IMG/VR virus record: IMGVR_UViG_3300020234_000015
Span: 1-34,202 of that record
Length of the DNA stretch: 34,202 bases
Origin: a virus
Lineage: Duplodnaviria; Caudoviricetes
Reading direction: 5' to 3' (one strand)
Below are positions 1-34,202 of this stretch, in pieces. Under the pieces are notes generated by a model, which saw nothing but the letters and a program-made list of their open reading frames with translations, was not told where the DNA came from and made no database searches. Position 1 is the stretch's first letter; each line of letters starts with the position of its first letter. The position numbers were made by a program, and so were the translations under genes.

Positions 1-2
1 AG

Positions 3-1082
3 CACGGCACGTCCGGAACAAATATTTTTTCGACTATTGATACCGGAATCCTTCTCCCTGAGGGATCAGTATTCATCGATGAGAAGGCGGCAGCAGAGGC
101 AAACGTTTCTGCTCGTGGTGAGTTCTGGGTTCGTAATGATGCGCCGAACACTCCGATGTTCACCAACGATCTCGGAACTGACTTTGTCCTGAACGCTTCG
201 CCATCATTCACTCCTCCACTGGTTCTTCTCGACAACGAAGAGATTCAATTTGGTACTGGCACTGACGTTACGATGGAGTGGAATGGAACGGAATTCGACC
301 TCTCGTTTGCTGCCGCTGCATCGATAATGCGATTACGTGATGGAGCGCAACTTCGCTTCATGTCACCGAACGATGTTGATAGCACGTTCATTCAGCAGCT
401 TGCTGATCGCACTAACATTCTCAGCTCAGGTGCCGGAGCGGGTTTCTGGCAGTTCCAACCAGAGCTTCGGATTATAAATGACCTGACGTTTGGCAGTGCC
501 GGTGCCCTCGTGATTACTGAGTCTGGCGGCGACATGCGAATAGATCTTGGAACGCTTGGAGATCTTCGTATTCGTGGTGGCACTGCTGGCGTTGAGATAA
601 TGGCAGAATTTACTGCCAATGCAGGAGTCGCGCTTTATCACAACAACGCTCGTCGCTTTGAGACGATAGCGATCCAAGTAGATGGCGCTATCTCTGGTGC
701 GGTGCTGGATGATGCTGATGGCAACATGTTGCACATCGGTTTCCAAGAGCAGATCTGGATCCTCCAAAATACTGTTCTCGGCACAACGGACAATGTCTGG
801 CGCGACGCGGCTGGTCACATCTTATATTCTGACGATGCCGGTACAGAGACCTATACAACTCCAGCGGCAGCAGATGCTGTCGTTCCTGACGGCTACTGGG
901 TTGACATCGTTAACCTCGGTGCGGGTGCGATCACTGTTGCAGAAGGTGTCGGAGTCACGCTCACGCACATAGATGGTGCGGGCGCGACGGGTAGTTTAGT
1001 GATTGCTCAGTTCGGCAAGATGAGACTGCACAAAAGGATAGGAGCAGCATGGTTCGCCACCAATACTGTTGACGTATCGTAA
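3..1082 (+). CDS. Tail fibre protein, 5'-truncated by the window edge
   Basis: The frame of the 156..1082 ORF is open back to position 3 (HGTSGTNIFSTIDTGILLPEGSVFIDEKAA...). It is G/T/A/D-rich and beta-forming, has the GVALYHNNARRFET motif typical of phage fibres, and ends in a fibre-type domain (VDIVNLGAGAITVAEG...W). Confidence 0.75.
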   Translation, partial: HGTSGTNIFSTIDTGILLPEGSVFIDEKAAAEANVSARGEFWVRNDAPNTPMFTNDLGTDFVLNASPSFTPPLVLLDNEEIQFGTGTDVTMEWNGTEFDLSFAAAASIMRLRDGAQLRFMSPNDVDSTFIQQLADRTNILSSGAGAGFWQFQPELRIINDLTFGSAGALVITESGGDMRIDLGTLGDLRIRGGTAGVEIMAEFTANAGVALYHNNARRFETIAIQVDGAISGAVLDDADGNMLHIGFQEQIWILQNTVLGTTDNVWRDAAGHILYSDDAGTETYTTPAAADAVVPDGYWVDIVNLGAGAITVAEGVGVTLTHIDGAGATGSLVIAQFGKMRLHKRIGAAWFATNTVDVS

Positions 1083-1110
1083 ACATAACTACAACAAAGA
1101 GGAAAGGAAA

Positions 1111-1428
1111 ATGGCAAAGCAAGAAGTAAGTCCGGTCCAGGTTCAAATGGCTGCAGCAGCAGGTGTGAAGTTGTTGAAGATCGATGACCTTCCGGTGCCC
1201 ATGAGCATCGCAAAGTCTGGTGCCTTGAATATTCTTGAAGGGATGTTGCAGGCACTGGCATCGGGTGAATTGGTACTCGGACCACCACAGCCGCAAAATA
1301 TTGGAGTAGGTGACGCGAAACCCCCTATAGCTCCCGTGGAAACCCCACCCCAAGGGGACCAAGAGCAAAGCGGGGAAGAGGGAAAGGCCGCAAACGAAAC
1401 CGGAAGCGACGCAAGCGCTGAAGGTTAA
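1111..1428 (+). CDS. Hypothetical protein (105 aa) downstream of the fibre, possibly an assembly chaperone
   Basis: The ATG at 1111 follows a strong SD (GGAAAGGAAA), which is preferred over the track start at 1069. The C-terminus is acidic and disordered. Function is inferred from position only. Confidence 0.6.
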   Translation: MAKQEVSPVQVQMAAAAGVKLLKIDDLPVPMSIAKSGALNILEGMLQALASGELVLGPPQPQNIGVGDAKPPIAPVETPPQGDQEQSGEEGKAANETGSDASAEG

Positions 1429-1439
1429 GAGGTAAGGAA

Positions 1440-1811
1440 ATGGCAACCAAGCAAGAGATCAAGGAACGCGGGATTCGCATAGGTGTGAATCAGCTCGTGA
1501 CGTATGCGACGCTCGTGCCTATCTTCTGGTTTATCGCTCAGCCCCTTCTGGTGAGCGCGCTGGCTGAAGAGATGCAGGAATCGATTAAGCAGACCGTCGC
1601 AAATGAAGTTGCACCGATTAGCCTTGCGTTTGTCGCTCTCTTGCAGCGGGACATCAACGCCACGAGGAAAGATATCGCGGCGTTGAAGTTCCGTGAACGT
1701 CAGGCCACTGACTGGACAGCCGAGGATGCCGCGTATCTGGCAGACCTGGACATTCAGTTGGATGCTCTGGTGGAAGCGAAGGATGCACTGCAGGCGAACA
1801 ACACAACCTGA
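1440..1811 (+). CDS. Single-TM protein with C-terminal coiled coil (lysis-cassette associated)
   Basis: SD GAGGTAAGGA. Hydrophobic stretch LVTYATLVPIFWFIAQPLLV followed by a helical heptad-like region. Its stop overlaps the endolysin start (TGATG). Confidence 0.6.
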   Translation: MATKQEIKERGIRIGVNQLVTYATLVPIFWFIAQPLLVSALAEEMQESIKQTVANEVAPISLAFVALLQRDINATRKDIAALKFRERQATDWTAEDAAYLADLDIQLDALVEAKDALQANNTT

Positions 1812-2245
1812 TGTACACATACGGAAAAACATCACGGGAGAACCGCGACACATGTGCACCACCGCTGATCGAGGTGATGGAACTGGGGCTCAGCAGGTCG
1901 CCAGTCGATATTTCTATCGTGCGTGGGTGGTCTGGTGAAGATGTTCAGAACATGCTTTTTAGGAAAGGCGCGAGTAAGAAAGAGTGGCCTTTCTCGGAAC
2001 ACAATTTTCTGCTGGAGGATAAACCTCACAGCAAGGCTTTTGACTTTGCGCCTTACGTTGACGTGGTCAAAATTCCGTGGGAAGACACCCACTTATTTGC
2101 GGTCGTCGCAGGGGTATTTCTCTCTGCCGCAGTTGAGCTTGGTTTTAAATTGCGCTGGGGCGGCGACTGGAACATGAATGGATTGACAACCGACCAGTCG
2201 TTCATGGACTGGGGTCATTTGGAAATAGAGGAGTACTTGGTATGA
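1811..2245 (+). CDS. Endolysin, peptidase M15 family (L-Ala-D-Glu peptidase, T5 Lys-like)
   Basis: Colinear by eye with T5 endolysin: SxH...AFDFAPY, LRWGGDWN and DWGHLE. The Zn ligands His/Asp/His are present. Confidence 0.9.
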   Translation: MYTYGKTSRENRDTCAPPLIEVMELGLSRSPVDISIVRGWSGEDVQNMLFRKGASKKEWPFSEHNFLLEDKPHSKAFDFAPYVDVVKIPWEDTHLFAVVAGVFLSAAVELGFKLRWGGDWNMNGLTTDQSFMDWGHLEIEEYLV

Positions 2246-2472
2246 ATGTTAATACACTCGTAGGTGCACTGATCGCAGCGTTGATTCTATTTACATCAAC
2301 CGTCGTAACGTTGTTTACCAACAATCCAGATCTGACGTTCGCGCAGTTATCGACAGCGACGTGGGTGTCGCTCCTCGGTGGTGCGGCAGTAGCGTTCTTC
2401 AAAGACTATCAAGCGCTCACCACCCGACGCTTGGTGAACAAGGTCACGGGATCGGGTGATGGAGGTATTTGA
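2242..2472 (+). CDS. Putative holin (2 TM)
   Basis: 76 aa with two hydrophobic helices and a basic C-terminal tail. It overlaps the endolysin stop (ATGA). Confidence 0.65.
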   Translation: MNVNTLVGALIAALILFTSTVVTLFTNNPDLTFAQLSTATWVSLLGGAAVAFFKDYQALTTRRLVNKVTGSGDGGI

Positions 2473-2473
2473 G

Positions 2474-2896
2474 ATGCAATATCTAGTTCAGAAACGGCAG
2501 CTCTTCGCGTTCTACTGTCTTCTTTTACTGATCGGTCTGGAAGGATGTGCTGCATCCAACCCGCTCGCTCAGGCAGAAACGACCGAGCAGAAAGCGTATG
2601 CCGCGTACGGCACGTTCGTCATCGCTGAAGAGCAAGCTGCGAAGCTTGTGTCCAGCGGTCAGTTAAACAACAGTCAGATAATCGCAATAGGCAAAGCGGA
2701 CGAAAGGGCAAAGGCAGTCGTCGATGATTTGATCGCGGCAGTGCTGGAGTTCGAAACGATTCAGGACGAGTTCAAGAGATTTGGCACTGGTGAACAACGG
2801 TACATCAACGCCATGAACAACCTCAACAACTGGACCGCACGACTCGTTCCGCTCATCAATAATTTACTCGCAGCAATTCAAGGAGCTGAACAATGA
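2474..2896 (+). CDS. Lipoprotein, helical (spanin-like candidate)
   Basis: ATG 2474 follows SD GGAGG. A basic n-region and hydrophobic h-region lead to the lipobox LEG-C. It lies directly after the holin. Confidence 0.65.
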   Translation: MQYLVQKRQLFAFYCLLLLIGLEGCAASNPLAQAETTEQKAYAAYGTFVIAEEQAAKLVSSGQLNNSQIIAIGKADERAKAVVDDLIAAVLEFETIQDEFKRFGTGEQRYINAMNNLNNWTARLVPLINNLLAAIQGAEQ

Positions 2897-3354
2897 ATCC
2901 GATCCAACTAATACTGATCGCACTTCGCGGTCTGTCCGTGATAACCAGCAACCCCGCTCTCGGCGGAGGTTCCATGGTTAAGGTGCAGCAGGCGTCGAAG
3001 TTACTCGACTTCCTGGGCGAACTTCTGGAGCGTGGCGACGAAGCTCACACCGAACTGAAAGAGTTCGCTGAGACTGTCAAAGCAATAGCCGACGAGAACA
3101 GAGCGCCGTCCTCGGCGGAGTGGCAAACACTGGAGGATAGGAGTGCGGCAGCTCATGATGTCATTCAAGCGGCACGTCGTAAGGCAGAAGCTGAAGAGGC
3201 TGCAAATCAGCCGGAGCCTACCCCCGAGCCTGAGCCCGAGCCTGATCCGACACCCGAACCGGAATCAGAGCCGGAGCCAGAACCCGAACCTGACCCTGAG
3301 CCAACCCCGGAACCAGAGCCAGACCCTGAGCTAAACCCGGAGAATCCGCAGTGA
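2893..3354 (+). CDS. Hypothetical protein with hydrophobic N-terminus, helical core and C-terminal (Pro-Glu)n tract
   Basis: ATGA overlap with the upstream gene and SD AGGAG. The PEPTPEPEPEPDPT repeats are seen directly. Confidence 0.7.
   Translation: MNPIQLILIALRGLSVITSNPALGGGSMVKVQQASKLLDFLGELLERGDEAHTELKEFAETVKAIADENRAPSSAEWQTLEDRSAAAHDVIQAARRKAEAEEAANQPEPTPEPEPEPDPTPEPESEPEPEPEPDPEPTPEPEPDPELNPENPQ
3211..3348 (+). repeat. Coding (Pro-Glu/Asp/Thr)n dipeptide repeat, about 45 aa
   Basis: Degenerate CCNGAR hexamers with varied synonymous codons. Confidence 0.9.
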
Positions 3355-3551
3355 AGATGATATTTATAATCATCGCGGCTTTTCTACTTGTCTCTTGCGC
3401 GCCGCCAGCAGACAAGGATTTCTTTGAGTGCGGCGCAAGCAACACGTTGGTGGTGTGTCCAGTCGGGGAGTCTCCCGATGCTGACACCCACGGTGATTGT
3501 CGTGCAGTTGGCAGTGGGACGACAACGTTAACCGACGGCACCTGTAGTTAG
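3351..3551 (+). CDS. Small Cys-rich lipoprotein
   Basis: GTGA overlap. Signal MKMIFIIIAAFLLVS-C, with four further Cys in a 51 aa mature part. Confidence 0.65.
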   Translation: MKMIFIIIAAFLLVSCAPPADKDFFECGASNTLVVCPVGESPDADTHGDCRAVGSGTTTLTDGTCS

Positions 3552-3560
3552 GAGTAATTC

Positions 3561-4205
3561 ATGGCTGTCTCGATGACATTTAACTCGCTCCTCTCAGATC
3601 TCCGTGCGTATCTGGAGCGGGGTACGGCTGTCGATCCTACAGTGTTCGACCAGCTCCCCAGCCTGATCAACTTGGCTGAAAGGGAGCTGGCGAATCGACT
3701 GAAGATATTGGGATTCGTAGCAAATGTGACCGATACACTGGGTGTCGGACAGTCCGTTGTTCCAAAACCTAACCGCTGGCGCGACACGATATCGATTAAC
3801 TTCGGTGTGGGGGCCACACAAGTGCGGACCCCCTTGTTCGCAAGGTCGTACGAGTATGTACGACGCTATTGGCCCGATGAAGATCTGACGGCTCAACCAA
3901 AGTTTTACGCGGACTATGACTACTTCAATTGGTTGATCGCACCGTCTGCGGATTTCGCATATCCGTTCGAGGTCAATTATTGGGAGTTGCCTGCTTTGTT
4001 AGACGCCACTAATCAAACGAACTGGACGACGGACTTTGCCCCGAACTCCTTGCTTCATGGTGCGCTTCTGCAGGCAACTCCATTTTTGAAAAATGATGAG
4101 CGCATCCCGACGTGGGAGAAGATTTACGAAAAAGATATTGCGATCCTTGAGGGGCAGGATATCAAACGCATCATCGATAGAAACGTTACGAGGGAGTCGG
4201 TCTGA
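3561..4205 (+). CDS. Head-tail adaptor (tail tubular protein A-like)
   Basis: SD AGGAG. The pattern MTFNSLLSDLRAYLER...LINLAERELAN..LK and TNWTTDFAPNSLLHGALLQA matches podovirus adaptor proteins. It precedes the fibre and nozzle genes. Confidence 0.75.
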   Translation: MAVSMTFNSLLSDLRAYLERGTAVDPTVFDQLPSLINLAERELANRLKILGFVANVTDTLGVGQSVVPKPNRWRDTISINFGVGATQVRTPLFARSYEYVRRYWPDEDLTAQPKFYADYDYFNWLIAPSADFAYPFEVNYWELPALLDATNQTNWTTDFAPNSLLHGALLQATPFLKNDERIPTWEKIYEKDIAILEGQDIKRIIDRNVTRESV

Positions 4206-6571
4206 TGGGTTATACAGATGTATTCGGCGGAGAATTAATTTTCCCATCGAGAATTAGTTATCTCGCTCTCACCACGGCTGTTGATATCACACTGCAGTGG
4301 CCTACTGAGCAGCAGATCACAGGCGGCAACGTTGTTGCAGATGTCATGGACGTCACGACCACGGTTCCGTCACTCAATGTTGATATGCCTGACGCCAGGA
4401 ACACGTCAGAAGGTAACAAGACGACGATCAACAACGTCGGTGGAGAGTCATTCACTGTGCGTGACAACACGGGAGGTACGATTCAATCCGTAGCTCCTGG
4501 TGAGCAGTGGGTACTTGTCCTCACGTCTAACTTGACGATAGCTGGCACGTGGACGACCTTCCAATTGGGTGCGAATGTTGCGGTGGCATCTGCTTCTGCA
4601 CTGGCAGGTGCAGGCATCAAGGCAATTGGCGTACTGCTTAACCAACAAATAGATTCCGATGAAGAAGCGGCAACACCTATTACTGTAGTTGAAGGTGATC
4701 GAGCGAAGTGTTTGATCTATGTCGCTGGTGCGGGACAAGCTGATCTTCCCGGTGCGGGAACAGTCGGTAACGACTGGTTCTTCATGCTGCGCAATTCTGG
4801 ATCCGGAACACTCGCTGTTGTTCCTTCATCAGGTACTATCGACGGTAGTTCGAGTATCAATTTGGATCCAAACGATAGTGCGTTCATCTTCACTGATGGC
4901 ATCAATTGGTTCACCATCGGGCTGAGTACCGGTTCAACGATTGCGTTTGACTTCGTCTCACTTCCCATTCCGGGATCGGGAGACTTTGTACTTTCTGGTG
5001 CTAACCTCAATCGAATTTCATATCGTTTCACGGGCGCACTCACTGGCAATCGAAAGGTAGTCGTGCCAAACACCACGCAGCAGTACTGGTGTGACAATCA
5101 GACGACCGGTGCATTCGTTCTTACGATTGGAACAGCTGCGCAAGCGGTGCCTCCGGTATTAAATCCAAATACAACTTCGATTGTGTACTGCGACAGTACA
5201 GACGTAATCGATGCAGTATCTCAAGTCAGCGTCATGTTCCCGATCACGGTCGCAGAGGGTGGCACGGGTGCTACGACAGCACCAGGTGCAATTGCTAATT
5301 TAGGTGCAGCAGCTGACTCCATCGACTTGATTGCTGGAGATGGCATGCTCGGAGGTGGTGACCTCTCAGGTCCCGACCGAACATTCGATTTCGATCTTGC
5401 AAGTATTGCGACAGCAGTCCCTGATCTTGCTGCTGACTTCTTCGTCTTTGAAGATGTCGATAATGCAAACGTCAACAGGAAAGCTTTGCTGAGTACGCTT
5501 GGCCTCACGATTGATGGCACGCCAGCTGACAATGAGATCGCTGTCTTCACTGGTCCGAGTGCGATAGAGGGCGACTCAAACTTTAGGTGGACGGGAACTG
5601 CTTTCCAAATTGAAGGCACCGGCATTTTTGAGATCCGCGTCGGGAGTGTGACAACGTTCGATCTCAATGGCATGGCTGAGTTGAACATTCGTGGCATGGA
5701 CGAGAACGATACTGGTCTGGTGCTTGAAGATGGTATGCGACTCACGTTCGAAGATCTGGCGTTCGCCAATCCAATCTTCATGCGCAACGAAGGCATCGGT
5801 GGTAGCTCCGGTACCATCTCTGTTCGAAAGGGTGGAGGGGTCCTTGGTAGCTTCGAGCTTCGCGAGGGCATCACTCTTTCAATGCGTGACGGTGCAGATA
5901 CGCTCGTCGCAACCTTCGGCACGCTGACTGGACCTCCATCAACTCTCAACTTGAGCGGTAGCTTTGATGGCTTCCGTATCCAGTTAGGCTCGTTGTACAT
6001 CTTCGAGCAGGCAGTAGCGTCTGCCAGCTCAGCACAATCTGGTCAGATTTGGATTGAGAGTCTGGTAGCAAATACGTTGATGTTTACCGATGACAGCGGC
6101 ATCGATTTCCGGGTCAGCTGCGTTCAATGGTTCAACAATTACGGTGGTCAGCAGACGATCAATAACTCTACGGTCTTCGTCAACATCACACAGTTGAGCG
6201 GCTTCCAGTTAGACGCTGGCAATGTCTACCACATCGAGATATTCCTGAAGTGTAGTCAGGCGAATGTGACTCCAGATATTAAAATTCGACTGAACCGTCA
6301 GAATCTCGGAACTTTCAGTAGCGAGTACTTTGAGATCACGAGTGTTTCGAGTACAGGGATCTTCACGTTCCAAGACAACAACGTTCACACAGTGTTGGGA
6401 GCAGTCCAGAACGCAATTGCCAATCACACACTTCGTATCACGGGTACGGTGGATGTAGGGACTGGAGACGTATGGGACCTCCAGTTCGCTCAGAACACTG
6501 CAACAGTAGCAAATACAATTGTGGATGATGAATCTTGGGTCAGAATTACTAAGATCGGACCAGGACCGTAA
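4205..6571 (+). CDS. Tail fibre/spike protein (788 aa)
   Basis: Three related N-terminal beta modules (LP...G...F.LRN.G...L.V), a VAEGGTGATTA..A.ANLG fibre motif and a beta-rich distal region. Confidence 0.75.
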   Translation: MGYTDVFGGELIFPSRISYLALTTAVDITLQWPTEQQITGGNVVADVMDVTTTVPSLNVDMPDARNTSEGNKTTINNVGGESFTVRDNTGGTIQSVAPGEQWVLVLTSNLTIAGTWTTFQLGANVAVASASALAGAGIKAIGVLLNQQIDSDEEAATPITVVEGDRAKCLIYVAGAGQADLPGAGTVGNDWFFMLRNSGSGTLAVVPSSGTIDGSSSINLDPNDSAFIFTDGINWFTIGLSTGSTIAFDFVSLPIPGSGDFVLSGANLNRISYRFTGALTGNRKVVVPNTTQQYWCDNQTTGAFVLTIGTAAQAVPPVLNPNTTSIVYCDSTDVIDAVSQVSVMFPITVAEGGTGATTAPGAIANLGAAADSIDLIAGDGMLGGGDLSGPDRTFDFDLASIATAVPDLAADFFVFEDVDNANVNRKALLSTLGLTIDGTPADNEIAVFTGPSAIEGDSNFRWTGTAFQIEGTGIFEIRVGSVTTFDLNGMAELNIRGMDENDTGLVLEDGMRLTFEDLAFANPIFMRNEGIGGSSGTISVRKGGGVLGSFELREGITLSMRDGADTLVATFGTLTGPPSTLNLSGSFDGFRIQLGSLYIFEQAVASASSAQSGQIWIESLVANTLMFTDDSGIDFRVSCVQWFNNYGGQQTINNSTVFVNITQLSGFQLDAGNVYHIEIFLKCSQANVTPDIKIRLNRQNLGTFSSEYFEITSVSSTGIFTFQDNNVHTVLGAVQNAIANHTLRITGTVDVGTGDVWDLQFAQNTATVANTIVDDESWVRITKIGPGP

Positions 6572-6574
6572 CCA

Positions 6575-8134
6575 ATGGCTGAACAACCTGCACGCTTAGC
6601 CTCAGCTCCCGGAATCAAACGGGACGGTACTCGCTTTGACAGCGAGCACTATGTCGATGGGCTGTGGTGCAGGTTCCAGCGTGGCAAACCGAAAAAGATT
6701 GGCGGCTATCAGCAGGTCACCGACACAGTGCCCGAGATCACTCGTGGCATGGCTTCGTTTTCGGAAGACAACACTCAGTTTCTGCACTTGGGACATCCAA
6801 ATACCCTTGGTCAATACCGGGTCTCGAACGGCACGCTGAGTATCTTCAATGATCGTACACCTGCTGCCTTCGCTGCTAACGTTGACAACCTGTGGCAGTT
6901 CGAGATTTACGCTGATACGCAAGGCACAGGCAATCACGTGCTTGTTGCACACGCTGCACCGAACATAATAGACATCGATAACTCCATCGGTGGCGACATC
7001 TACATCGACACGTTGACTGCAGGCACGATACTCACAACGGTCGGCCTGAATGCCGGTGCTCAGGGTTGGAATACAGGTGGAGGTGGCAACGTAAGCGGCG
7101 GGATTTGTGTCAGTGGTTTGTACTTGTTTGCATTCGGTAGCAGGGGACTCATTCGATACTCCGCGATCAACAATCTCTCGGCTGGTCCAGTCGAGTTCAA
7201 CTTAGGTACGCAGAAAATTGTCAAGGGCATGCCGCTTCGAGGTGCCGGTGCAGGTCCTGCTGTCATCATGTGGGGACTCGACTCCGTCATTCGCGCGACG
7301 TTCAATCAAGGTGGTTCACCTGATTTTGTTTTCGACATTGTTGCCCGAGGTACTACGATCATGAGTTCGCAAGGCGTGATCGAGATGGACGGCATTTACT
7401 ATTGGCCTGGTGTTGATCGCTGGTACCTCTTCAACGGTGTCGTTCGTGAGATGCCCAACAACATGAACCAGAACTTTTTCTTCGACAACATCAACTTTAC
7501 TCACCGCAACAAGTGTTTCGGCTTCAAGATCCCTCGCTACGGTGAGCTGTGGTGGTGTTACCCACGTGGCAGTGCAACTGAGTGCACTCACGCTGTGGTC
7601 TTCAACGCACGCGAAGGGTACTGGTTCGACACACCGTTACCTGACAGTGATGAAGTTGATCAGGGACGCACGGCAGCAGTTTTTGCCAACGTGTACCAGC
7701 GTCCCTTCATGGTGGACAACGAAGTGACTTCGAACGGTCGTACTCTTTGGCAGCACGAAACTGCAAACGACAAAATTCGCTTATCGTCAATCAGCGCGGT
7801 GCGGTCGTTCTTCGAGACTCATGAGTTCGCGTTGCTGGACCAGCAGGTGGCTGACAAGTCTCTGCGCGTCGCCAGGATCGAGCCTGACTTCGTGCAGCAA
7901 GGCGACATGACTGTGCAGGTACGAGGACGTGCCAATGCCAAAGCTGATGTCGTTGACGGAGCGACGGAAACAATTTTTGCTACACCGTCCACGCCCGACG
8001 AAGAGACCGTGAAGTTTAAAGAGATTAAGCGGCTGATGAGTTTCAAGTTTGAATCGAACGTAGCGGGTGGCAGCTACGAGCTGGGCAAAACCTACGCACA
8101 CATCGAGCCTGCAGACGGCAGGGTTGAATCATGA
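6575..8134 (+). CDS. Tail nozzle / DNA stabilisation protein (tubular protein B, P22 gp10-like)
   Basis: 519 aa and beta-propeller-like. Motifs PGIKRDGT...RF.RGKPKKIGG and ELWWCYP...CTHAVVFN are present. It sits between the adaptor and the ejection genes. Confidence 0.7.
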   Translation: MAEQPARLASAPGIKRDGTRFDSEHYVDGLWCRFQRGKPKKIGGYQQVTDTVPEITRGMASFSEDNTQFLHLGHPNTLGQYRVSNGTLSIFNDRTPAAFAANVDNLWQFEIYADTQGTGNHVLVAHAAPNIIDIDNSIGGDIYIDTLTAGTILTTVGLNAGAQGWNTGGGGNVSGGICVSGLYLFAFGSRGLIRYSAINNLSAGPVEFNLGTQKIVKGMPLRGAGAGPAVIMWGLDSVIRATFNQGGSPDFVFDIVARGTTIMSSQGVIEMDGIYYWPGVDRWYLFNGVVREMPNNMNQNFFFDNINFTHRNKCFGFKIPRYGELWWCYPRGSATECTHAVVFNAREGYWFDTPLPDSDEVDQGRTAAVFANVYQRPFMVDNEVTSNGRTLWQHETANDKIRLSSISAVRSFFETHEFALLDQQVADKSLRVARIEPDFVQQGDMTVQVRGRANAKADVVDGATETIFATPSTPDEETVKFKEIKRLMSFKFESNVAGGSYELGKTYAHIEPADGRVES

Positions 8135-8403
8135 GTATCATCGATCCACGAGGCTTCGCTGACAATGAGGTGATCCCATGGGCTGATTTCATGACGGGCG
8201 CACTGGGCTTCTTCTCAGACAATTCGAAGGGGTGCGATCCTAATTTCCCACGTCTGGATGACCCGTTGAAGTGGCAAGAGTGGGCGGCAACTGTGTACGG
8301 TGGAGTAGACGCGCTAGGGCAGGACGTGCCTGATCCTTACGCATACGATAATTGGAAAGACTGGGCGGAAAGAATGTTCGCGACAGCAGATTTTACGGGA
8401 TAG
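8131..8403 (+). CDS. Hypothetical Trp-rich protein
   Basis: ATGA overlap with the nozzle gene. It has repeated WxxWA motifs (WQEWA, WKDWA). Confidence 0.7.
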   Translation: MSIIDPRGFADNEVIPWADFMTGALGFFSDNSKGCDPNFPRLDDPLKWQEWAATVYGGVDALGQDVPDPYAYDNWKDWAERMFATADFTG

Positions 8404-8407
8404 AACC

Positions 8408-10348
8408 ATGGCAGCAAAACCTAATATGAGAGAACGGCAGATCGTTGGCGCAATGGATGTGCAAGGTCCACAGGGCGGCTTGTCTGCAATGATCGGTCAG
8501 GCTGGTGGCAGCAAGACCATGGTCGATGAGGTGCAGCGAGTTGAATCCATGCCCGGTGGGATGGAACTGCTGTACACCATGGCTGCTGAAGAGCTGATGA
8601 AAAAAGCGGGTGCCTCCAAGTCGGACGCCAAGAAGATCCGTCTCTACAAATACGGTGGTGCGGTCGAGCGAGCCTATGCAAAGGGAGGCCCAGCCCGAGC
8701 AGCGGCAGAGAAGACACGAGCTGCAGGACGTGGCGACGACTCCATGATGTTGCACGTCAGCCCCGAGGAGTACGAAGTCATCGAGGCTATGTGGGGACCG
8801 GCGGAGATCAATCCCGACACGGGCATCGGCGAGTACGGTTTCCTGTCGAAGATCTGGAAGAAGATTAAGAAAACGGTGAAGAAGATTGTCTCTTCTAAGA
8901 TTTTCCAGATCGTTGCTCCAATTGCACTGAGCATTTTTGTTCCCGGTCTCGGCACCGCTATCGGCGGCATGCTGGGAGCCGGTAGTGGTGCTGCTGCTAG
9001 TGTCATAGGTAATGCCCTCGTGCAGGGTGGGCTCAGCGCTGCAGGGGGTGGCGACTTCATGAAGGGCGCACTTTCCGGTGCGATCACAGGTGGCCTGGGT
9101 AAGATGGCTGGGGCTCAAGTCAGCAAGCTTGCTCCCAATATGTCTGCACGTACTGCAGCCATCGTTGGCTCCAGTCTGGCAGGTGGCACAGCTTCTGCCG
9201 TAACCGGTGGCGAATTTATGGAAGGTGCCGTCATGGGTGGACTGGGCGAGTACATGCGTCCGATGACTGAAGGTATCGTCTCGAAAGGACAAGAGATGTT
9301 AGGCATCCAAGATCCAACGGGTGGTGGCATCATGGCGGAGAGGACTAGCCCGACTGATGCCATCATATCCGGCGAGGCTATGTACGATCCCGCCACGGGT
9401 GCCTACATCCAACCTGGAGATATCACTCCTGAGCAGATGGCAGCTAACGCGGCTGCTGTACCGGGAGGGGCTGCACCTCCACCTGCAGTAGCTCCACCGA
9501 CACCTGCAACGGGAGGCGGAGGCCTCGGTGATTTCGGGCAGTATGTGATGCCTGCTCTGATGGGAGCGGGAATCCTTGGTGGTGGTGGCGCGTACGAAGA
9601 AGGTGTGCAGCCCGAGGTGCCAGCGCACATGCTAGAGAGCTTGCCGATTTACACGATGAATCGACAGTTCCAGGGCATCGATCCCAATGCGTACTACACG
9701 TATGGACAAGCAGGCGCACCTCAAAGCGGGCAACATTTGTTCATGACTCCGGAGCCCTTCGCTGGTGAGACCGGCACGCCAACGGTAGGTCCGACAGGCG
9801 GACTGGGCGTGCAGGATAATATCGCTGAGATGATCGCGGCAGGTCAGCCCATCCCGGCCTCGTTGGTTCGCGGTGGAGGTCGGCGTTTGCAAGCAGCTGG
9901 CTACACCCGAGATGCTTCCGGCACGTGGATGCCACCTCCGGCACAGCTGGGGCAAGGCATGCCGGGGAACGCCATGGGTGGCTACCAGCACGGGGGCGAG
10001 TTCGATTACTGGGCTCAGAACGCCGACGTACAGCTCGCCAGCCCTACTGTGAGCGCTGCTGGGCGTTATGTTAAAGGACCGGGCACTGGTAGGTCCGACG
10101 ACATTCCAGCTCGTCTGAGCGATGGTGAGTACGTCATGGACGCAGAAACGGTCGCACTCTTGGGTGACGGATCCGGCGACGCGGGAGCGAAGCGGTTGGA
10201 TGAGATGCGTAGCAACTTGCGCAAGCACAAATCGAAGAATCTGCGGAAGGGTGGCTTCAGTCACAAAGCGAAGGCACCGCACCAGTACATGGCGCAAGGC
10301 GGAATGGCTAAACTGCGCAGAGCGATGACCGAATCGGGGAGAGTATAG
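8408..10348 (+). CDS. Internal virion/ejection protein with Gly-zipper region and GPGTG.SD.IPA.LSDGEYV domain
   Basis: Contains the GR.DD...H.SPEE...INP.TG..E module, an amphipathic Lys helix and Gly-rich hydrophobic helices. The C-terminal motif is one I recognise from phage tape-measure/virion proteins. Confidence 0.65.
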   Translation: MAAKPNMRERQIVGAMDVQGPQGGLSAMIGQAGGSKTMVDEVQRVESMPGGMELLYTMAAEELMKKAGASKSDAKKIRLYKYGGAVERAYAKGGPARAAAEKTRAAGRGDDSMMLHVSPEEYEVIEAMWGPAEINPDTGIGEYGFLSKIWKKIKKTVKKIVSSKIFQIVAPIALSIFVPGLGTAIGGMLGAGSGAAASVIGNALVQGGLSAAGGGDFMKGALSGAITGGLGKMAGAQVSKLAPNMSARTAAIVGSSLAGGTASAVTGGEFMEGAVMGGLGEYMRPMTEGIVSKGQEMLGIQDPTGGGIMAERTSPTDAIISGEAMYDPATGAYIQPGDITPEQMAANAAAVPGGAAPPPAVAPPTPATGGGGLGDFGQYVMPALMGAGILGGGGAYEEGVQPEVPAHMLESLPIYTMNRQFQGIDPNAYYTYGQAGAPQSGQHLFMTPEPFAGETGTPTVGPTGGLGVQDNIAEMIAAGQPIPASLVRGGGRRLQAAGYTRDASGTWMPPPAQLGQGMPGNAMGGYQHGGEFDYWAQNADVQLASPTVSAAGRYVKGPGTGRSDDIPARLSDGEYVMDAETVALLGDGSGDAGAKRLDEMRSNLRKHKSKNLRKGGFSHKAKAPHQYMAQGGMAKLRRAMTESGRV

Positions 10349-11509
10349 ATGTCCAGCGTTACTGATTTCTTATTTGAGGGAAGACCTCCACAATCGGTCA
10401 CAACCTACGGGCAAACCGTGGAAAACATTCCGAAGTGGATGTCGGATTACACGCAGGGACTGATCGCGCGAGCGAATGCAGCAGCAGCTGAGCCCTACAT
10501 CCCGTATGGCGGACCCAGGATTGCTGGCTTCACTGAGGACGAGCAGGCCGCGTTCGGTATGACGGAGGCGAACATCGGTGCCTATCAGCCGTACCTCGAA
10601 GCGGGAGCTGCTGGGTACGGTGGAGGCCTGCAGCGTGCAGCCAACATCAGACGTTCAGCGGATCCCTTCCTCGAAGCGGGCTCGCGCCAGTGGACTGATG
10701 AAGGTGTCGCCGAGTCGTACATGAATCCGTACATCGGTGGCGTGCTCGACCGACAAGAGCAGCTCGCTACGCGCACACTGGAAGAGAGTTTCCTGCCGTC
10801 ACTGCAGCGCACCTTCGGAGGTGCCGGTCAGTACGGATCTCGTGGTGGCACCGGCTCGATGGAAGACATCGGTGTCCAAGGCATGCGAGATATTCAAGAG
10901 GGGCTCGAAGCACAGCGTCTCGAAGCACTGTCCGGAGCGTACGGTCAGGGTGCAGATATCTTTGGCGCAGACCAGCAACGGCAAGCCGAGTTGGCTCGCA
11001 TTACCGGTGCCCTCGAAGAAGCAGGTGCGCAGAGCATGTTCGCCGGAGCCGAAGGTCTTGGCCGAATGGGCGAAGCTGCTCAGAGAATGGGTATTACCGA
11101 TGCTGCCTCGATGGCAGAGATCGGACAACAGCAGCGCGGAATGGATCAGGCGAGCCTCGATCTTGCGTACCAAGATTTCCTGGAGCAACGCAACTTACCG
11201 TTCGAACGTGTCGGCTTCATGAGCGACGTCATTCGAGGTCTGCCATCTCCGGGGGGATACACACAACGTACCGATGTGGGACCAGCGTCGATCTATCAGC
11301 CGTCCGGTCTGTCGCAACTTGCAGGTGCTTACGGTGTGTACCGAGGCATGACGAGTGCCGAAGGTGGCTACATCGACGGAGAGTACGAGGACATAACCGG
11401 CTACGCAGACGGGGGCTACATCATGCCCGAAGAGTACGGGATAGGAGGCCTCGCTACAGCAGCGTGGAAAGGAATGTATAACTTGGGAAAAGCGCGTGGG
11501 GCGGATTGA
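10349..11509 (+). CDS. Internal virion/ejection (DNA transfer) protein
   Basis: Gln/Ala/Gly-rich and helical, with YMNPY...V and LDLAYQDFLEQR.LP motifs common in podovirus ejection proteins. A -1 frameshift extension to 11631 is possible. Confidence 0.7.
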   Translation: MSSVTDFLFEGRPPQSVTTYGQTVENIPKWMSDYTQGLIARANAAAAEPYIPYGGPRIAGFTEDEQAAFGMTEANIGAYQPYLEAGAAGYGGGLQRAANIRRSADPFLEAGSRQWTDEGVAESYMNPYIGGVLDRQEQLATRTLEESFLPSLQRTFGGAGQYGSRGGTGSMEDIGVQGMRDIQEGLEAQRLEALSGAYGQGADIFGADQQRQAELARITGALEEAGAQSMFAGAEGLGRMGEAAQRMGITDAASMAEIGQQQRGMDQASLDLAYQDFLEQRNLPFERVGFMSDVIRGLPSPGGYTQRTDVGPASIYQPSGLSQLAGAYGVYRGMTSAEGGYIDGEYEDITGYADGGYIMPEEYGIGGLATAAWKGMYNLGKARGAD

Positions 11510-11526
11510 GCCGCTGGGCGCGCTCA
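11485..11526 (+). other. Candidate programmed -1 frameshift signal (G_GGA_AAA + H-type pseudoknot)
   Basis: In-frame X_XXY_YYZ heptamer at 11485-11491 and an 8 nt spacer. Stem 1 is GGCGG/CCGCU and stem 2 is UGAG/CUCA. The -1 frame is open to TGA 11629-11631. Confidence 0.55.
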
Positions 11527-11635
11527 CTTCGTCCCGATCCTACCGACAGTATCGGTGTCCTAGGTGGTCACACGTTGGCTAATGAAGGTACCGAGAAAGA
11601 GAATATAGAACTGCAATGGAAACAGGACTGACGTT

Positions 11636-12883
11636 ATGAGAGCAGAAGTGGAGCAAGCTTATCAAGTAGGCGGAGACGTTGATGATGAGGACGGCTTCGA
11701 TCCAGCGATCACTGTTGATCAAATTGTTGCGCGGACTACTAACCCCGGAGCGGGGCAGAGTTTGCAATCGATGATCATTCAGAATCGTGATCAGGCGTTA
11801 GCGCGTCTGCGTTCGGGCCAGGAAAAGATTGCAGAACGTAGAACACGGCAGCAGAAGTCGGATGAAAGTGCGCGGTGGTTAGCGTTTGCGCAGGGCATGC
11901 TCGCACCAACACGCACAGGTGGCTTCGGTGAAACGTTAGGCAAGACTGCAGGCTTATTGCGAGAAGAAAACGCACGCGCTGCTGAAAGTGAAGCATTCGC
12001 CGACGAGAAACTTGACCTGCTCGTGGCGCAAGAGATTGCAATCGAGGCTAAGGCTATCGATCAGTTGCTCACACAGGTTGGGCACGGCAATCGAGCTAAA
12101 GGTATTCACGGAACGATTCAAACGATGGTCAATCCAGCTGACAGGGGCAAACCTCCTGCTCAGCAGGAGCTGGTCTTCGGTGTTATGAAAATACAGGATG
12201 ATGGTGCGTGGGAGATGGAAGCTTTACAGGATAAGGACGGTAATTACTTCGAGCCTGCATCGAAGATGGATCCTGCTCGTGCAGCTGCTCTCATTACTGC
12301 AGCAGAAGCTGCCCAAGCACAGGAAGGTCGCGGTCAACTGATGATCGACGAAGCGTACAGCTATAGAGGTCCGATGCGAAACGTCAGGCGTGCCAATGCT
12401 ATTTTCGAAAACGCTGAGACGATCATCGAGACCAGCGGTGTTCAAGTACTTAAGAATCGGTTGGCGAACTTCTTGGGCATTAACTTCGGCGACACGGTTG
12501 AACTGACCGAACTGCAGATGCGCGTTGCTCAGGATTACATGGACAAATTAATAAAACTGAAAGGCAACACATCTGATCGTGACATCCAAGAGATGAAAGG
12601 CATCTCTGTCGGCATGGGCATGAACTCGACTGCGAACTACCGCATGTTGAGGGAGATGGAGGTGGTCTATGCAGTTGCGATTCGGGCAGGTATTCGTGAA
12701 GCGTGGCAACGTGGACAGATGGATGAGGTCGGCGACTTGTGGTCGGCAGCAGAGGAAAATGAGTGGGTCAGAGGTGCGGTTCCGATCAGCTCGAAGGCGG
12801 ATTACGACAAGTTGAAAGTTGGTGACTACTTCTTCGAAGCACACAACTGGGGCGGACCACTGCGTCGCAAGACTGAGGAATAA
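11636..12883 (+). CDS. Internal virion/ejection protein
   Basis: 415 aa and helical, with WLAFAQGMLAPTRTGGFGE and LKGNTSDRD motifs of the kind seen in DNA-transfer proteins. It sits within the ejection cluster. Confidence 0.65.
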   Translation: MRAEVEQAYQVGGDVDDEDGFDPAITVDQIVARTTNPGAGQSLQSMIIQNRDQALARLRSGQEKIAERRTRQQKSDESARWLAFAQGMLAPTRTGGFGETLGKTAGLLREENARAAESEAFADEKLDLLVAQEIAIEAKAIDQLLTQVGHGNRAKGIHGTIQTMVNPADRGKPPAQQELVFGVMKIQDDGAWEMEALQDKDGNYFEPASKMDPARAAALITAAEAAQAQEGRGQLMIDEAYSYRGPMRNVRRANAIFENAETIIETSGVQVLKNRLANFLGINFGDTVELTELQMRVAQDYMDKLIKLKGNTSDRDIQEMKGISVGMGMNSTANYRMLREMEVVYAVAIRAGIREAWQRGQMDEVGDLWSAAEENEWVRGAVPISSKADYDKLKVGDYFFEAHNWGGPLRRKTEE

Positions 12884-12886
12884 CCG

Positions 12887-15313
12887 ATGGCTGACGAAGA
12901 ATTTGACATCACAAAACTTGGCGAGCCCGTAGGTCAGGTAGAGGCCACTGTGCAGGAAGGGCTTGGACGTGCTACCGACCTAAGCTTTTTAGGTGAGGCC
13001 GGAACAAGTCCTGTCACTGCAGCTACTGAACTGGTCCGCAGTGGTGATCTGGGTGGTCTTGAGATTGAACGTGAAACTTTGATGTCTCCGTTCCCGATGG
13101 AGCCAGGTGAGTCACGTGCAGCAAAAGAGTTGCCGGAGTTACTCACGGGCAAAGTCATAATGAATCCCCGTGTCGAACAGTTGGAGGAAACGCTCGATAA
13201 CCCTGACGCGAGTATGTGGCAGAAGATGGGCGCGCAGATGGAGCTTAACGATCTGGCCGAACACGGTGAGATGACGCAGCGTGTTGGTTCGGGTGTTGCT
13301 GCACATCTTTCCATGGGGGATAAAGCGATGCTCGCTGCAGCAGCCCTGACCATGTTTGATCCGGCAGAGATTGCAAAGATGTTGACGCAGGTCGATCCGG
13401 AAACGGGCGAGCGTAAGTGGCCTGAGTTTGGAATCCAGACAGCACCTGACGGCACTCTCATCGTGGCAAATAATGAGACGGGACAGCGTGCAGTCATCAA
13501 TCGTCCCGGCTTCAGTGCTACCGATGCGGTGCAGGCAATCGGCATCGCTGCGATCTTCACACCTGCAGGTCGAGTAACAGCTGCGATGCCTTCTATAGCA
13601 GGTCGCATAGCGACAGGTATGGCAGCAGCGGGCGGCACTGAAGCAATTATTCAAAAAGGACAGGAATGGGCTGGTGGTCAGTTCGATAAGATGGACGTCG
13701 CACTGAGTACTGCGTTAGGTCCCATCGTAGATATCGGTCGAGGTGGAGTTGCAGCGATTCAACGCACCGGCAGATTCATTGGCAGTTACCTGCCTCAGTC
13801 ATGGGCTGGAGGACTTAAGGGGATTCTTCCTGAGGCAAAAGTAGCTGTTCTCGACTTTGCCAAAAAGGCTAAGGAATATTTGCACACGGCACGCCCCGCT
13901 CTCGTATTAACGCAAGATGCGATCCCTGAAATCCACACGCCACGCATGCAGATTTTGCTAAAGATGATGGAACGTTTACCTCTTGTCGGTACCGGTGGGT
14001 TACGCAAGCGAGAGGCGTTAGAACGTGTAGAAGTACTGCGACATCTTGCTGATCGTTTCAACCTGGATCCAATTACTGCTTACGGTAACGCTGTTATAGA
14101 CAGCCTCAATCGTAATGCCGGGAAAGCTTTGACGGCTGCTCGTACTGCAGCAAAGAGTGCACTGGATACGATAGCAGATAAGCCAATCATTCTGCGTGAC
14201 TTCCGCTTGGGTATTCGAGACATCATCGAAAACGAGCAGAAGTACGGGGAGCTGGCGAACACCGGGGTCATAGATCTACTGAACAAGGTTCGTAACTCTG
14301 TCTGGCAAGGAGGCAAGGCCCAGGATTTTGCTCGCAACTTTGGTGCGCTCGATGACTGGCTACAACGACTGCGCATGGAGGCTGGCAATGCTCCGCCGCA
14401 GGCCCGAACAGTCCTTACAAAAGCAGCGGATTTACTGGAAAAGGATATGAAACGTCACGCCTTAGACGAAGGTGGAGCCGCCGGAGCCCAGTGGATTAAA
14501 GCAGTGGCTACAACCAAAGGCTTAGTGACAGAGGCGGAGAAAAAGACACTTAAAAGTTTGATCGATGCGGGGAAGATAGACCAGCAGATCATTCGGAAAG
14601 TACTAAGGGGCGGAGACGCCGGAGAGCTGAAAACACTTTACGATGCTATGACACCTACGGGACGACAATCAGCACAGCAATTGATTATGAGAAATGCTTT
14701 ACGTGTCGGTGGTTGGCGTCGTTACATGCCTAAAGAGATGGCAGTTGATCCGAAAAAAGTGTTGGCTTGGATGGAGAAGCCAGCGATAGCGAAACAATTC
14801 CAAACATTCTTTCCGGGTAAGCAGGCGCAGCAAGAACTCATCGGTTTACAAGAGTATTTAAAAGCTACTGCAGCCGCTCAAGAGATTGGAAAAGGCATAG
14901 GTATGGCAGCAGCAGGTGGCATCGGACAAATGACTGTTGATGCCGTAAACATCATGACTCTCGGAGCCCTTGGGTTCACAGCTAAGGCTTATCAAAGCGC
15001 ACCAGTTAGAAATTTGCTTCTGCGTTTGTATCACGCACGAGGGGATGTCCGTCTTCGAGATGCAATCATGATGGAGCTGAGCCCCTTACTAATGGCTGGT
15101 GGTCGGCAGGTGCTGCAGCAGTGGACGGAAGACGATCCTCAGGACAGCGTGTACATCGCTGATGAATATGCTGAGATAGAAACTCCCGGTGACGGAACTC
15201 CCAGCTTCATGGAGCAGCTACGAACTGCAACCGGTGCTGAAGGGGATGAAGTTGGAGTCACTCAGCGACTAGGTGAAATGATTTTCGGTGATGACGAGGA
15301 GCCCGTAGAATAA
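12887..15313 (+). CDS. Large ejection / DNA transfer protein (P22 gp16/gp20-like role)
   Basis: 808 aa and all-helical, with SRAAKELPEL and INRPGFSATD motifs and Ala/Gly hydrophobic segments. It is the last and largest gene of the cluster. Confidence 0.65.
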   Translation: MADEEFDITKLGEPVGQVEATVQEGLGRATDLSFLGEAGTSPVTAATELVRSGDLGGLEIERETLMSPFPMEPGESRAAKELPELLTGKVIMNPRVEQLEETLDNPDASMWQKMGAQMELNDLAEHGEMTQRVGSGVAAHLSMGDKAMLAAAALTMFDPAEIAKMLTQVDPETGERKWPEFGIQTAPDGTLIVANNETGQRAVINRPGFSATDAVQAIGIAAIFTPAGRVTAAMPSIAGRIATGMAAAGGTEAIIQKGQEWAGGQFDKMDVALSTALGPIVDIGRGGVAAIQRTGRFIGSYLPQSWAGGLKGILPEAKVAVLDFAKKAKEYLHTARPALVLTQDAIPEIHTPRMQILLKMMERLPLVGTGGLRKREALERVEVLRHLADRFNLDPITAYGNAVIDSLNRNAGKALTAARTAAKSALDTIADKPIILRDFRLGIRDIIENEQKYGELANTGVIDLLNKVRNSVWQGGKAQDFARNFGALDDWLQRLRMEAGNAPPQARTVLTKAADLLEKDMKRHALDEGGAAGAQWIKAVATTKGLVTEAEKKTLKSLIDAGKIDQQIIRKVLRGGDAGELKTLYDAMTPTGRQSAQQLIMRNALRVGGWRRYMPKEMAVDPKKVLAWMEKPAIAKQFQTFFPGKQAQQELIGLQEYLKATAAAQEIGKGIGMAAAGGIGQMTVDAVNIMTLGALGFTAKAYQSAPVRNLLLRLYHARGDVRLRDAIMMELSPLLMAGGRQVLQQWTEDDPQDSVYIADEYAEIETPGDGTPSFMEQLRTATGAEGDEVGVTQRLGEMIFGDDEEPVE

Positions 15314-15888
15314 TGCCTGCAGTACGCACCAGACAATCATCTAAAAGATTCGCACGTAACCGTGCAGGTCACCTGCTTGCGGAAGGTGCGCGCGTGTTCT
15401 TGCCTGATCATCTCGACCAGGTTCGTGCGATTGCAATGCGCGGCATCGATGAAGACCAGCTGTCTGAGATCTTCGACATCAGCAAACGGCAACTGGGCTT
15501 GTGGAAGGCGCAGTTCCCTGCATTCAAGAAAGCACTTGAGTCAGGCTACACCGATGCAGACGCTGCCGTTCTCGGTGCGTTGTACCAGACTGCTGTCGGC
15601 TACACGCATGACGAAGAAAAGATTTTTCAGTGGGACGGAGAGATCATCCGTGCCGACACCGTTAAGCATTACAAACCTGACGTGCAAGCGATCAAACTGT
15701 GGCTGACCAATCGTCAACGTGAGCACTGGGCTGATCGTAAACAGACTGAGCACACCGGTACGGACGGTGGACCTATCGGTATTCGTGACGAGACGAAGAT
15801 GGAAGTGGTCTCGAGTATTCTTGCATTGATCAAACCGAAACCGGACAACGTCGTCATCGACGGTCGCACCGGGGAGGTCGAAGAGTAA
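15313..15888 (+). CDS. Terminase small subunit-like HTH protein
   Basis: HTH (GIDEDQLSEIFDISKRQLGLWK..FP.F..AL), then AD..V..ALY..A.GY, PDV.AI..WL.NR...W.D and EHTG.DGGPI. This is the layout of a widespread TerS family. Confidence 0.8.
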   Translation: MPAVRTRQSSKRFARNRAGHLLAEGARVFLPDHLDQVRAIAMRGIDEDQLSEIFDISKRQLGLWKAQFPAFKKALESGYTDADAAVLGALYQTAVGYTHDEEKIFQWDGEIIRADTVKHYKPDVQAIKLWLTNRQREHWADRKQTEHTGTDGGPIGIRDETKMEVVSSILALIKPKPDNVVIDGRTGEVEE

Positions 15889-16688
15889 TGGGCTTAGGTA
15901 TGCGTCGATTAGAGGAAGGCGGCGAGGTTAAGAAAGCACCTTGGCCTGACTCTACTGCGGAAGAAGATGCAGCGTATGCTTTGCAAGCGCAGTTGTGGGA
16001 CATGGAATTTGAGCGGGAAGTGATCCAACAAGGTGGTCCGCAGCTGGCAGGCTTTGTCGATGCAGATAAGGCACGAATGTTAGCCGTCGGCAACTGGAAT
16101 TTGCAAGGGATGTACAGTCCTCCTGATTCTAAATCAATCATGGACATCGAGGCGTATGGACCCATTGCGGAGCAGTTGAGGGCCAGAAATATTGAGCCAC
16201 CAGGTCAGGATGTAGTTTCAGCAGTTGGTGCGGCGAATGCTAACCCACAGATCTGGGCGCACGAGTTCGGTCATCGACGTGACGAACTTAGAAGTGGTGG
16301 TGGACGTGAGAGGAATCGATTAATACATGATGCTTTCAGGTCTGATGATGCGTGGGAATGGGGTGCTGCTGTCAACCGTTGGTACGCATACAATAAAGTA
16401 AGGTTCAGCAAAGATGATCAGATTAATACTTTCACAGATGTCGAACACCATCTTAAGGAAGCGATTGCAAATAATCGCAACGCGCTTCTGCAGACTGAAG
16501 TGGATGCACGAGAAGCGGAAGGCGACGTGCCCATGAGACGTGAGGGTATGTTTCAGACGGAGAGTCTATACCGAGATCAGGAAGACCAGATGGAACGTCG
16601 CTCCAAAAGCTGGAGCCTTAAGAAGTACAACGAATTGATAAGAAATACATCGACTTTGGGACTGCAAATAAAAGGAACGGAGAAGTAA
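15888..16688 (+). CDS. Hypothetical protein with HExxH zinc-metallopeptidase motif
   Basis: IWAHEFGH near 16251-16274 and an N-terminal LEEGGEV motif. It is coupled to the upstream gene (TAATG). Confidence 0.55.
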   Translation: MGLGMRRLEEGGEVKKAPWPDSTAEEDAAYALQAQLWDMEFEREVIQQGGPQLAGFVDADKARMLAVGNWNLQGMYSPPDSKSIMDIEAYGPIAEQLRARNIEPPGQDVVSAVGAANANPQIWAHEFGHRRDELRSGGGRERNRLIHDAFRSDDAWEWGAAVNRWYAYNKVRFSKDDQINTFTDVEHHLKEAIANNRNALLQTEVDAREAEGDVPMRREGMFQTESLYRDQEDQMERRSKSWSLKKYNELIRNTSTLGLQIKGTEK

Positions 16689-16689
16689 G

Positions 16690-18489
16690 ATGCCATCCAA
16701 GACCCCTGCTCAAGCAAGACTAATGAGAGCTGTCGCACACGGTTGGAAGAAACCTGGAGGCGGAGGTCCGTCACCTGCCGTGGCTCGTGAGTTCGTGAAC
16801 GCTGATCGGAAATACGCTGGTGGCTTTGCGGAGAACCGATACTGGACAGGTGGTCTTGCTGCCATGAATGAAATCAATTCCGGCATTGATGAAACTCTTA
16901 ACTGGGCACACGGTGGTGAGATAGATTTGAATTGGGGTGAGCGATACGACTTGGGTAACGAACCGCTTACGCGGAATCAACTCATTAAGAAAATGGGCGG
17001 AGGAACCAAAGGTTTCTTCAGGCTTTCAAAACTCATTCACCAAGGCGGCTGGGCTTCGGATGCGAGTCAGGGAAAGGTAAATAAGAACACGATATTCTAC
17101 CCACCGCAGCCGACTCTCCTTGGTGCCGGAGCTGGACCTCTGAACGAACGCGAAGAGCCCATGCTTCGCGGGCCAGGTCCTCGACGCGGTGGTCGAGGTG
17201 GCGGACGTCGAGGTGGAGGCGGAGGTCGCGGTGGTGGTGGAGGCCGACCTCCCGGTGGAGGAGGAGGTGGAGGTGGCGGAGGTCCGCCGGGTGTAGAAGG
17301 TACACCTCCAGCAATTATTCCGCCGACCGTTGCACCACCAGATCGACGTGCAGGAAGAGACACTGAATATTCAGCAGCATTGCGGGCGCACAAAGAGCGT
17401 GTCGCAGCATCATTAGCGGTGCCACCGGGTGGCTACGCAGGAGGAGGTCAAGTGAATTACTACCAAGAAGGCGGAGAAGCTTTAGCTCGCCCCGGTCATG
17501 CAGAGGGAGCGAATCCATATCCCGAAGGCTCGGCTCGCTACAATTACTGGGAGAGCAGGAAGCATGTAGATCCCCCTCCTCCTGTTGTAGACGTCCCACC
17601 TGAGCCCGAAGATCTTAGTTGGCTTGACCGATTGCTGGGCAGAGAAGGTGCTCGACAAGGCAAGACCGAAGAGTACCTTGAGTCGCAGGGCGAAGGCATG
17701 GAAGAAGCGTACGGTGGTTACATTGACGCGCCGGGTTACCAGTTCGGTGGACTTGCGCAGGCAGGTGGCTTCCGTGGTCCGCCACGAGGTGGTGTGCCTC
17801 CGAACATGAGAGGCGGGATGAAACCCCGCATGGGTGGCATGCCTCCGCGTATAGATCCGCGTTCGATGCCTCCGATGCGCGGTGGTGGTGGGGGTGGCAT
17901 GCCTTGGCGCGGTGCACCTCCGCCTCGTGCACAGATAGGTGGTCCCGGTGGTATGCCTTCGATGCCGCCGGGTAAAGGACCGAGACGCATGGTCCCACCG
18001 AGCATGCCGCCGGGTGGAGTCGGTACCTTAGGTGGACCCGGCTACGGACCAAACCCATTAGGTAGCGCAGGTCCCGGCGGATCTTTAAGAGGTGGTGACC
18101 CGAGAGCGATGCCTCCGGTTCCCCTCGGTGGACCTGTTAGAGGAATGCCGCCGATGGGTGGTGGTCGGAGTCCCGGACAATACCCGACAGGGATGCCGCC
18201 TCAAGGTGGAGGTGGTGGAATGCTTACCAACGTTCGCAATCAAGCTGAAGCATTTCGTGGTGCGATTCCTGGAGGCGGAGCAGGACCAACAGGTGGTCCT
18301 CAGGTAGCTCCGAACATGCGAGGCATGCTGCAGAAGATGCGAATGCAGAATCGTCCTCCGGCTAACGTCGGTGGAGGTGCGAACCGCGTGGGAATGCAAG
18401 ATCAACAGGGAGGACTAGCACGCGCTCTTCAACGGGGGACAGGTCGTCGTCCAATGTCGAGGCGTGGGGGCTTCCCCGGTCGTCGTTAA
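16690..18489 (+). CDS. Low-complexity Gly/Pro/Arg/Met-rich protein (599 aa) with conserved-looking N-terminal MPSKT.AQ.RLM.AVAH module
   Basis: One continuous ORF starting 1 nt after the previous stop. It has an RGG tract, GMPP repeats and seven xxGG motifs. Confidence 0.75.
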   Translation: MPSKTPAQARLMRAVAHGWKKPGGGGPSPAVAREFVNADRKYAGGFAENRYWTGGLAAMNEINSGIDETLNWAHGGEIDLNWGERYDLGNEPLTRNQLIKKMGGGTKGFFRLSKLIHQGGWASDASQGKVNKNTIFYPPQPTLLGAGAGPLNEREEPMLRGPGPRRGGRGGGRRGGGGGRGGGGGRPPGGGGGGGGGGPPGVEGTPPAIIPPTVAPPDRRAGRDTEYSAALRAHKERVAASLAVPPGGYAGGGQVNYYQEGGEALARPGHAEGANPYPEGSARYNYWESRKHVDPPPPVVDVPPEPEDLSWLDRLLGREGARQGKTEEYLESQGEGMEEAYGGYIDAPGYQFGGLAQAGGFRGPPRGGVPPNMRGGMKPRMGGMPPRIDPRSMPPMRGGGGGGMPWRGAPPPRAQIGGPGGMPSMPPGKGPRRMVPPSMPPGGVGTLGGPGYGPNPLGSAGPGGSLRGGDPRAMPPVPLGGPVRGMPPMGGGRSPGQYPTGMPPQGGGGGMLTNVRNQAEAFRGAIPGGGAGPTGGPQVAPNMRGMLQKMRMQNRPPANVGGGANRVGMQDQQGGLARALQRGTGRRPMSRRGGFPGRR

Positions 18490-18571
18490 GAGAAGCACCG
18501 CAACGTCGAATGCATTTGCCGTCCGGTCCCCACTGGTGAAAAATCCAGTTGTTAGCGCAATGGATGTCCAT
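18362..18571 (-). CDS. Small protein with C-x6-H-x-W...C-x3-C-G Zn-ribbon-like N-terminus
   Basis: ATG 18571 follows SD GGAGGGG, giving MDIHCANNWIFHQWGPDGKCIRRCG. Its 3' part overlaps the 599 aa gene in antisense. Confidence 0.45.
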   Translation of the reverse strand: MDIHCANNWIFHQWGPDGKCIRRCGASLNDDRGSPHASTLDDDLSPVEERVLVLPVDLAFPRGSHLHRR

Positions 18572-19034
18572 CGGAATCCCCCTCCGTTTTGAGAAAAGCA
18601 TTGGGACCGTACACCATCATGCCTGCGTAGAGTCCGCGCAGCTTGTCGCGCACCTCGACTCTATCATCGATGACGATCTCAGGTTCGTACTGACGCACCC
18701 ATTGTAGGACCAGGTCGGGACCTTTGATTTTAGTTTGGTGCGGTAGTCGTTGGATCAATTCGACACGATCAAACAAGTCGTACTTGCGTAGCCATGCCTC
18801 TTCATGTTTGTACTTATTGACGAAGCGTGTGCTGTAGATGATCGGTCGGATGTCTGCGTCGAGCCAGTCATGCACCATGTCCATGATGTGTGTGCGCGGC
18901 TGATCTTCCATGATCGCTTTGTAATAATCTTTCCACGCAGTAACGTCTCGTTTGTTGTCCTGCGTTCGAGATAGAAGGAGATCCAAACGGTCAGTGTGAT
19001 CGCTCAGGACCCCTTCGAGGTCAACCAAAATCAT
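18552..19034 (-). CDS. HAD-superfamily phosphatase (polynucleotide kinase 3'-phosphatase-like domain)
   Basis: Motif I-like ILVDLEGVLSD, motif II YSTR, a Lys, and motif IV VIDDR. No kinase domain is attached. Confidence 0.75.
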   Translation of the reverse strand: MILVDLEGVLSDHTDRLDLLLSRTQDNKRDVTAWKDYYKAIMEDQPRTHIMDMVHDWLDADIRPIIYSTRFVNKYKHEEAWLRKYDLFDRVELIQRLPHQTKIKGPDLVLQWVRQYEPEIVIDDRVEVRDKLRGLYAGMMVYGPNAFLKTEGDSDGHPLR

Positions 19035-19228
19035 TTGCGTTTTTTACGTCTCGCGCCGACCTTTTTCTTCTTGGCCGGATCGAATTCACGCAGCTGCTTG
19101 CGGATCTCACTGATGAACTCGGTGGTCACCTCTCGATCACCTTGATTGGTCAGGCTAACTTCGAGGTGCATCTTGAGCTTACGTCCATCTAATTCAAGAG
19201 TGCCTTTGCGGTGTTGTTTCAGGTACAT
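19031..19228 (-). CDS. Hypothetical protein with polybasic C-terminus
   Basis: SD AGGA and ATGA overlap with the HAD gene. It ends PAKKKKVGARRKKRK. Confidence 0.6.
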   Translation of the reverse strand: MYLKQHRKGTLELDGRKLKMHLEVSLTNQGDREVTTEFISEIRKQLREFDPAKKKKVGARRKKRK

Positions 19229-19237
19229 TTTTTATTC

Positions 19238-19417
19238 CTATTCTGTGCGACGTAGGTAAGCTGCCCTGAAGCGACATGCATCAGAGCAATAATTAGTAAT
19301 CGTGAGACCCTCAAAGCGCTTGCCACACTCCGGGTTCACACACGTTTTCTTGCTACGCTTGCGCATCATTGCCATTTGCGCGCCAACGCTGTCACTGTGG
19401 GCTCTCGCAGTTGCCAT
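19238..19417 (-). CDS. Small zinc-finger protein (59 aa; not in the ORF track)
   Basis: My translation is MATARAHSDSVGAQMAMMRKRSKKTCVNPECGKRFEGLTITNYCSDACRFRAAYLRRTE. It has the C-x4-CGKxF...YCSxxCR pattern (CGNR-like finger) and SD GGAG. Confidence 0.75.
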   Translation of the reverse strand: MATARAHSDSVGAQMAMMRKRSKKTCVNPECGKRFEGLTITNYCSDACRFRAAYLRRTE

Positions 19418-19446
19418 TTCTATCTCCAGAAGTCTAAGGTGACACT

Positions 19447-19476
19447 ATTATATACACAGATCCGCTTGCGTGTACA
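19447..19476 (-). promoter_or_regulatory. Putative sigma70 promoter for the zinc-finger gene
   Basis: On the minus strand, TGTACA-18 nt-TATAAT lies in the intergenic gap. Confidence 0.45.
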
Positions 19477-19480
19477 GGGG

Positions 19481-19723
19481 TTACGTCCCAGATTGCTGGG
19501 CGTCCCTCGCCTGACCAGCGTGGTGGTATATAGCATCCGCCATCTTCTCGGCCTCATCCCACGGTAGGCTGAAAGTTGTGAGCTGCTGCGAGAATATGAC
19601 AATCACCTTGCCGTTCTCCATCCCTACTTGAATCTGTAGAGGTGGTTTAATTTCCTTGCTCACAGCCGCAGCTACTTCACTGGGCTTGGGCTCGACCACG
19701 TATTCTCCTTTCTCTTCGGACAT
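19481..19723 (-). CDS. Hypothetical protein
   Basis: 80 aa, TAATG-coupled to the upstream gene. Confidence 0.65.
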   Translation of the reverse strand: MSEEKGEYVVEPKPSEVAAAVSKEIKPPLQIQVGMENGKVIVIFSQQLTTFSLPWDEAEKMADAIYHHAGQARDAQQSGT

Positions 19724-19989
19724 TATTCGCGCTCCGGATTTAGGTCAGCGAGGGCTCTCTCCAGCAGCTTCGGGATCTCGGAGCGGTGTGGGTCCAGTCC
19801 TTTACTGTACTGCAAACGTGCTTCAGTCCAGGTCCACCCGATAGCTTCTGATCGAACGCCACCGAGCAGTGCCTCTAGCTTATCGAAACACTTGGTGGTT
19901 GAGTAGATCCCTATGGGGTTCGGATCCTCTAACATCGCATTGACGATGTTAGCAACCCGCTCTCTGTCGTAGGTAATTTTGGTGTCCAT
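19723..19989 (-). CDS. Hypothetical protein
   Basis: 88 aa, TGATG-coupled within the operon. Confidence 0.65.
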   Translation of the reverse strand: MDTKITYDRERVANIVNAMLEDPNPIGIYSTTKCFDKLEALLGGVRSEAIGWTWTEARLQYSKGLDPHRSEIPKLLERALADLNPERE

Positions 19990-20408
19990 CAGTCGTAATC
20001 TCTTCCGATAGGACCGCGCGGCAACTCGTCCTCGATGATGGGGAAATCGTACAAAAAATTCTCATCCCCTTCGACGGCAATGCGGACAGCCATGCAGGCT
20101 ACCTGTATTGCTTCACGCAGGACTTCGATTGCGCTCGTGCCTAGTTTACGGTCGTGATGCATCATAGCCTGAGCCAGCTCACCCACCTCCTCCATGAGAG
20201 CAGCAAGTTTGTGAGTATTCTCAGGGAATGCCTTCCGCGCGGCAACCAACTCGTCCCGGATCATGGTGAAGACCAGCCCGTCCGGACTGGTCAGTCGCTC
20301 ATGAGCTTGGTCGTCTGGTGCCACGCACTGGCAGATGGTCACGTCACTGCCGCACTCGGTGCACGTAGCCACGTTGTGAGGACTTGCAAATGTGCAGCTG
20401 CGTGCCAT
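19989..20408 (-). CDS. MazG-like nucleotide pyrophosphohydrolase with Cys-rich N-terminus
   Basis: LMEEVGELAQA...EVLREAIQVA is the all-alpha NTP-PPase motif. The N-terminus contains CTECGSDVTICQC. Confidence 0.7.
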   Translation of the reverse strand: MARSCTFASPHNVATCTECGSDVTICQCVAPDDQAHERLTSPDGLVFTMIRDELVAARKAFPENTHKLAALMEEVGELAQAMMHHDRKLGTSAIEVLREAIQVACMAVRIAVEGDENFLYDFPIIEDELPRGPIGRDYD

Positions 20409-20623
20409 CAGTACATCCTGTGCCCGAGCTGGGCGAGCTTGTCGATGATGTCCTTGGTCTCCGGGTTCGCATCGAGCTGCGTGATCAGTTGGTTGACTGC
20501 TTCGAGACGCAGCTCCAGTTCTTTCCTCTCGTTGAGCAGCTTCTCACTGACAGTCGGTGGACGGTGGTCCATGAGTGCACGACCTGCTGTTGCCTCAACT
20601 GCTTGATTCTCATCTTCAAACAT
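20408..20623 (-). CDS. Hypothetical coiled-coil protein
   Basis: SD GAGGAG, 71 aa, coupled to the MazG-like gene. Confidence 0.65.
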   Translation of the reverse strand: MFEDENQAVEATAGRALMDHRPPTVSEKLLNERKELELRLEAVNQLITQLDANPETKDIIDKLAQLGHRMY

Positions 20624-20634
20624 TTTTATTCTCC

Positions 20635-21099
20635 TCAGTAGTACTCTGCGAAAAGCCGATAGTTACTCGGCGCTCTGAGCGCGCCATCTAATAAGCGCGC
20701 AGCTTGTTTAGGATCGTCCCGGCTCATGGTTTCCCACGCCATTTCGATCAGGTCTTCGTGGCTTGCCCCGTTGAACTTCTCGGCATCCTTGCCGTGTACA
20801 ATGTAAATGACTCCCGGTGTTTCTGCAATGATCCAGACGATGCCACCTTCCTTGACGTTGTTCTTGATCCATCGCAGCTGCGTCTTGTGCAGTCCCTTCT
20901 CCTCGTTCGGGAAGGGCACGCGCATGTTACGGTCGGTCGCCTTGAGTTCAAGGGTGCCACTGTTATTAGTCTTGCCCGTGGTGACTTGGAAGTGAACGTC
21001 AGGAAATCCCGGCGCAGTATCTGGGGATTCGATTCGGGAGTATTGCCCCAGAGGCAGCGCAACATCTCGCAACCACTCCCATAAATTTGACTCGTTCAT
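20635..21099 (-). CDS. PD-(D/E)xK endonuclease (Holliday junction resolvase / VRR-NUC-like)
   Basis: MNESNLW...RIES...PGFPDV...LELK...Q..W...GG pattern, adjacent to the SNF2-like helicase. Confidence 0.8.
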   Translation of the reverse strand: MNESNLWEWLRDVALPLGQYSRIESPDTAPGFPDVHFQVTTGKTNNSGTLELKATDRNMRVPFPNEEKGLHKTQLRWIKNNVKEGGIVWIIAETPGVIYIVHGKDAEKFNGASHEDLIEMAWETMSRDDPKQAARLLDGALRAPSNYRLFAEYY

Positions 21100-21150
21100 A
21101 AAAACCAAAATCCCAGCAAAATATTGGACTACTTTTTCTCCGATTCTACA

Positions 21151-22566
21151 TTAGGCAAACATCGCACGGGTTTTTCGAATTCTTCTCGCACCTTTGCCAG
21201 CTGTTCCTCGACGCTTCGATACTTTCTTTTTGCGGTACCGGTCGAGGACAAGCGTCGCGAAATCTTTTTTGCGTGCAACCGCTTCATAGTATTCATCCTC
21301 AATTGTGTCGCGCGCCATGAGGAAGAAGTACTTCACCCAATCCGTATGTTCCATGCTCAGAATGCGGAACCGCGCCTGTTCGAATGTGATGTGACTGTGA
21401 TCCCAGCTGTAGAACACGTACGTGTTTGCTTCCGACAAATCGAAACCGAGTCCGCTCTTCACCTGCAGGATGACGTAGTCAACATTGAAATTCAGATCCC
21501 ACTCGTGCTGCCCAGAGATGATCTTGTAAGTCCAGTTGAACGCATCGAACTGTTCAGCGATGGCATCGATCTCGTGCGTAAAGCGGCAGCAGATGACTGT
21601 CTTTTCCTGGCCGAAACCCGACAGCAGCTCCATGAGCGTGTCCAGCTTCTCAGTGCCGACAGGTATGATGATGCGCGTGCGCTTCTTCTGGCCGGGAACG
21701 CGCTCCTGATGCAAAAGGAAACCACCGCAAACTTGCTGCAGCTTTTGCGGCAGGTTTACCGGCAGGGGGACGCCAATCGTCAGTTCGTCGATGGTGGTTT
21801 CCATGTCTTTCTTCAGCTCTTCGTAGATGTGTCTCGTCTTACGATTGAGGTCGAAGTACACCTTCTTCCTGCGGACGCGTACGGGGGACTTTCCCATTGA
21901 GACACGCGCTTCGTTGAATGTAATTCGGTAACTGTATCGATGGATGATTTCGAGGATTTCTTCTTCGTGTTGGTAGCCAACGAGCACGGGGTACTCTCGA
22001 CCGTCTTTACGCTGATGAGTTTCGTAGATGACATAGCGCTCCTTAAACGATCCGTAAGTGCCAAACACCTGCTTGTGCAAGATGAAATCAAACACAGCCC
22101 AGTACTGCTCGTAACCTTTGTCGGCTGGCGTACCCGTCAGTGCGAGTCGCCACTGTGCACGCTTGCCCAGCGTTCGTGTGAATCGGGACTGTGCAGTTCC
22201 CGGCTTCTTAATAAAATGAGCTTCGTCCGCAATGACCATCAGCGTGCCGCCATCATCCACCCAGTCCTTTGACCATTTGTACCACTGCTTGCGCAGCTGC
22301 AGATTTTTCACCGGCTCTTGGTACGTGACAAGGTAGATGTCGCAGTCCCAGTCGTTGTCGAGATGTTCCTCGATCTGTTCGTCCCAGGTTTTCGCTGCTT
22401 TCTTTGGGCACACGATAACCAGTACCTCCGGCTTTCGCTCGTCAACGATAGCCAGAGATACCAGACACTTCCCCGTGCGCTGTTCCGGAAAGAGAGCGAA
22501 GCCATCGTGCAATAATGCCGCAGCGACAGCCTCCCTCTGATACGGACGAAGCTCCGTACGGATCAC
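21151..22566 (-). CDS. SNF2-like superfamily 2 helicase
   Basis: Q-motif LRPYQ, Walker A RTGK, DEAH, motif III LTGTP, GLGFDL and QARFRI. Confidence 0.9.
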   Translation of the reverse strand: MIRTELRPYQREAVAAALLHDGFALFPEQRTGKCLVSLAIVDERKPEVLVIVCPKKAAKTWDEQIEEHLDNDWDCDIYLVTYQEPVKNLQLRKQWYKWSKDWVDDGGTLMVIADEAHFIKKPGTAQSRFTRTLGKRAQWRLALTGTPADKGYEQYWAVFDFILHKQVFGTYGSFKERYVIYETHQRKDGREYPVLVGYQHEEEILEIIHRYSYRITFNEARVSMGKSPVRVRRKKVYFDLNRKTRHIYEELKKDMETTIDELTIGVPLPVNLPQKLQQVCGGFLLHQERVPGQKKRTRIIIPVGTEKLDTLMELLSGFGQEKTVICCRFTHEIDAIAEQFDAFNWTYKIISGQHEWDLNFNVDYVILQVKSGLGFDLSEANTYVFYSWDHSHITFEQARFRILSMEHTDWVKYFFLMARDTIEDEYYEAVARKKDFATLVLDRYRKKKVSKRRGTAGKGARRIRKTRAMFA

Positions 22567-23354
22567 TAAGCTTTCGTCAGCTCAGCGAGGGGAATTTCCC
22601 ACTCCCCTTCTTCATCATCGACTACGACTGCCATGTCGTCTTCGATTCCCTCGATCACACCTTGGTACTCTTCGCCGTCTTCGTCTTCGAAGGTAACGCG
22701 AGCGCCAGGACGGAGTGCAGTCGATTTACGGGTTTTTTTCTTGCCTGCTTTTTTCTTTGAGGCTTTCTTTTTGCCTTTCTTTTTGGCAGCGGGAGCTGGA
22801 GCCTCTTCTTCTTCCTCTTCTCCTTCATCTTCTTCTTCCTCTTCTGGCTCTTCCTCCTCTTCTTCGCCCTCATCTTGCTCAGGGATTTCACCACCCTGCT
22901 CTTCGACGTACTGCTGTGCTACTTCCTCGGTCAGGTAACCGGTTACACGAGGCTGATCTTTCTCTTCGTACTCCTCGTTCACGATCTCCAGACCACACAT
23001 GTTCCCGACCAAATCATCGGGATCAAAGTCGAAGGGACCATCAGGGGTGTCGTATCCCATGCAGTTGAGCGCAGTGCGCAAAACCCACAACGACTGTGGT
23101 ACTAACACGAACCGGTCGAACACTGTCGAGCCGATGTGTGTCTTCCAACGAACGGTGACCATGTCATTACCAGCTTGGCTCGCTTCCAGTTCAGCGCTCA
23201 TGATTTCAGCGACGTAGTAACCGTCCGGTGTGGGCATTCCACCTCCGGCCTCTACATCAGTGAAGTCAACTGTTATGACGTTGGTCTTGCCCCGTCTCCC
23301 ACGCGTAGCTTTTTTCTTGCCACGCCTTTTACTTGGTGCCTTTCGTGTTGCCAT
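22566..23354 (-). CDS. DUF669-like single-stranded DNA-binding protein with acidic/basic linker and C-terminal SH3/Tudor-like domain
   Basis: PDGYY.AEI...E...SQAGNDM...DLVG..C...I..EEY OB-fold pattern next to the AAA_24 gene. It has poly-Glu then poly-Lys tracts. Confidence 0.7.
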   Translation of the reverse strand: MATRKAPSKRRGKKKATRGRRGKTNVITVDFTDVEAGGGMPTPDGYYVAEIMSAELEASQAGNDMVTVRWKTHIGSTVFDRFVLVPQSLWVLRTALNCMGYDTPDGPFDFDPDDLVGNMCGLEIVNEEYEEKDQPRVTGYLTEEVAQQYVEEQGGEIPEQDEGEEEEEEPEEEEEDEGEEEEEEAPAPAAKKKGKKKASKKKAGKKKTRKSTALRPGARVTFEDEDGEEYQGVIEGIEDDMAVVVDDEEGEWEIPLAELTKA

Positions 23355-23356
23355 TC

Positions 23357-24259
23357 TCAGGATCTCCTAATTTTCTTACGTTTTGGTTTTTGTTTGCCGG
23401 TGACCAGATCCTTGATTTTTTTGAACGTCGGATTGACGATCAGCTCAGGGATCGGACCTGCGGACACTGGTCTGCGGATCTTTGTCGAGTAGAATGCGTG
23501 AGGACCGATCCGCATACAGTAGTCCACATGCCGCACTTCTTCTTTGTCTTCAGTCTCCCAGCGTTCTTTGATGAACGTGGATCCAATCGAATCAACTGCA
23601 CCGTCGAGGAAGGCACTAACGGAGGGCATGACGCGTGCCCCGATGCTGGGCTCGATGGCTTCGTCCTCATCGTCGCCGCCTTCATTCACACGCTCATGCG
23701 CAATGAGTAGCAGGTTGTAATCATCGGACAGATCGCGGAAGTCGCTGATCCACTGCTTCAGCATTCCGGAGAGTTGCCCCCAGTTGCGTTGCGTGAACGT
23801 CTCGTCTCTGCCCTTACGACCTTTACGCAGCACCTCAGCCATGCCGATGTCCTGCAGATTGCTCACCTGATCGATCACGATGGACGCGTACTCAGTCGGC
23901 AGCGTTTTGTCGAGGAGTGCCCAGTACAGCTCGTCCATCTCTGCCCACTCAGTGACGCGCACGACATCGATGTCTTCTTCCAGCGCAATGGTCTCGGTGC
24001 CTCGCTCGTTGGTATCGATGAACAGGATGGGCTTCGGGAACGTCGAACCGAAATGAGTTTTGCCTGTGCCGGAGCGACCGTACACCATCATGACCAGGTT
24101 GGTTTTGAGTTCCGTGACCGGTTTGATCTTGTCGAGGATCGATGTAGTTTTCTTGGCGACTTTTTTCACCACCTTGCGTCCTAAGACTTTTTTCGGTGTG
24201 ACCTTTTTCGGATGGGTGAGCTTCAATTTCGGTTTGCTGCGCATAGGTCTAGCTGGCAT
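23357..24259 (-). CDS. AAA_24 / Sak4-like ATPase (recombination)
   Basis: VYGRSGTGKT Walker A, IDTNERG, SIVID Walker B and LIAHE. ATG 24259 has SD GAGGGAG. Confidence 0.85.
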   Translation of the reverse strand: MPARPMRSKPKLKLTHPKKVTPKKVLGRKVVKKVAKKTTSILDKIKPVTELKTNLVMMVYGRSGTGKTHFGSTFPKPILFIDTNERGTETIALEEDIDVVRVTEWAEMDELYWALLDKTLPTEYASIVIDQVSNLQDIGMAEVLRKGRKGRDETFTQRNWGQLSGMLKQWISDFRDLSDDYNLLLIAHERVNEGGDDEDEAIEPSIGARVMPSVSAFLDGAVDSIGSTFIKERWETEDKEEVRHVDYCMRIGPHAFYSTKIRRPVSAGPIPELIVNPTFKKIKDLVTGKQKPKRKKIRRS

Positions 24260-25262
24260 GGTGACTCCCTCGTTCGACGTATTCACTCTTCATTATGAAA
24301 TCCGAATCAAGTCCACGGACCTCCGCTTCACAGATTGTTCGGTACTCACAGGTGTTGCAATTGAACGATGACATGCTGCGTGCACAGTGTTCACCATTCC
24401 TCTTGGCCTGAATTTCTGCCGCACTCTGCAGGAAATCGTTGACCACTTCAATGATCATGTCGGTACTGGGCTTCGGCAGGAACACGCGTTCGAAAAATGT
24501 GTCTTCTTTCCCTTCAAGCATCTCCAGCATGTCCACGTACTGGGTGGCGTCGAGATTCTCACGCCGGATTGTTTTGAGGTAAGTGTACGGATCGCAGTCC
24601 AAGTTTTTACGCTTCGACAGCTCACCGTTCTTCAGCACTTCCGGTTCTGTCGGTGCTTTCGCTTTGCCGTAGTCCCAGCAGATGCCGTCGATCTTTTCCT
24701 TCGGCTCCATCATGCCGTACGCCCACACGTATAACAGCAGCTGCAGCTCTTGGAACCGATCATCAGCCGTCGGAATAGACTTCATGAATTTGTGATCTAT
24801 CAGCCAGCGTCGGTCGTGCACGTCCCTTGCAATCTTGTCGATGAAGCCGATGAACATGAGCGGGAGAGCACCGCTACCCAGCTTGCTCAGGTCCACTTCG
24901 ATCTTGATCTCAGTCGCCTCATACGTCAGGGGGTCCTTGCGATATTTGCGTAAATATCCTTCGAAGATCATGCCGCAGTCGCCGATGATGTCACCGTGCA
25001 TGTCGCGCTCTTCTTCGAAGTAGGCAGCGTACTCTTCCGAGTACGTTTCGAGCACGTCCCACGGATCGGGACCGTCGTAATTCCTGCCGTTGATTTTGTT
25101 TTCGACGTACGCATTCAACATCTCGTGCAGGATCTCACCACGCAGTAGACGTACGCCTTTGAACTTACGTTTGATCTTCAGAAAATATCTGTACCACCAT
25201 GCCTTTTGACATCGTCGATATGAATTCACTTCGCTGAAACTAATGTGTTCCTTAGGCGGCAT
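24249..25262 (-). CDS. PD-(D/E)xK exonuclease (RecB/Cas4-like)
   Basis: ISFSEV..YRRC, G.ILH, GFIDKI...LIDHK, QL.LY and C-terminal C...CNTCEY..IC Fe-S-type cysteines. Confidence 0.85.
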   Translation of the reverse strand: MPPKEHISFSEVNSYRRCQKAWWYRYFLKIKRKFKGVRLLRGEILHEMLNAYVENKINGRNYDGPDPWDVLETYSEEYAAYFEEERDMHGDIIGDCGMIFEGYLRKYRKDPLTYEATEIKIEVDLSKLGSGALPLMFIGFIDKIARDVHDRRWLIDHKFMKSIPTADDRFQELQLLLYVWAYGMMEPKEKIDGICWDYGKAKAPTEPEVLKNGELSKRKNLDCDPYTYLKTIRRENLDATQYVDMLEMLEGKEDTFFERVFLPKPSTDMIIEVVNDFLQSAAEIQAKRNGEHCARSMSSFNCNTCEYRTICEAEVRGLDSDFIMKSEYVERGSHHAS

Positions 25263-27759
25263 ATTTTACTCCCTTTCCCCATGGACCCAGCTCCGCCTCG
25301 CCTTCCATTGGGACGCTGAGATTTATTTTAAATGTGTCCATCAACTTCGGTCGCTCTGCCATCTTCAACATCTTCGGCACGCACTCAGGGATAACTTCGT
25401 CCCTGACGATAGTCAGTACTGCGTCATGGTGTTCACCGACGAGGCGCACATGATCGCGCGGGAAAGTCTGGTGGATCTCGATCAGTAGCATTGCTTTGTA
25501 GTCGCCGATCAGTGCCTGAACTCCTGAGTTGACTGCCTGCCTCTCAGCTGCCATTTGAATCATCTTGTCCTTGGTCTGGATGCCGGGGAGTCTGCGTAGC
25601 CGACCAGTCAGGCATCGTACGTGCCCGTTTGATTTTGCAAGTCGCTTTGTTCGGGTGTGCCAGTCAGCCAGCCGAGAGTACAGGCGAAAGTATGCTTTCC
25701 GTGCTTGCTTCGCTTCCGTCATCGTCGGAGTCCAACCGTAATCTTTTGTCGCCTGCTCGATGAACTTCTTCGGGTACATGCCGAAAATAAAACCGAAGTT
25801 GACAGCCTTCGCGCGCGTCCTGCCTTCGTACCAACGTGGTGCAACTTTGATGCATTTCTGCGGGCCTGCCTCCATCAGGATCTGGAGACAATCGTTATAA
25901 GAGAGTCTGCTACAGCGCATGCGAGTTGGTTCGAGATATTCTGCTGTTAGCCACACCAGGTCGGTCCACTCACTATCCTGACTGATGGACAGGTTCTCGA
26001 TCATCGTGCGCCAGTGAATGTCGATGCCGTGGGTAAAACATCGACGCATCTCTGGGTCTTTGGACAGGTGTGCAGCAATGCGCATCTCTGCCGTGGCGAG
26101 GTCAAGCACACATAAGGTCCAGCCTTTTGGTGCAGTAATGAGGTTGCGGATCTTTCCATCGCGCGGGATAGGATGGAGCGGTGAGCTGTAACGTCCGGTG
26201 ACAGTGCCGTGCAGTTTGTAATCGAAGAAGTACCTGTCACCGACTCGGTATTTCTGCCAGCCCTTGATGTACGTGTTGAACATCTTTGCCGCACCGCGAA
26301 ATTTGAGAAGCTTCCTGACCACGGGTTTGGTTGCGATGCTGAGCAGTGCTTCTTCAGATGTGCTATTCGCGCCTTTCTTCGTAAAAATTTTGCACTGATA
26401 TCCCAGATCTTTGTATAGGAGTTTTCCGATCTGCGCTGGGCTGTTCCAGTTCACTTCATGACCTGTCATGTCGTTCAGCTCTTCGCGTTCCGTGATCATC
26501 TCTGACAGCAGCTGCAGCCCGATCTCTTTGCGCGCAGTGGGGTCAATAACGAGACCTTCCATCTCGGCATCCTCCATGGCGCGGGCTCCCGGCATCGTGA
26601 TCTTCCAGAAGAGACGGTGCAGACTGGGGTCTTCTCGGAGCATTTCCATGAATAAGTGTGCGAGGCGAAACGTGTACGTCGCGTCCTGCCCACAGTACTT
26701 GTAGTTGCGCACGGGCTTCTCAGACTTGCCCTGCTTCTCTGCCAGCGAGATGTCATACTCGGGCTCATCGAGGTAGGTGCGGCACAGGCTGGTCAGATCA
26801 TGATGAAGGTTTTCATCGATCACGTGGTGTGCGAGCATGACGTCAAAGGTCAGGCGGAATGACCCACCGAACATACACCGCATCCACTTGTTATCAAACT
26901 TCCCATTCTGCGCATACGTGCGTTTTTTATCGCGATGAGCAAGAAAAAAAAGCAGCTGCATCAGTTTCCGAAAAGCATCACCGTGCGCGAAGGGGCTGTG
27001 GGAAAATCGCTGGTACTCCGGGTGCATAAATCCGGGAATCACCCATGTTCGGTGGGGGAAAGCAATTGCGATTGCAGTGATGTACCGTTGTTTCTGGAAT
27101 GGGAAAAGCCCCGATGTCTCGCAGTCGTATGCGAATTCGGATGCCTCCTCGAACTCTCTTATAAAGGTAGCAAGATTACCCTTGCGGACGACCGTCCACG
27201 TGACTGTATCATCGCGCAAGCCGCCCTTTATGAGGCGGGCAAGCCGCGCAATGTCATCCTTCAGACCGGGGAGCTTAGACGGATCGCGAAGCGTATACGC
27301 CGGATGAAATATTGGCATTCCGATGTAACTGACTTTGGGATTCTCTATGATTTCTCCGTGGAATTGGTTGATCTTCGCCTTGCCACGGAAAAGCGTCTTC
27401 GTAGCAGGAACTCCAGCGGTAACGACAAAGTCGGGAGTTAGCTGCGCAATTTCTTCGTCGAGGTAGTGACGGCAAGCTTTGATCTCCGCTGCCGTGGGAG
27501 TTCTGTTATTCGGTGGCCTACACTTCACGAGGTTGGTGATGTAGGTGTGCTCGGCCAGGTCGTTGCGTTGTAATTCCCCCCTTAGAATGCGTCCAGACTC
27601 ACCTATAAAGGGCACACCACGTTTATCTTCGTTCGCGCCGGGAGCTTCCCCGATCACCATTACCTTGACGTTTTTGCGCGGCCCATCACCAGCCATGCAG
27701 ACCGTCTTCGCGGTCGCGTGTAATCCGCACTCAGTACACTCAGGGTTTAGGCTCGCCAT
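25252..27759 (-). CDS. DNA polymerase family A with N-terminal family-4 uracil-DNA glycosylase domain and 3'-5' exonuclease
   Basis: UDG: CxxC, GEAPG, KCRPPNNR, FHPA. Exonuclease: DCETSGL, NGKFD, YCGQD. Polymerase: TVTGR, DLATAEMR (motif A), RAKAVNFG (motif B), HD (motif C). Confidence 0.93.
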   Translation of the reverse strand: MASLNPECTECGLHATAKTVCMAGDGPRKNVKVMVIGEAPGANEDKRGVPFIGESGRILRGELQRNDLAEHTYITNLVKCRPPNNRTPTAAEIKACRHYLDEEIAQLTPDFVVTAGVPATKTLFRGKAKINQFHGEIIENPKVSYIGMPIFHPAYTLRDPSKLPGLKDDIARLARLIKGGLRDDTVTWTVVRKGNLATFIREFEEASEFAYDCETSGLFPFQKQRYITAIAIAFPHRTWVIPGFMHPEYQRFSHSPFAHGDAFRKLMQLLFFLAHRDKKRTYAQNGKFDNKWMRCMFGGSFRLTFDVMLAHHVIDENLHHDLTSLCRTYLDEPEYDISLAEKQGKSEKPVRNYKYCGQDATYTFRLAHLFMEMLREDPSLHRLFWKITMPGARAMEDAEMEGLVIDPTARKEIGLQLLSEMITEREELNDMTGHEVNWNSPAQIGKLLYKDLGYQCKIFTKKGANSTSEEALLSIATKPVVRKLLKFRGAAKMFNTYIKGWQKYRVGDRYFFDYKLHGTVTGRYSSPLHPIPRDGKIRNLITAPKGWTLCVLDLATAEMRIAAHLSKDPEMRRCFTHGIDIHWRTMIENLSISQDSEWTDLVWLTAEYLEPTRMRCSRLSYNDCLQILMEAGPQKCIKVAPRWYEGRTRAKAVNFGFIFGMYPKKFIEQATKDYGWTPTMTEAKQARKAYFRLYSRLADWHTRTKRLAKSNGHVRCLTGRLRRLPGIQTKDKMIQMAAERQAVNSGVQALIGDYKAMLLIEIHQTFPRDHVRLVGEHHDAVLTIVRDEVIPECVPKMLKMAERPKLMDTFKINLSVPMEGEAELGPWGKGVKYAA

Positions 27760-27776
27760 GGGAGCCGTTCGCTCAA

Positions 27777-27888
27777 GACCATTTGCAGTCTCCTGTTCGC
27801 TCTGCGAGGATGGTCAGCCCAACAGGGATAAAGACTCAGAATTTAATGGAGAGAGAGGGACGCCCCGATAGAGACTTCCCCCTCCTCC
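27777..27888 (-). promoter_or_regulatory. Structured 5' leader of the polymerase operon (two hairpins, possible pseudoknot, uORF start)
   Basis: Inverted repeats at 27787-27797/27821-27836 and about 27848-27888. The G-U pairs form only on the minus strand. Confidence 0.45.
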
Positions 27889-27922
27889 GGATCTCACATC
27901 GACAACAAGAAGAGGCGAGAAA

Positions 27923-30031
27923 GTGGATCATAAAGCAGGTCTAGACGCGACACAAGCCGCCCAGCACTGGTTAAGGCAAAAAGTATACACCGTACCGCTG
28001 CGGAGCAGGTCAAAACGCCCAAAAGCGCGCGATTGGCCGCATCTCAGGCTTGTCGAGGAAGATCTCCGTAACGGGGCATTCAAGCGTGGTGACAACATTG
28101 GTGCGCTCTGGGGCGAGGCTTCAGAGGGTGCCACCGACGTCGATCTGGACATGGCAGAGGCTATCTGGGTAGCTGAACACATCCTCCCCGAGACGTTCAT
28201 CTACGGGCGCACGAATAAAGAATACTCTCACTACGTTTTCCGTGTCAAAGGTGCTGAAACGCGCAAGTGGCAGGTCTCCGAGCTGGGCACTATCGTCGAA
28301 ATTCGCTCCACAGGAGCACAATCAGTCATCCCGCCATCACGGCATCCGGAGGGTGGCGTTTACTTCACTAACGAAGACAACGACGATGAGTTCACGAAGC
28401 TAACCAAGCTGGACCTCGAACGATTTGTCGATGAGATCGCAGTCGCAGCTGTCTTCGTACACTTCTATCCTACAGCGGGATCACGTCACGATTACGTGCA
28501 CGCCTGCACGGGAGCACTGTGTCATCAGGAGTGGCCCGACGAGAAGATCCAGCGCGTGATGAGCGCGGTGCTCACTGTTATTCAGGATGAAGAAGACGAG
28601 ATCAAGGATCGGACAGGCACGGTGCGCAATACAGTCGAGAAGCACAAGCTCGGTGATCGCACGAAGGGATTCACGTCACTCGAAGCATGGATGAGCATGC
28701 CGGTCATCTCAGCTGTACGCAGGTGGACTGGCAGCGGCAAGCTGGAAGGCAAATTGGTGATCGCTCCGCCATCGATTAAACCGGAGGCTACCCGGCTGAC
28801 ATTTGATGATTCATTGTTAGAAGTGCCAGGTCTTGTCGGCGAAATTATTAAGTGGGGCAATCGCGAAAACTTCATCGATCAACCGATCTTCGGATTAGCA
28901 GCAGGCATCATGTGCACTGCGATGGCAACCTGCAATCACTACCTTGTGCAAAGTTGGGACACACCGCTGCAACCGTACTTGATGGTCACTGCACCGACCG
29001 GCGGAGGCAAGGAGTCAGCACTGCGTGCAGTCAGTAAATTTGCGCACAAGATGAGGCTCGACGATGTCGTGTTCCAACAGTTTCAATCGTACTACGCGAT
29101 GCTCGACGTCATGGCAGAAGAGAAAATGGCTTGCTGGTTGTGGGATGAAGCTGCGCGTTACATGGCAGCTGCGAAGAAAGCTACCACGTCGGATTTTGCA
29201 ACACTGAGTCACGTCATCTCTCTCTATGGCGCAGCAAATAAATGGGTGCCGGGATCACCGGGACGTAGACAAACAATTCCTGCACTCGATCATCCCTTTC
29301 TTACTGTGCTCGCGACTGCGCAACCTGAGATGTTGATGGAAGCACTGACCAGTACTGCACAAGAGACCGGCTTCGTAAATCGATTTATACTGCTCGACAC
29401 AGGCACGGACTACCACGGTACGAATCAACGACGCAGTCACGTGTTCCCGTCATCAATTGCAAAGCAGGCAAAATTATTACGTGATCACGAGCCGCGTGAT
29501 GGTGAGTTCACTGAGGTGAGATTTGCAGACACACGAACGTTCACTGCGTTTCAAGATTTCGAAGAGATGTGCCGACGTCGCACCATGGAGGGACAATTCA
29601 CATGGGCACGCGCAAATCAAAACGCACTCATCATATCTGGGCTTGCAGCTGTCGGTATCAATTCAATCCATCCCGTCATCGATATCGATCTATGTAAGTG
29701 GGCACTGCAGCTCGTGACATGGAGTTGTGATTGCTGGGATGAGAAAGTACGCATGACAGCGTCCGGTGATAGCTACAGTGAGAAGGATTCTTTTAAGATC
29801 GAACGCCTCATCAACAGTCCGCACAAGTACATTAATCAAAAGGGCAACACCAGTAACCAGCGCATCGCACTCCAACATCACTTCACTCCGCTCGCTGTGA
29901 TCACTCGCAACTGCAGAGGCATCGAACAGAAACGACGCGAACAAATTCTCAGCGACCTGCATGAGTCAGGGCTGATCGGGTCAACCGAAAAATACAATCA
30001 GGTTGTGTACTTCCCGCTCGCACAAAAGTAG
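27923..30031 (+). CDS. Primase-helicase: N-terminal bifunctional primase/polymerase (Prim-Pol) plus C-terminal P-loop domain (DUF3987-like)
   Basis: PL...SKRP...W, NIG...G...DVDLD, HYVF, EIRS.G.QSVIPPS.H, Walker A APTGGGKE, Walker B LWDE and GF.NRF. Confidence 0.88.
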   Translation: MDHKAGLDATQAAQHWLRQKVYTVPLRSRSKRPKARDWPHLRLVEEDLRNGAFKRGDNIGALWGEASEGATDVDLDMAEAIWVAEHILPETFIYGRTNKEYSHYVFRVKGAETRKWQVSELGTIVEIRSTGAQSVIPPSRHPEGGVYFTNEDNDDEFTKLTKLDLERFVDEIAVAAVFVHFYPTAGSRHDYVHACTGALCHQEWPDEKIQRVMSAVLTVIQDEEDEIKDRTGTVRNTVEKHKLGDRTKGFTSLEAWMSMPVISAVRRWTGSGKLEGKLVIAPPSIKPEATRLTFDDSLLEVPGLVGEIIKWGNRENFIDQPIFGLAAGIMCTAMATCNHYLVQSWDTPLQPYLMVTAPTGGGKESALRAVSKFAHKMRLDDVVFQQFQSYYAMLDVMAEEKMACWLWDEAARYMAAAKKATTSDFATLSHVISLYGAANKWVPGSPGRRQTIPALDHPFLTVLATAQPEMLMEALTSTAQETGFVNRFILLDTGTDYHGTNQRRSHVFPSSIAKQAKLLRDHEPRDGEFTEVRFADTRTFTAFQDFEEMCRRRTMEGQFTWARANQNALIISGLAAVGINSIHPVIDIDLCKWALQLVTWSCDCWDEKVRMTASGDSYSEKDSFKIERLINSPHKYINQKGNTSNQRIALQHHFTPLAVITRNCRGIEQKRREQILSDLHESGLIGSTEKYNQVVYFPLAQK

Positions 30032-30086
30032 ATCCACCCATCTCAAGTTTTCCCCTGTTGCGACCGGGGACGGTATCCTATTGATC

Positions 30087-30139
30087 CTATTTAACATAAT
30101 AACCCCCACTTGACAACGGCTACGCTCCCGTGGTATAGT
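30087..30139 (+). promoter_or_regulatory. Early sigma70-type promoter P1 with conserved upstream 14-mer
   Basis: CTATTTAACATAAT-9 nt-TTGACA-18 nt-TATAGT, with an extended -10 TG. Confidence 0.8.
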
Positions 30140-30176
30140 GAATGGGAATTCACAATAGCTAGACAAGGAGCAAGAC

Positions 30177-30473
30177 ATGAAGAACGAAATCGCATCAGGT
30201 GCACTCGCCGACGAGCTGGGAATCATCCGCGCTCAGATGGCAGACCTCAAGGATCGCGAACGTGAGATCCGCAACGACTTCATCGCAGCTGGCATCAAGT
30301 CAGTTGAAGGTGAGACCTTCCGCGTAATGGTCGTTGAGTCCATGCGCATCAGCATTGATTGGAAGGCAGTAGCTGCGAAGCTCACGCCCAGCCGTCAGCT
30401 GGTTCGTGCACACACGTCGGAGAAGGAAGTCATCTCCATCCGTGTTAACGCACGTCGCGGATTAGCAGCATGA
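30177..30473 (+). CDS. Early hypothetical protein (coiled-coil N-terminus, C-terminal LAA)
   Basis: SD AAGGAG; first gene after P1. Confidence 0.75.
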   Translation: MKNEIASGALADELGIIRAQMADLKDREREIRNDFIAAGIKSVEGETFRVMVVESMRISIDWKAVAAKLTPSRQLVRAHTSEKEVISIRVNARRGLAA

Positions 30474-30733
30474 GGATTGCAATCGCTGCAACCGGGAAGT
30501 CCAAGAGTGTTGCCCAGTACCTGCCAAATAATTTTAAGGTGCTGGGCCGCACGCTGGACAATAACGGAACCATCATCGTCGGAGTTGACGACCACGGCTG
30601 GTCGCTCGACCAGTACGTCATTCCCCGACTCGCCTCAGCAATGATCCACTGCGAAGAGGTGTTCGAGATCAACGGTCTCAACATCAAGCAGCTGGAGCTG
30701 AATCTCAAAATCTATCAGGAGCAACTGACATGA
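30470..30733 (+). CDS. Early hypothetical protein
   Basis: ATGA overlap; G.D..GW.LD.YVIPRLAS motif. Confidence 0.75.
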   Translation: MRIAIAATGKSKSVAQYLPNNFKVLGRTLDNNGTIIVGVDDHGWSLDQYVIPRLASAMIHCEEVFEINGLNIKQLELNLKIYQEQLT

Positions 30734-30984
30734 GAACGCGCAACCCTAAGTGCATTGATGAGGCCAAGGCCGAAGTCAACAAAGCAATGGACGAGATAAA
30801 TGTCGCCCAGTCGCGCATAAGAAAGGCAGCAAAATTCCTGCTGCATGAAGGCAATACCCCAGGCACATCCAGCGCTCACTACCACTACGCAATAGCCATG
30901 TCTAAAGTGCACACGCACTTCGGCAGCTTGCGCAATGTGATGTGGGCTGCACTGGATGCATACAACAAGGAGCAAACATCATGA
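30730..30984 (+). CDS. Early hypothetical protein
   Basis: SD AGGAG and ATGA overlap. Confidence 0.7.
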   Translation: MRTRNPKCIDEAKAEVNKAMDEINVAQSRIRKAAKFLLHEGNTPGTSSAHYHYAIAMSKVHTHFGSLRNVMWAALDAYNKEQTS

Positions 30985-31280
30985 CCCTGCAATTAGAAAG
31001 TGCACAAGGGATGGCAGTGCAACATCCCGACACGTTCGAAGTCTCTGACATCGATCACATGCGCGAAGTCGTCAAGCCCGGAGTGTACGCGAAGATCTGC
31101 ATACTCAACGGTGGCGGCGAACGCATCTGGACTGACGTCGTCAGTGTTGACGGCACCAAGGTGAAGGCGACACTCGCCAATGAGCCGTTCGGCCTCGACA
31201 TGAAGCACGGTGACCCGGTCGAGTACCAGCTGCACAACGTCTACAACGTCAGCAGTCACGACGGGGAGGAACTGGCATGA
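30981..31280 (+). CDS. DUF2314-like protein
   Basis: ATG 30981 has SD AAGGAG. The ERIW..V......ATLANEP......GD.V pattern is present. Confidence 0.6.
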   Translation: MTLQLESAQGMAVQHPDTFEVSDIDHMREVVKPGVYAKICILNGGGERIWTDVVSVDGTKVKATLANEPFGLDMKHGDPVEYQLHNVYNVSSHDGEELA

Positions 31281-31492
31281 GCTTCTACGTCTTCGATGAG
31301 GGTGGCGAGTACGACCAAGGCACGGTGCACATGCACCTGCAGTACCTGCGCATCCACATGGGTACACCGCAAGGTGAATGCTTCGAGCACTTGGTCGATG
31401 CCGCTGAGATGGCGAAAGACTGGGCAGCGAACGGAGGTCCGCAACTGATCACCGACGCTGACTTCAAAGTCTTAGACACGGTGACGTCATGA
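31277..31492 (+). CDS. Early hypothetical protein
   Basis: SD GGAGG and ATGA overlaps on both sides. Confidence 0.65.
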   Translation: MSFYVFDEGGEYDQGTVHMHLQYLRIHMGTPQGECFEHLVDAAEMAKDWAANGGPQLITDADFKVLDTVTS

Positions 31493-31755
31493 GTGCCGCA
31501 TACCGATGGACCATCAGCAAGGATCACCTTGAAGATCCAGACAGCATGCATAGTCGCGTCGGCACCATTGGACCTCATGACGCGGACGACGCAGTGACGT
31601 CGAACCCGGCACGCTTCAGTCTCTACGATGATGACGACAACTGCTACTACGAGGGCATGCTCTACGGTGACTACATGGGCATGGAACCGCTCGATGACTT
31701 CGGCACGCCGAACGCAGGGTGCGTGAAGATGAAGCTCGACGGGGAATGGCTGTGA
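31489..31755 (+). CDS. Early acidic hypothetical protein
   Basis: F.LYDDD...YYEG...PLDDFG.PNAGC motif; ATGA overlap. Confidence 0.75.
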   Translation: MSAAYRWTISKDHLEDPDSMHSRVGTIGPHDADDAVTSNPARFSLYDDDDNCYYEGMLYGDYMGMEPLDDFGTPNAGCVKMKLDGEWL

Positions 31756-31913
31756 GCAGCATCAACCCGTTCAGGAAAGGTGACCCGGTCAGCATCAAAC
31801 GTGGTGCTGGCTGGATCACCGGCACAGTGGTCAAGACGGTACTGGCGCGCGTGCACATCCAGATCGACGACAAGGTGTACGTTGAAGACTGGCACGAGTG
31901 CAGACGGGCTTGA
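31752..31913 (+). CDS. Small SH3/KOW-like protein (53 aa)
   Basis: GTGA overlap start; FRKGDPV...W..GTVVK pattern. Confidence 0.6.
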   Translation: MSSINPFRKGDPVSIKRGAGWITGTVVKTVLARVHIQIDDKVYVEDWHECRRA

Positions 31914-31939
31914 CACAGTAGCGTTGATGTGTATATGAT
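31910..31939 (+). promoter_or_regulatory. Sigma70-type promoter P2
   Basis: TTGACA-18 nt-TATGAT. It lacks the upstream 14-mer of P1, P3 and P4. Confidence 0.7.
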
Positions 31940-31943
31940 GAGT

Positions 31944-32123
31944 TGAGTATTTTGTGAATCGGTGGGGGAGCTTTCGGTCTGAAGTGGTAGTGCTCCTAAG
32001 ACCCCTGCCGTTGATCCCGCGAGAGAAGCGGAGCCCATGACCCTAACCGGGTAGGCACTGCGGATTGATAACCGGGGTAGGAACAACAGGTAGTGTTGAT
32101 CCCACCGATTCACAAAGTACTTA
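31944..32123 (+). ncRNA. Candidate structured RNA (about 180 nt) closed by a 23 bp terminal stem
   Basis: 31944-31966 pairs with 32101-32123, including 2 G-U pairs. It begins at the expected TSS of P2, has several internal helices and contains no credible ORF. Confidence 0.7.
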
Positions 32124-32139
32124 CGCAAGGAGCAAGACA

Positions 32140-32415
32140 ATGTCATTGAAGAAAACAGCAGAGCCCGGATGCCCACACGCCACGTTCGTGAACAAAGCGG
32201 ACGGATGGACATGGAAAGTTCTCAAGGTGTACGCGATGGCGAAGACCGACAAGGGCAACAAGTACGCTCGCTGGCTCTTGGCTGTGCGCTCACCGGCTAC
32301 GTTCGGCGGCTACGATATCGGCGACACTTACATCAAAGACGTCCTGGGATATGCGACTCATTTGGAGTCAGCGACCGACGAATTTCGCGAGTACTTTACG
32401 GAGCTAAGAGCATGA
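32140..32415 (+). CDS. Early hypothetical protein (91 aa)
   Basis: ATG 32140 has SD AAGGAG. WTWKVLK.Y...YARW..AV.SP.T.G.Y..GDTY motif. Confidence 0.75.
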   Translation: MSLKKTAEPGCPHATFVNKADGWTWKVLKVYAMAKTDKGNKYARWLLAVRSPATFGGYDIGDTYIKDVLGYATHLESATDEFREYFTELRA

Positions 32416-32654
32416 GCAAATATCGCCAGCAATTCCCCGAAGACAATCCTAATCATCCTGACCATGATGCAGCTGTTGCACGCGCGTGGGCAGGTCACGA
32501 CAAACGACATCACGACAACCTGCGCAAGATGGTTGACTCTGCCTGCAAAGGCGTGATGCCACACATCGACAAGCGCATCAAGGATGTCGCACGACGTGCC
32601 TACTACTTAGGCGCACAAGATGGCATCGAACTCCAAAAGGAGAAAGGCAAATGA
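32412..32654 (+). CDS. Early hypothetical protein (80 aa)
   Basis: ATGA overlap start at 32412 (MSKYRQQF...) with SD GGAG. Confidence 0.65.
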   Translation: MSKYRQQFPEDNPNHPDHDAAVARAWAGHDKRHHDNLRKMVDSACKGVMPHIDKRIKDVARRAYYLGAQDGIELQKEKGK

Positions 32655-32956
32655 AGATTGCAATCCTACTCATCATGCTCGTGCTCTCGCCCACGCAGGC
32701 ACACGAGACCGATTCTAAACCACCCTACCCAGAGTTTGCAGGTGACACGTTCCCTATCGCTCACTGGGAACTGACGATGATCTCACACCAAGACATGTGG
32801 GATATCACTGCCGAGGAATACAGTCGCGCCTCGTGCATCAAGGATGGCATCCGGCGAATGCTCAGAGATATGGAGTCAGTCCCGGTGAGGGAATGGGGTG
32901 CTGATCCGCTGCTCGGATTTATCTGCGAGTACGTGGACGGCTCAGAAGAGAAGTAA
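32651..32956 (+). CDS. Secreted/periplasmic protein with Sec signal peptide
   Basis: MKIAILLIMLVLSPTQA-H signal, two Cys and SD AAGGAG. Confidence 0.6.
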   Translation: MKIAILLIMLVLSPTQAHETDSKPPYPEFAGDTFPIAHWELTMISHQDMWDITAEEYSRASCIKDGIRRMLRDMESVPVREWGADPLLGFICEYVDGSEEK

Positions 32957-32959
32957 GGG

Positions 32960-33011
32960 CTATTTGACATAATATATCCTATTTGACACGGCAGCGCTAG
33001 TGTGGTAAGCT
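32960..33011 (+). promoter_or_regulatory. Early sigma70-type promoter P3 with conserved upstream 14-mer
   Basis: CTATTTGACATAAT-9 nt-TTGACA-17 nt-TAAGCT, with an extended -10 TG. Confidence 0.8.
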
Positions 33012-33052
33012 GAGTGCAAGTTGAGATTTCCTCAACGACAAGGAGCAAGCAA

Positions 33053-33802
33053 ATGTTAATGTTCAGTAAAGACGACAACACCGTCAGCCGCCAGGATCTG
33101 GTTCGGTTCGACGACGCAGCCCTCGCGCTGCACACTCGCTCGCACAAGCCCGTTCCTTTCTCTACCGGCATCGATCTCATTCAGGATGTCGCTGAGAAGC
33201 AGGGCTTCCGCTTCGGCGAAGAGCAGTACGTTCTGGCTCGCAACGACACGCAGCTGTTCGGCCTGATCGAGGTCCTCAACTTCAGCACTGACGAGAGCAA
33301 GATCTGCTTCGGCGTTCGCAGCTCAATCAACAAGTCACTCAGCTGGCAGTTGTGCGGCGGCGAGTCCCTCGCGATCTGCACCAACCTCGACCTCTTCGGT
33401 TCAGTTGTCCTGCGCCGCAAGCAGACGTCCATGGTGATGGCTGACCTGCGCACGCTGGTCGGTAACTTCATGGGACAGTTCGAGCAGTCTGTCGCAGACC
33501 GCGCTGTTCAGGTGGCACGCTACAAGCAGGCCCAGTTGAAGGATGCCACTGCGAACCATTGCATCATCCAGATGCTGCGCAAAGACATCATCGTCAGCAG
33601 CAAGGTGGCGAAGGTCGTTGACGAGTACTACGAGCCCAGCCATGTTGAGTTCCTCAACGAAGATGGCGAGCGCACAAACTGGACGCTGTTCAACGCAGCG
33701 ACCGAAGCGTTCAAGGGTTCACCGATCAGCACCTACACCGAGCGCAGCCAGAAGCTGCACGACCTGATCGGATCCGCAAGCGACTACGCACTAGCCGCGT
33801 AA
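33053..33802 (+). CDS. DUF932-family protein with ssrA-like C-terminus
   Basis: ATG 33053 has SD AAGGAG. H.PVP, G.R.S..KS, G....ICTNL and NWTLFNA.TE motifs are present. It ends SDYALAA. Confidence 0.75.
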   Translation: MLMFSKDDNTVSRQDLVRFDDAALALHTRSHKPVPFSTGIDLIQDVAEKQGFRFGEEQYVLARNDTQLFGLIEVLNFSTDESKICFGVRSSINKSLSWQLCGGESLAICTNLDLFGSVVLRRKQTSMVMADLRTLVGNFMGQFEQSVADRAVQVARYKQAQLKDATANHCIIQMLRKDIIVSSKVAKVVDEYYEPSHVEFLNEDGERTNWTLFNAATEAFKGSPISTYTERSQKLHDLIGSASDYALAA

Positions 33803-33815
33803 CCGCACGCTCCGT

Positions 33816-33853
33816 AGCCCCCTGATCCAGCGATGGTGACGGGGGCTTTTTTT
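33816..33853 (+). terminator. Rho-independent terminator
   Basis: AGCCCCC...GGGGGCT stem followed by a T run, 13 nt after the stop codon. Confidence 0.8.
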
Positions 33854-33880
33854 ATTTCACGCCCTCAGGATCGAATAAGG

Positions 33881-33932
33881 CTATTTAACATAATATACGG
33901 CATTTGACACGGGAGCGCTAGTGTGGTATGAT
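33881..33932 (+). promoter_or_regulatory. Early sigma70-type promoter P4 with conserved upstream 14-mer
   Basis: CTATTTAACATAAT-9 nt-TTGACA-17 nt-TATGAT, with an extended -10 TG. Confidence 0.85.
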
Positions 33933-33973
33933 GACTCATCTTACATAAAACGCGACACCTCCGGAGCACCAAC

Positions 33974-34202
33974 ATGATTACACTTTCCAAATACCAGCAG
34001 GCAGTCATCGACTGGGTCACCGCGCACATCGACACCGCAGGCGCGCTGATCGTTGAAGCAGTCGCAGGCAGCGGCAAGACCTTCACCATCGTCAAGGCTG
34101 CGCACCTGATCCCGAAGGCGCACAAGGCAGTCTTCCTCGCCTTCAACAAAACCATCTCGGTCGAGCTGGGCCGCAAGCTTCCCGGTCACGTCGAGTCGAA
34201 GA
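33974..34202 (+). CDS. UvrD/Rep-like superfamily 1 helicase, 3'-truncated (not in the ORF track)
   Basis: MITLSKYQQAVIDW...LIVEAVAGSGKT...VFLAFNK gives the Q motif, Walker A and motif Ia. SD GGAG. Confidence 0.85.
   Translation, partial: MITLSKYQQAVIDWVTAHIDTAGALIVEAVAGSGKTFTIVKAAHLIPKAHKAVFLAFNKTISVELGRKLPGHVESK

What the first reader, a model, noticed from the sequence alone, without database searches (positions are those of the whole stretch)
31910..32139. Promoter-driven ~180 nt highly structured RNA in the early region that I cannot assign to a known family
Seen: directly at the expected TSS of TTGACA-18-TATGAT, 31944-31966 pairs with 32101-32123. The 23 bp stem has two deviations and both are G-U pairs, which favours an RNA-level, + strand structure. 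Internal helices are GGAGC/GCUCC (31967-71/31992-96) with inner UUUC/GAAG, ACCCC/GGGGU (32001-05/32074-78), CCGC/GCGG with two alternative partners, GCC..ACCC/GGGU.GGC, and CAACA/UGUUG. The loop GGUCU (31976-80) can pair with AGACC (31999-32003), as a pseudoknot or a switch. The stem ends just before the SD of the next gene and no terminator follows. Inference: an early ncRNA, possibly excised by RNase III at the closing stem, acting as a decoy, anti-defence RNA, 6S-like sponge or ribozyme; alternatively a cis-regulatory leader. It is the largest non-coding stretch in the window.
Basis: partly seen in the sequence, partly recalled or inferred. Interest (0 to 1): 0.8.

Follow-up and report, generated by a model that had tools for sequence, protein, structure and literature searches.

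The report
Phage RNA built from four kink-turns
A group of uncultured phages keeps, right behind a strong early promoter, a 130-180-base non-coding RNA of no catalogued family that is predicted to fold as one hairpin bent by four kink-turns, and that likely acts as a compact decoy for a host RNA-binding protein.

Summary
Real, but not folded as first proposed. The promoter (31910-31939) and closing stem (24 pairs, 31944-32123) are there; the interior alone folds no better than shuffles (z -0.11). Thirteen distinct copies were found, one per genome in 7 of 8 related phage genomes, ahead of six different genes; the core is far more conserved than synonymous sites (82-100% vs 46-78%). Two resemble 16S rRNA Kt-23; the middle two face each other across ten pairs, the spacing of an engineered k-turn horseshoe. 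Two of the four deviate in this window's copy, and ViennaRNA ranks the rod 9-23 kcal/mol above its minimum. The 'pseudoknot' is a plain covarying side stem in long forms. No Rfam match, no cellular copy found, expression untested. Most likely a stand-alone early RNA acting as a protein decoy (about 0.4); leader/attenuator, ligand sensor and self-assembly remain open. The scan had no look-alike of this sequence, but noted unrelated k-turn phage RNAs.

The parts
31910..31939 (+). sigma-70-type promoter, -35 31910-31915, -10 31934-31939; start site expected near 31945-31947 (inferred)
   Evidence: -35 box 33-39 nt before the stem in 11 of 11 copies; related promoters at 32958-33013 and 33879-33934
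31944..32123 (+). the non-coding RNA (long form, about 180 nt; short forms about 130 nt)
31944..31967 (+). 5' arm of closing stem P1 (pairs with 32100-32123), 24 pairs here, 11-13 in short forms
   Evidence: double changes also among short forms
32100..32123 (+). 3' arm of closing stem P1
31965..31972 (+). predicted kink-turn 1, non-bulged strand (partner 32092-32102, bulge GUU 32095-32097); Kt-23-like in 7 of 11 copies (2n = U), standard G.A/A.G in this copy
   Evidence: -2 pair C-G 7, G-C 2, U-A 2; 3b.3n U.G 11 of 11
31976..32003 (+). optional side hairpin of long forms: 5-bp covarying stem 31976-31980/31999-32003 with an 18-nt variable loop; loop here holds 31991-31997, complementary to the phage's early ribosome-binding motif
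   Evidence: (helix 3)
32004..32007 (+). helix P2 5' arm (pairs with 32087-32090), next to an A-rich bulge 32082-32086
   Evidence: two double-compensatory changes in L112
32008..32015 (+). predicted kink-turn 2, bulged strand (bulge GUU 32010-32012; partner 32077-32081), Kt-23 type: G.A, A.U, U.G, L1 = G
   Evidence: 11 of 11, partly by ascertainment; Kt-23 determinants from PMC2790904
32013..32022 (+). shared non-canonical helix joining k-turns 2 and 4 head to head (partner 32070-32079), ten pairs between the bulges
   Evidence: same spacing as the engineered two-k-turn unit, PMC5058347
32065..32072 (+). predicted kink-turn 4, bulged strand (bulge 32067-32069; partner 32020-32024); deviant here (1b = A)
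   Evidence: 1b.1n G.A in 8 of 11, A.A in 3 of 11 including the window; 3b.3n C.C 10 of 11
32025..32032 (+). tandem G.A, variable 2x2 loop, 3-bp helix and A.A pair (partner 32057-32064)
32033..32056 (+). predicted kink-turn 3 with terminal hairpin (bulge 32036-32038, loop 32044-32048, 5-8 nt in relatives); weaker form here (2n = U, 3b.3n C-G)
   Evidence: 2b.2n A.G in 5, A.U in 6; 3b.3n C.C/C.U in 5, C-G in 6
32128..32415 (+). ribosome-binding motif 32128-32134 and first downstream gene (91 aa, start 32140), not fixed to the RNA
   Evidence: no PHROG or Pfam family

Best explanation
This is a phage non-coding RNA gene behind a host-type promoter, whose product is predicted to fold, likely without protein help, into a compact object bent by four kink-turns, and which likely works in trans as a decoy that ties up a host kink-turn-binding protein, most plausibly a Kt-23 binder such as ribosomal protein uS11 or an L7Ae-family protein. 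Steps: (1) promoter and conserved, covarying non-coding sequence: shown in sequence; (2) transcription early in infection: inferred; (3) release as a discrete RNA, by RNase III cutting of the 24-26 bp stem in long forms or by termination at stem plus U run in short forms: inferred; (4) four-k-turn fold: supported by comparison, not probed; (5) protein partner and effect on the host: inferred, untested.
For: One copy per genome in 7 of 8 related phage genomes (window plus 6 of 7 relatives). Core identity 82-100% against 46-78% at four-fold sites of a neighbouring gene, and 83-88% against 48-54% for the polymerase. Six unrelated genes follow the 11 copies and the ribosome-binding site lies outside the stem, as expected of a free-standing RNA. 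Rod model: 98.6% of cells paired, 8 double-change pairs in 7 distinct long copies; core 99.0%, 3 double-change pairs in 10. A nested chain of four k-turn motifs is found in 9 of 11 copies under relaxed rules and reached by 0-2 of 400 shuffles of those copies, by 9 background windows of 17,826, and never on the reverse strand (1-2). K-turns 1, 2 and 4 carry 3b.3n pairs that published rules link to folding in Mg2+ alone (PMC8191799, PMC4382518). K-turn 2, and k-turn 1 in 7 of 11 copies, have the A.U, U.G and L1 = G features needed by T. thermophilus Kt-23 (PMC2790904); S11 is named as folding its cognate k-turn (PMC5061560, cited there as unpublished). Either a long stem or a short stem plus 5-6 U is present in every copy.
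Against: No expression or binding data. ViennaRNA places the rod 9-23 kcal/mol above the minimum-energy fold in all 11 copies (the model has no k-turn term) and RNAalifold chose another fold on nine copies. In the window's own copy k-turn 4 has A at 1b and k-turn 3 has a Watson-Crick 3b.3n pair, both predicted to fold poorly; the strict count is 3. L024 and L069 score only 3. Most core pairs never vary, the P2 covariation rests on one sequence (L112), and the k-turn rules and the parsing grammar were set after seeing the sequences. Similarity to E. coli helix 23 is limited to k-turn positions (3b and L3 differ) and may be convergence on the fold. Ion-folding k-turns correlate in the literature with protein-free RNAs, which fits rivals as well. 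One close relative (G001, 96% complete) lacks the RNA.
Confidence: 0.4

Rival explanations
1. A cis-acting leader: the paired 5' end protects the early transcript, and the stem plus U run (or RNase III site) sets how much of the downstream genes is made, perhaps tuned by a protein that stabilises the k-turns.
For: Always between a promoter and a ribosome-binding site 22-36 nt beyond the parsed segment; in four short forms it occupies the promoter of the 249-aa early gene, so read-through must occur; 5 of 11 copies have a terminator-like end.
Against: Six different downstream genes; no conserved pairing to the ribosome-binding site; 63 of 90 core columns invariant, more than a stabiliser needs.
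Confidence: 0.2
2. A ligand-binding or catalytic RNA (riboswitch-like aptamer or ribozyme) in which the k-turns build a pocket.
For: Ion-folding k-turns typify riboswitches (PMC4382518); invariant unpaired or non-canonical positions (tandem G.A, A.A, A-rich bulge).
Against: No Rfam match; no common gene family downstream to hint at a ligand; no shared expression platform; no pseudoknot supported.
Confidence: 0.13
3. A self-assembling structural RNA: the alternating NC-NC and C-C linked k-turns close into a ring or stack into oligomers that scaffold or sequester factors.
For: Ten-pair head-to-head unit equals the engineered horseshoe that packs into dumbbells, triangles and squares (PMC5058347); engineered k-turn RNA forms filaments and short natural RNAs form cages (bioRxiv 10.64898/2026.07.01.735769).
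Against: No free helix end or conserved kissing loop; terminal loop and side loop vary in length and sequence. Purely by analogy.
Confidence: 0.12
4. An antisense regulator that displays an anti-ribosome-binding-site loop to damp the phage's own early genes.
For: 31991-31997 is the exact complement of the 7-base motif before 5 early genes of the window; GGAGCA is the commonest extension before starts in most relatives.
Against: Present in 4 of 11 copies only; the other long forms have unrelated loops and four short forms have no loop; phages without the loop or without the RNA use the same motif.
Confidence: 0.08
5. A DNA-level element (inverted repeat, origin or protein-binding site) or a hidden coding region.
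For: A 9-base word occurs twice (32010-32018, 32095-32103); a 198-codon frame on the - strand overlaps it.
Against: G-U and G.A pairs work only on the + strand RNA (k-turn chain 1-2 on the reverse strand); double-compensatory changes; indels of 1, 2 and 3 bases among copies break any frame.
Confidence: 0.07

Closest known systems
Kt-23 of 16S rRNA (T. thermophilus, E. coli; PMC2790904)
   Same: A.U at 2b.2n, U.G at 3b.3n (as in T. thermophilus), G at L1, C-G at -1: k-turn 2 in all copies, k-turn 1 in 7 of 11.
   Different: Not in rRNA context; bulge GUU instead of GCA/GUA; flanking helix unrelated; no other 16S similarity beyond 8-10-base chance words.
Engineered two-k-turn horseshoe unit, PDB 4CS1 (PMC5058347)
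   Same: Two inverted k-turns joined through their NC helices, bulges on opposite strands, ten pairs between the bulges.
   Different: Natural, asymmetric, uses Kt-23-type and C.C-type k-turns rather than Kt-7, and is embedded in a single-strand hairpin with two more k-turns.
Double k-turn of euryarchaeal RNase P RNA P12 (PMC5499556)
   Same: Natural RNA with linked k-turns, one with U at 2n, proposed to fold a long helix back.
   Different: There the NC helix of one is the C helix of the next (3 bp) and L7Ae binds; here links are NC-NC and C-C, and no L7Ae or Nop gene was found in the phages.
K-turn-bearing bacterial/phage motifs: OLE (YbxF/OapC site, PMC9723947), Actinomyces-1, drum, HOLDH, RAGATH-18 (PMC8191799); GOLLD, ROOL
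   Same: Structured non-coding RNAs of unknown or partly known function; Actinomyces-1 has the same C.C 3b.3n type as k-turn 4.
   Different: One k-turn each is described for the first five; no Rfam match to any; this RNA is small and made almost wholly of k-turns.

Membership tests
Kink-turn motif | 3-nt bulge followed by G.A and A.G (or A.U) pairs | tested here: met
   k-turns 1, 2, 3 in 11 of 11; k-turn 4 in 8 of 11 (A.A at 1b.1n in 3, including the window)
Kink-turn motif | canonical helix 5' of the bulge and paired helix beyond 3b.3n | tested here: met
   C-stems are short (2-3 pairs) and k-turn 4's has a C.A mismatch in 2 of 11
Kink-turn motif | 3b.3n pair permitting ion-induced folding | tested here: inconclusive
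   met for k-turns 1, 2, 4; k-turn 3 is C-G in 6 of 11 including the window (rules)
Kink-turn motif | kinked 3D geometry with cross-strand A-minor bonds; L7Ae binding | not testable with these tools
   needs FRET, probing or structure
Any Rfam 15 family (riboswitches, 6S, SRP, Y RNA, ribozymes, OLE, GOLLD, ROOL) | covariance-model score above gathering threshold | tested here: not met
   0 hits in the window; best 15.7 bits vs 42; 5 homologue loci best 16.4 vs 100
tRNA / tmRNA | cloverleaf or tmRNA signature | tested here: not met
   ARAGORN 0 genes
Box C/D-like or TIGR-Tas RNP | Nop-domain or L7Ae partner gene in the element; repeat array | tested here: not met
   no PF01798 in 5 and no PF01248 in 5 relative genomes, 59-96% complete; single copy per genome. 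TIGR-Tas known to me from a search listing only
16S helix-23 mimic | binds uS11 and competes with rRNA | not testable with these tools
   only sequence likeness at k-turn positions
Intrinsic terminator | stem followed by a U run | tested here: inconclusive
   5-6 U in the first 8 nt after the stem in 5 of 11 copies, none in the window

The most novel reading that the evidence does not exclude
A natural counterpart of engineered k-turn nano-objects: four k-turns linked alternately C-C, NC-NC, C-C form a near-closed ring that presents two copies of the ribosome's Kt-23 elbow (and, in some phages, an anti-ribosome-binding-site loop) as a multivalent decoy of the 30S platform, a new way for a phage to steer host translation or to blind an RNA-sensing defence.
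Probability: 0.2. Interest if true: 0.87.

Novelty: new variant of a known kind. Interest (0 to 1): 0.66.

Why it matters
Few phage small RNAs have a known fold, and energy-based folding misses this one entirely. A 130-nt RNA made almost wholly of k-turns, with a head-to-head pair at the spacing chemists designed, would be a natural test of k-turn folding rules and a ready crystallography or cryo-EM target. If it binds a ribosomal protein or an immune sensor, it would add RNA shape mimicry to the phage take-over toolkit. The short forms (L018, L019, L068) can be made by in vitro transcription and tested at once without the phage or its host.

Tried and rejected
Rfam and ARAGORN: nothing. blastn against cultured phages gave 8 short chance matches, plasmids none. 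Downstream-protein relatives L001/L002 lack the RNA. Pattern scans: 19 of 24, 49 of 62 and 3 of 9 (57) hits were unrelated; 63 of 69 and 71 of 77 (64) did not score with the model (5 already known loci were left out of each). GTDB pattern scan: 8 hits, none scoring with R1; L121 (20 bits with R2) and L300 (22.7 bits, 120, 123) lie inside long open frames and were rejected. Model R2 found nothing in 121 + 121 sampled genomes of two bacterial classes (only 36 candidates scored per genome) or in 5 annotated phage records with a related capsid or polymerase: not found in those searched. No RNA holder listed; no reads were laid. No L7Ae or Nop gene; no real gene was shared by all carriers and missing from the non-carrier (output of 94 partly cut). 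The first empirical control missed its own positive because of the step size and was redone. A mis-registered CAACA/UGUUG count was corrected. Y RNA, SRP, pistol, hammerhead and c-di-GMP-II likeness were considered from recall and dropped for lack of any Rfam score. Supplement search of PMC10690425 found nothing in 6 files, but files 1, 2 and 4 were not searched.

Full report
Setting. The window is a virus record, 53% complete, of a tailed phage with primase, family A polymerase, exonuclease, helicase, ejection proteins and endolysin. The element lies in a run of small + strand genes after the primase. The capsid protein of relative G010 is 77% identical to that of Caulobacter phages RW, KcrB, RLK and GB2A, so a proteobacterial host is likely but not shown.

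Observation. The promoter scores 11 of 12. The closing stem is present, with two G-U pairs and a 24th G-U pair. The 200-nt region folds at -79.7 kcal/mol, z -4.56, but the interior without the stem has z -0.11: energy alone supports only the stem. Rfam and ARAGORN give nothing.

Homologues. Neighbouring proteins brought in five copies independently of the RNA sequence. Pattern scans gave 5 true copies among 24 viral hits, 13 among 62 metagenome hits, three identical to the window, and 6 among 9 viral hits with one new, more distant copy, L112. That makes 13 distinct promoter-to-start sequences; I parsed 11 (L047 and L090, near-identical to L024, were dropped; L069 equals L024 over the parsed part, so 10 are distinct). 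Six of seven relative genomes carry exactly one copy; G001 (polymerase 74% identical, 96% complete) has none and falls among carriers in two weakly rooted trees, so the RNA is dispensable or was lost. No cellular copy was found. The 90 fixed core positions are 82-100% identical to the window while four-fold sites of the 249-aa early gene are 46-78% identical, and 83-88% against 48-54% for the polymerase; 63 of 90 columns are invariant. Invariance at pattern positions is partly ascertainment, but the five protein-found copies show the same features. Six different genes follow the RNA. Indels of 1-3 bases exclude coding.

Structure. All 11 copies parse as one long hairpin: closing stem, k-turn 1, a junction with an optional side hairpin, helix P2 beside an A-rich bulge, k-turn 2, a shared helix, k-turn 4, tandem G.A pairs and a short helix, k-turn 3 and a small loop. 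On ten cores it has 99.0% and 3. The tool warns that such shuffles ignore relatedness. The clearest single test is L112, found by a pattern that did not include P2: it changes two P2 pairs on both sides and breaks three of five pairs of CAACA/UGUUG (61, 77). The -2 pair of k-turn 1 takes three pair types. The proposed pseudoknot is a 5-pair side stem, kept in all seven long-insert copies with three double changes, holding an 18-20 nt variable loop. A chain of four k-turn motifs appears in 9 of 11 copies under relaxed rules (strictly in 7; 3 in the window), in 0-2 of 400 shuffles of those copies, in 9 background windows among 17,826 and not on the reverse strand. Against: rules and grammar were post hoc; ViennaRNA, which has no k-turn term, puts the rod 9-23 kcal/mol above the minimum; RNAalifold on nine copies chose another fold with no double changes; in the window k-turn 4 has A at 1b and k-turn 3 a C-G 3b.3n pair.

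Reading the k-turns. By published rules (PMC8191799, first part of text read; PMC4382518, abstract and passages, 44, 131) 3n = G or 3b = C allow folding in Mg2+ alone; k-turns 1, 2 and 4 comply in all copies, k-turn 3 in 5 of 11. K-turn 2, and k-turn 1 in 7 of 11, carry the A.U, U.G and L1 = G set that lets T. thermophilus Kt-23 fold unaided (PMC2790904, passages); E. coli helix 23 shares the core positions but differs at 3b and L3. K-turns 2 and 4 face each other across ten pairs, as in the engineered horseshoe (PMC5058347, passages and results part 1, 86, 87). The natural double k-turn of RNase P is linked differently (PMC5499556, passages). The links alternate C-C, NC-NC, C-C, so the RNA would resemble a four-k-turn ring opened at one link (inference).

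Ends. Six copies have a 24-26 pair stem and no U run; five have 11-13 pairs followed by 5-6 U. Two routes to a defined 3' end, RNase III cutting or termination, would fit a free RNA (inference from general knowledge of these enzymes).

Mechanism. I commit to an early, self-folding decoy for a host k-turn-binding protein (0.4). The phages encode no L7Ae or Nop protein in the genomes searched, and the L7Ae family was absent from the E. coli control, so a ribosomal Kt-23 binder such as uS11 (PMC5061560, passages) is the first candidate; YbxF on OLE RNA (PMC9723947, passages) is the precedent for a bacterial k-turn RNP. Rivals: cis leader or attenuator (0.2), ligand sensor or ribozyme (0.13), self-assembly (0.12; bioRxiv 10.64898/2026.07.01.735769, first part and passages, 85, 88), antisense to the early ribosome-binding motif (0.08; the window's loop matches it exactly but only 4 of 11 copies do, 97, 99), DNA element (0.07). 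I put about 0.9 on a real RNA and about 0.7 on the k-turn rod.

Novelty. Searches of the paper library for kink-turn with phage, decoy, S11 mimicry and multiple k-turns showed no such RNA; subscription papers are not held, and three supplement files of the viral structured-RNA survey PMC10690425 (passages read) could not be searched, so part of the family may be listed there. The scan's notes hold no look-alike but several unrelated k-turn phage RNAs, unchecked. Verdict: a new family, a new variant of k-turn-built non-coding RNA; interest 0.66.

Noticed in passing
window 31991-31997 and 30167, 30718, 30969, 32129, 33042, 33963: All six GGAGCA motifs that precede an ATG open frame lie in the early cassette; the side loop of this copy is complementary to them. 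GGAGCA is the commonest or joint commonest extension in 7 of 8 genomes, including the one without the RNA.
   Followed up: partly
window 30087-30139, 32958-33013, 33879-33934: A family of early promoters with an AT-rich upstream block and a conserved spacer; short forms of the RNA sit at the counterpart of the 32958 promoter, long forms at the 31910 promoter, so the RNA has moved between promoters.
   Followed up: partly
window 33053-33802: A 249-aa early gene, 79-94% conserved in six relatives, with no PHROG family, only a sub-threshold DUF3871 match and no hit in cultured phages.
   Followed up: no
window 33803-33860: A GC-rich hairpin followed by a long T run right after the 249-aa gene looks like an intrinsic terminator that the simple scan did not list.
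   Followed up: no
window 27923-30031 versus 25252-27759: Primase and polymerase trees disagree on the window's nearest relatives, pointing to module exchange in this clade.
   Followed up: partly
L001:2860-3230: A homologue of the 91-aa gene downstream of the RNA appears as the end of a longer frame in an unrelated phage, apparently a fused domain.
   Followed up: no
window 16690-18489, 17173-17301 and 22566-23354: Low-complexity repeat tracts inside long genes.
   Followed up: no
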